Below, in pieces: positions 1 to 46,127 of a stretch of 46,127 bases of DNA. The translations under genes and the position numbers were made by a program. The notes beneath the pieces are model-generated. The model ran no database searches. It was not told the DNA's origin and worked only from the letters and a program-made list of their open reading frames with translations. Numbering within the stretch: position 1 is the stretch's first letter; every line of letters starts with the position of its first letter. This DNA is from Bradymonadales bacterium (GTDB lineage Bacteria; Bdellovibrionota; UBA2394): positions 1 through 46,127 of the forward strand of contig REDG01000028.1 of the NCBI GenBank assembly GCA_007693605.1, in the 5' to 3' direction.

Positions 1-17
1 GCCGATCCCCCAAATCC

Positions 18-3000
18 CTAAGTGTTACCCCCTCCAGTCAAACGCCCGCAGTCCACATGGCTTAGCTCTGAACTCGGCAAGCCTTGGGCATCAGCATCAA
101 TCAGCTGTTGTACGCTAGGATCGGTCCAAATCAATGTGATGATTGGACTGCCACCAGATGCAGATACTCCTTGCCTTGCGGCCGATAAAACTTCGTCTAA
201 AGTGGGCTGTGGTCGGTCTCTAATCTCAGCACTCATAACTGGAGAACCGTCGATCGATTTCATCCTAAATCGAATCCACAAGCCATCTCTTTGATACTCA
301 AGAGTTCTGTGCCCACTAGAGCTCTGCCCAACCTTCCAGTGCCTCTCAACAAGACTTGACTCTGCAAGAGCGAGGGAAACATTGTCGCTATAGAGATCGA
401 TGGTCCTCCTTACCGAATCAGCAATGTCTGTAAGAGTTTCAGCAGAGAGTTGGAAGTGATAGATCGCATCTTCATAAAGTCTATTTGAATCTTCACTACC
501 GCTTGTTTCAGCAAACTGAATCTGTTTGAGGGCCCTGACAAGGTCATGTGAATAGGTTGAGAGCTCACTTAAACCAAGGCTGTCATAGGTATGCGACTCC
601 CATCCCAATGGGTCCGACATTCTCGCATTCAAGGTTTGATCTGATCGATCGGTTCCTAAACGAAAATCGTGAGCAAGAGCTATGTGTTGGAACTCATGCT
701 CAACCATCAAATCAATCCGACCTGTTTGAAAGCTCTGATGTGATATGTAAAGTGTCTCTCCATTGGTAGCTGCTGCAACCGCTGCTAGCATAAACGGGGA
801 ATAAACAAGTCGACCGTCGTAGCGATCTTGCAGCAAGCGAGCCAAGCCTCCAAGTTGGGTGTGTGAAGGAAGAATAATAACCTCGAAATCACCCTCTGTT
901 TCTTGAATCTCATATTGCTCGGCACTAAGCTCCAATCTCTTTTTTGTGACTTCTTGCATCGCCCACTTCAAATACTTGCTGGCTGCAGGGTCAGTAAGAT
1001 TGATGGCGTCTAGTTGATCAACAAGATTCGAATGTAAACGAGTTATATTACTCTCGAATGTAGACAATGACGCCGTGCCGATCCTTGAAACGATCGCCGC
1101 TTCAAAAATGTAACGATTCGTCGCGTCTAGTCTGAATGGGAAAGAGTTTTCGCCCGGTGATGAGCTGTCGCCCGTCAAGCTCAAAAATTTCTCTATTGCA
1201 CTTTCCACATTTGATCGCCCGTACATTACCACTAGAGCCTCAAAGATCTCTCTGTGTTGAGGGCTCTCATCTCCCGCAATGCCTTGATCTAAAACAAAGC
1301 GTGACAATGAGAGTGCTTGCTCTCGACTCAGTCCCGCATTTTCATAGCCTTCCATAAGAATTCTTGATTTGCGAATATTCTGCCCACGCGGGTAGGTACC
1401 ATCCCAATTCTGTCTTCCCCTTCCCTGCACATGAGCTTGCAGGGTCGTTTTCAGCACAAGTCGCAACTGATCTTCAGTCAGTTTGATGCCTGATTCTGCC
1501 ACGAATCGCTCGACACGAAGCAGAGAATCGGCTTCTGTCTTTCTTTGTTCGGGGCTTACAGCAAGATCGGGATGATCTTGATAAAATGTCTTTACTGTGT
1601 TTTCTGCTCTTGCCTGAGACTTGAGTCGAGCCATGACCGGGCCTAAAGAAGGATCTGTGACATCATAGACGCCAACAGCAAACTGAATCGCCAAACCGAT
1701 CAGCTCTTGAGTGTCCATCTCTTCGCCAGATGACAATCTCGAAAAGGCCGAAGAAAGCTCTGCTAAAGTCTCCAGAATATCCTGCTGAGCCTGAGCAATA
1801 TTGATTGATCTTGCGACATTTCGAGCAGTCGTCGCCGAGTGCCCACTTCTCATGATTCGAGCACTCATCACAGTTGTGGTGCCCATAAACAACATGCTGC
1901 CTGCAGCGCCTCGAACTGTATTCTCTGCTAGGCGTTCCCAATTGAAGTCTTCATCGGTAGTTCTCAGTTCTACTGCCACTCCACCCGCAAGTGACATTCC
2001 CCCAGCAACCCGCAGCGAGCGACTCGCCATGGCTACACGCGACATGGCACTTGCACCGCCGGTTTTAGCCATGATTGCCAGACTTAAAGCGCCAAGCCCA
2101 AGATCAAAAGCGCCCTCGGTGTAACGAGCAAACCCACCAGCACGCTTGTGAGCTGAGTATTCGATATCGCTTAGCCCCATGAGTCTTCGCTGAGTTTCCG
2201 AGAATGCTGCCGCAGGCACCTCGAGCGCCAGATTCAGCACCTCACCCACCGGGTTAAGTGGATTGCTCCAAAGGGCCAGCCTCGGCAGGGACGCGGAGGC
2301 CATGTCATCTGTTGAGCCGTAAATGGAGCTGTAATGCGGCTGATCTAACTGTGACGCCAGAAACCCTCGAAGGGGACTGACTCGATTGAGAACTCCAGAA
2401 ATCGTCCCTTCATTGGCAGCGCGCTGATTCGCTCGGATGAATTGAACACCAACATCTGATCCGGCCTCCCAACCTCCACCAAATGCAGCTCCTACCACTC
2501 CCCCACCATAGTACAGAGCATTGCCCACGGTGAGATTCGCTAGACTCTCAATGAGAGCTTCTTCAGATCTCAAAATGGTACTGACAGCGCGCTGCCAAAA
2601 GGAAGGCGGCTCGACATCGGGTGCGAGAGCTTTCTCTAACTCTACCCGCTGTTCGGTGCCTAAACTTGCAAGTCGACTCCCCCCAAGCAAGTCCAGAAAT
2701 TGCCATGCTTCTTTGCTCTCTAACATCCCATGGTCTTTGAACAATTCAATAAGACTTTGATAGCCTCGCCTCTCCTGCAAAGACCGAGTGCCTCGCCCGC
2801 TCATCCCCATACTACCCGTGTTGCCAACCCCCACTCGCCGAGAGGCATCTTGGAGACCACGAGCACGATCTCTTTGGTAGGCTTCAACAGCCTCGATCGC
2901 TCTTCCGATAGCCGCCATCCACTCATCGTTTGTCGCTCGGGTGGGCCGACTAGACATCTTTCTCACCAATTCAACAAGCAAGTCTTCGTGCCCGTGATCG

Positions 3001-4190
3001 AAATCAAAAGCTTCAAAGACAGTTCTTAGCCGTGCCTCCAAATTTTCGCGTTCTTGCTCGCCACGATGATCTCCCCCCTTCTGTCTCACCTCTCTCAAGG
3101 GTTCATAAAATTTATCTAGATCCACATGCTCTGGAAAGTCCCTTGCCAAGACCTCCAAGCGTTGATCGAGTCTTGAGATCTCATCCGAATATTTAGAGGC
3201 CTTGGCTCGGTCAGCCGGGTTAGGAGCGGCCCTTATCCAACCAAGTGCGTATCTTGCTGCATAGGACTCCTGAAAAATCTCTTTCAATTCCATCGCCACG
3301 AGAGTCGCTTCCAGCTCATCGGCATCGAAGTAGTCGTGTAATTCGCTTCTCTCGAAGCGATCGCGCGTCAACGGCTCCTTACTCAATCGCCAGCGCACCA
3401 AAGCCCTCTCTCGTTCAGCGTCGCGCCGAATTCGATCGATATTGATTCCCCCGAAGCTTGTGTTGAGCTGCTCCAGCCGATCGAAAGAATGGTCAATTCT
3501 TTGCATCACCCGAGTTCTTTCAGACTCAAGTCTCGCTCGCTCTCGTTCAGCCTCTTTCTCATCCTCTCGGTCGGTAAAACTTCGATGACGCAGACGACCA
3601 TCACTCCCCCGTTCCCATCGCAGCGCGTGCCACTCAGAGTGAAGAACTTGACTCTCGGCGGTGTCAGACAAGATCGACTCAATCAACGGTTCAGCTTGCA
3701 AATAGGCATAAAGTGCATTCAACTCGGATTCGCCAATCATTCCGCCAAAGGCCGATTCTTGGAGCGCCCTTTGCAGCTCAACCGGGCTTTCGGCTCGCTG
3801 GCCCTCTAACCACTCGATTAGGCTCGCTTGCAAAAGCTCTCGAGCTTGAGTCCAAAGAGCCGCCACTTCTTCCAAACTGAATCCACGCTGAATCCAATAA
3901 GAAAAGTGTTGGTAGACCCTTTCGTCTTCAATTGGACCGTCAAAGAAGGCTTGACCTTGCCGGGCGAAGTCAATTGCCACTTCCATCGAGCTGTCAGCTA
4001 ACTCCAGATACTCTTGAAGCGCTCGAGAATTTGTTTGCTTGGAATCAACCGCCTCGGTGTCACTCCGAAAAGCAGAAAAAACAGAGAGAAGTGAATGCTT
4101 GTCGGCGGGCGGGCAAACGGCTGCGCTCCCAAGACTCGCACCAAGCGGAAGAAAAAAGGTAGCCAGTAAAAGTGCTAAAAGCTTTCTCAC
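18..4190 (-). CDS. Large secreted orphan protein (1390 aa) with C-terminal HExxH motif; polymorphic-toxin/effector-like layout
   Basis: GTG start with GGAGG RBS; signal peptide MRKLLALLLATFFLPLGASLGSA; helical/coiled N-half; Gly/Ala-rich hydrophobic middle; HEFQH at 684-698. Confidence 0.75.
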   Translation of the reverse strand: MRKLLALLLATFFLPLGASLGSAAVCPPADKHSLLSVFSAFRSDTEAVDSKQTNSRALQEYLELADSSMEVAIDFARQGQAFFDGPIEDERVYQHFSYWIQRGFSLEEVAALWTQARELLQASLIEWLEGQRAESPVELQRALQESAFGGMIGESELNALYAYLQAEPLIESILSDTAESQVLHSEWHALRWERGSDGRLRHRSFTDREDEKEAERERARLESERTRVMQRIDHSFDRLEQLNTSFGGINIDRIRRDAERERALVRWRLSKEPLTRDRFERSELHDYFDADELEATLVAMELKEIFQESYAARYALGWIRAAPNPADRAKASKYSDEISRLDQRLEVLARDFPEHVDLDKFYEPLREVRQKGGDHRGEQERENLEARLRTVFEAFDFDHGHEDLLVELVRKMSSRPTRATNDEWMAAIGRAIEAVEAYQRDRARGLQDASRRVGVGNTGSMGMSGRGTRSLQERRGYQSLIELFKDHGMLESKEAWQFLDLLGGSRLASLGTEQRVELEKALAPDVEPPSFWQRAVSTILRSEEALIESLANLTVGNALYYGGGVVGAAFGGGWEAGSDVGVQFIRANQRAANEGTISGVLNRVSPLRGFLASQLDQPHYSSIYGSTDDMASASLPRLALWSNPLNPVGEVLNLALEVPAAAFSETQRRLMGLSDIEYSAHKRAGGFARYTEGAFDLGLGALSLAIMAKTGGASAMSRVAMASRSLRVAGGMSLAGGVAVELRTTDEDFNWERLAENTVRGAAGSMLFMGTTTVMSARIMRSGHSATTARNVARSINIAQAQQDILETLAELSSAFSRLSSGEEMDTQELIGLAIQFAVGVYDVTDPSLGPVMARLKSQARAENTVKTFYQDHPDLAVSPEQRKTEADSLLRVERFVAESGIKLTEDQLRLVLKTTLQAHVQGRGRQNWDGTYPRGQNIRKSRILMEGYENAGLSREQALSLSRFVLDQGIAGDESPQHREIFEALVVMYGRSNVESAIEKFLSLTGDSSSPGENSFPFRLDATNRYIFEAAIVSRIGTASLSTFESNITRLHSNLVDQLDAINLTDPAASKYLKWAMQEVTKKRLELSAEQYEIQETEGDFEVIILPSHTQLGGLARLLQDRYDGRLVYSPFMLAAVAAATNGETLYISHQSFQTGRIDLMVEHEFQHIALAHDFRLGTDRSDQTLNARMSDPLGWESHTYDSLGLSELSTYSHDLVRALKQIQFAETSGSEDSNRLYEDAIYHFQLSAETLTDIADSVRRTIDLYSDNVSLALAESSLVERHWKVGQSSSGHRTLEYQRDGLWIRFRMKSIDGSPVMSAEIRDRPQPTLDEVLSAARQGVSASGGSPIITLIWTDPSVQQLIDADAQGLPSSELSHVDCGRLTGGGNT

Positions 4191-4318
4191 TAAAATCCTC
4201 CAGAAAAATGAGCCTCAGGCCCCTAAAGAAACCAGAGGCGACTCCTCCTTAAACCTCTTCGGTCCGTGCAAACTGAGGCACCTCTTGCTCACTTGAGCTC
4301 CTGTGGGGACTAAAATGG

Positions 4319-4334
4319 AGCAAAGCTCATGCCA
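4319..4334 (-). promoter_or_regulatory. Putative sigma54 (-24/-12) promoter for the 1390-aa gene
   Basis: Minus strand TGGCATG-AGCT-TTGCT matches TGGCACG-N4-TTGCW with correct spacing. Confidence 0.65.
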
Positions 4335-4541
4335 TCCAGCCAGCTTAAAAGGAGCTGTAATTTCAAGCACAACTAGCTCTCAAACTGTTCGCTATGCAAA
4401 GAGTTTAGACTCTTGAACCACTAAATCCGATTTGATTCTTTTTCTAACCGTTGAAGACATGCCTGACAGGGGGAGGGCCTTGGAGGAGAAATGCTCTCGA
4501 CACCCGGCGAGACGAACTTGGCGCTATCAGCACAAAGCCTC

Positions 4542-5924
4542 CTAAAGCTTGGGGATTCCGCTGGGGTAGTCTTTGCTAAAGCAGGCGTGACAAACTGAAG
4601 CCCCTTGAGTCAGTTGCCTGAGATCCTCTAGAGACAAATACTCCAGGCTGTCGGCAAAAATAAAATCCCGAATCTCTTCAATCGACTTTTTCGAAGCAAT
4701 GAGTTCGTTCTCGGTGGGAGTATCAATGCCATAATAACAAGGCGAAATGGTGGGCGGAGCGGCGATTCTCAAGTGAATCTCTCTAGCTCCAGCCTCTCGC
4801 AGAAGCATATTGATTTTGCGAGAAGTGGTGCCTCGAACAATGCTGTCATCCACGACGACGATTCGCTTTCCCTCAAGGCTTTTGGGAAGTGGGTTCTGTT
4901 TGATTTTCACTCGAAAGTCTCGGATGCTCTGATGCGGCTCAATAAAGGTTCGACCAATATAGTGATTCCGAATGAGGCCCATCTCAAAGGGCAATCCACT
5001 TTGTTGAGAATAGCCAATGGCCGCCGGAATTCCTGAATCAGGCACCCCCATGACTAAGTCGGCCCGAAGGGAGGCCCTCTGATCTCTCTCTGCCAAGAGA
5101 GCGCCGGTTTGTTTGCGAAACTCATAAACGGAACGGCCGAAGCTGTTGGAGTCGGGCCTCGAAAAGTAAATCCACTCGAACACACAAGGAGCTGTTCGTG
5201 GGGCTTTCGAGTTTAACTTCCATCGATCGACGCCCTTGCTATGAAACTCATAGACCTCGCCGGCCTCAAGCTCCGCCTCCCACGAAGCCCCAACCAGATC
5301 AAAGGCGCAAGACTCGCTGCCGATGGCATAACCCTCTTGAAGACGACCGACACAAAGAGGACGAAAGCCGAAGGGATCTTTGATGGCCGCCAATCTCAAC
5401 TCCTTCGAATCACGATACAAAATCAAAAGACTGAAAGCACCCGCCACTCGCGACAGAGTCGCATCGATTCTCTCTCGAAAACTTCCCTTCGTTCTCGCAA
5501 ACAGATGAAGAATCACTTCAGTGTCGACCGAACTCTGAAAAACACTGCCCTGAGACTCTAGCTCCAATCGCAGCTCCTGCGCGTTGGTGAGCGTTCCGTT
5601 GTGAGCGACCGCCAACTCTCCCCACTCGCCTTGAACCCAAAGGGGCTGAAGATTTTTGTCGGCCTGATTGCCAACGGTTGAGTAACGAACATGCCCGATG
5701 GCTGTCTCCCCCTGCAGTTGATTCAGGGCCTCTCGATCAAAGACCTGCGAAACTAAGCCCGAGCTCCTGCGCCCCCAAAAACTTTCGTGAGTTCCACTGA
5801 CGATACCCGCCCCCTCTTGCCCTCGATGCTGTAAAGCAAACAGACCCAAGTAATTTAAATGCGCTGCTTCTGGAACCTTCCAGATTCCAAAAACCCCGCA
5901 GTTTTCTCTCCAAGAACTCTTCAA
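4542..5924 (-). CDS. purF: Amidophosphoribosyltransferase (propeptide, Fe-S type)
   Basis: ENCGVFG, LQHRGQE, GHVRYST, VDDSIVRGTT, CVFE, CYYGID, CHAC. Confidence 0.97.
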   Translation of the reverse strand: MKSSWRENCGVFGIWKVPEAAHLNYLGLFALQHRGQEGAGIVSGTHESFWGRRSSGLVSQVFDREALNQLQGETAIGHVRYSTVGNQADKNLQPLWVQGEWGELAVAHNGTLTNAQELRLELESQGSVFQSSVDTEVILHLFARTKGSFRERIDATLSRVAGAFSLLILYRDSKELRLAAIKDPFGFRPLCVGRLQEGYAIGSESCAFDLVGASWEAELEAGEVYEFHSKGVDRWKLNSKAPRTAPCVFEWIYFSRPDSNSFGRSVYEFRKQTGALLAERDQRASLRADLVMGVPDSGIPAAIGYSQQSGLPFEMGLIRNHYIGRTFIEPHQSIRDFRVKIKQNPLPKSLEGKRIVVVDDSIVRGTTSRKINMLLREAGAREIHLRIAAPPTISPCYYGIDTPTENELIASKKSIEEIRDFIFADSLEYLSLEDLRQLTQGASVCHACFSKDYPSGIPKL

Positions 5925-5961
5925 TTGATCTAACCTCTCTCTTTGGGGTGAATGGGAATTT

Positions 5962-8199
5962 TTAAACAGGAAAGCAGGACTCCCAGGCCGCTTTCAACTC
6001 TTCCACAGGACCTTGGCACAAGGGCCGTAAACGAAAGACTCCGGTGTCGGTGAGTTTTCCGAGTCGCCAAGAATGCAGCTGATATTCCCGACTCAGCTTT
6101 AAAAATGAAGCTCGCTGCTCTGGTCGAATCTCTACCACAACTCTGCCGGAAAACTCTCCAAACAAAAGAAGGTCTCTCCTCTTCTGGCTAGTCGACCAAT
6201 CCCCATCAAAGCCGAAGGGCTTTTCGCCGGAAACACAAGCCTCTGCCAAGGCCACGGCCAAACCGCCGTCAGCCACATCCCGAACAGAAACGAAGAGCTC
6301 GTCCTCATGAGCTTTAATCAAAGCCTCCACCAAAGACTTTTCCGCTTGCCAATCCACCTCTGGCCAATCCCCTCTCCACTGATGCTCGGGCCAAAACCGA
6401 CGAGCATAGAGACTCCCAAAGGGCATCTCTAAGTTGGGAGGCTTCGCTTCAAGAAGCCAGACATCATTTCCGCTCTCTTGAAAGCTCTTGGGCCGACACT
6501 TTCGCACATCTTCAATCTCTCCGAGCATCACAATAAAGACCGTCGGAAAGATATCGACGCTTCCGGCCTCACTCTTGGTTTGATTGAAGAGAGAGACATT
6601 TCCAGACACACAAGGGGCGTTGAAGGCCTTCATTCCTTCATTCATGGCTTCGATGATGGCCTCAAACTGCGAGAGCACTTTAGGATTGTTGGGGTTGCCC
6701 AGATTCACTCCATCGGTCAACCCAATCGGTCTGGCCCCCACGCAAGCCAGAGAACGAGCACACTCCGTGATGGCCAACTGCGCTGCCAGAAAAGGATTCC
6801 ATTCGGCCACCACTTCATCCCAAGCGCCCTTAAAAGCCGCCCCCGCGAAGTCCAAGTTTTTTTGAGGAAGCCAGAGAACCCCCGCCTCTCCCCCGGGGCC
6901 TTGAACGCTGGCCGCGCCGACCGTCGAATCGTATTGTCGAAAGAGACCTCGTTTTGAAGCGATGCCTGGAAGGGCTAGAAGATACTTCAGAACCTGCCAC
7001 TCTTCACGAACATCTTGTATCTCAGCCTTCTGGGCCGGTCGCTCAACCTCAAACTTCTGAACTTCGAGAGCCAGCTTTGGAGGTTCCATCACCTGACTCA
7101 CCGGAAGGTTCACCAAGGGCTCTCCCTGAAAGCTCATTTTTAGAGTGGGCTCGGCCGTCGTTTCGCCAATACACTCGGCCACACAACCCCATTTGTGAAG
7201 AATGCGCCGAAACTTTTCTTCTTGCCCATCTTGAACCACCGCCAACATTCTTTCTTGAGACTCCGAAAGCAACAGCTCAAAGGCCTGCATCCCTTCTTCA
7301 CGAACCGGAACTTTATCCAGGTCGATCTTCATCCCCAGTCGAGACTTATCTGCAATTTCCATCGTGGAGCATGTCAGCCCCGCCGCTCCCATATCTTGAA
7401 TGGCCAGGAGTTCGTCTGACAGCTCCGACATGCACTCTAAACAAGCTTCCATCAAAAGCTTTTCTCGAAAAGGATCTCCCACTTGAACTCGAATTTTTTG
7501 CTCCCTGTCTTGCCCACTCTCTGCTTCGAATTCGGCAGAAGCCAACAAACTCGCTCCATGAATACCATCTCGCCCCGTAGGCGCCCCCCAAATCATGACC
7601 TTTGCCCCAGGCTTTGCCGAATTTGAGCGAAAGAGTTTCGAACGGTCTAAAACCCCCAAGGCAAAGACATTCACCAGAATATTATGGTCGTAGCAGGGGT
7701 CCGTTTGCACTTGCCCTCCCAGCATCGGAATGCCCATACAGTTTCCATAGTGCGAAATTCCTGAGACCACCCCATCGAGGAGTCTTTGCTGATTTTTCAA
7801 TCGCAAGTTGCCAAAACGAAGATAGTTTGCCAGCGCGACGGGTCGCGCCCCCATCGTAAAAATGTCTCGCAGAATTCCGCCCACGCCGGTGGCCGCGCCT
7901 TGAAAGGGCTCCACAAAACTGGGATGATTGTGACTTTCAATCTTAAACGCCAAGGCTTGGTCTTCTCCCCAAGCCACCAGGCCCGCGTTTTCACCTGGGC
8001 CCTGAAGCACTTGATCTCCAGCACTATGCAATCGCTTCAATAAAAACTTTGAAGACTTATAGCTACAATGCTCACTCCACATCACCGCAATCATTTGAAG
8101 CTCCTCAAACGAAGGCAGCCTCTCTAACTGGCTCTTGAGGTACTCCCACTCTTCTTCAGAAAGTCCAAGCGACAGAGCCAATTTCAAATCGGTATTCAT
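5962..8199 (-). CDS. purL: FGAM synthase small-type PurL
   Basis: MWSEHCSYKSS, KIESHNHPS, GAATGVGGILRD, DMGAAGL, LSESQERM. Confidence 0.97.
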   Translation of the reverse strand: MNTDLKLALSLGLSEEEWEYLKSQLERLPSFEELQMIAVMWSEHCSYKSSKFLLKRLHSAGDQVLQGPGENAGLVAWGEDQALAFKIESHNHPSFVEPFQGAATGVGGILRDIFTMGARPVALANYLRFGNLRLKNQQRLLDGVVSGISHYGNCMGIPMLGGQVQTDPCYDHNILVNVFALGVLDRSKLFRSNSAKPGAKVMIWGAPTGRDGIHGASLLASAEFEAESGQDREQKIRVQVGDPFREKLLMEACLECMSELSDELLAIQDMGAAGLTCSTMEIADKSRLGMKIDLDKVPVREEGMQAFELLLSESQERMLAVVQDGQEEKFRRILHKWGCVAECIGETTAEPTLKMSFQGEPLVNLPVSQVMEPPKLALEVQKFEVERPAQKAEIQDVREEWQVLKYLLALPGIASKRGLFRQYDSTVGAASVQGPGGEAGVLWLPQKNLDFAGAAFKGAWDEVVAEWNPFLAAQLAITECARSLACVGARPIGLTDGVNLGNPNNPKVLSQFEAIIEAMNEGMKAFNAPCVSGNVSLFNQTKSEAGSVDIFPTVFIVMLGEIEDVRKCRPKSFQESGNDVWLLEAKPPNLEMPFGSLYARRFWPEHQWRGDWPEVDWQAEKSLVEALIKAHEDELFVSVRDVADGGLAVALAEACVSGEKPFGFDGDWSTSQKRRDLLLFGEFSGRVVVEIRPEQRASFLKLSREYQLHSWRLGKLTDTGVFRLRPLCQGPVEELKAAWESCFPV

Positions 8200-8873
8200 G
8201 AAGTCCCTCTCTCAGAAAGAAACTCAAAAGCATTGTCAAAAAACAACCGACCATCATTTGCTCCAAGCGCTTCAAATGCGGCTCGTTCGGGATGCGGCAT
8301 CATGGCAAAAACGCTGCCGCGACCAATCGAGCGATAGACGCCCGCAATTTGATCGACCGAGGAGTTCAAGTCTACTTCATAAGTCAGGGCGGCGACCAAC
8401 TCGGAGCGATCCACTCGTGACACTTGATAGTTTCCAAACCGATGCGCCACCGGAAGCTTGAGCCTCTTTCCACAGTCCTCTTTTCGAATCCAAGGCTCAA
8501 CGGCATGATTAAGGTGACAATCCACCATGTCAGAGATGAATTTTAGAGAAGAGTTGACCTGTAAGAAGCCAGGAATCAAGCGCGCCTCCAAGAGAATCTG
8601 AAATCCGTTGCAAATTCCCATGACATGACAACCCTCAGAAATCACTTCGTGAAGATTCTTCAGGGCCGGAGCATGCTTCGCAATGGCTCCTGCTCGAAGA
8701 TAGTCGCCGTAGCTAAAACCACCGGGCAAAATCAACAACTCATAGTCTCCGACTTGAATCGGATCTTCATGCCAGTGTTCAACCAACTTCACCGGATAGG
8801 CCGAAAGTGCTTTGAGAGCGTCCCCTTCCCCATTCGATCCCGGAAATTTCAAGACGGCCCAACGGGACTTCAC
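8196..8873 (-). CDS. purQ: FGAM synthase glutaminase subunit
   Basis: FPGSN, PGGFSYGDYLRAG, GICNGFQ, MMPHPER. Confidence 0.96.
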   Translation of the reverse strand: MKSRWAVLKFPGSNGEGDALKALSAYPVKLVEHWHEDPIQVGDYELLILPGGFSYGDYLRAGAIAKHAPALKNLHEVISEGCHVMGICNGFQILLEARLIPGFLQVNSSLKFISDMVDCHLNHAVEPWIRKEDCGKRLKLPVAHRFGNYQVSRVDRSELVAALTYEVDLNSSVDQIAGVYRSIGRGSVFAMMPHPERAAFEALGANDGRLFFDNAFEFLSERGTS

Positions 8874-9124
8874 GAAGCTACTTCCTCGACTTCAAAGCTT
8901 TCCATCACCGGATTGCTGAGAAGATCTTGAGCCAATCGCCGCACCACTTGATTGGCCTCAGCGCTTGACGGAGCTTCCAGTTCGAGAAGAAAGCTCTTCT
9001 CACAAGTGAGGGTCTTTACTTGCGAGAACTCTAAATGCTGAATCTTTTGGAAAATAACCTCGGCTTGGGGGTCTAAGATCCCGTCTTTGAACTGCACTCT
9101 TACTCGAAACTTAAAGTTCTTCAT
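8870..9124 (-). CDS. purS: FGAM synthase subunit PurS
   Basis: KDGILDPQ and LLSNPVME; 84 aa; between purC and purQ. Confidence 0.93.
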   Translation of the reverse strand: MKNFKFRVRVQFKDGILDPQAEVIFQKIQHLEFSQVKTLTCEKSFLLELEAPSSAEANQVVRRLAQDLLSNPVMESFEVEEVAS

Positions 9125-9828
9125 GATCCTCCCAAGCCCAATCGGGTTGCCAATTTTTGGTAGCCCTCAATTAAATCCCCTTTTTCAAATCGAAAGCGAT
9201 CTTTGTCGAGAGACTCCCCTGTCTCCACATCCCAAAATCGACAAGTGTCTGGGGAAATCTCATCTCCCAACAAAATGCTGCCATCAGGACTTCGACCAAA
9301 CTCAAGTTTCAAGTCAATCAAGTCCACCCCCTTGGTTTGAACGAAAAAGCCAAGAATCTCATTCACCTTCAAGGCAAAGCTTCTGAGCTCCAAAAGCTCT
9401 TTCTTGTCATAATGAAACAGGGAGACCAGCAAATCTTCTTCGACCTTGGGATCGTTTTGGGCATCGTTCTTCAAAAAGTACTCAACAACCGGAGGCTCAA
9501 GACTCTTTTTGTCCTCCGCTGGAAATCTTTTGGAGAGTGAGCCGGCCACCCGATTACGAACCACCACTTCGAGGGGAATCATCTTGAGTTCGAGAGTGAT
9601 CAGAGAGTCTGGTGGATCAAAAGAGACAAAGTGGGTGGGTAAGGCCTCTTTCTCGAGTAGCTCAAAAAAAAGCGCACAGAATCGAGCGTTCAGAGCGGCC
9701 TTTCCGACCACGGTCGCTTTCTTTTCACCATTAAAGGCGGTCGCAATGTCCTTAAAGCGCTGCCGAACCAAGCCCTCCCCCTCGCGATAGATCTTTTTGG
9801 CTTTGCCCTCGTAAAGAAGGTCTTGCAT
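9121..9828 (-). CDS. purC: SAICAR synthetase (likely start ATG 9828)
   Basis: LYEGKAK, PLEVVVRN, DLKLEFG, DEISPDTCRFWD, DKDRFR. Confidence 0.96.
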   Translation of the reverse strand: MQDLLYEGKAKKIYREGEGLVRQRFKDIATAFNGEKKATVVGKAALNARFCALFFELLEKEALPTHFVSFDPPDSLITLELKMIPLEVVVRNRVAGSLSKRFPAEDKKSLEPPVVEYFLKNDAQNDPKVEEDLLVSLFHYDKKELLELRSFALKVNEILGFFVQTKGVDLIDLKLEFGRSPDGSILLGDEISPDTCRFWDVETGESLDKDRFRFEKGDLIEGYQKLATRLGLGGS

Positions 9829-9907
9829 ACGGCCAGCTAAGCACTTTTTCAAAATGTCGGCCAAGCCTTGATTCAAATTCGATTCTGCAGGACCTAAAGC
9901 CCCCGGA

Positions 9908-9931
9908 CAGGTGGGCCCTTAGCGCCAGTCC
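9908..9931 (+). repeat. Dispersed REP/MITE-like repeat end, copy 1
   Basis: CAGGTGGGCCCTTAGCGCCAGTCC, 23/24 identical to 28571-28594. Confidence 0.75.
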
Positions 9932-9988
9932 GGCGGCTGCCTTTAACTTGCGAGCCCAAGCCAAACAAGGCTAGATTGCCCGCTAGGG

Positions 9989-12364
9989 ATGGCTGATCCG
10001 AGACAAAGCCCGATGATGAAGCAATGGAGATCGCTTAAGGCGCAGGCTGGGGGGAATCTTTTGTTCTTTCGTCTGGGAGATTTTTACGAACTGTTCGAAC
10101 AAGATGCGGTGCAGGCGGCTCCTCTGATGGGGGTGACTCTGACCTCCAGAAATAGAAAAGCAGAAGATGAAGAGCCCATCCCTCTGTGTGGAGTGCCGGT
10201 TCATCAGTTTGAGGTTTATGCTCACAAGCTTTTGGACAAAGCCAAAGCAATCTCGGTGGCAGAGCAGACCGAAGATCCCCAGTCGACAAAGGGCTTGGTT
10301 CGACGAGAAATTGTACAGGAACTCACGCCGGGAATGCGCCTCTTGGCCAATGAGGATCGGCCTCACTACACGGCTCTTATCGTCGGGAAAGAAGAGGATT
10401 GGATTCTCGCCGCTTGTGATATTGCGACTGGGCATGCGCTTATTGAACGAGGCGAAAGCCTAGAGGCTCTAGAGGATGCAGTTTCTCGACTTCCCATCGA
10501 AGATTTACGCATTCCCCATGGCACGAAGCTTTCTTGTTCGGTTGGTTTTCAGCGAGCTTGCCACCTACTCCTTCCCCGTCAGGCCCGCGCCAGACTCATG
10601 GAGGCCTTTTTATTGACGGATCTTTCAGACCTTCCCCTTCAGTCTGAGCTGGAGATGCAATGTTTAGGAAGTCTAATCGAAATCTGTCAAAGGGCTCAGC
10701 CCCTAACGCCTCTTCGATTTACCCCCTTTCAGGAGCAAGCGCATTTAGTGTGGATGGGGGCCAGCACTCGAAGACATCTTCATTTGTTTGAACCCAAAGA
10801 ACAGAACCTTTTCCAGCTTTTGGATCAAACCCAAACAGCCTTTGGCCGCCGAGAGCTAAAGAGCTTGATGATGCACCCCACACAATCGTCTAAAGAAATT
10901 CGAAATCGCCAAGAGCTGCTTCGGTACTTGAAGCAAAAGCCTTTCGAGAGGTCTCAGCTCAGAAAGTCTCTCAAAAGAGTCTACGATCTTGAAAGGCTTC
11001 TTCGAAGAAAGCGCCAGGCTCCCCAACTCTTTCAAATTGCTCAAAGCCTGCAAGCCAGTTTAGAGGCCGTGAGAGCTCTGTCTGATGAACTCCCGTTTTT
11101 CCGAGAACTCAAAGAGGAGTTTTCGGCTTTTGAACAACTTTCTCAACAATTTGAAAGAGAACTATCCTGGAGCGAAGAGCCTCATGCGGGTTGGATCGCT
11201 GAAAAAGTGAACCCCTCTCTTGATGAGCTGCGCGAACTACAAAAGAGGGCTCAAAAGGCTCTGAGCGATATGGAGCTCTCCCTTCGAGAGAAGTTTAAGG
11301 TCACGCATCTAAAGATTAAATTTCATCAAACGCATGGATTTGTGATGGAAGTTTCTCGCTCTCAGCGAGATAAGATTCCCGAGGGCGTGCCGAGAGTTCA
11401 AAGCCTAACTCAGGCGGATCGTTTCAAGCCTAGTGAGTTGAAAGACTTGGAGTCCAAGATCTTAAGCCTGGAGAGAAGAATTCGAGAGGCTGAAGAAGCC
11501 GAGATTCAGCGCCTTTACGAAGAACTCGAACGAGTTCGCCCAGCCTTGAGCCCCGCTTTGAAGAAGCTCGCTCGTCTTGATTGCTTTCAGTCTCTTGCAG
11601 AAGTCTCTACACGAGAAAACTGGTCTTCGCCCCAGGCACTCGACAAGATCGGCCAAGTTCGGCTCGAAGAAGCTTGGCACCCACTAACAAAGGAAAACTT
11701 TATCCCTTTGAGTTTTGAGCTCGACCAAGACCGACAACGTTGCCTTCTTTTGACCGGACCGAATATGGCAGGAAAGAGCAGCCTTCTTCGAGTGGCCGCT
11801 CTTTGCGCCTTTTTGCACCAGATTGGAAGCGACATTCCCGCTCGTGCCGGACACTTGAGCCGCTTTGACCGCATCTCCTGTCGCATGGGGGCTCATGATG
11901 ATTTACTTTTCGGCAAGAGTACATTTTTTGTGGAAATGAAAGAGGTGGCCCAAATGCTTCAAGGAGCGACCGAACAGAGTCTGCTTCTCTTTGACGAGAT
12001 CGGTCGGGGAACTTCCACCTATGATGGAATGAGTTTGGCCTGGGCCATTACCGAAGAGGTTCATGGACTCAAAGCTCTCAGCATTGTGGCCACTCACTAC
12101 TTGGAACTTGCGGCCCTAGAGCAAAGCTGCAAGGCATTGAAAAACTACCACTTAGGAGTCAGAGAGATTCGAGGCAAATTGATTTTCACGCGAAAACTCG
12201 AAGCCGGTCCTGCTTCTCAGAGTTATGGCATTCAGGTCGCACGGCTCGCCGAGCTGCCGCCTGCTTTGCTCGCCAGAGCCGAAAAGAAGCTGAAAGACTT
12301 GGAAAGGAAGCGGAGCCCGAAGGCCCCCTTGTTCGAATGGGTGGAGTCCCAGCGCTATGTCTAG
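9989..12364 (+). CDS. mutS: DNA mismatch repair protein MutS (MutS1)
   Basis: SPMMKQW, RLGDFYELF, TGPNMAGKS, DEIGRGTS, ATHY, SYGIQVARLA. Confidence 0.96.
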   Translation: MADPRQSPMMKQWRSLKAQAGGNLLFFRLGDFYELFEQDAVQAAPLMGVTLTSRNRKAEDEEPIPLCGVPVHQFEVYAHKLLDKAKAISVAEQTEDPQSTKGLVRREIVQELTPGMRLLANEDRPHYTALIVGKEEDWILAACDIATGHALIERGESLEALEDAVSRLPIEDLRIPHGTKLSCSVGFQRACHLLLPRQARARLMEAFLLTDLSDLPLQSELEMQCLGSLIEICQRAQPLTPLRFTPFQEQAHLVWMGASTRRHLHLFEPKEQNLFQLLDQTQTAFGRRELKSLMMHPTQSSKEIRNRQELLRYLKQKPFERSQLRKSLKRVYDLERLLRRKRQAPQLFQIAQSLQASLEAVRALSDELPFFRELKEEFSAFEQLSQQFERELSWSEEPHAGWIAEKVNPSLDELRELQKRAQKALSDMELSLREKFKVTHLKIKFHQTHGFVMEVSRSQRDKIPEGVPRVQSLTQADRFKPSELKDLESKILSLERRIREAEEAEIQRLYEELERVRPALSPALKKLARLDCFQSLAEVSTRENWSSPQALDKIGQVRLEEAWHPLTKENFIPLSFELDQDRQRCLLLTGPNMAGKSSLLRVAALCAFLHQIGSDIPARAGHLSRFDRISCRMGAHDDLLFGKSTFFVEMKEVAQMLQGATEQSLLLFDEIGRGTSTYDGMSLAWAITEEVHGLKALSIVATHYLELAALEQSCKALKNYHLGVREIRGKLIFTRKLEAGPASQSYGIQVARLAELPPALLARAEKKLKDLERKRSPKAPLFEWVESQRYV

Positions 12365-12779
12365 ACGAATGGGTCGAGTTTATGATTTGAAAAGTCTTTT
12401 TGATCGGCTGAACCGAATCTATTTTGACGGGAGATTGTCAGACATTCAAGTGGAGTGGGCCAACCGAAAGCCCGAGCGCGCTCTTCGCTCGGTGACCCTG
12501 GGTGAGTACTTTGCCGACCGAAAACTCATTCGAATTTCAAGGCGGCTCGATCAGGCCAGGGTTCCACTTTTCTTTCTAGAGCATATTTTGTTTCATGAAA
12601 TGCTCCACGCGGTTTTTCCCAGAGACTCTCACAAAATGCATACCGAAAAGTTTCGAAAGTTTGAGCGAATGCAGCCCGACTACGAAAGGGCCAAGGCCTG
12701 GGAGAAAAAGAATCTAAAGCTTCTTTTTGAGGCCGACCAGATGAATCTCTTCACCAGAAAGAAACGAATTGAGCTCTAG
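12357..12779 (+). CDS. SprT-like zinc metalloprotease
   Basis: FDRLNRIYF, HEMLH (12594-12608), downstream HTEKF; overlaps the mutS end by 8 bp. Confidence 0.85.
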   Translation: MSRRMGRVYDLKSLFDRLNRIYFDGRLSDIQVEWANRKPERALRSVTLGEYFADRKLIRISRRLDQARVPLFFLEHILFHEMLHAVFPRDSHKMHTEKFRKFERMQPDYERAKAWEKKNLKLLFEADQMNLFTRKKRIEL

Positions 12780-12850
12780 AAAATTTAATTCCGCTTTCCA
12801 GAGGTCTCGATCCCCCTCCTCCCTCGTCCCCCTGTCAGAGCCCGCCTTCT

Positions 12851-13207
12851 TTACTGCCCCCGCCTCTCCCAACGCCGTCGCCCGTTATTATGCCGCCGAC
12901 AAAGCAGCCGAAGATTCGCCTCACTCGACTCTCCCCCTCTCGAAAACTCCAATATATCATCCCACTCCAGCCCAAAGCTCGAACCACAGGGCCTTCCCGT
13001 CCTTGGCTCCACAAAAACACAAGCCCCAGCATCTCTCTTCCACACCTCCGCTCGCACAGATTTTGGAATATGCCGACTTCGCTTCCCTTTAGTCCGAACT
13101 TTCACCCCTTCGCCGCCAGCGGCTGAAACAAATTCCGTAGCGGAAGCAGCCCGCCCCCGACTGCTCTCCAGATTCTCAGATTTGATGCCCGGGCTTAGAA
13201 AAACCCG
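12851..13207 (-). pseudogene. HNH endonuclease C-terminal remnant
   Basis: RHIP..VWKRD..C..C..LEWDDI..GG..NLRLLCRRHN; usual DHI reads DDI; frame open to about 13207 with no ATG. Confidence 0.7.
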
Positions 13208-13606
13208 TCAACAAAAAAATAAAAATAAGTCCCTTAAAAACATATTTTTATTTTTTGGGAAGGAACGAGGGGGTGGCAGTTAAAAAATGAACGGGCCCAA
13301 AGTCATGGAAGTCTAAACTTTCACTTTTTAGAAGAACGAATCTGCAGCAAGATCTCGTTTATCAGAAAAATCACTTCCGCTCCGGCAGTGAATCCCTTCC
13401 CCAGTTTGAGAAGTCAAACCCGACTCCAAAAACATAGAAAAATGAAGATGAGTTTTTCGAGTACTCATTTTCAATTTTTTGGGCAGAGGAAGGGGGCTAA
13501 GAAACGAATGTCTCAGGAGTTTTTGCAGAGTCGCACCTGCTCATTGGGGTGGGGTTTCTAAGGGATTGAATTTACACGTTTTTTTCTATTGTCTTGGATT
13601 TTTTTC

Positions 13607-13622
13607 TGGTACTCCTCTTGCA
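13607..13622 (+). promoter_or_regulatory. Putative sigma54 promoter
   Basis: TGGTACT-CCTC-TTGCA, 25 nt upstream of ATG 13648. Confidence 0.6.
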
Positions 13623-13647
13623 GGCTAGTAAGGCTAGGTGCTCTACG

Positions 13648-14127
13648 ATGTGGTTTTTTAGAATATGTCTCTACCAGGCTTTTTTTATGGCGGCTCTCGT
13701 CGTCTATGATCGGTCGCCTCTTTTGGCCTCGGCCCTTCGCTCTTCGTCTCCTTCCTCTTCGGCGAAGAGCTGCTCGTTGAGCTTTACGCGCCTCAGTCTT
13801 ATCCAGAGAGTTAAAGCGCTTGAGGCGGAAAAGGAGGGGCTGGCCAAGAAGCGCGATGCCCTCAAAAAAGAATTAGACAGGCGTTTTCAAACGAGCGCGC
13901 CTACTCGCGATCAAGCCCCTGAAGGCCTGAATTCAGGTAATCCTCTGGCAACAACTTCTGAACTGCTTGGTATGATGTCGCCCCTCATTCTTGATCTCGC
14001 CAATACAACAGCAGCGAAACAAATCATTGCTGATTATGGTTTTCGTATACTGCAGCTTGAGAGGCAAATTCACGAGCTACATCTTGAACTCAATGAGTTG
14101 GCAGCATCCCAAAACGAACAGCCCTAA
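13648..14127 (+). CDS. Hypothetical exported coiled-coil protein (start re-assigned to ATG 13648)
   Basis: Hydrophobic N-terminus, Ser-rich linker, heptad-like segments; the ORF-track start 13594 lies upstream of the predicted promoter. Confidence 0.55.
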   Translation: MWFFRICLYQAFFMAALVVYDRSPLLASALRSSSPSSSAKSCSLSFTRLSLIQRVKALEAEKEGLAKKRDALKKELDRRFQTSAPTRDQAPEGLNSGNPLATTSELLGMMSPLILDLANTTAAKQIIADYGFRILQLERQIHELHLELNELAASQNEQP

Positions 14128-14269
14128 CGAACTAGACTTGGACTTGAATTTTTCTGAGGCTCCAATTTTGGGGTTGCATCGATCTGAGGGCAAGCATCCC
14201 GCAGTGGGGCCCCCAATTCCCCCTGAGTCTTCACTTGATCTCTAGGGGCTTTTTATTCAGGTTAGAGCC

Positions 14270-14620
14270 GTGAAACTGGATTTGGAACAAGTCTCTCGGC
14301 TGGCCTATCTCTCTCTGACGGAGAGCGAAAAGGCTCGTTTTGAAAAGCAGCTAGAAGAGATTTTGAATTTTGTCGATCAACTGCAGCAAGTGCCCATGAC
14401 CGCAGAAGAAACAAAGAAAATGGGGCAGTTTCATGTCCAAACCGCCTTTTATGAGTCCCTCAAACTCGACCCTCTTGAGAAACTAAGACCAGACAGCGAG
14501 CAAAGCGAAGAACTTCAGAGCCTCGTCCTCACGAACGAAGAAGCCACTCAGAATGCCCCTAAAGCCTCAGGCCTTCCAAACGAGCTTTTGTACGAAGTGC
14601 CTTCCATTATGGAGAACTAA
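14270..14620 (+). CDS. gatC: Asp/Glu-tRNA amidotransferase subunit C
   Basis: VSRLAYLSL, QLEEILNFVDQL, NAP..VPSI; precedes gatA. Confidence 0.9.
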   Translation: MKLDLEQVSRLAYLSLTESEKARFEKQLEEILNFVDQLQQVPMTAEETKKMGQFHVQTAFYESLKLDPLEKLRPDSEQSEELQSLVLTNEEATQNAPKASGLPNELLYEVPSIMEN

Positions 14621-14625
14621 AACTC

Positions 14626-16071
14626 GTGGGACGACTTCACCAGCTTTTACGAAATTTCAAAGAGAAGAAAGCCTCGTATCGAGAGTATTACTCTGACGAA
14701 ATGCCCAAGATCAAAAGAAGAAACGAGGAGCTTGGCGCTTATTTAGAAATCTTTGAAGAGCTGGTAGAAACACAAGTTACTGAACTCGAGTCTGGAAAGC
14801 GCGCGGGCCGTTTGGCGGGCCTACCCTTGGCCATCAAAGACATTATCTCCATTCAAGGTCAGCGGCTCACGGCAGCCAGTAAAATTCTTGAAAACTATCG
14901 AGCGCCCCGATCAGCCACCGTCGTCGAACGACTAGATCGAGAAGGCGCCGTATTTGTGGGTCGCTCCAATTGTGACGAGTTCGCCATGGGCTCGTCAAAT
15001 GAGAACTCGGCCTACGGTCCGGCCAAAAACCCCTTCGATTTAAGTCGAAGTCCGGGCGGAAGTTCTGGCGGCTCCGCATCGGCTGTAGCCGGGGAACTCT
15101 GTGTCGGCGCCCTCGGCACCGATACCGGCGGAAGCATTCGACTTCCGGCGGCCTTCTGTGGAATCACAGGCTTGAAACCCACCTACGGACGAGTTTCTCG
15201 ATCGGGAGTGATCGCCTTTGCCAGCTCTCTAGATCAAGTCGGACCGATGGCCGACGATGCCCTCGATTGCGCCGAGATCCTTCAAGTCATTTCAGGCGCA
15301 GACCCTCGCGACAGCACGGCAATGAAGGTTCCGGTCGAAGACTTCGTGAAGGCTTGCGAGCCAAGCCCGCTGAAAGATCTGAAAATCGGTTACTCTCCCG
15401 ACTATCTAGAGTCAGAGTCCCTGCCGGAGGCCTATAAAAAGGAGCTGCAAGAAGCCAAAAGAAGTTTTGAAAAGCTTGGCGCAAAATTTTACCCGATGAC
15501 ATTAGAACATCTGCCCTATTCCATTGCCGCCTACTACATCATCGCGCCCGCCGAGGCCTCGAGCAATCTGGCTCGCTATGATGGGGTGAGATTTGGTCAC
15601 CGAACCAAGGCCTTTGAAAGTCTTAAAGAGATGATTGTCCAAAGTCGTTCGGAAGGCTTCGGAGATGAAGTCAAAAGAAGAATCATGATCGGAAGTTTTG
15701 CGCTGAGTTCAGGCTATTTTGATGCCTACTACTCGAAGGCCCAGTTTGTGCGCTCTTTGATTCAAAAGGAGTTTTTGGAAGCCTTCAAAAAGGTTGACCT
15801 GTTGTTCTGGCCAAGCTCCCCACGCCCCCCTTTCCCTTTGGGCAAAGAAGAGAAAGATCCTTTGAGTTTGTATTTGGCCGACATCTTTACCATTCCTGTC
15901 AACCTGGCAGGACTCCCCGCCTTGAGTTTTCCGATTGGCTACGATGAAGACTCCCTTCCGATTGGGGCTCAACTGATCGGAAGAGCCTTTGCCGAAGCGG
16001 AGTTGCTAAGAAGTCTGGCTGCTTATGAACGAGAACGACCCTTTGAAAAGAGGCCACTCGCATGTCATTAG
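14626..16071 (+). CDS. gatA: Asp/Glu-tRNA amidotransferase subunit A
   Basis: AIKDII, PGGSSGGS, GTDTGGSIRLPA, SSNLARYDG, EVKRRIMIG. Confidence 0.97.
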   Translation: MGRLHQLLRNFKEKKASYREYYSDEMPKIKRRNEELGAYLEIFEELVETQVTELESGKRAGRLAGLPLAIKDIISIQGQRLTAASKILENYRAPRSATVVERLDREGAVFVGRSNCDEFAMGSSNENSAYGPAKNPFDLSRSPGGSSGGSASAVAGELCVGALGTDTGGSIRLPAAFCGITGLKPTYGRVSRSGVIAFASSLDQVGPMADDALDCAEILQVISGADPRDSTAMKVPVEDFVKACEPSPLKDLKIGYSPDYLESESLPEAYKKELQEAKRSFEKLGAKFYPMTLEHLPYSIAAYYIIAPAEASSNLARYDGVRFGHRTKAFESLKEMIVQSRSEGFGDEVKRRIMIGSFALSSGYFDAYYSKAQFVRSLIQKEFLEAFKKVDLLFWPSSPRPPFPLGKEEKDPLSLYLADIFTIPVNLAGLPALSFPIGYDEDSLPIGAQLIGRAFAEAELLRSLAAYERERPFEKRPLACH

Positions 16072-17516
16072 AAGAGTTCTCAAAGTCGCATGAAATCGTC
16101 ATTGGGCTAGAAGTTCATGCCCAACTCACAACAGACTTTAAACTGATGAGCCCGGCGAGTAACCGCTTTGGAAAGTCGCCCAACTCTTCGGTTTCAAGCG
16201 TCTGTACGGGAATGCCAGGGGCTCTGCCCGTATTGAACCAAAAGGCCATTGAGATGGCCGTCAAAACCGCACTGGCCCTTCACTGCAAGATTCAAAGCCC
16301 CAATGTGTTTTCGCGAAAGCATTATTTTTATCCGGACCTTCCGAAGGGCTATCAGATTTCACAATATGATTTACCCTATGCTAAATCGGGCCGCGTAGAG
16401 TTTTATCTGGAAGGCCAGAAAAGGTCGGTGGGGCTTCAACGAATTCATATGGAAGAAGACGCCGGAAAAAATCTTCATTTCGGCGATCAGGGAATTTCTT
16501 TGGTGGATTTGAATCGATCTTCCGTTCCTCTGATCGAGATTGTTTCAGAGCCTGAGCTTCGCTCGGCAGACGAAGCGGGGGCCTATTTGCGCGCTCTTCG
16601 TCGGGTGCTTCGCTACTTAGAAGTTTGCGACGGCAATATGGAAGAAGGCAATTTTCGCTGTGACGCCAATGTGAGCATTCGAAAACAGGGGGAAACACGA
16701 TTGGGAACTCGAGTGGAACTCAAAAACATCAACAGCTTTCGCAATCTTGAGCGAGCGATTCAGAACGAAGCGCTTCGACAGTGGGATCTTTTGAAGCAAG
16801 ATAAGCTCGTTGTACAAGAAACTCGAAGTTGGGATGCGAACGAGAACCTATCTCGATCAATGCGCTCTAAAGAAGAAGCGGCCGACTATCGTTATTTTCC
16901 AGAACCCGACCTGTTACCCCTCAGCCTTTCAGACGACTGGATCGAGAACCGAAGAAAGGCCCTTCCGGAGCTGCCGCTCGATCGCATGGAACGCTTTATG
17001 AAAGACTTCGAGCGATCGGCCTATGATGCTGAAGTTCTCACGAGCTCGAAACAGCTGGCCGATTATTTTGAAGAGATTGCCCTTCCGCTCAAAGACTATT
17101 CTCTGGCCTCGAACTTTATTCAGACGACGGTTCTGGCAAGTTTACAAGATGTAGAGAAAGGCCTCGAAGATTTCTACCCCGACGCCCCGGCCTTAACAGA
17201 ACTTTTGCAGGAGCTAAAACAGGGCAAGCTCTCGCTGAATATGGCAAAAGAAGTTTTCGAAGAAATGAAAACGAGCCGTCAGCCAGCTTCAAAGATCATC
17301 TCTGAAAAGGGCCTCTCTCAAGTCAACGACGATTCGATTCTACGAAGCTGTGTCAAGACTGTCATTCAGAATCACCCCGCTCAACTTGAGCAGTTTAAAG
17401 CCGGCAAAGACAAGCTTTTCGGTTTCTTTATGGGTCAATGCCAGAAGGAACTTAAGGGAAAGGGAAATCCTGCGACTTTGAAAGCTTTACTTGAAGAGGA
17501 ATTAAAGCAAAGCTAG
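16062..17516 (+). CDS. gatB: Asp/Glu-tRNA amidotransferase subunit B
   Basis: IGLEVHAQL, YFYPDLPKGYQISQ, HMEEDAGK, RCDANVS, DYRYFPEPDL. Confidence 0.98.
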   Translation: MSLEEFSKSHEIVIGLEVHAQLTTDFKLMSPASNRFGKSPNSSVSSVCTGMPGALPVLNQKAIEMAVKTALALHCKIQSPNVFSRKHYFYPDLPKGYQISQYDLPYAKSGRVEFYLEGQKRSVGLQRIHMEEDAGKNLHFGDQGISLVDLNRSSVPLIEIVSEPELRSADEAGAYLRALRRVLRYLEVCDGNMEEGNFRCDANVSIRKQGETRLGTRVELKNINSFRNLERAIQNEALRQWDLLKQDKLVVQETRSWDANENLSRSMRSKEEAADYRYFPEPDLLPLSLSDDWIENRRKALPELPLDRMERFMKDFERSAYDAEVLTSSKQLADYFEEIALPLKDYSLASNFIQTTVLASLQDVEKGLEDFYPDAPALTELLQELKQGKLSLNMAKEVFEEMKTSRQPASKIISEKGLSQVNDDSILRSCVKTVIQNHPAQLEQFKAGKDKLFGFFMGQCQKELKGKGNPATLKALLEEELKQS

Positions 17517-17602
17517 GGGGCGAAAACGGAAGACAGGAAACCTGTAAAACTGCCGGAGGTGATATGCTAGCATCGCATGACAAAGCAGGAGGTAGAATCG
17601 AC

Positions 17603-18544
17603 ATGACCGCAAACAAAAAATTTCCGAAGCTCGGAACGAAGGTTTGGTGGAATGGCGAAATGATTCCGGCCGAGTCTGCCACGCTGCATGTTTCAGCTCA
17701 CAGTTTGCACTATGGCCTTGGTGTGTTTGAGGGGATTCGTGCCTACAAACAAAAAGACGGGGGCTTAGGCATCTTCAGAGGCTTTGATCATATGAGGCGC
17801 TTCGTCGACTCTTGTCGAATATCAGGCCTTCCGACCCCCTACTCGACAGAAGAACTTCTAGAAGCCTGCAAAAGTACCGTGAGGGAATCAGGATTCGAAG
17901 CTTGCTATTTAAGACCCATTGGATTTTTAGACGCCGGACCCTTAGGTGTCGCCTTTGACGCCAACACTCACCCCTTTACCATTGCCATTCTCAGTATGGA
18001 TTGGGGCAAGTACCTCGGAGCAGACGCTGCGAATCAGGGGGCCAAAATCAAGATTTCCTCTTTCACCAGGCATCACCCCAATATCGCCATGACTAAAGCC
18101 AAACTCACCGGAAACTATATCAACAGCGTGATGGCGAAGGTCGAAGCGAAACAAATGGGCTTTGATGAAGGAATTCTGCTCGATCCTGAGGGTTATGTGG
18201 CCGAAGGCTCCGGAGAAAATCTCTTTGTGGTGAAGCGAGGTAAAGTCATTACGCCCTCAGTTGAAAGTGTTCTGGAAGGAATCACAAGAGATACGGTCAT
18301 TCAGATTTTATCCGATATGGGCGTATCTTACCAAGAGAGGCGAATGAGCCGAGATGAACTCTATGCGGCTGATGAGGTTTTCTTTTCAGGAACTGCGGCA
18401 GAGATCACTCCCATTGCCGAAATTGATTTTCGAAAGATTGGAGACGGGCGCCCTGGAAAGCTCACACAAGAGATTTCAAAACGATTCTTTAGCATCGTCA
18501 CCGGCGAAAACAGCGAAAGGAAGGCTTGGATCGATCGCGTATGA
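17603..18544 (+). CDS. ilvE: Branched-chain amino acid aminotransferase (start ATG 17603)
   Basis: LHYGLGVFEGIRAY, AKLTGNY, EGSGENLF, LEGITR, GTAAEITP; AGGAGGT RBS. Confidence 0.95.
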   Translation: MTANKKFPKLGTKVWWNGEMIPAESATLHVSAHSLHYGLGVFEGIRAYKQKDGGLGIFRGFDHMRRFVDSCRISGLPTPYSTEELLEACKSTVRESGFEACYLRPIGFLDAGPLGVAFDANTHPFTIAILSMDWGKYLGADAANQGAKIKISSFTRHHPNIAMTKAKLTGNYINSVMAKVEAKQMGFDEGILLDPEGYVAEGSGENLFVVKRGKVITPSVESVLEGITRDTVIQILSDMGVSYQERRMSRDELYAADEVFFSGTAAEITPIAEIDFRKIGDGRPGKLTQEISKRFFSIVTGENSERKAWIDRV

Positions 18545-18969
18545 GACACGCCTTCTTGCTGGCTCTCGTTTTCTCTTTAGTGGGCTGCGCCAGTCGACCG
18601 GCTCCCGAAGCGGATATGTCCGCTCATCGAAAGACTTTCGTGGAGAGTCAGTTGACCCCTTCCGAACTCTTTCTGCACACCGAACAGTATTTGCAGTGGA
18701 TGCTCGGCTACAATATTCGACTGAGAGATGAAGATCGCGGTTTGTTGGTAACCGACTGGGTCATGGATGACCCGCACCTTCGACATCAGCTCTCCCTTCG
18801 AGTGAACCAGGGCTTGGAACAGGCCTCGCTTTTGACGGCGAATTTTACGGTTCAGGAGCTCAGGGGCGACGCTTGGGTAGAGATCCCCTCTGGAGGAGAG
18901 CCTGAGGAGGACCTTCTGGTCGAAATCGAGGAGCAGGTGCGCCGCATCGAAATTGAGCGCTTTCAGTAG
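18541..18969 (+). CDS. Lipoprotein, possibly BamC-like helix-grip domain
   Basis: MRHAFLLALVFSLVG-C lipobox; D..RGLLVTDW; ATGA overlap with ilvE stop. Confidence 0.75.
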   Translation: MRHAFLLALVFSLVGCASRPAPEADMSAHRKTFVESQLTPSELFLHTEQYLQWMLGYNIRLRDEDRGLLVTDWVMDDPHLRHQLSLRVNQGLEQASLLTANFTVQELRGDAWVEIPSGGEPEEDLLVEIEEQVRRIEIERFQ

Positions 18970-19023
18970 GCTCGGCTCTCAAACGGCTCGGAATTCGTTA
19001 CAATAAGGGGGCAAGGGGGAAAC

Positions 19024-20748
19024 TTGTCCGATCAGCGATCTGAAGCGCCGCCAGAACGATTTGGCCGCTATGAAATCAAAGAAAAACTCGCTACCGGCGG
19101 GATGGCTCGAATTTATAAGGCGAGCACCTCTGGCGATCGCGTTTTTACGCTCAAAAAGATTCTTCCAGACTACTCTGACAATGAAGAATTCATTCGAATG
19201 TTTCTAGAAGAGGCCAAGATCTCTCTTTCTCTGAAACATCCCAATATTGTGCGAGTTTTGGATTTCGGCCAAATCGAAGGCTCTTACTACTTGGCGATGG
19301 AGTATGTCTTTGGAAAAGACATCGGAAGCCTGCTTCGTGCCAGTGTCGAGAACAAAATCCATCTGCCCATTGATGTGGCTTGCTATATCATTCTGCAGTG
19401 TTGCCGAGGACTGCATTATGTTCATACCCTCACCAATGCCTTTGGCGAAAATTTGGGCGTCATTCATCGAGACATTTCGCCCCCGAATATTCTCGTCAGC
19501 TACAATGGCGAGGCCAAGGTGCTCGACTTTGGCATTGCCAAGGCCGTGCGAGCCGCCAACTCCGGAAATACTCGGTCGGGAGTCTTAAAGGGAAAGTTTT
19601 GCTATATGTCGCCTGAGCAGGCTTCAGGAACGGGCTTAACGCACCAAAGTGATATTTTTAGTTTGGGAATTGTGCTTCATGAACTACTCACCTCTCGGAG
19701 TCTTTTTTATTCCAAAGACGAAATCGAAACTCTCGAGAGAGTAAGAAAGGCGGCAATTCTTCCGCCCAGTCAACACCGCAAGGGTTTGCCTCGAAAACTC
19801 GATAAGATCGTCTTGAAGGCTCTTCAGAAGAAAACGAACAAACGCTACGCAAGTTGCTCTGAGTTTGCCGATGCCTTGCAGGACTTTTTAAGCTCAAACT
19901 ACCCGAGAACCGACGCTCGCAGTGTTGCAAAGTTTCTTCGACAGATTTTTTCTGAAGATTTCTCTCAACGAATGAGAAAGGCCAAAGAAGAAAAGTGGCG
20001 GGATGTTCTTGTATCAGGGGGGGCGGACGATCAGATTCTTTTAGATCGCGACTTAAAGGCTCTGGGACATTCTCAAGCTCTGGGACCGGCCTCTACCGAG
20101 AGGCCCGTGGATTGGTTTCAGAGAGCGATCTATGATCCTCGCACCACTCGACGGCTTCGACGAACGGCTTTCTTGTCCGTTTTTGTGTTAAGCCTATTGG
20201 GAACAGGTTTTTACAGCTATTGGGACAAAGACTCTTGGCCCCATCAGACCGCTATCAGCCTTTACTCCAAATTTTCTTCTTCTGATGAGGACGAAGTCTC
20301 ATCGCTCGCTTCGACTGGCCAGAAGCCCCCTGTTCCCCGGGTTGAAGCGAAGGCCGAAGAGTCTCGCAGTGCACCCGAAAGAGGATCTCTGTCTTACTGG
20401 GTTCAAGAGGCTGATCGAGCCGAGGGGCGCAGAGATTATCGGGCGGCAAGAGAGGCTTTGCAAAGAGCTCTTCGGGTGAGTCCCTTTGATGAGCTGTTAC
20501 AGGCTCGATTTCATTATCTTGGAATTGAACTCGGTGAGATCGACCAATCCTGCCAGTGGTTAAGAGAGGCTCGAGAATTGCCGAGCGAAGAGAAGAACTT
20601 TGCCCATGCTCGCTGCCTTGAGGCTCAAGGCGAGGCCCAGCGAGCCTTAAGAGAATATCAAGAACTTCTGCGGCGATATCCTGAACACCCCAAACGAGCC
20701 GAAGTGCAACGGCGATTACAAGATCTTTCGCAACTTGTTAGTCGTTAA
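19024..20748 (+). CDS. Hanks-type Ser/Thr kinase with TM helix and C-terminal TPR-like domain
   Basis: LATGGMA, LKKI, HRDISPPN, DFGIAK, GKFCYMSPEQ; TM AFLSVFVLSLLGTGFYSYW. Confidence 0.93.
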   Translation: MSDQRSEAPPERFGRYEIKEKLATGGMARIYKASTSGDRVFTLKKILPDYSDNEEFIRMFLEEAKISLSLKHPNIVRVLDFGQIEGSYYLAMEYVFGKDIGSLLRASVENKIHLPIDVACYIILQCCRGLHYVHTLTNAFGENLGVIHRDISPPNILVSYNGEAKVLDFGIAKAVRAANSGNTRSGVLKGKFCYMSPEQASGTGLTHQSDIFSLGIVLHELLTSRSLFYSKDEIETLERVRKAAILPPSQHRKGLPRKLDKIVLKALQKKTNKRYASCSEFADALQDFLSSNYPRTDARSVAKFLRQIFSEDFSQRMRKAKEEKWRDVLVSGGADDQILLDRDLKALGHSQALGPASTERPVDWFQRAIYDPRTTRRLRRTAFLSVFVLSLLGTGFYSYWDKDSWPHQTAISLYSKFSSSDEDEVSSLASTGQKPPVPRVEAKAEESRSAPERGSLSYWVQEADRAEGRRDYRAAREALQRALRVSPFDELLQARFHYLGIELGEIDQSCQWLREARELPSEEKNFAHARCLEAQGEAQRALREYQELLRRYPEHPKRAEVQRRLQDLSQLVSR

Positions 20749-22435
20749 TGGGTGCTTTGAGATCAGTCCCATAAGCTTCCATCAGCTCTGATAGAAGTTG
20801 ATATCGCTGATCCGAATCGGGCTCCAAAAGAAAAGACTGAACGAACTGATCAAAGGCAGGTTTCGGAAGATCTGAAATGCGAAGGTTCCGACGCCAGCGC
20901 CAGCCGGCTCGAGTATTGGTGGTGATATCCTGACGGTTTCTTAGCACATCCGGATCTCGCACCCATTCCATCTCAAAGCCGGCCAGTGTCATGGTTTCGA
21001 GGGCTCCCAGCCAGTCGCCTTCGATCTTTCGATGAAGATCATCCACATCTTCCACCAAAATGGCGATCGCCCAACTGGCCCCGGCCGTTTCTGGATTTAA
21101 ATTCTGCAACAAAACATCGATCACACCGCGACCACGACGGCTCTCCACTCGGTCTAAATCTTCTTCTAGATGAGCCCCCAAATCCTCCCTCAAACGACGA
21201 GAGTAGATCTCTTCCGCTTCTGCGGTGGGCAGCATCTCGCGAAGCACTCGATGAAAGCTCTCTTGAGCCTGCAGCTCGGGATTTCGCCACGAAAGAGATT
21301 GAGCAGCTAGGCTAAAAAAACCTCGATCCACCTCAAAATTGATTCGATCAGCCCCTTCGATTCTCAAAGAGTCGTAATCATCCCGCGCAGTCTCTCGAAC
21401 TCCTTCAAAAAAGCGTCTCTCATCGGACATGACAACCAAACCCCGAACCGCAAAGGCCGCCGTAGAATACTGCCCAGTTTGAATGATGGCAGGCAAAATA
21501 AAATCTCGCCACGGGTAACGGTAGATTTCCCCTGCGACCATCGGCCCTCGAAAATTGCCGGAAAGACGGGGTGGGAAAACTCTGATCCGACCCAACCAGC
21601 CCCAAAACCCAGGCCTCAAATCATAGTTTTTGATTCGACTGCCCAAACGATGATAGCGCCAATGCTTAAGAGGATTAGGAGACCGTCCGGGCCGATAGCC
21701 TTGGCTCGCCATAAACTCCCGATAGGCAAGCTGCCGCTCTTTTGCCATTCTTTTATTGTCTCCATTGTTCAGACCAAGGATTCGTTGTTTTGCGTCAGCG
21801 GTTTGTTGACTTCGAATCCCGTTGGGGTCGGCAAGGTAGCTCATCATCGCCCCGCAGGCCCCATTTCTTGCATCGATATGCCTTTGGGCTTTCTCTTCAA
21901 TGGAATGTACAAACCGGGGGAGTTCGCTTTGAGCAAAATTGGGGCCGTACAATCTTTGCCCAGCGCGAAGAATCCGCTGTCGATTTCGGTCTTGACGGCC
22001 AGAGGCAATCTCTCGCATTCGCTCCATCGGATCTGAACCAAAGGGGCCCCGCAAGGCGGCTGAACTTCGAATGGCATCTCGCAAGGGCAGTTGGGCCTTT
22101 GCGACTCGCTTTGCCCACTCCAGAAAAATGGTAGCCGCTGAAGGAAGTGTCACCTCTAACAACCAGGGCGAGCTCATTAGATTCTGAGGCTGAAACTCTC
22201 GCCTACTGGCCTCCTCTGCCATCTCTTCATCGAAAGACTGCATGGCATGCCAAAAGCTCGCCTCCGAGATCCTTGAAAGCTCCTCTGGCCCAAGCGCCCC
22301 CCAAAGAACTTCAGAGTCCTCCAGCTCATCCCCAGAAACAGAATCAGCAAGAAATCCAGAAATAACCAAGAAGGAAAAAGCCAAAGCCAATGATCTACAG
22401 GAGCCTCCCTTAGCCCAAACCAACATCCCAAACAT
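20738..22435 (-). CDS. Hypothetical exported/membrane protein (start probably ATG 22435 or 22426)
   Basis: Long ORF; signal-like LALAFSFLVISGFLA; no recognised family. Confidence 0.65.
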   Translation of the reverse strand: MFGMLVWAKGGSCRSLALAFSFLVISGFLADSVSGDELEDSEVLWGALGPEELSRISEASFWHAMQSFDEEMAEEASRREFQPQNLMSSPWLLEVTLPSAATIFLEWAKRVAKAQLPLRDAIRSSAALRGPFGSDPMERMREIASGRQDRNRQRILRAGQRLYGPNFAQSELPRFVHSIEEKAQRHIDARNGACGAMMSYLADPNGIRSQQTADAKQRILGLNNGDNKRMAKERQLAYREFMASQGYRPGRSPNPLKHWRYHRLGSRIKNYDLRPGFWGWLGRIRVFPPRLSGNFRGPMVAGEIYRYPWRDFILPAIIQTGQYSTAAFAVRGLVVMSDERRFFEGVRETARDDYDSLRIEGADRINFEVDRGFFSLAAQSLSWRNPELQAQESFHRVLREMLPTAEAEEIYSRRLREDLGAHLEEDLDRVESRRGRGVIDVLLQNLNPETAGASWAIAILVEDVDDLHRKIEGDWLGALETMTLAGFEMEWVRDPDVLRNRQDITTNTRAGWRWRRNLRISDLPKPAFDQFVQSFLLEPDSDQRYQLLSELMEAYGTDLKAPIND

Positions 22436-22611
22436 GCTTCTGGTTAGCACGGCCGCATAGCTTGTGGAACAGAAAATCTCTAGGCCCCCAAGCCCTTGAA
22501 TATACAAAGAAATTGAGCCTAGAACTCAGGCAAAACGGAGGTCGTCAAACCGACGAAACTAATAGGGCAGAAAACGAACCAAGCCGCCTGTCCTCTCTCC
22601 TCATTTGATGA

Positions 22612-22636
22612 TCCCACTTCCGCTGCGGAAGTGGGA
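22612..22636. repeat. Perfect 12-bp inverted repeat
   Basis: TCCCACTTCCGC-T-GCGGAAGTGGGA. Confidence 0.85.
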
Positions 22637-22703
22637 AGTGAAGAGGCTCAAGAGACTCAGCCCGCCAGAGCCGACCGCAATTGAAGCCTGCATTTCGTAT
22701 CCG

Positions 22704-22720
22704 TATTCAGAATACTGAAC
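22704..22720. repeat. 17-bp direct repeat, copy 1, internally palindromic
   Basis: TATTCAGAATACTGAAC, identical to 23817-23833. Confidence 0.9.
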
Positions 22721-22724
22721 GATT

Positions 22725-22744
22725 AGGCGGCACCCGGATTCGAA
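22725..22744 (-). repeat. att-like copy of the tRNA-Cys 3' end (distal)
   Basis: AGGCGGCACCCGGATTCGAA identical to 24149-24168. Confidence 0.92.
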
Positions 22745-22755
22745 TGGACCGGCAG

Positions 22756-22791
22756 TTGTCATTAAAACCATAAGGTGATACCTTATGGTTT
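22756..22791 (+). promoter_or_regulatory. sigma70-type promoter overlapped by a perfect 12-bp operator palindrome
   Basis: TTGTCA-N17-TACCTT with TG extension; AAACCATAAGGT-GAT-ACCTTATGGTTT (22765-22791) abuts the GTG. Confidence 0.75.
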
Positions 22792-23784
22792 GTGCTCAAT
22801 CTAGACCCTCTCACGGCTAAGAAAGACAGGCTCGATCAACTACGGCCATTTCCATTCGAGGCGCTTCGCTCTCTCGAGGCGTGGTTTCGAGTGGAGCTGA
22901 CCTATACCAGCAATGCCCTCGAAGGAAACACTCTCAACCGGAGAGAGACGGCTCTCGTTCTAGAGAAGGGCCTGACAGTCGGCGGGAAGTCTTTGGTGGA
23001 ACATCTTGAAGCCAAGAATCATGCTGCTGCACTCGACTGGCTTCACTCGCAACTAAAGCCACAGCCTCACCAGATAGGAATCCAAGATGTTTTGAAGATT
23101 CATGAGATGATTCTAAAAGGAATTGAGGATCAGCACGCCGGTCGCTTTCGCTCAGTGCCGGTGAGAATTTCTGGCTCTACCGTGGTCTTACCCAACCCTC
23201 AGAAAGTTCCTGAGCTTATGAATGGTTTTATCTCTTGGCTGAAAGGCTCAAAGAAGCTTCATCCAGTTGAGCTGGCGTCGGAGGCTCATTACCGTTTGGT
23301 GAGTATCCACCCCTTTGTGGATGGCAATGGTAGAACGGCAAGGCTTCTCATGAATCTGATTTTGATGAGGGGAGGCTATCCTCCCGCCATCATTCGAAAA
23401 CGCGATCGATTGGCTTATCTGGTTGCGCTAGAAAAGGCTCAGCTTGGTGGCTCGAAGGATGACTATGAGAGGCTCATCGGCAAGTCGGTAAACCGCTCTT
23501 TGGATATCTATCTACAGACTCTCGCTGATGATCGGAAAGCTCAAGTTGAACTCGATCAAGAGCCTCTGATGAAGATTGGCGAGCTTGCAAAGAAGGCGGG
23601 CGAGACCCTACCCACCATTCGACATTGGACAAAGGAGGCTTTACTGGAAGTCGCAGAAGTAACAACGGCTGGTTACCAAATGTATGCGCCAGAGATGCTA
23701 GAGAGAGTGAAAACAATTCAAAAATTGAAAGAAAAACGACTTACACTGAAAGAAATCAAGAGAGCTCTACACGAACAGGAGTAG
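22792..23784 (+). CDS. Class II Fic-domain AMPylase fused to a C-terminal MerR-type HTH
   Basis: HPFVDGNGRTAR; N-terminal inhibitory SNALEGN; MKIGELAKKAGETLPTIRHW. Confidence 0.93.
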   Translation: MLNLDPLTAKKDRLDQLRPFPFEALRSLEAWFRVELTYTSNALEGNTLNRRETALVLEKGLTVGGKSLVEHLEAKNHAAALDWLHSQLKPQPHQIGIQDVLKIHEMILKGIEDQHAGRFRSVPVRISGSTVVLPNPQKVPELMNGFISWLKGSKKLHPVELASEAHYRLVSIHPFVDGNGRTARLLMNLILMRGGYPPAIIRKRDRLAYLVALEKAQLGGSKDDYERLIGKSVNRSLDIYLQTLADDRKAQVELDQEPLMKIGELAKKAGETLPTIRHWTKEALLEVAEVTTAGYQMYAPEMLERVKTIQKLKEKRLTLKEIKRALHEQE

Positions 23785-23816
23785 ACAATGAAACCAAGCC
23801 TATGCGCCCCAGGCTC

Positions 23817-23833
23817 TATTCAGAATACTGAAC
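23817..23833. repeat. 17-bp direct repeat, copy 2
   Basis: TATTCAGAATACTGAAC. Confidence 0.9.
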
Positions 23834-23863
23834 TATGTACCTTTTTGTAGAGCCACCCCTTTG

Positions 23864-23888
23864 TTCAGGCGGCACCCGTATTCGAACC
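23864..23888 (-). repeat. att-like copy of the tRNA-Cys 3' end (proximal)
   Basis: 24/25 identical to 24146-24170. Confidence 0.92.
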
Positions 23889-24123
23889 CAGATTTGCGGT
23901 GAGCGAGTACCCGAGCGAACGAGAAGGCGAGCAGTGCGCAGCCTTCGAGAGCAAAGATGCCTATAGCACCATCTATACCTGTGAGAAGCTAAGAAGCTCA
24001 GGCCCTTAACAACGACCAGACACCCGTGACCAGATTTGCGGTGAGCGAGTACCCGAGCGAACGAGAAGGCGAGCAGTGCGCAGCCTTCGAGAGCAAAGAT
24101 GCCTATAGCACCGTCTATACCTG
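23888..24123. repeat. Two 94-bp direct repeats (23888-23981, 24030-24123) with a 48-bp spacer
   Basis: 93/94 identical; CCAGATTTGCGGTGAGCGAG...CTATACCTG. Confidence 0.95.
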
Positions 24124-24148
24124 GCTCTTCGGGTTGACGCGAATTTTC

Positions 24149-24219
24149 AGGCGGCACCCGGATTCGAACCGGGGATGAGGATTTTGCAGACCCTTGCCTT
24201 ACCACTTGGCTATGCCGCC
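24149..24219 (-). tRNA. tRNA-Cys (GCA); CCA not encoded
   Basis: GGCGGCATAGCCAAGTGGTAAGGCAAGGGTCTGCAAAATCCTCATCCCCGGTTCGAATCCGGGTGCCGCCT; cloverleaf with U73. Confidence 0.97.
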
Positions 24220-24229
24220 GTTTCTCCGA

Positions 24230-24258
24230 GAGTTAGTGAAAAAGACCTGAAACGGCAA
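24230..24258 (-). promoter_or_regulatory. Putative sigma70 promoter of tRNA-Cys
   Basis: TTGCCG-N17-TAACTC, 10 nt before the tRNA. Confidence 0.5.
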
Positions 24259-24266
24259 GTGATCAA

Positions 24267-24605
24267 TCAGGCTTCCAGCGAGGCCACAAACGACAAAATC
24301 TTCTGTCGATCTTGCTCCTTTAAATCTAAAAACTGAACCCCAAAACCTGCCGGTAGTGAGCCATAATTGTTTTGCAGTGAGTGTCGAACCTCTCCCGTGA
24401 CCTCAATCTCGCCAAGTTCCGGCAGTTCGAAACGCAATTTTAAGCGACTCCCAATGGCCGGAGGAAGCAAGCTCTGAACATACATTCCCCCCTCACCGAC
24501 CGTGGTCGAAAGACAAGACCGTTCTTCAGAATCCCAGAAAAAGCGCACGGGAATCGAAATGTCTTTTCTCAGGTAGCGGCGCTTTACTTGAGTACGATCC
24601 ACCAC
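24267..24605 (-). CDS. Stand-alone PilZ-domain protein
   Basis: RRYLR, TVGEGGMY, GFGVQF. Confidence 0.85.
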   Translation of the reverse strand: MVDRTQVKRRYLRKDISIPVRFFWDSEERSCLSTTVGEGGMYVQSLLPPAIGSRLKLRFELPELGEIEVTGEVRHSLQNNYGSLPAGFGVQFLDLKEQDRQKILSFVASLEA

Positions 24606-24649
24606 TGCAGGTTAGACGCATTTTCAAACTTCTGTCATGATCTATCTAT

Positions 24650-25213
24650 ATGATTCACCTTCTGGTAGACGCCTATAATCTTCTGCACCAGATGGAGAAA
24701 AACTGTCGCAACTTCCCTTCTCAGCGAAAACTTCCTCGAAACCCCAGCCTTGAAGACCGTCGCCGCTGGATGATGGATCTTCTGCTAGAATATCGCAATC
24801 TGAAAGAGGTGGAACTCACTTTGGTGTTTGATGGGGCCGAAGTGGCTAGCCTGCTGCCGAATCGAACAAAATTTGGAAACCTCATCGTTCTGTTTTCAGA
24901 GGAAACCGATTCAGCCGATGCACTGATTGCTCGACTTTGTGCCGAATCGCCAGGCTCCTATTATGTCGTTTCAAGCGATCTCGATGTCCAGCTCGCTGCG
25001 AAAAATCACGGCTGTACAAGCCTGCGAAGTGAGGAGTTTTCCCAGAAGGTTTTTCAAAGTCTAGAAAATCAGGCGGCTCTCAGCTCAAGTGACGACTTTG
25101 TTGAAGAAGAAGATCTTCCACTCTACCCCCGTGTGAGCACTAAAAAAAGAGGGGTCGCTCGCAAAAAACCCAAATCGGAAAGACGCCGCCGACAAGTCTT
25201 AAAGAATCTTTGA
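24650..25213 (+). CDS. YacP/Rae1-like NYN-domain ribonuclease
   Basis: LVDAYN, VFDG, SADALI, VVSSD; basic C-terminal tail. Confidence 0.85.
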   Translation: MIHLLVDAYNLLHQMEKNCRNFPSQRKLPRNPSLEDRRRWMMDLLLEYRNLKEVELTLVFDGAEVASLLPNRTKFGNLIVLFSEETDSADALIARLCAESPGSYYVVSSDLDVQLAAKNHGCTSLRSEEFSQKVFQSLENQAALSSSDDFVEEEDLPLYPRVSTKKRGVARKKPKSERRRRQVLKNL

Positions 25214-25225
25214 GCCCAGCTCAGG

Positions 25226-25951
25226 TCATAGCCCCGCTTGAGTGAAGTCTTCTCTTCGATATTCGTAAGTCAAGGGGTTGAAAGCTTTACCGTCTCGACG
25301 CAATTCGAAATGAAGATGAGGCCCCGTACTGTGGCCACTCGATCCGAGGGTCGCAATCACTTGTCCCCTTTGAATGATCTGAGATTCGGCGACTAGATTC
25401 TCTCGGTTGTGCGCGTACACACTCGACAAGCCTTGCCCATGATAGAGAACCACCGTATGCCCATAACCGCGAATCGAACCCACAAACACCACCCGGCCAT
25501 CGTGAATCGCTCGAATGGGCTGACCCTCTACCCCGGCGATATCAATTCCCTCATGAAAACTTTTTCCCCTCGGCCCAAAACCCGATGTGATGCGCCCCCG
25601 GTTAACAGGCCAAGTGAGGGGCATCTGCATCGGACGATTCCATTCACCCTCGAAGCGCTTCCAAGGAAGTGAATCAATTTCCATTTCGCTTTGAGAGCTG
25701 CCCGGTCTCGCAAGTGCTCTCTCTAAATCTTCCGTTTTTAAATCGGAACCCGACGGCCCTTGGTTCAGAGCAGAAAAGAAGTCTTCTCGTCTCTTCTTTC
25801 TGCTGGGATCTCCCCCTTCTCGGAGCCAGGGAGCTAAAGCTCTCGATGTCTCTCTGAGCCAAGGAGCGGTAGAACTGGCAACCGCCGAAGTCTCCCACAA
25901 AATAACAAAGCTAAGACCTAGGAAAAGAATTAGAAAAAGACGAAGACTCAT
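25226..25951 (-). CDS. M23 family peptidoglycan metalloendopeptidase, exported
   Basis: HEGID, YAHN, STGPHLHFE; hydrophobic N-terminus. Confidence 0.93.
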   Translation of the reverse strand: MSLRLFLILFLGLSFVILWETSAVASSTAPWLRETSRALAPWLREGGDPSRKKRREDFFSALNQGPSGSDLKTEDLERALARPGSSQSEMEIDSLPWKRFEGEWNRPMQMPLTWPVNRGRITSGFGPRGKSFHEGIDIAGVEGQPIRAIHDGRVVFVGSIRGYGHTVVLYHGQGLSSVYAHNRENLVAESQIIQRGQVIATLGSSGHSTGPHLHFELRRDGKAFNPLTYEYRREDFTQAGL

Positions 25952-25995
25952 GCTGACTTCAGTCTAAATCGAACTTCAGAAAAGGTCGAAAAAAC

Positions 25996-26370
25996 TCAAC
26001 AACGCTCAGCAGCAGACAAACGAAGCTCTCTCGAAAACTCGGGCTCTTTGAGAAGCTGCGACAAGACTTTCCGATCCTTCGCTGCGAGTTCCGACCAGGC
26101 AAGTCCGACCTCCGACAGGCTGTCTTTTGACTCAACACGCACGACTTCTGCCCAAAGCCTCAATTCGTGTCGCTCTGAGTTTTCATCGGCTCGAAAACTC
26201 AGCTCTAAACAAAGCCTACTGCCTGGCTCGATCGGTAAATCCAAGAAAACACAGGCCCCCGATTGACTGAGGTTTTCGAGAGTTCCATAGCAGCGGCCAA
26301 AACTTCCGCTGACCCGAACCCCTTCTCGGTGCCTCTGTCTTTCACAGTCCCTCTTAAGTGCGTAAGCCAT
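25996..26370 (-). CDS. Stand-alone PilZ-domain protein
   Basis: RQRHR and NLSQSG motifs. Confidence 0.85.
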   Translation of the reverse strand: MAYALKRDCERQRHREGVRVSGSFGRCYGTLENLSQSGACVFLDLPIEPGSRLCLELSFRADENSERHELRLWAEVVRVESKDSLSEVGLAWSELAAKDRKVLSQLLKEPEFSRELRLSAAERC

Positions 26371-26470
26371 GGGCCCTCTTTAACCGAGCTTCACCAGCCC
26401 GACAAGCCCCCCAAAAATTATTGCCTCTGATTGCCCCAAAGGACCGCAGTCTTGGGTAGAATAGAGGGAG

Positions 26471-27406
26471 ATGACCGAAAAGCCTCCAAAGAAGTCCTTT
26501 TCTGAAGTGGATGAGAAAACAGGGGACCATACGGTCGTCAGTCCAATCGAGACCCTGAATCCGATCGAAGGGGGTCAAACCCCTTCCCTTCTCATGATCT
26601 CAGGCCCGCAAATCGGCCGCTCCTTTCCAATTCATCAATCAGAATTCATGATTGGCCGCTCCTCTCAAAGCGATCTTCCGATCGAGGATGATCTGGTCTC
26701 TCGCTACCACTGCAAGCTGGTTGTCACCGCCGGAGGGGCCGAGCTGATTGACCTAGGCAGCACCAACGGCACCCTCTTGAACGGCCGAAAAGTGGACAAG
26801 GCACAGATTCAAGAGGGAGACCAAATACAAGTGGGCTCCACCACGATTTTCAAATTTCATTTTCAAGAGGCGGTCGAAACCAAGTTCATGGGGAGCCTTT
26901 TCGACGCGGCGACCAAAGACTTTCTGACCGGCACCTACAATAAAAAATTCTTTCTCGAACGATTACAAGACGAGTTTCATTTTGCTCACCGAAACCAGAA
27001 AGATCTCTCAATTTTAGTGCTCGACCTAGATCATTTCAAAACCGTGAATGACACTCATGGTCACCTGGCAGGAGATATCGCCCTTAAAAAAGTGGCACAT
27101 CATATTTTGAGCCACACACGAAAAGACGATGTTGTGGCCCGCTTCGGAGGGGAAGAGTTTGTCATCTTGGCTCGAGACCTCTCCATCGAAAAGGCTTCAA
27201 ACCTTGGAGAGCATCTTCGAAAGGGCGTCGAAGCCCTAGCGGTAGAAGACTCAGGAAAGAAACTGAAATTGACCGTGTCCGTGGGAGTCGCCTCTCTTCT
27301 GTCGAGCTCCAAAATTCGATTCGAAAGTTTTCAAGAGCTTCTGGATGCGGCAGACCAGAAACTCTACGAAGCTAAAAAAGCCGGTCGAAATCGAGTCTGC
27401 AACTAG
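26471..27406 (+). CDS. FHA-GGDEF diguanylate cyclase (Bdellovibrio DgcB-like architecture)
   Basis: FHA IGRS..VSRYH..GSTNGT; DLDHFKTVNDTHGH; RKDD I-site; GGEEF. Confidence 0.93.
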   Translation: MTEKPPKKSFSEVDEKTGDHTVVSPIETLNPIEGGQTPSLLMISGPQIGRSFPIHQSEFMIGRSSQSDLPIEDDLVSRYHCKLVVTAGGAELIDLGSTNGTLLNGRKVDKAQIQEGDQIQVGSTTIFKFHFQEAVETKFMGSLFDAATKDFLTGTYNKKFFLERLQDEFHFAHRNQKDLSILVLDLDHFKTVNDTHGHLAGDIALKKVAHHILSHTRKDDVVARFGGEEFVILARDLSIEKASNLGEHLRKGVEALAVEDSGKKLKLTVSVGVASLLSSSKIRFESFQELLDAADQKLYEAKKAGRNRVCN

Positions 27407-27413
27407 TGGACCA

Positions 27414-28433
27414 CTAGTTCCTTTGCGAGGGTCGGGCCGTACTGGGCTCCTGATTCGTCAAGGCCTTGAACTCGTCCCACTTCTCTTCCAGTTTTTCGTC
27501 CCAATGGGTCTCAGAAGAGCTCTGTCTGTTTTTTCGGACGGCTTCTTTGGCCGCTTCTACGGCCTCGGGTCGAGTGGTCTTCAGGTCTTTTGTCAGCCCC
27601 AAAAGCCAGCAAAACTGTATCAGCCACTTCGTGGGATCCCAATGGTACCAGCGGTGCCCGTTTCGATAGTCAAAAGGAAATCGATGATGATAGTTGTGCC
27701 AACCCTCACCACTCGTGAGAATCGCACAAATTAAAGAGTCTCGAGCCGTGATCTGATCACAATAAGGCCGTCTTCCCATATAGTGAGCCATCGAGTTAAT
27801 CAAATAAGTGAGTTGTTGAAAGACAAAGAGTCGCGTGAAGCCCGCAAGGAGCAAGGCCTCTAAAGGCCTCCCCAAAAGAAAACCCGCCAGCAGGGGAATT
27901 CCAAAACAAGCGCCTAGCATCCAGAAAAGATAATAGTGATGCTGATGTCGGACCCAGGGGTCTCTCTCCAAGTCTCTGCAGTTCGAAAAGTCTGTGGTCA
28001 TCGGCCCACCAAACATCCAACCCATATGAGCCCACCAAAAACTTCGTTTAACATTGTAGGGATCTCGATCAGTGTCCTCGTGGCGATGATGCCGACGATG
28101 GTCAGCACACCAAACGATCGCAGAGCCCTCGGCCGTTGAAGCCCCGGCAATCAAACTAAGAATGCGCAAAAACTGATTGGGTCGATGGGCGCGATGAGAA
28201 AAGGCCCGATGATAACCGACGCCAATACCAAGAAAGCCCAAAAACATCATTCCACAAAAGACCAGAACCTCAGCCCACTGAATGCTTCCGGTCAGAATCA
28301 CATAAAGAGGCCACAGGGTCAGACCCAAGAGATGCATTCCGCCGATAAAGAAAATGACCGACCAATTGGCCTGAAACTGATCTTTCGAGCTTCCCCGATG
28401 CCCTATGACGGCATTTTTCTTTAATCTGATCAC
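27414..28433 (-). CDS. Delta-9-type membrane fatty acid desaturase
   Basis: His boxes HRAFSH, HRRHH, HNYHH; DPTKW. Confidence 0.93.
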   Translation of the reverse strand: MIRLKKNAVIGHRGSSKDQFQANWSVIFFIGGMHLLGLTLWPLYVILTGSIQWAEVLVFCGMMFLGFLGIGVGYHRAFSHRAHRPNQFLRILSLIAGASTAEGSAIVWCADHRRHHRHEDTDRDPYNVKRSFWWAHMGWMFGGPMTTDFSNCRDLERDPWVRHQHHYYLFWMLGACFGIPLLAGFLLGRPLEALLLAGFTRLFVFQQLTYLINSMAHYMGRRPYCDQITARDSLICAILTSGEGWHNYHHRFPFDYRNGHRWYHWDPTKWLIQFCWLLGLTKDLKTTRPEAVEAAKEAVRKNRQSSSETHWDEKLEEKWDEFKALTNQEPSTARPSQRN

Positions 28434-28555
28434 TCGATACTTCCTGCCTTAACTTCTTGCTTCAACACAAACACATTAAACAAAAGCATGATGGGAGGGA
28501 ACTGAATAAGGTTGCTTAATTCTTTGCGAAGATGCCAGCTCCGAGAAGCGCAGCG

Positions 28556-28595
28556 ACGCAGCCGACAAAGCAGATGGGCCCTTAGCGCCAGTCCC
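28556..28595 (+). repeat. Dispersed REP/MITE-like repeat end, copy 2
   Basis: ACGCAGCCGACAAAGCAGATGGGCCCTTAGCGCCAGTCCC, abutting the DUF192 stop codon. Confidence 0.8.
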
Positions 28596-29054
28596 TCATT
28601 CAGAAATTTTAAATTCGACCCTATCCCCCAACTTTATCCCCAGCTCTTTGGATCGACCTCCACGAATTTCTAAAACATGTAAGGCGGGTTGCCTGCTGAA
28701 AATGCTCTCTTCTGAGAGCGGAGTCGCCTTATGATGAATGTCTACAATCTTTAGTGAGCGAGAGATAAAAATTAGGTCCAAAGAAATCGGCACATTTTTC
28801 ATCCAAAATTGTTGAGTGCGCTCTTCAGAATCCTCTGAGCCCAAAAAGAGCATGCCCTCAAAGGGCGCTAGCCGATCTCGAAACATCAAGCCCCGAGACC
28901 ACTCCTGTGGGCTGCGAGCTAGCTCCACCACAAAACGATGCTCTCCGATAACGACCTGAGAGTTCGACCGTCGCAGCATAGAGGCGGCATCGGCGGTCGA
29001 AAAGGCGGCGCCTTCAAAAACAAAGGCAGCGATGCACAGAAGAAGGATTCTCAT
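28596..29054 (-). CDS. DUF192 family exported protein
   Basis: VELA, RGLMFR, GMLF, FWMKN, LDLIFI, VLEI. Confidence 0.9.
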   Translation of the reverse strand: MRILLLCIAAFVFEGAAFSTADAASMLRRSNSQVVIGEHRFVVELARSPQEWSRGLMFRDRLAPFEGMLFLGSEDSEERTQQFWMKNVPISLDLIFISRSLKIVDIHHKATPLSEESIFSRQPALHVLEIRGGRSKELGIKLGDRVEFKISE

Positions 29055-30208
29055 TTCTCTAAGAGCTGAAGCTCCTCCAGCACCACCCGAAACAAAGGAA
29101 TTGGCAGGGCCCCCTGCATTCTTCGCCCATTGATAAAAAATGTCGGGGTCGCTCGGATTTGAAGCCGATTGGCCTCCACTATCATTTCTTGAAGCTTCTC
29201 TCGCATCTCTCCCCTGTCAAGACAGCTTTGCAGGGCTGCTGAATCGTGGCGAAAGCCCCTGAGCGCTTCTTCGAGCGAAATCAATCGATTCTCTTCGAGT
29301 AAAGTATTCATCACTTTGTGCGAAAAGTCTTTGTCTCGATTTTGCTCACGAAGACAAAGGCCGGCCTCTGAGAGGCTGCAGCTATGCGACCGAACATTAT
29401 CAGGAAGGGCCGGATTGCATCTTCCGTCACGAGGATAGGGAATTGAAATCAGTTCCATCTCAAACTCATTCATTAAAACCGGTAAAGTATGCAAGAACGC
29501 GGCAGCGCAAGCCGGGCAGCCATAATCGAAGAACTCGTGAACGACCAAATCAGACCCGGTGGTTCCGTAGCGCATCGGCGAGTCGATCACGATTCGTTCT
29601 GCCGTGGCTTGCCGGACATTGTCTCTCAGCCTAGAGAGCTCTTCTGGAGAAAAATCTCCCACATGACTGCTAGACATTCGAAGCCCGGCAAAACTCAAAA
29701 GTAAAACGCCCACCAAAAAGCAAAAGCCCGATGAAAATCTCGAAAGTAAGCCCATGCGGGGACTAAAAAACAAAGATAGGCCGGCTCCTGCCCATGCAAG
29801 ATAGCCGAGTAAACACACTAGACAGCCCATTCTAAGTTGAACCAGAAGCACAAAGGCGAAGTACAAACAACTCAACCAAGCCAAGCCGTAGGCAGAGAGG
29901 ACAATTTTTCGAGAAATGCCCTCTGTCCAAGACAAGAGCAAGCAAACAAAAAACCAAGCCGCACCGAAGAGCCCAACTGGAATTCCGAAAACGCTCGCAT
30001 AGGCCGTCAAAGCCACTCGATCACAATTCCAGTACGAACTAAAACTACAAAAGCTTGGGCCCCCAAGCGTTCCGGCTTGCATAGCGAACCAGTGATTGGC
30101 CGACCACAGCAGAATCCAAATTCCCAGTAGGCTAAACAGCGCTTGCAAAAGAATGGCCGGATGCTTCAGAGCGTCAGCCCACTTTGTAACTAGCATTACG
30201 AAATCCAT
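29051..30208 (-). CDS. VKOR-DsbA (thioredoxin-fold) fusion
   Basis: VKOR loop Cys pair and CLVC; DsbA CPAC and ATPTFFING. Confidence 0.88.
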   Translation of the reverse strand: MDFVMLVTKWADALKHPAILLQALFSLLGIWILLWSANHWFAMQAGTLGGPSFCSFSSYWNCDRVALTAYASVFGIPVGLFGAAWFFVCLLLSWTEGISRKIVLSAYGLAWLSCLYFAFVLLVQLRMGCLVCLLGYLAWAGAGLSLFFSPRMGLLSRFSSGFCFLVGVLLLSFAGLRMSSSHVGDFSPEELSRLRDNVRQATAERIVIDSPMRYGTTGSDLVVHEFFDYGCPACAAAFLHTLPVLMNEFEMELISIPYPRDGRCNPALPDNVRSHSCSLSEAGLCLREQNRDKDFSHKVMNTLLEENRLISLEEALRGFRHDSAALQSCLDRGEMREKLQEMIVEANRLQIRATPTFFINGRRMQGALPIPLFRVVLEELQLLEK

Positions 30209-30288
30209 TTAACCCTCTCCCCACTCGAGGGGCAATGAAAGAATCCGATGTGAAAATGAGCCGCTTTTAGATAAAGTAAAATTTAGTC

Positions 30289-31230
30289 GTGTCTTTTGTT
30301 TCTGATTTGTTACAACTTGTTACTCGCCATCAGGGTCGACTGTGGATCATTTTGATCTTGCTTGTGACCAGCTTTTTTTCTGCCAAAGCCGTGAACCGGT
30401 TAATCGCTTACCATTATCTGCCCTTGGAGATTCCTCGGGAAGAGGCGCAACACCTTGGACGAGGCTCGCCCATTCATCGAGCCAATGTCGACTTGAACCG
30501 CATTCTACAGAGGAATCTCTTTGACTCCTCCGCCCACGAAGGGCGGGCTCGGGCCACACCAGAACCGGAAGTCGATGAGGGAGAAATTCGACCCTCTACC
30601 CTCTCTGCAGAACTCTTGGGCAGCGTGACCTTTAGCAACCCGAGATATTCGGTGGCCCTGATTCGAAACCGCTCTGAGAATACCACCCGTTACTACTCCA
30701 TAGGGGACCGAATTCTGGGGGCTCAGCTGGTCCGAATCGAAAGGTTTCGAGTGATCATTCGAAACGCAGGACGATTGGAGTCTCTGGAGCTTCAGGCCGC
30801 TCGAATCAATATTGAAAGTCAAAGGCCCCAGACTCAGGTGAGTGTCAGTCCGACTCCCACACGCCGCCCTGCGCCGGCAGAGGATGTCAGCTTCGACGAA
30901 ATTGCTCCGGGTCGCTTTTTGATTCCCCAAGACACCGTCGATAGTTTGTTGTCTGACCTGCCGTCTATCTTGCGAGATGCTCGCGCCATCCCTAATGTCG
31001 GGCCAGAGAATCAGATCGAGGGCTTTCGCCTCTTAGAGATTCGGCCCAACAGTATTTATGATCGACTGGGCCTGCAAAACGGAGACATCGTTATGAGAGT
31101 CAACAACGACGATTTGAATAGCGTTGAGAAAGGAATGAGTCTTTTCACCGCATTGCGCAACGAAAAATCTATCTCGATCGATATAGTTCGGGCGGGAAGC
31201 AGGTTAAACTATACCTATGAAATCCGTTAG
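30289..31230 (+). CDS. gspC: T2SS protein C with PDZ domain
   Basis: TM helix, RNLF, HR domain, LGLQNGD. Confidence 0.9.
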   Translation: MSFVSDLLQLVTRHQGRLWIILILLVTSFFSAKAVNRLIAYHYLPLEIPREEAQHLGRGSPIHRANVDLNRILQRNLFDSSAHEGRARATPEPEVDEGEIRPSTLSAELLGSVTFSNPRYSVALIRNRSENTTRYYSIGDRILGAQLVRIERFRVIIRNAGRLESLELQAARINIESQRPQTQVSVSPTPTRRPAPAEDVSFDEIAPGRFLIPQDTVDSLLSDLPSILRDARAIPNVGPENQIEGFRLLEIRPNSIYDRLGLQNGDIVMRVNNDDLNSVEKGMSLFTALRNEKSISIDIVRAGSRLNYTYEIR

Positions 31231-33910
31231 CTTTTTGAAAAGCCCCCTTCTGCTGGGAGTTCTTTTTCTGGTATTGGCGCCGACTCCAAGTCTGGCACAA
31301 GAAGGCTTCAGTGAAATTAACGGAATGTTTGACGACGAAGACTTTGAAGACTTGGAGGAGATCTCCGATTCGGCTCCGAACGATGTTTTCGATGAAGAGA
31401 TGCCCACCGAAGTTTCTCCGATCCGACGTCCAACCCAAATCACTCGTCCGGCGCCCAGAGCCCGACCCACACAAACCACTCGATCCAGACAGGGGCCAAG
31501 CGGACCGCGCAGTACTTTAAACTTTGCTGAAGAGGTGCCTAATCCAGAGGAAAAACTCCGAATGGATTTTATTCAAGTGGACATCGAAGAAGTCGTGAAG
31601 TTTTTTTCGGAGCGATTGAAGAAAAAGTTCATTTTTGACCCAAGCATTTTACAGGGGCAAATCACCATCGTCTCGCCCACAGAGGTGAGCGTGCAAGAAG
31701 CTTGGCAGGCCTTTTTGTCGGCCATGGAGATTCGTGGTTATGCCGTCTATCCTGCGGGCGCTTACCTAAAGATTGATCGTGTCGCCAACGCCCGAAAAGC
31801 GCCGATTCCACTTTATCTGCACTCCACTCCTGACGACGACAGCTATGTCACTCGAATTGTCACGCTACAGTACTTGAGTGTTCGAGACATTCGTCAGGCC
31901 GTTCGCGAACTCGTTTCGCGAGGGGGCGGCGATGTCATTGAACACGCCCCGACAAACACCCTCATCATCACAGACTATGCCTCGAATATTCGTCGAATCG
32001 TTCGCATTTTGAATATTTTGGATGTGGAGGGCTTTCAGGAACAAATCGCTGTGATCCCTCTCAATTACACCTCGGCGGCTGAGGCGGCTCGCAAGATCAA
32101 TGAGATTTTTCCGACTGGACCTCAAACTGGCACTCCTCAGAGGCCGACACCAAGAACCGCACGACAACGGCAGGCGGCTCAGCAAGCGGCAGCGGCTGCT
32201 GCGGGCGGAGAGAGCGTGATTCAGAAGGTGGTGTCTGACGACCGAACCAATTCGCTGATTGTTTTGGGAAGCGAGCGAGGGATCGAACAGGTGAGAAGGT
32301 TTCTTGAACAAATTGATATTGCGGTCGAGGGGGGCGACGGTCAGATTCATGTGTATCCCTTGCAGAATGTGAAGGCCGAAGACATCGCCCAAACTCTGGC
32401 GAACCTAACCCAAGCGGCCAGCCCCAGAACGCCAACCACTCAACGACAAACACCGGCTCAACGGGCGGCTGCCGCACGAGCCGGAACTCCCCCAGAGACG
32501 GCTCAGGCCTCAGCGGATCTTTTTGACGGTGACATTCGCATTACCGCCGACCCCCGATCGAACGCTTTGATTATCATGGCCTCTCCCAGAGACTTCGAAA
32601 CCATTCGCGGCATTATTGAAAAGCTGGATGTCCGACGACGCCAGGTCTTTATTGAAAGTGTGATTTTGGAGGCCCGTGTTGGAGGAGGCTCTCAGTTCGG
32701 CTCTCAAGTCACAGGCCCTCTTTTTAGAACCGGTGCGATGGGCGGACAGCCGGGCCAGCCGAACACCTCTGAAAAGTCCTCAGCCGTTGGGGGAATTGGA
32801 GCTTTGCCCAGCACGACGAATCTGCTGAGTATTCTTGGAGGCCTTGCAGGCGGCACTTCGCTGCAAGGCTTGGCCCTTGGTTTCCGGTCGGGTGGAACCG
32901 TGTCTGTGCCCTTTACCACCTCAGACGGAAAGACAGAGACCCGTCAGGTGCCCTTGCTCTCGGCCGTTCTACAGTTGGCCGCGACTTCGTCCAATATCAA
33001 TGTCTTGTCCACCCCCCATATTTTGGCCACGGCCAACGAACAAGCCTCGATTGCCATCGGACAAGAGATTCCTCAAGTTCGATCTCAACAACCCGACGCT
33101 CAAGGCAACCTTATCCAGACCTTCGATCGAATTCGAATCGCGACTGAGTTGAGTATCACTCCTCAAATCAATGCCGGAGACTATCTGACTTTGGAAATCG
33201 ATCAAAAAGTGAACGAACCGGGTGAGTCGATTCAAGGTCAAATCTCAACGGTCACTCGTGAGGCCAAAACGACGGCCATTGTTCAAGACGGACAAACGAT
33301 CGTCATTGGAGGGATCATGCGAGATCGAACCGTGGTCGACACCAACAAAGTCCCCTTCTTGGGAGACATTCCCATTCTAGGCTGGCTCTTTAAGTCGAGA
33401 AGAACCGAAAATCAGAAGGTCAATCTTCTGTTGTTTATCACGCCGCATATCATTCGAGACACCGGCGATATGAATGATGTGTTCTTTCGAAAGTTGTCGG
33501 AACGAAATGACTTCTTAAAGAGAATTGGTGTCGACGAGATGCCAAGAATTCCCTTCTCCGGCTTTCGTCGAGAAGATTTGGAGTTCTTAGACGAGGAGTA
33601 TCTGAAGAGTATTCAGCTCACTCCCCTACCCGACCGTGTTCCGCTCGAAGAGAAATCTCCAAATGCGCTTCAAGAGACGGAGGTCAAAGAGGCTGCTCCA
33701 AAACGCAGAAAGGGCGGAAGCATTCCGATTGGGCCTCGATCTCGAGAAGCCCTGCCCGTTGACTCTGATTTTGAAGACGCCATCCCCGTGCTAGAAATGG
33801 AATCTTCAGACGAACGGCCCCGTTTAGACCGACTAACCGACGAAGACCTGATGATTCTCGACGAACCCCCAAGCTGGGAGACCGACTGGAATGGCTCATT
33901 TGAAGACTAA
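31217..33910 (+). CDS. gspD: T2SS secretin
   Basis: N0-N3 domains, LDVRRRQVFIE, KVPFLGDIPILGWLF, LFITPHII. Confidence 0.95.
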   Translation: MKSVSFLKSPLLLGVLFLVLAPTPSLAQEGFSEINGMFDDEDFEDLEEISDSAPNDVFDEEMPTEVSPIRRPTQITRPAPRARPTQTTRSRQGPSGPRSTLNFAEEVPNPEEKLRMDFIQVDIEEVVKFFSERLKKKFIFDPSILQGQITIVSPTEVSVQEAWQAFLSAMEIRGYAVYPAGAYLKIDRVANARKAPIPLYLHSTPDDDSYVTRIVTLQYLSVRDIRQAVRELVSRGGGDVIEHAPTNTLIITDYASNIRRIVRILNILDVEGFQEQIAVIPLNYTSAAEAARKINEIFPTGPQTGTPQRPTPRTARQRQAAQQAAAAAAGGESVIQKVVSDDRTNSLIVLGSERGIEQVRRFLEQIDIAVEGGDGQIHVYPLQNVKAEDIAQTLANLTQAASPRTPTTQRQTPAQRAAAARAGTPPETAQASADLFDGDIRITADPRSNALIIMASPRDFETIRGIIEKLDVRRRQVFIESVILEARVGGGSQFGSQVTGPLFRTGAMGGQPGQPNTSEKSSAVGGIGALPSTTNLLSILGGLAGGTSLQGLALGFRSGGTVSVPFTTSDGKTETRQVPLLSAVLQLAATSSNINVLSTPHILATANEQASIAIGQEIPQVRSQQPDAQGNLIQTFDRIRIATELSITPQINAGDYLTLEIDQKVNEPGESIQGQISTVTREAKTTAIVQDGQTIVIGGIMRDRTVVDTNKVPFLGDIPILGWLFKSRRTENQKVNLLLFITPHIIRDTGDMNDVFFRKLSERNDFLKRIGVDEMPRIPFSGFRREDLEFLDEEYLKSIQLTPLPDRVPLEEKSPNALQETEVKEAAPKRRKGGSIPIGPRSREALPVDSDFEDAIPVLEMESSDERPRLDRLTDEDLMILDEPPSWETDWNGSFED

Positions 33911-33949
33911 TCTTTTGAGCCTTGTCGCTGAAGAACTTACTGGAGGCGC

Positions 33950-35749
33950 ATGAGCGATTCCGAAAAAACTCAAGTTTTGACTCGAAGTGATCGAGAGCAG
34001 CTTCAGAGCTTTTTTGAAAGCCAAGACTCAGACCGCTCAGGCCTTGATATGGACATTGGCGGCCTTCTGCTCAAGGCCTCCCTCATCACAGAAGAACAAT
34101 TGCAACAGGCCCTCGACATTCAGTCTGAAGCACCCCCAAGTGCCAGAGAGAGATTGGGTGAGATTCTTGTTCGACAAAAGATTGTCACAGAGGCCCAGCT
34201 CCTAGAGATTCTGGCTCACCAGCTTGGGCTACCCTTTGTCCGTTCAGTCAACGATCGAGACATTCCGGAAGAACTTCTCAAGCAAGTTCCCACTCGATTT
34301 GCAAAACGGTTTAGTCTGCTGCCGGTTCGAATCGACCCGCATTTTGTAGAGGTGCTCACCTCAGACCCCTTGAACACGGTTGTGCTAGACGATGTTCGTA
34401 TTCTTTTGCAGAAGCCGATTCGCATTGGCGTCTGCCCCTCGGCCGTCATCACCGAAGCGATCAATCGATCTTACGACAGGATCTCAACCACCGACACGAG
34501 CATTGAGGACCTGGATGCCAATGTCATTGAAGAAGCCGAGATGGAAGAGCCCGTTGATCTTCTCGACAGTGAAGATGAGGCCCCCATCATTCGCTTGGTC
34601 AACAACATTCTGGTGAGAGCGGTAAAAGATCGGGCGAGTGATATTCACATTGAGCCTTACGAGAGAGAAGTCGCCGTTCGATTTAGAATTGACGGAGACC
34701 TCTACGACATTCTTAAGATTCCAAAGCGAGTTCAAAACTCCGTCACCTCTCGAATCAAACTGATTGGCGGTTTGAATATTGCAGAGAAGCGGCTGCCGCA
34801 GGACGGAAGAATCCGCATCAAGATTGCCGGAAAAGATATCGACCTGCGGCTTTCGACTGTCCCGGTAAATCACGGAGAGAGGGTCGTTTTACGGCTACTG
34901 GACAAGGCCGCCGTGGTATTGGATCTGGAGACTCTTGGCCTCGAAGACCAGATGCTTCGACTCATGGAGGAGCTGATTCAGAAACCCTACGGGATCATTC
35001 TGGTCACGGGCCCAACGGGAAGTGGAAAGACCACCAGTCTCTATGCCTGTCTTTCGAAGATTAACCGAGAGAACATCAATATCATTACGGTCGAAGATCC
35101 CATTGAGTATCAGCTGCCAGGAATTGGCCAGATTCAAGTCAATGAGAAGGTCGGTCTCAGCTTTGCCTCAGGTCTTCGATCTATTCTGCGACAAGATCCC
35201 GATGTGGTTCTGATCGGAGAGATTCGAGACCGTGACACAGCCGAAATCGCCGTACAGGCCTCGCTCACCGGCCATTTGGTTTTATCCTCGATTCACACGA
35301 ATGACGCGAGCTCGTGTGTGGCCAGGCTGGTCGATATGGGGATCGAGCCCTTTCTTGTGGCAAGTTCCCTGATCGGAATTGTCGCCCAACGGCTGGTTCG
35401 TCGGGTCTGTATGTATTGCCGAGAGGCTTATCTGCCCACTCCCGAAGAACTTCAACGAATCGGAGTCACAAAACTCCCTGAAGGGGCTACGGTTTACCGA
35501 GCCAAGGGCTGTGACCGATGTTATCACACCGGCTATCGCGGTCGGATGGGAATCTTTGAGCTTCTTCCGATCAACGAAGAGCTTCGTTCTGTTATTCTAA
35601 AGAACTCAGACTCCGTGCACATCAAACAAGCGGCTTTGGCTCAAGGCTTTCAGCCCATGAGAACGGATGGGATACGAAAAGTCTTTCTCGGAATGACCAC
35701 GATTGAAGAAGTCTTGGCGACGACCTCTGAAGACTCTAGGATAGAATAA
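33950..35749 (+). CDS. gspE: T2SS assembly ATPase with MshEN-like N-domain
   Basis: ASDIHIEP, GPTGSGKTT, LRQDPD, GEIRD, tetra-Cys. Confidence 0.96.
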   Translation: MSDSEKTQVLTRSDREQLQSFFESQDSDRSGLDMDIGGLLLKASLITEEQLQQALDIQSEAPPSARERLGEILVRQKIVTEAQLLEILAHQLGLPFVRSVNDRDIPEELLKQVPTRFAKRFSLLPVRIDPHFVEVLTSDPLNTVVLDDVRILLQKPIRIGVCPSAVITEAINRSYDRISTTDTSIEDLDANVIEEAEMEEPVDLLDSEDEAPIIRLVNNILVRAVKDRASDIHIEPYEREVAVRFRIDGDLYDILKIPKRVQNSVTSRIKLIGGLNIAEKRLPQDGRIRIKIAGKDIDLRLSTVPVNHGERVVLRLLDKAAVVLDLETLGLEDQMLRLMEELIQKPYGIILVTGPTGSGKTTSLYACLSKINRENINIITVEDPIEYQLPGIGQIQVNEKVGLSFASGLRSILRQDPDVVLIGEIRDRDTAEIAVQASLTGHLVLSSIHTNDASSCVARLVDMGIEPFLVASSLIGIVAQRLVRRVCMYCREAYLPTPEELQRIGVTKLPEGATVYRAKGCDRCYHTGYRGRMGIFELLPINEELRSVILKNSDSVHIKQAALAQGFQPMRTDGIRKVFLGMTTIEEVLATTSEDSRIE

Positions 35750-36975
35750 TGCCTCAGTACGAATATCAAGGCTTTAACGCCAACGGCAAATCCGTTCGGG
35801 GCAGCATCGCACTGGATAGTGTGGCGGCAGCGAAGGCTCAATTGCGTCGAGACGGTGTTTTTGTCAGCCATATCCAGGAGTCTCTGGTCGTCAAATCTTC
35901 AGAGTCCGGAAATTCCACCTTCTCGCTCAGTTTTTTGCAGAGAATTCCTCAAGAAGATATTTCGAATATGACTCGGCAGCTCGCCACTCTGGTGGCGGCA
36001 CATATTCCCTTGGTCGAAGCCCTCGATGCTCTCACCGAACAAATCGAAAACAAAAAGCTCCAGGCGACCATCGCCCGCGTGCGATCGGATGTGAACGAGG
36101 GATCGAGCTTGCATCAAGCCCTCTCGAAGTTCCCTCACGTTTTTTCTGAGTTGTTTATTAGCATGGTCGAGTCTGGAGAGACCTCTGGAGCCTTAGAGAT
36201 TGTCCTGCTGAGGCTGGCAGACTTTCTCGAGTACCAGAATCGGCTGAAGAAAAAAGTCGTGGGAGCGATGATCTATCCCATTTTGATGATTGCCTTTGGG
36301 CTCGTGGCCGTCTTGGTGATTTTCACATTTGTCATTCCCGAGCTGGAGTCGGTGTTTCGAGATGCACAGGCGAGCTTGCCCACCATCACGATCATCGTAC
36401 TTTGGCTGTCTCGCTTCAGCTTGAGTTACTGGTGGGCCATGTTGCTCGTGCTTGTTTTCATTTTCTTTGGAGTTCGAGCCTATCTCAGTAGCGCTCGAGG
36501 ACGAAGGAAGTGGGATGCCGTTCGACTAAAGCTGCCTGTTTTTGGGGAACTCACTCGAATGATTGCCGTCTCTCGATTTACAAAGACTTTGAGTACGCTC
36601 CTGAAGAGCGGGGTGCCGCTGCTACTGAGCCTTAAGGTGGTCAAAAATGTGGTCGGAAACATCAGCATTCGAGAGGCCATTGAACGAGCTTCGACCAATC
36701 TCACCGAAGGTCAGGGAATCTCGGGCCCTCTTAGAAGAAGTGGTCAGTTTCCTCCGATGGTCACGCATATGGTGGCCGTGGGTGAGCGGACGGGTGAAAT
36801 CGAAGAAATGCTAGAACGAGTGGCCGAACACTATGAATTTCAGGTGGAATCTAGAATTCAAAGTCTCACAGCCCGAATAGAGCCCCTGATGATCATCGTT
36901 TTGGCCGTGATTGTTCTGGTGATCGTTTTGGCCGTGATCTTACCCATGATTGAATTGAACAATGCGGTGTTGTAA
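35749..36975 (+). CDS. gspF: T2SS inner-membrane platform protein
   Basis: RQLATL, GETSG, YP, GERTG, EP; three TM helices. Confidence 0.95.
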   Translation: MPQYEYQGFNANGKSVRGSIALDSVAAAKAQLRRDGVFVSHIQESLVVKSSESGNSTFSLSFLQRIPQEDISNMTRQLATLVAAHIPLVEALDALTEQIENKKLQATIARVRSDVNEGSSLHQALSKFPHVFSELFISMVESGETSGALEIVLLRLADFLEYQNRLKKKVVGAMIYPILMIAFGLVAVLVIFTFVIPELESVFRDAQASLPTITIIVLWLSRFSLSYWWAMLLVLVFIFFGVRAYLSSARGRRKWDAVRLKLPVFGELTRMIAVSRFTKTLSTLLKSGVPLLLSLKVVKNVVGNISIREAIERASTNLTEGQGISGPLRRSGQFPPMVTHMVAVGERTGEIEEMLERVAEHYEFQVESRIQSLTARIEPLMIIVLAVIVLVIVLAVILPMIELNNAVL

Positions 36976-37017
36976 CAACTTGTTTCCCAAAGAAGCTTTA
37001 GCGATTCATGGGGAGTA

Positions 37018-37551
37018 TTGATAGAGGGCCAGATTCGAAACGACGAAGACAACACTCCCATATCAGAAGCAGATCTTGACCCAGCCCAACCTCTTTGCGA
37101 TGCTAGCAAAGTGAATTCGTTTTGGTATCGAAAGATCAGGAACTCAAAGAAGGCTTTAACGCTCATTGAACTTTTGGCGGTTCTGACCATCTTGGCTTTG
37201 GTTGGAGGAATTGCTGGGCCGGCCATTTATCGACAAGTCACACAAGGAAGATCTCGAACGGCAGAAGCTCAAATCGCCGCCATCGAGAAATCCTTGAACG
37301 CATTTTATCTAGACTGCGGCTTCTTTCCCAGAAGCCTAGACGACTTGATTCGGCCACCTTCTGAGGGACGACAATGTCCCAACTATGATCCGGAAGGATA
37401 TTTCGAGAGAGGAAGCTTGCCTGTCGACCCCTGGGGTAACCCCTATTTTTATGAATCTCCTGGTCAGGTAAGAAGCTCCTCGTATGATCTTTTCTCGGCT
37501 GGCCCTGACCGGGAGCCTGGGACCGAGGATGACATCACCAACTGGGACTAA
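37018..37551 (+). CDS. gspG: Major pseudopilin (true start may be GTG 37111)
   Basis: A-LTLIELL, DPWGNPY, SAGPDREPGTEDDITNW. Confidence 0.93.
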   Translation: MIEGQIRNDEDNTPISEADLDPAQPLCDASKVNSFWYRKIRNSKKALTLIELLAVLTILALVGGIAGPAIYRQVTQGRSRTAEAQIAAIEKSLNAFYLDCGFFPRSLDDLIRPPSEGRQCPNYDPEGYFERGSLPVDPWGNPYFYESPGQVRSSSYDLFSAGPDREPGTEDDITNWD

Positions 37552-38203
37552 AAAGAGCTCTCCCTCTTTTACTTTTGTTGAAATTATTGCGGTCATCGCA
37601 TTGATTGCCATTGTGGTGGGAGTCAGCGTTCAAGGCTTTCGATCGGCTTCTGGGCCCCTTCGAAGAGGAAGTCAAAACCTCATTCGAGACATTCAGGGGG
37701 CTTATCATCAGGCCTTGCGACAAGGCGAGGTCTTTCGAATGGAATTCTTCCCCGAAGATTCCCTCTATCAAATTTCGAAGTTTGAATTGCCGAGCCCGCC
37801 TCCTTCCAGAGAAGACAGCGAGGCCTTTCGAGAATGGGAAGACGCCGAGCGCGAACGGATGGATCGACTGAGAGCGCTGGGCCGAGACGAGCGACGAAGC
37901 GTCAGCGCCATCGACCGTGCGAGCTTCATTCTGGTCGAACAGCGCGCCCTGCCCCGCCAGATTCAGCTGGCTGAATTTCACCGAGAAAGAGAAAACCCCT
38001 TAGAAGCCGACTCTGCTTATATATTGTTTTACCCTACCGGCGAGCTCGATTCTGTCCTGATGATTTTTGAAGATCTTCAGGGCAGAAAAATGAGTTTGTT
38101 CACTGAAGCCCTGACGGGGCGTGTTCGCACTTTCGCTCGGGCCCTGAGTCTGGAAGAATGGGCAGAGAAGAGAATAGTCGGGTATCGTGATGAAGAGAAT
38201 TAA
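37529..38203 (+). CDS. gspH: Minor pseudopilin H
   Basis: S-FTFVEII, FYPTG; position in the cluster. Confidence 0.8.
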   Translation: MTSPTGTKKSSPSFTFVEIIAVIALIAIVVGVSVQGFRSASGPLRRGSQNLIRDIQGAYHQALRQGEVFRMEFFPEDSLYQISKFELPSPPPSREDSEAFREWEDAERERMDRLRALGRDERRSVSAIDRASFILVEQRALPRQIQLAEFHRERENPLEADSAYILFYPTGELDSVLMIFEDLQGRKMSLFTEALTGRVRTFARALSLEEWAEKRIVGYRDEEN

Positions 38204-38696
38204 ATTTCAAAAGGCATTCACTCTCATTGAAGTCATCGCGGCTGTCTCTCTTCTCGCCTTGGCTTTGTTGGGTATTTTGCAAGGCCAATCCGGAAGCGTG
38301 CAAAGCATCGTTCGCTCAGAGGCGATGGCTCAAGCCTATCTGTTGGCTCAACAAAAGATGACCGAGCTTGAGATTGAAGTCTCTCGCACCAACTTTGAAG
38401 CCATCGATGAAGAGAGAACCGGCAGATTCGAAGAGCCCGGTCTGGAGAACTTCCGATGGATTCAAAGACTAGAGTTTGTGGAAGCCGGATGTTTCATTCC
38501 AGCCCCGCCAGAGGGAGCTGAAGGGAGTGGCGCCCAGTCTGCGGGCTACTTTGGGGCGATAGAAGATATTATTCAGCAGCATGTCAGAAGATTGAGCGTC
38601 GAGGTGATTTGGGAGGGCTCGAATCGACCGCTTCGGGCCAACTTAAGTCAGCTTTTTGTGAGATTTGCAGACATTCCTCGATTTCGGTTGAACTAA
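38190..38696 (+). CDS. gspI: Minor pseudopilin I
   Basis: A-FTLIEVI, FRW, VEVIW. Confidence 0.82.
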   Translation: MKRIKFQKAFTLIEVIAAVSLLALALLGILQGQSGSVQSIVRSEAMAQAYLLAQQKMTELEIEVSRTNFEAIDEERTGRFEEPGLENFRWIQRLEFVEAGCFIPAPPEGAEGSGAQSAGYFGAIEDIIQQHVRRLSVEVIWEGSNRPLRANLSQLFVRFADIPRFRLN

Positions 38697-38698
38697 GA

Positions 38699-39382
38699 AT
38701 GAAGCGAAAGATTAAATTGCGAACTCAAAGCTCTTTCACTCTGGCTGAGGTTTTGGCCGCTATTACGCTGTTTGCCGTGATGTCGGTCGGAATTGCTTCG
38801 TTGATGCGAGAAACGACGCGAGTCAGCGGCCGGGTGGAGTCAAGACAATTCAGCGTTTTGGCAGGACAACTGGCGATGGAGAGACTCTCGCGAGAACTCT
38901 CTCAAACCTTTCGAGAAAGACTACAAAGAGAAGAAACCCGTTTTGTGGCGCGAGATTCTGGGCAGGGCTGGGATCTGGTTTTTTCATATCTGGACAGCCC
39001 CATGCGAAGTCTGTTTGAGAGAAGAAGCCCGGGCGTCAAACTCGTGCACTACTTTCTGGAACCTTCCCCGCGAGGAACTTTCCGATTGATGCGAGCAGAA
39101 GTGCCCATCAACCTTGAAGCCCAACTCGAACTCCAAACCGCTCAGGTGGTCGCCGAAGGCCTTCTTGAGTTGGAACTCTCCTTTTATGACCCCCGAAATG
39201 ATCAATGGATTGAAGATTGGGACAGCAACGGACCCTATACTGGAGGCTACTTTCCTCAGGCTGTAAGAATCTCGCTCGTGATGGTTGACCCTCAACTGCC
39301 GAGAGAAGACTGGGATTCGCGAAGTCTTCGCTTCCAGACCAGCAGTCTTTTGCTCAATGAAATTGAGGAGCACCGGCGATGA
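38699..39382 (+). CDS. gspJ: Minor pseudopilin J
   Basis: S-FTLAEVL, WIEDWDS, PQAVRI. Confidence 0.82.
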   Translation: MKRKIKLRTQSSFTLAEVLAAITLFAVMSVGIASLMRETTRVSGRVESRQFSVLAGQLAMERLSRELSQTFRERLQREETRFVARDSGQGWDLVFSYLDSPMRSLFERRSPGVKLVHYFLEPSPRGTFRLMRAEVPINLEAQLELQTAQVVAEGLLELELSFYDPRNDQWIEDWDSNGPYTGGYFPQAVRISLVMVDPQLPREDWDSRSLRFQTSSLLLNEIEEHRR

Positions 39383-40461
39383 TTCTTAAAAAAAGAAGAA
39401 ATCCCGCCGTGGCATTGATGATCGTGATCACATCGATTGTTATTTTGAGTTTTGGAATTCGTGAGCTGGTCTTAAAAACGGGGGCTCAGGTCGATCGTGT
39501 TCGAAACTCATACGATCGGACTCAAGCCCTCTATCTCGCTCGAAGCACCCAAAACATTGCCCGCATTCTTGTAATCTTGCACACGACCGTTAGCCCAGAT
39601 CGTGATTCCGCTCGTAGCACTTGGAATCAGCCCATCGTCTTTCCGATTCCCATTGAGGCCTTGAGTGCGTTGAGTGAGAGTTTTGGAGCCGAAGAACCTC
39701 GTCGCTTTGACCTGGATTTTGAAGAACGAACGATCGTGGATCGCTGCCAAGATTTTTTTGCGGGCTTTCAGGGCGAGGCCATTTCACAAGTGGAAGACCT
39801 GTCGGCTCGCCTCAATTTGAACGACCTCAATCGCCCTGAGCTTCAAGAAACGCTTCGAAGATTGATGACCAGAGATTTTCAACTCATTGAGTCATTGCGA
39901 GATCGCAATATTGACCCAGAACAAGTGGTGAGAGAGGCTTTGCAATACATCTCAGCCGAAGTGGACTTCTTCTTACCCCGCCCCATCGATTACGAATACG
40001 AGCCCAAGAGACGAGAGCTTAGCGTCACCGAGGAGTTCAAAATGCTGCCAAGCGTCGACGATGAGCTTTTTCAGTCAATAAAAGACGATATCGTGGCTGT
40101 TTCATTTCCTCGAAGACCTCGACCCAGTAAAATAAATATGAACACAGTGAGTCGAGAGCTTTTTCAGTCTTTGCTACAAGGTGTTCCAAACCCTGAAGTC
40201 ATCGCCGACCGATTCGTTCGAGAACGCGATGAAGAGGGTCGTGAGTTTGGAGAAAATGATTTGCCCCAGATCCTAGAATTTTTACAACTTGAAGAGAGAA
40301 TGCTTCCGATCGAGCTTCTAGATACGAAGTCTCAATTCTATCGGATCTCGACGCTTGCTCGAGTCGGCGAAACCAAGATTGAGCTGGAATCCATTCTGAA
40401 ATCTCCCTCTCTCAGCGACCAAGAAATTCAACCCTTTGTAAGAATGAGGGTCAGCCCATGA
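39379..40461 (+). CDS. gspK: Minor pseudopilin K
   Basis: A-VALMIV (no Glu5), DLSARLNLN, KINMNT. Confidence 0.82.
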   Translation: MILKKRRNPAVALMIVITSIVILSFGIRELVLKTGAQVDRVRNSYDRTQALYLARSTQNIARILVILHTTVSPDRDSARSTWNQPIVFPIPIEALSALSESFGAEEPRRFDLDFEERTIVDRCQDFFAGFQGEAISQVEDLSARLNLNDLNRPELQETLRRLMTRDFQLIESLRDRNIDPEQVVREALQYISAEVDFFLPRPIDYEYEPKRRELSVTEEFKMLPSVDDELFQSIKDDIVAVSFPRRPRPSKINMNTVSRELFQSLLQGVPNPEVIADRFVRERDEEGREFGENDLPQILEFLQLEERMLPIELLDTKSQFYRISTLARVGETKIELESILKSPSLSDQEIQPFVRMRVSP

Positions 40462-42089
40462 ATTGGATTTTCTTAGACTTTGGATCTTACCGCTTCAAGG
40501 CTTTGAAGGCTTCAATTGAGGGCAATCAAGTTGAGCTGGAGTCGAGTTTGAGCTTCCCCTGCCATCCGGAGTTTTTTGAAGGACTGGACTTTCCCACCTC
40601 TTCGGCCTGGGCTGCGATGTCGGTTCAGCTGCACGAAAACAACTGGCTGAGTGAGGAGCAGAGCGCTGTCATCTCTCAACTCCCCGGAAGTTATCTAGAG
40701 ACCCGCTATCTGGAGTTTCCATTTAACTCCCCCAAAAAGATCGACCGAGTTCTCGAGATGGAGCTGGAGTCTCAGATTCCCTTTGAGATTGAAAAGCTGA
40801 TCGAGAAGCACCATCTTTTGAAGGGCCCGGGTGTGAGAGAATCTGCATCGGCCCTCGTCCATGTCATTTCTTATCAGCGAGAGCTCATTCGAAAGTATGA
40901 AAAAGAACTCAAGGCCTTTCAGCTCTCTGTTCCCGCCTTCTCTGCAGACACCTTAAGCCTTCCCTCCCTTCGACTGGGCCTAGAGGCTCCGCCTGTTTTT
41001 GCTTTTCTCTATTTTGGGCATCGAAAAACTCACTGGGTCCTCATGCAACAGTCAGGAGAAGTGCTGGCTCAACGAGTCTTTTGGTGGGGGGGTGAACTCC
41101 TCATTCGGGCCTTGGCCGCAGGCCTTCAGATCTCAAACGAAGAAGCAGAGGCGGTTTTAAAGTCCACAAGCTGTCTAGATCGCTCTGCAGAGACCTCTGA
41201 CGAAGATTTGGTACGAAGAGAGCTTCTAGAAACTCAGGTCGTTCAGTTTGCCAACCTCTTTCGTCAGAGTCTTAAGGCTCATCTGCAGACCGGGCTGGAT
41301 ATTCCGAAGCCCTTGCCGATCTTTGTGATGGGCGGGCTTTCTCGGCTAGCGGGGCTTCAAAGCCTCATCACCACTAAACTCGAAGGCGATTTTGAACTGC
41401 AGCTTCAAGACTACCCCATTGAAAACCTGACAAGCATTTGTCGCAATCTCGATAGTCTGCCTGAACTTGATTCGACCTACGGCTTGCTGGCTCAGGCGCT
41501 CTCACAGACGAGAAGCCAAAAAGGAAGAGTCTTTCACTTTTCAGAATCTGGATTTCAGCTTCAACAAAACATCAGGAGAATCAAGGGCCAGGGTTTGAGC
41601 CTTTTGAGAAAAGTAGCGGTCATTTTGATTGCCCCCGTCGCTTATCTCATTTTCAGCCTGAGTATGGATCGGCTGGAACAGAGGCAACTAGAGACTTCCG
41701 TTCGGGGCTTCTTGCAAGAGAGTCGCCTTGATTTAGATTTGGAGGCCAGCATTTCAGACATCATTAATCAGCTTCGAAGAATGAATCGCACCAGAGTTCA
41801 AATGCAGAGTTTTCTTGAAGAGGACGAGCTGAGCCCCTTGATGATTCTAACAGGCCTTTCGCGCGCCATCCCCTCTCGCGTGAAAGTGGATATGAACGAG
41901 TTTCAGGTTACAGAAACTCAGGTGAATCTCGATCTCGATACCGATGGCTCTAGTTCGCATCTTACAATTATGTCGAGCATTCAGAGCCTATACCCCAACG
42001 CCAGCTCTTCAGAGCTGCGAGCTTGCGATCGATTTCCAAATTGTCAGAACTTTAAAGTGCAATTTCCAAGGCAAGGGAGCGGCAGTTGA
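40458..42089 (+). CDS. gspL: T2SS protein L (PilM-like actin fold plus PilN-like periplasmic part)
   Basis: LDFGSYRFK, QIPF, WGG, GGLSRL; one TM helix. Confidence 0.8.
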   Translation: MNWIFLDFGSYRFKALKASIEGNQVELESSLSFPCHPEFFEGLDFPTSSAWAAMSVQLHENNWLSEEQSAVISQLPGSYLETRYLEFPFNSPKKIDRVLEMELESQIPFEIEKLIEKHHLLKGPGVRESASALVHVISYQRELIRKYEKELKAFQLSVPAFSADTLSLPSLRLGLEAPPVFAFLYFGHRKTHWVLMQQSGEVLAQRVFWWGGELLIRALAAGLQISNEEAEAVLKSTSCLDRSAETSDEDLVRRELLETQVVQFANLFRQSLKAHLQTGLDIPKPLPIFVMGGLSRLAGLQSLITTKLEGDFELQLQDYPIENLTSICRNLDSLPELDSTYGLLAQALSQTRSQKGRVFHFSESGFQLQQNIRRIKGQGLSLLRKVAVILIAPVAYLIFSLSMDRLEQRQLETSVRGFLQESRLDLDLEASISDIINQLRRMNRTRVQMQSFLEEDELSPLMILTGLSRAIPSRVKVDMNEFQVTETQVNLDLDTDGSSSHLTIMSSIQSLYPNASSSELRACDRFPNCQNFKVQFPRQGSGS

Positions 42090-42682
42090 TGGAAAAGCTT
42101 CAAGCCCTACGCGAACGCTTGCAAGAGTTGTTTGAAGTCACAAAGGAGAGGCTTGTCGAGTTTTGGAAGCCCTTGAATCCCAGAGAAAAGATGATTGTTG
42201 GCGGAGCCGTCGCGATTTTCTGTTCCGCCCTTCTCATTTTTGTGGCCAGCCAAAGTCTTCAGTGGATCTCAAGGTCGGTCGCAGGACCCCGAGTAGACAT
42301 CAGCGAAGTGGAGCAGATTCGGCGAATTGTCAGTGAGTTAGGGGCAAGTCAAATGGAGATTCGGCGCTTTGAGAGAATGAGAGCCGAAATGGGAGATGAC
42401 TTTAATTTTCGGGAGCATTTGGAAACCGAGGCGAGACGAGCCGGTCTTCAGATACGAGATTTACAGGCGGCCCGCCCAAGCACCCCACTGGTGGGGCCGG
42501 ACGAAGAGTTTTATGAACTTCAGCTCGACTTACAGAGCCCCCTGCCTGCGAGCCTTCGCTTCTTGAATTCTCTTGATCAGACCTTAGGAATTCGAGTGGT
42601 CGGCCTTCGAGTTAAGCCCAGTTTTGCAGATCGCCAAAGAGCAGAGGTTCGGGCAGAGATTGCCTATCGGAAGGTCCAATGA
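42089..42682 (+). CDS. gspM: T2SS protein M
   Basis: WKPLNPREK followed by a TM helix; position. Confidence 0.75.
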   Translation: MEKLQALRERLQELFEVTKERLVEFWKPLNPREKMIVGGAVAIFCSALLIFVASQSLQWISRSVAGPRVDISEVEQIRRIVSELGASQMEIRRFERMRAEMGDDFNFREHLETEARRAGLQIRDLQAARPSTPLVGPDEEFYELQLDLQSPLPASLRFLNSLDQTLGIRVVGLRVKPSFADRQRAEVRAEIAYRKVQ

Positions 42683-43560
42683 AACGAAAACTGAAGTACG
42701 CCGCTCTTGGCCTCGGACTCTTTTCATTCTTTCTTGTGATCACATTTCCATTTGATCGCCTGGTGACTCCCCTCAACCGATTGAGCTCTCAAGTTCTGTC
42801 GCAAGCGACGGGCCATTCTTTTGAGTGTCGGATGGGCATCCCTCAGATCTCTTGGACGCTTTCTGTTCGAAGCTCTTCGCTTCGCTGTGAAGCGCCTCGG
42901 ATGCCAGACATTGAGTTTCGCAATCTCGAGCTCAGGCTTTTGCCCTGGAAACATCGCTTGAGCCTGAGACAAGGCGAAGATGCTCAGTTGTCGGCGAGTG
43001 TTTGGATGAGGCCTTGGAGTCCTCCTCGAAGAACTCGACTTGAACTTGACCGCTTTCAGGCAGAAACTTTGTTGCCTTTGGTTTTTGGTGCCATTCGAAT
43101 GACGGGGACTCCTGTCGCCTTTGATCTTGAAATGCAGGGCCGAATCACGGGTCTGGTGGACCTCCCCTTGAGAGACTTTGAGAGAGCCAATGGGGAGGTT
43201 CAGCTCCGATTTGAAGACATGAAGATTCCGCGACAGGCTTTGTTGGATTTGATCGGCCTTCAAGATCTTTCAGTCGATCCCGCAGTGATTCACGCTCGTA
43301 TCGATCGAGGACATGTGAGCATTGAAGAAGTGCGACTGCAGAGCGAAACGGCCGCGATTGAGTTGGAGGGGGGCTGGCAACTGACTGAAAATTTGGAAGA
43401 GTCGACAGGAAATCTTCTCTTTCGATGGAGAATTCAAGAATCAGATGCCACTCGTCGAAGCTTTCTTGGGCCTCTGCTACGCCAGAATTTCTGTCAGTCG
43501 GTCGACCCTCAAGGCTTCTGCCAAATTAGATTCGCCCGCCTCTCTGATTTCGGCCTTTAG
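42679..43560 (+). CDS. gspN: T2SS protein N
   Basis: N-terminal TM ending TFP; beta-rich; last gene of the cluster. Confidence 0.7.
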   Translation: MKRKLKYAALGLGLFSFFLVITFPFDRLVTPLNRLSSQVLSQATGHSFECRMGIPQISWTLSVRSSSLRCEAPRMPDIEFRNLELRLLPWKHRLSLRQGEDAQLSASVWMRPWSPPRRTRLELDRFQAETLLPLVFGAIRMTGTPVAFDLEMQGRITGLVDLPLRDFERANGEVQLRFEDMKIPRQALLDLIGLQDLSVDPAVIHARIDRGHVSIEEVRLQSETAAIELEGGWQLTENLEESTGNLLFRWRIQESDATRRSFLGPLLRQNFCQSVDPQGFCQIRFARLSDFGL

Positions 43561-43650
43561 TGCTTGATGCGGTTTAGGGCAGATAGGCCCTTAGTTCCCT
43601 CTTCACTGATAGGCCTGTTGGCTCCAGCTTCACCTTCTAAGTCTTGCGTA

Positions 43651-43680
43651 CAAAGCAGATGGGCCTTTTCCGCCAGTCCC
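43651..43680 (+). repeat. Dispersed REP/MITE-like repeat end, copy 3
   Basis: CAAAGCAGATGGGCCTTTTCCGCCAGTCCC, 27/30 identical to 28566-28595; degenerate copy at 43579-43594. Confidence 0.75.
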
Positions 43681-43729
43681 AGAGGTTTTTCGCTTGTATT
43701 CGACCAAAGCATTAGTTACCGGAAAGGCC

Positions 43730-45352
43730 ATGCTTTCGCTCTGTTTGTTTTCAGAGAATGTGAAGATTCTGTCTCTGCCTCTCAAGAAGGAGGTCTACCG
43801 CTTGGGTCGATCGGCGGATTGTGATGTGGTTTTGCATGATGAGCTGGTATCGAGGGAGCACCTCTGCTTGCGAAAGAAGTCTGGTCAATGGACTGTCGAA
43901 GACCTCTCTCGCAATGGCTTGTTTGTCGGGAAGAAAAAGCTGCCAAATCATCTACAGGCCTTAGAGCTGAATACTCGCTACGAGATGGGTGCAAGATTCT
44001 CATTTGAGCTCCAAGACTTGGAGCTCCCATCAAAGACCCTTCTCAGCTCAGGCTCTTTGACTGAACTGGTGGTCTTGGGTCGAGACGAAGCCAGCCTTCG
44101 AGTCCAGAATGCTCAACTGATGCCTGAGGGAGGCAGTGCCGCCACCCCCATCTCAATTGGCCGAGAGGGATTGAGCATCGGAAGACATCCTTCTAACGAC
44201 TTGGTGCTAACAGACCCAGCCGTCTCACTTTTTCACGCCAGAATCGTCATTGAAAACAATTCTTTTTTCTTTAGCGATCTTCAGAGCACCAATGGAAGCT
44301 TTATCGACGGACTCAAAGTTCATCGCGCTGTTCTGAGGGGAAATCATGAGATTCGCATCAGCTCGCAGAGCTTTCGATTTGAAATTCAAGAGAACCGCAT
44401 GAAGATTCAACGACGACAAAGAACTCGATTCTTTGAAATCTTGAGTTCTGACTCGCAGATGCAAGCCCTCTTCGACCTTGCCGAGACGGTAGCTCCGACC
44501 GATGCGCCGGTCTTTCTTTCTGGAGAGACCGGAACCGGCAAAGAATTGTTTGCCAAAGCGATTCATCAACTCTCTAGTCGAAGCTTCAAGCCCATGATCT
44601 CGCTGAACTGCGCGGCTCTTCCCTCCGAACTTGCAGAATCGGAACTTTTTGGACATGAAAAGGGAGCCTTCACGGGCGCTCAAGCCCTTCGTCGGGGAGC
44701 TTTCGAACGAGCAGAAAATAGTAGCCTTTTTCTGGACGAAGTGGCCGATTTAGATTTGAAGCTTCAAGCAAAACTTCTGCGAGTGCTTGAAACCGGTGAT
44801 TACTATCGAATAGGCGCTGAAGAGCCTCGAATCTCTCAAGTGCGCATCATCGCGGCCAGTCACAAGAACTTAGAGGAGGAAGTCGCCGAGGGTCGCTTTC
44901 GAGAGGACCTTTACTTTCGACTCAAAATCATTCCGTTTGACATCCCTCCGCTCCGAGATCGACCTCAAGACATTCGCTTAATTTCAGAAGAAATCTTACC
45001 AAAACTCTCATGGACGGACGGCGTTGATGAGGAAGTTCTGGAGTTTTTGACAAGGCTTCCGCTTTTTGGAAATGTGCGAGAACTGAAAAATCATTTAATG
45101 AGAGCCATCGTTCAAAGAAAGGCCCGCTCCAGATCTTCTGGCCCCTTGGAGCTTGAAGATTTTCGATTTTTGACGATGGCTGCCATTGGCCAACGAGGCC
45201 GAGACCCCGAAGAAAACAAGAAACGACGGGAGATTGAAAAGGCCCTGAAAGACAATCATTTCAATCAGAGTCGAACGGCTCGGGCCTTAAAGCTGCCGGT
45301 CAGCACCCTTCATGATCGGATGAAGCGATACGGGATTTCAGCGAAAGCCTAG
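43730..45352 (+). CDS. sigma54 enhancer-binding protein with two FHA domains (likely start ATG 43730)
   Basis: LGRS..VSREH..SRNG; IGRH..VSLFH..STNG; GETGTGKE, GAFTGA, FLDEV, REDLYFRL, Fis-type HTH. Confidence 0.94.
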   Translation: MLSLCLFSENVKILSLPLKKEVYRLGRSADCDVVLHDELVSREHLCLRKKSGQWTVEDLSRNGLFVGKKKLPNHLQALELNTRYEMGARFSFELQDLELPSKTLLSSGSLTELVVLGRDEASLRVQNAQLMPEGGSAATPISIGREGLSIGRHPSNDLVLTDPAVSLFHARIVIENNSFFFSDLQSTNGSFIDGLKVHRAVLRGNHEIRISSQSFRFEIQENRMKIQRRQRTRFFEILSSDSQMQALFDLAETVAPTDAPVFLSGETGTGKELFAKAIHQLSSRSFKPMISLNCAALPSELAESELFGHEKGAFTGAQALRRGAFERAENSSLFLDEVADLDLKLQAKLLRVLETGDYYRIGAEEPRISQVRIIAASHKNLEEEVAEGRFREDLYFRLKIIPFDIPPLRDRPQDIRLISEEILPKLSWTDGVDEEVLEFLTRLPLFGNVRELKNHLMRAIVQRKARSRSSGPLELEDFRFLTMAAIGQRGRDPEENKKRREIEKALKDNHFNQSRTARALKLPVSTLHDRMKRYGISAKA

Positions 45353-45400
45353 CAATAGGACTCAGCTTGCAGTCTAAGGCCCAAAGGATTAAAAAATCTT

Positions 45401-45976
45401 ATGGCTGCAGACGAAGAATTTTTTGATCGACTGGTTCAAAATCGACGGAGCCTGAAGTCCTTTAATGGAAATGCGGTATCAAAAGCTTCGGTCGAAAAGA
45501 TCTTGAATTGGGCCACTCAAAGCCCGAATCATCTTCTCAATCAGCCTTGGCGATTTCGAGTCTGCCTTCAGGGGGGCATTCAGAGTTTTGTGGAATGCCT
45601 GAAGACGAGAGTCTCAGAATCCGAATGGAAGGCCTTGAACTCTGGCGCTCAAAGACTGTTGACGGCAGGCGCACTTATTATAGTGAGCGTGCAGAGGGGC
45701 GAGTCTGAACTCCGTCGAGAGGAAAATTTTGCGGCGGCTGCGGCCGCCACTCAAAGTCTTTTGCTGGGCGCCACCGCACTTGGAATTCGAAGCTTTTGGA
45801 GCACAGGCAAGCTGATGAGGCATGACGAGACTCGAAGTCTTTTTGGAATTCCTGACGAGGAGATTTTTGTCGGAGGAATTTGGCTCGGAGAGGGTCCGAT
45901 TCCCCCAAGCCCCCCACGACGCCCCTTAGAAGAAGTCAGCCAGTGGTTTGACGACTTCACTACTCCATCGACTTAA
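45401..45976 (+). CDS. Nitroreductase family protein (YdjA-like)
   Basis: RRSLKSF, SPNH, QPWRF, GIRSFWSTG. Confidence 0.88.
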   Translation: MAADEEFFDRLVQNRRSLKSFNGNAVSKASVEKILNWATQSPNHLLNQPWRFRVCLQGGIQSFVECLKTRVSESEWKALNSGAQRLLTAGALIIVSVQRGESELRREENFAAAAAATQSLLLGATALGIRSFWSTGKLMRHDETRSLFGIPDEEIFVGGIWLGEGPIPPSPPRRPLEEVSQWFDDFTTPST

Positions 45977-46028
45977 AACTCATGCTGGCCCCTGACACCA
46001 AGGGACCCCGATGAAGCAAAAACCAGGA

Positions 46029-46127
46029 ACGCAGCCGCCGAAGTAGATGGGCCCCTTGCGCTTCCTGGGGACTGGCGATAAGGGTCCAGATGCGAGAAGG
46101 CAAGGAGCGAGCATCGCAGTGTGGTTT
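46029..46127. repeat. Repeat-family end followed by an inverted end running off the window
   Basis: ACGCAGCCGCCGAAGTAGATGGGCCC, then GGGACTGGCGATAAGGGTCCAGATGC (46068-46093), close to the reverse complement of the family motif. Confidence 0.75.

Follow-up and report, generated by a model that had tools for sequence, protein, structure and literature searches.

A tRNA-Cys locus combining a Fic-MerR gene unit with a structured tRNA-linked repeat in a Bradymonadales bacterium

The window analysed here is the whole 46,127 nt stretch of contig REDG01000028.1 from a Bradymonadales bacterium (assembly GCA_007693605.1), in which a tRNA-Cys gene is followed by two displaced copies of its own 3' end, two copies of a 94-bp repeat module and a gene for a protein with Fic and MerR domains. 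The locus is likely to be a composite, made of the remains of two separate kinds of mobile DNA rather than the product of integron-like gene capture. The best reading of the Fic unit is that of an island remnant of the CIME or additive-cassette kind, to which the repeat was added later. On balance, and with a confidence only slightly above even, we favour a two-layer relic, in which an integrase-borne Fic-MerR gene lost its integrase and arm sites by deletion and two copies of the module then arrived. The locus adds one lineage to the known pattern of integrase-less cassettes stacked at tRNA genes, and it offers a strongly covarying tRNA-linked repeat, a class to which the available text of PMC8144298 assigns no known function or origin.

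Anatomy of the tRNA-Cys locus

Table 1. Features of the tRNA-Cys locus (positions are those of the window)
Feature	Position	Strand	Remarks
tRNA-Cys(GCA)	24149-24219	-	intact, no encoded CCA
Locus-specific leader, between tRNA end and first module	24124-24148	-	from sequence
Structured tRNA-linked module, copy 1 (94 bp)	24030-24123	-	repeat comparison, covariation
Spacer, 32 bp	23998-24029	-	unique in assembly; contains a 7-mer discussed in the text
Leader of the type seen at the tRNA-Ser and tRNA-Trp modules of the same genome	23982-23997	-	
Structured tRNA-linked module, copy 2 (94 bp)	23888-23981	-	
Proximal tRNA-Cys 3' copy (24/25)	23864-23888	-	from T-stem to 3 bases beyond tRNA end
43-bp stretch	23812-23854	.	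7-bp inverted ends resembling this genome's ISL3 end
20-bp palindromic box	23817-23836		inside the 43-bp stretch
Gene for Fic protein with C-terminal MerR HTH, 330 aa	22792-23784	+	transcribed towards the tRNA
Inferred promoter	22756-22791	+	motif kept upstream of homologues; consensus scan negative
27-bp palindromic operator (predicted)	22765-22791	+	within promoter region
Distal tRNA-Cys 3' copy (20/20)	22725-22744	-	T-loop to discriminator, att-like
20-bp palindromic box, second copy	22704-22723	.	just outside distal tRNA-Cys copy

The sequence-only reading had reported both displaced copies of the tRNA-Cys 3' end, and these were confirmed: a 20-mer from the tRNA end, searched with up to 2 mismatches, gave 3 matches in the window and none in 100 shuffles. 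The copies lie 282 and 1424 bp behind the gene, with spacings of 282 and 1142 bp between successive tRNA-Cys 3' ends, and both are trailed by the 20-bp box, which a plain att crossover does not explain. The two 94-bp repeats, which differ at 1 base and are offset by 142 bp, and the single-gene unit of 1142 bp likewise stood as described. The 282-bp stretch had been taken for one non-coding unit; it does hold both repeats, but it consists of two units, each of about 141 bp, of a genome-wide repeat and is not one cassette. Within the spacer, the motif CACCCGT (24021-24027) had been suggested to be a decayed remnant of tRNA-Cys. The motif is present, but the start of the spacer resembles the variable loop and T-stem of the tRNA-Thr(CGT) of relatives and its end resembles tRNA-Trp, and the spacer fits either of these tRNAs about as well as it fits tRNA-Cys. 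In an Rfam scan only the tRNA scored, the match to c4-a1b1 (E 0.8) being far under its gathering score.

The claim that the window carries no integrase or transposase agrees with genome-wide searches for four kinds of enzyme (tyrosine recombinase, Y1 transposase, serine recombinase and ISL3), which gave no match on this contig, and with a Pfam scan of 26 of the 78 window ORFs, which found no mobility gene. Two window ORFs, at 20738-22507 (589 aa) and 18-4190 (1390 aa), have no Pfam match; the former occupies the variable slot next to the Fic unit and has no relative in the surveyed sequences. A 25-bp palindrome is present at 22612-22636, and related copies occur on several contigs, some beside tRNA genes.

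The tRNA-linked module

A search of the genome with the 94-bp module (nhmmer) gave 24 matches, 21 of them at E<0.01, and the module was found behind nine tRNA genes: Ser(GGA), Ser(GCT), Arg(ACG), Arg(TCT), Gly(GCC), Asn, Trp, Pro(TGG) and Cys. The gene-less and gene-bearing units at tRNA-Cys, previously proposed to form one cassette system, are thus to be separated. Among 19 matches to the core motif, 13 run directly into a long copy of the tRNA 3' end and one looks like chance. The tRNA copy after the module begins at or beside GGT in the T-stem or variable loop, and the unit, mostly 142–143 bp in size, closes with the 3' end of the host tRNA; the proximal tRNA-Cys copy is joined to its module in the same way as at other tRNAs. 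Module copies from different tRNAs reach 97% identity, so the tRNA fragment probably arises anew at each site instead of travelling with the module. Homologues are present at the tRNA-Cys of relative G008, at the tRNA-Gly of relative G011 and on metagenome contigs at tRNA-Met and tRNA-Ser, and the length of tRNA trailer duplicated by the units varies (13 bases in G008, about 35 at metagenome locus L152). Scanning metagenomes for the module pattern returned 25 matches, mostly chance, the real relatives among the matches listed being L151, L152, L154, L155 and L158; scans of collections of genome contigs and viral contigs gave 0 matches. No description of the module, or of its mixture with cargo genes, was found in open-access main texts.

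Comparison of 12 aligned module copies, 8 of which come from one genome and so are not independent, revealed a three-helix structure in which 95% of cells are paired and 13 of 19 pairs have changed on both sides. This level was reached by none of 500 shuffles, and slid controls showed 26–41% paired. Both strands fold, the strand opposite the tRNA modestly better (-16.5 versus -14.4 kcal/mol). Folding of single 94-mers was no better than that of shuffles (z -0.37 and -0.04), the structure being visible only by covariation. The second copy at tRNA-Cys carries a Ser/Trp-type leader after the unique spacer, which makes it likely that this copy was imported from another tRNA locus, by insertion or recombination, rather than duplicated locally.

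With near-identical copies at nine tRNA ends, the module lends itself well to a search for the enzyme behind such repeats. Dispersed hairpins thought to be spread by a single-strand enzyme acting in trans are found with the Ssn GIY-YIG nucleases and their NTS/SRM hairpins, as described in the available text of PMC11893778, and with REP/RAYT, and the module is like both. Unlike the Ssn/SRM pairing, no small GIY-YIG gene was found in the 14 family genomes, where all 22 PF01541 matches lie in open frames of at least 217 aa, and that portion of PMC11893778 makes no mention of tRNA. A local GIY-YIG profile, built from large proteins with one seed mistranslated, also found no small partner. One REP-associated tyrosine transposase (RAYT) is encoded in the genome, near tRNA-Gln, but its own flanking repeats are unlike the 94-bp module, and this REP-associated Y1 transposase is a weak and rather doubtful candidate for the enzyme of the module.

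Several other repeats were noted at tRNA genes of this genome (G000). The RAYT gene (L354, G000:C78:26479-27135) has inverted repeats on both sides and lies next to another Fic gene, 1.4 kb behind tRNA-Gln; its flanking repeat also occurs behind several tRNAs. There are at least two further tRNA-linked repeat families (G000:C18, loci L017 and L026; G000:C46, locus L023; G000:C42 near 47700). One, of about 150 bp, lies behind tRNA-Ser, Gly, Arg, Leu, Glu and His, and another behind tRNA-Arg(ACG) and tRNA-Phe, followed by a 3' copy. Amid repeat modules, a 110-aa gene (G000:C18:21928-22512) is found between two short tRNA-Arg(ACG) acceptor copies, 575 bp apart. An ISL3 element (L355, G000:C53:47300-50790) is inserted exactly at the 3' end of tRNA-Leu(TAG) with an 8-bp duplication, and the sequence of its right end is also found behind tRNA-Leu(GAG), Ser(TGA), Pro, Met and Gln here and behind tRNA-Pro in relative G012, suggesting that ISL3 may prefer tRNA trailers.

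The Fic-MerR unit and gene-bearing units at other tRNAs

By Pfam, the single gene of the 1142-bp unit specifies a Fic domain and a MerR HTH. The catalytic motif of the Fic protein is intact, and an N-terminal motif of inhibitory type aligns with that of FICD. The product is predicted to be a self-regulated, self-inhibited AMP transferase, that is, TA-like cargo. Of 8000 scored candidates, 7240 are relatives, and identity to the best 119 other proteins listed, from several phyla, is 64–76%. None of the 13 family genomes has a match at E<=1e-60, against 7 among 300 genomes of the phylum. Judged from these comparisons and from its patchy spread across phyla the gene appears to be an import, acquired horizontally; the GC content of the unit is not atypical (0.49 versus 0.49). 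A consensus scan of the upstream region returned 0 promoters, and the earlier claim that the gene has a promoter of its own stands only as read from a promoter-operator motif seen upstream of all 19 homologues inspected by eye. The preservation of this motif indicates that the gene travels as a self-contained unit, and the gene is probably leaderless and autoregulated. PADLOC matches of the Fic domain (PDC-S04, SoFic) are at the level of the domain only and were not accepted as evidence of a defence function.

Among 87 other Fic-MerR loci, a tRNA or tmRNA is present in the fetched flank at 9, boundaries formed by tRNA copies were found at none, and a tyrosine recombinase is nearby at 4, a count that argues against arrival on an integrase-bearing element. 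These figures point to general mobile cargo rather than a dedicated tRNA cassette, and the Fic unit taken alone is ordinary mobile cargo. Only 11 bp separate the att-like copy from the promoter, so that the unit is very tight, as in a purpose-built cassette, and this too counts against a deletion origin. Apart from the tRNA itself, nothing in 13 relatives matches the left end of the unit.

As the earlier reading had suggested, the tRNA-Cys locus was compared across relatives, and the content of the slot behind the gene differs between them. Of the 12 relatives with a match, 11 were read, most over about 1.5 kb of flank and five over as much as 8 kb. Exact 3' copies accompanied by short modules are present in 2 and an interrupted copy at a contig end in 1; the other 8 have no copy in the flank read. 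Within the flank read, the 11 relatives carry neither the Fic gene at tRNA-Cys nor an integrase-bearing parent element, the latter counting against descent by deletion. The slot between a kinase gene and tRNA-Cys, compared between different genera, measures 1.8 kb in G012, 5.8 kb in G008 and 3.4 kb at the present locus, and its genes differ. At the tRNA-Cys genes of G005, G006 and G007 (L004, L005, L012), inverted acceptor or T-arm copies lie 30–60 bp behind the gene.

A scan of all tRNAs for the same pattern, also proposed earlier, took in 249 tRNAs, from this genome and from six relatives, and followed each for as much as 8 kb downstream; in two relatives part of the tRNAs were covered (27 of 40 in G011, 28 of 34 in G007). 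A 3' copy was found at 32 tRNAs, compared with 1 of 1245 shuffled probes. Units of 400 bp or less occur at 23 of these, and 11 have longer units, 14 long units in all. A tyrosine recombinase is present in 3 of the long units, truncated in two of them, and absent from 11, among which there is one serine-recombinase domain and one ISL3. Units of 1.1–1.8 kb with a single gene or one TA pair lie at tRNA-Cys here, tRNA-Thr and tRNA-Leu of G008, tRNA-Thr of G011 and tRNA-Gln of G007. At the last, three integrase-less units of 2746, 1156 and 1337 bp stand in tandem, and the cargo of the stack includes an HTH/nucleotidyltransferase pair. The idea of minimal cassettes inserted serially holds in part: integrase-less gene units do recur, but the view that the empty units and the gene-bearing ones form one system is not supported. 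At nine further tRNAs an integrase or a fragment of one lies within 1 kb and no copy was met in 8 kb; a survey limited to 8 kb is thus biased towards short units. Truncated integrases (230–241 aa in three cases in G012, 105 aa in G011, 156 aa in G008 and 84 aa in this genome), together with arm repeats that lack an integrase at tRNA-Val of this genome, indicate that islands of the family decay by deletion. At locus L193 (G008:C3:11700-20500), tRNA-Leu(TAA) and a copy of its 3' half that a hairpin interrupts enclose a single gene, whose 434-aa product has DUF2007 and matches SecY in part.

Integrases can cross over within the T-loop of a tRNA gene. The distal tRNA-Cys copy starts exactly at the 7-base T-loop and ends at the discriminator base, and a T-loop boundary is also seen at the integrase-bearing tRNA-Met island of relative G003. 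Tandem arm-type repeats of 9 bp are found at the proximal end of 7 of 11 integrase-linked tRNAs inspected, whereas the Fic unit lacks them, as do 4 of 5 inspected units without an integrase. In the small islands of the family the integrase is tRNA-proximal, and in 2 of 3 of them TA-like cargo begins at the distal att and is oriented towards the tRNA, an arrangement shared by the Fic gene. A common end sequence in two of the G007 units creates an inverted repeat about the T-loop; this hints that a core site has been maintained, and it counts against the deletion model. When viral sequences were scanned for the tRNA-Cys end, 12 loci were found, most of them clusters of host tRNAs next to prophage integrases; in one of the 12 an integrase adjoins tRNA-Cys, and none has the box. 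In this genome (90% complete) the intact tyrosine recombinases are XerD, an XerC-like protein and island integrases at tRNA-Met and tRNA-Asn, so that the co-occurring stand-alone recombinase called for by the sequence-only reading did not emerge beyond XerD and the XerC-like protein.

Known systems and the origin of the locus

Integrons comprise the integrase IntI, an attI site and cassettes with attC sites that follow a consensus. The locus resembles an integron in two respects, the compactness of its single-gene unit and the presence of a covarying hairpin repeat within an array, and had been described as integron-like. However, the integron integrase model TIGR02249 had 0 matches above cut-off in the 90% complete genome, and no attC-type core pair was seen by eye on the module alignment, where GTT follows the module and no inverse core opens it. 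The gene moreover has its own inferred promoter, and the boundaries are tRNA copies and not hairpins, so the label was given up.

Closer parallels are found elsewhere. In the available parts of two accounts (PMC7563491, PMC5704250), CIMEs measure 1.2–13 kb and microCIMEs 130–220 bp, with tandem accretion at att sites. The arrangement here is like that described, with an integrase-less cargo unit between att-like repeats, beside gene-less short units, stacked at one target; the cargo unit is bounded by att-like direct repeats of the target gene and has no integration or transfer genes inside. Unlike the CIMEs of those parts, it involves no conjugation genes, and descent from an ICE or IME is conjectural. 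The short units also differ from the microCIMEs presented there, as they are one structured module common to nine tRNAs, a misfit with att-to-att deletion scars of one element, and are proximal and not distal in the array. Additive islands and cassettes with tRNA direct repeats are described in the accessible text of PMC6917214, for fGI1 of Ca. Actinomarinales (PMC7771536) and for Prochlorococcus islands (10.1101/2020.12.28.424599). As in those descriptions, there are small cassettes at tRNA genes with a 16–20-bp tRNA repeat, serial insertion and remnants of fragmented integrases, and at tRNA-Cys acquired cargo lies at the tRNA 3' end with a 20-bp direct repeat. In contrast to them, the lineage is different, the cassettes are interleaved with a structured repeat, and the pattern was read from genomes of different genera and not from strains.

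For the short units, the nearest likeness is to the tRNA-linked repeats (TLRs) of E. coli (tyrT repeats or RtT), of which the available text of PMC8144298 lists 22 at ten loci, the last 18–19 bp being those of the upstream tRNA or rRNA, with no known function. As in that account, one to several short gene-less units lie directly behind a tRNA, within the TLR pattern of 1–5 per locus, each ending in the host tRNA 3' end. Compared with the figures given there, the unit is about 142 bp versus 178 and the duplication 22–32 bases versus 18–19, and the module precedes the T-stem whereas the TLR interrupts the T-loop. Sequence likeness between the module and the tyrT unit is weak, the best score, on the opposite strand and in one of six tests, being equalled by 13 of 500 shuffles.

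In the two-layer account, the Fic-MerR gene would have come on a small tyrosine-integrase element recombining in the tRNA-Cys T-loop, its integration leaving a displaced tRNA end of 20 bp (22725-22744). The tRNA-proximal part would then have been deleted along with the integrase and arm sites, so that att, promoter, gene and att remain, and the Fic unit would now be stuck, or movable only along with a later element. In the second layer, folded gene-less modules would have been inserted at the restored tRNA, the module probably moving as a folded single strand with the enzyme supplied in trans. The deletion step leaves the repeated 20-bp box and the tight fit around the gene unexplained. Two other histories were weighed. 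The gene-bearing units may instead be live minimal cassettes, excised and inserted serially at the T-loop by a trans-acting recombinase, either a visiting integrase or XerCD, for which the core site is sufficient. This we consider unlikely, even though 11 of the 14 long units lack a tyrosine recombinase, compact one-gene or one-TA-pair units recur, two units of the G007 tRNA-Gln stack have a common end motif, and the unit at tRNA-Thr of G008 occupies a site whose downstream flank matches G011 and G004. It has to contend with the shortage of recombinases in the genome (no integron integrase above cut-off and no stand-alone enzyme other than XerD and the XerC-like protein), the absence of arm sites and attC-type cores, the 0 of 87 other Fic loci bounded by tRNA copies and the membership of the gene-less units in a different repeat family. 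It is decidedly improbable, in our estimate, that the Fic gene was captured by the repeat-forming process itself, by way of a target duplication that begins at the T-loop, extends across the trailer and takes in the 20-bp box, foreign DNA being copied in place of the module. Such a process would fit the variable trailer lengths duplicated by module units, the box behind both copies here and the cargo genes found between module-bearing copies at tRNA-Ala and tRNA-Thr of G011, tRNA-Leu of G008 and tRNA-Arg(ACG) of this genome. The distal copy, however, has no preceding module and starts at the T-loop, in contrast to the GGT starts of module joints, and a 28-bp insert must be added to account for the proximal trailer.

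The possibility that the 282-bp part is a mis-joined path through the genome-wide repeat, the true locus having one or another number of modules, is given very little weight. Of the 10 contigs with the module, 8 have it no more than 200 bp from a contig end, no sample contig bridges 23909-24155 and two unique stretches there are uncovered, and the spacer looks foreign to tRNA-Cys. Against this, both ends of the 282-bp stretch are specific to tRNA-Cys and the spacer is unique in the assembly, coverage holes in sample contigs prove nothing, and one sample contig, which may be from the source sample, runs without a difference from the distal att across the gene and through the proximal copy. Joints expected of circles or empty sites were absent from the only DNA run that covers the stretch, available as contigs, which drop rare forms, and perhaps of the source sample, and from two RNA runs of unrelated samples, whose only reads stemmed from the tRNA of other organisms. 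A loose end at 24149 was considered as an empty-site joint and rejected, as it equals the distal 20-bp repeat of the long contig itself; the depths there (bins of 23.4 and 13.5) fit one 20-base piece at 13.1.

A wider reading, which we regard as a long shot, is that tRNA 3' ends in this family may be working platforms of gene capture, where a module spread in trans would regenerate T-arm and acceptor copies and single self-regulated genes or TA pairs would stack by core-site recombination without a resident integrase. If this were true, finding the enzyme of the module would also explain the long-unexplained tRNA-linked repeats. The best locus of the family for testing serial cassette capture is the tRNA-Gln(TTG) stack of G007 (L326, G007:C7:13100-21900).
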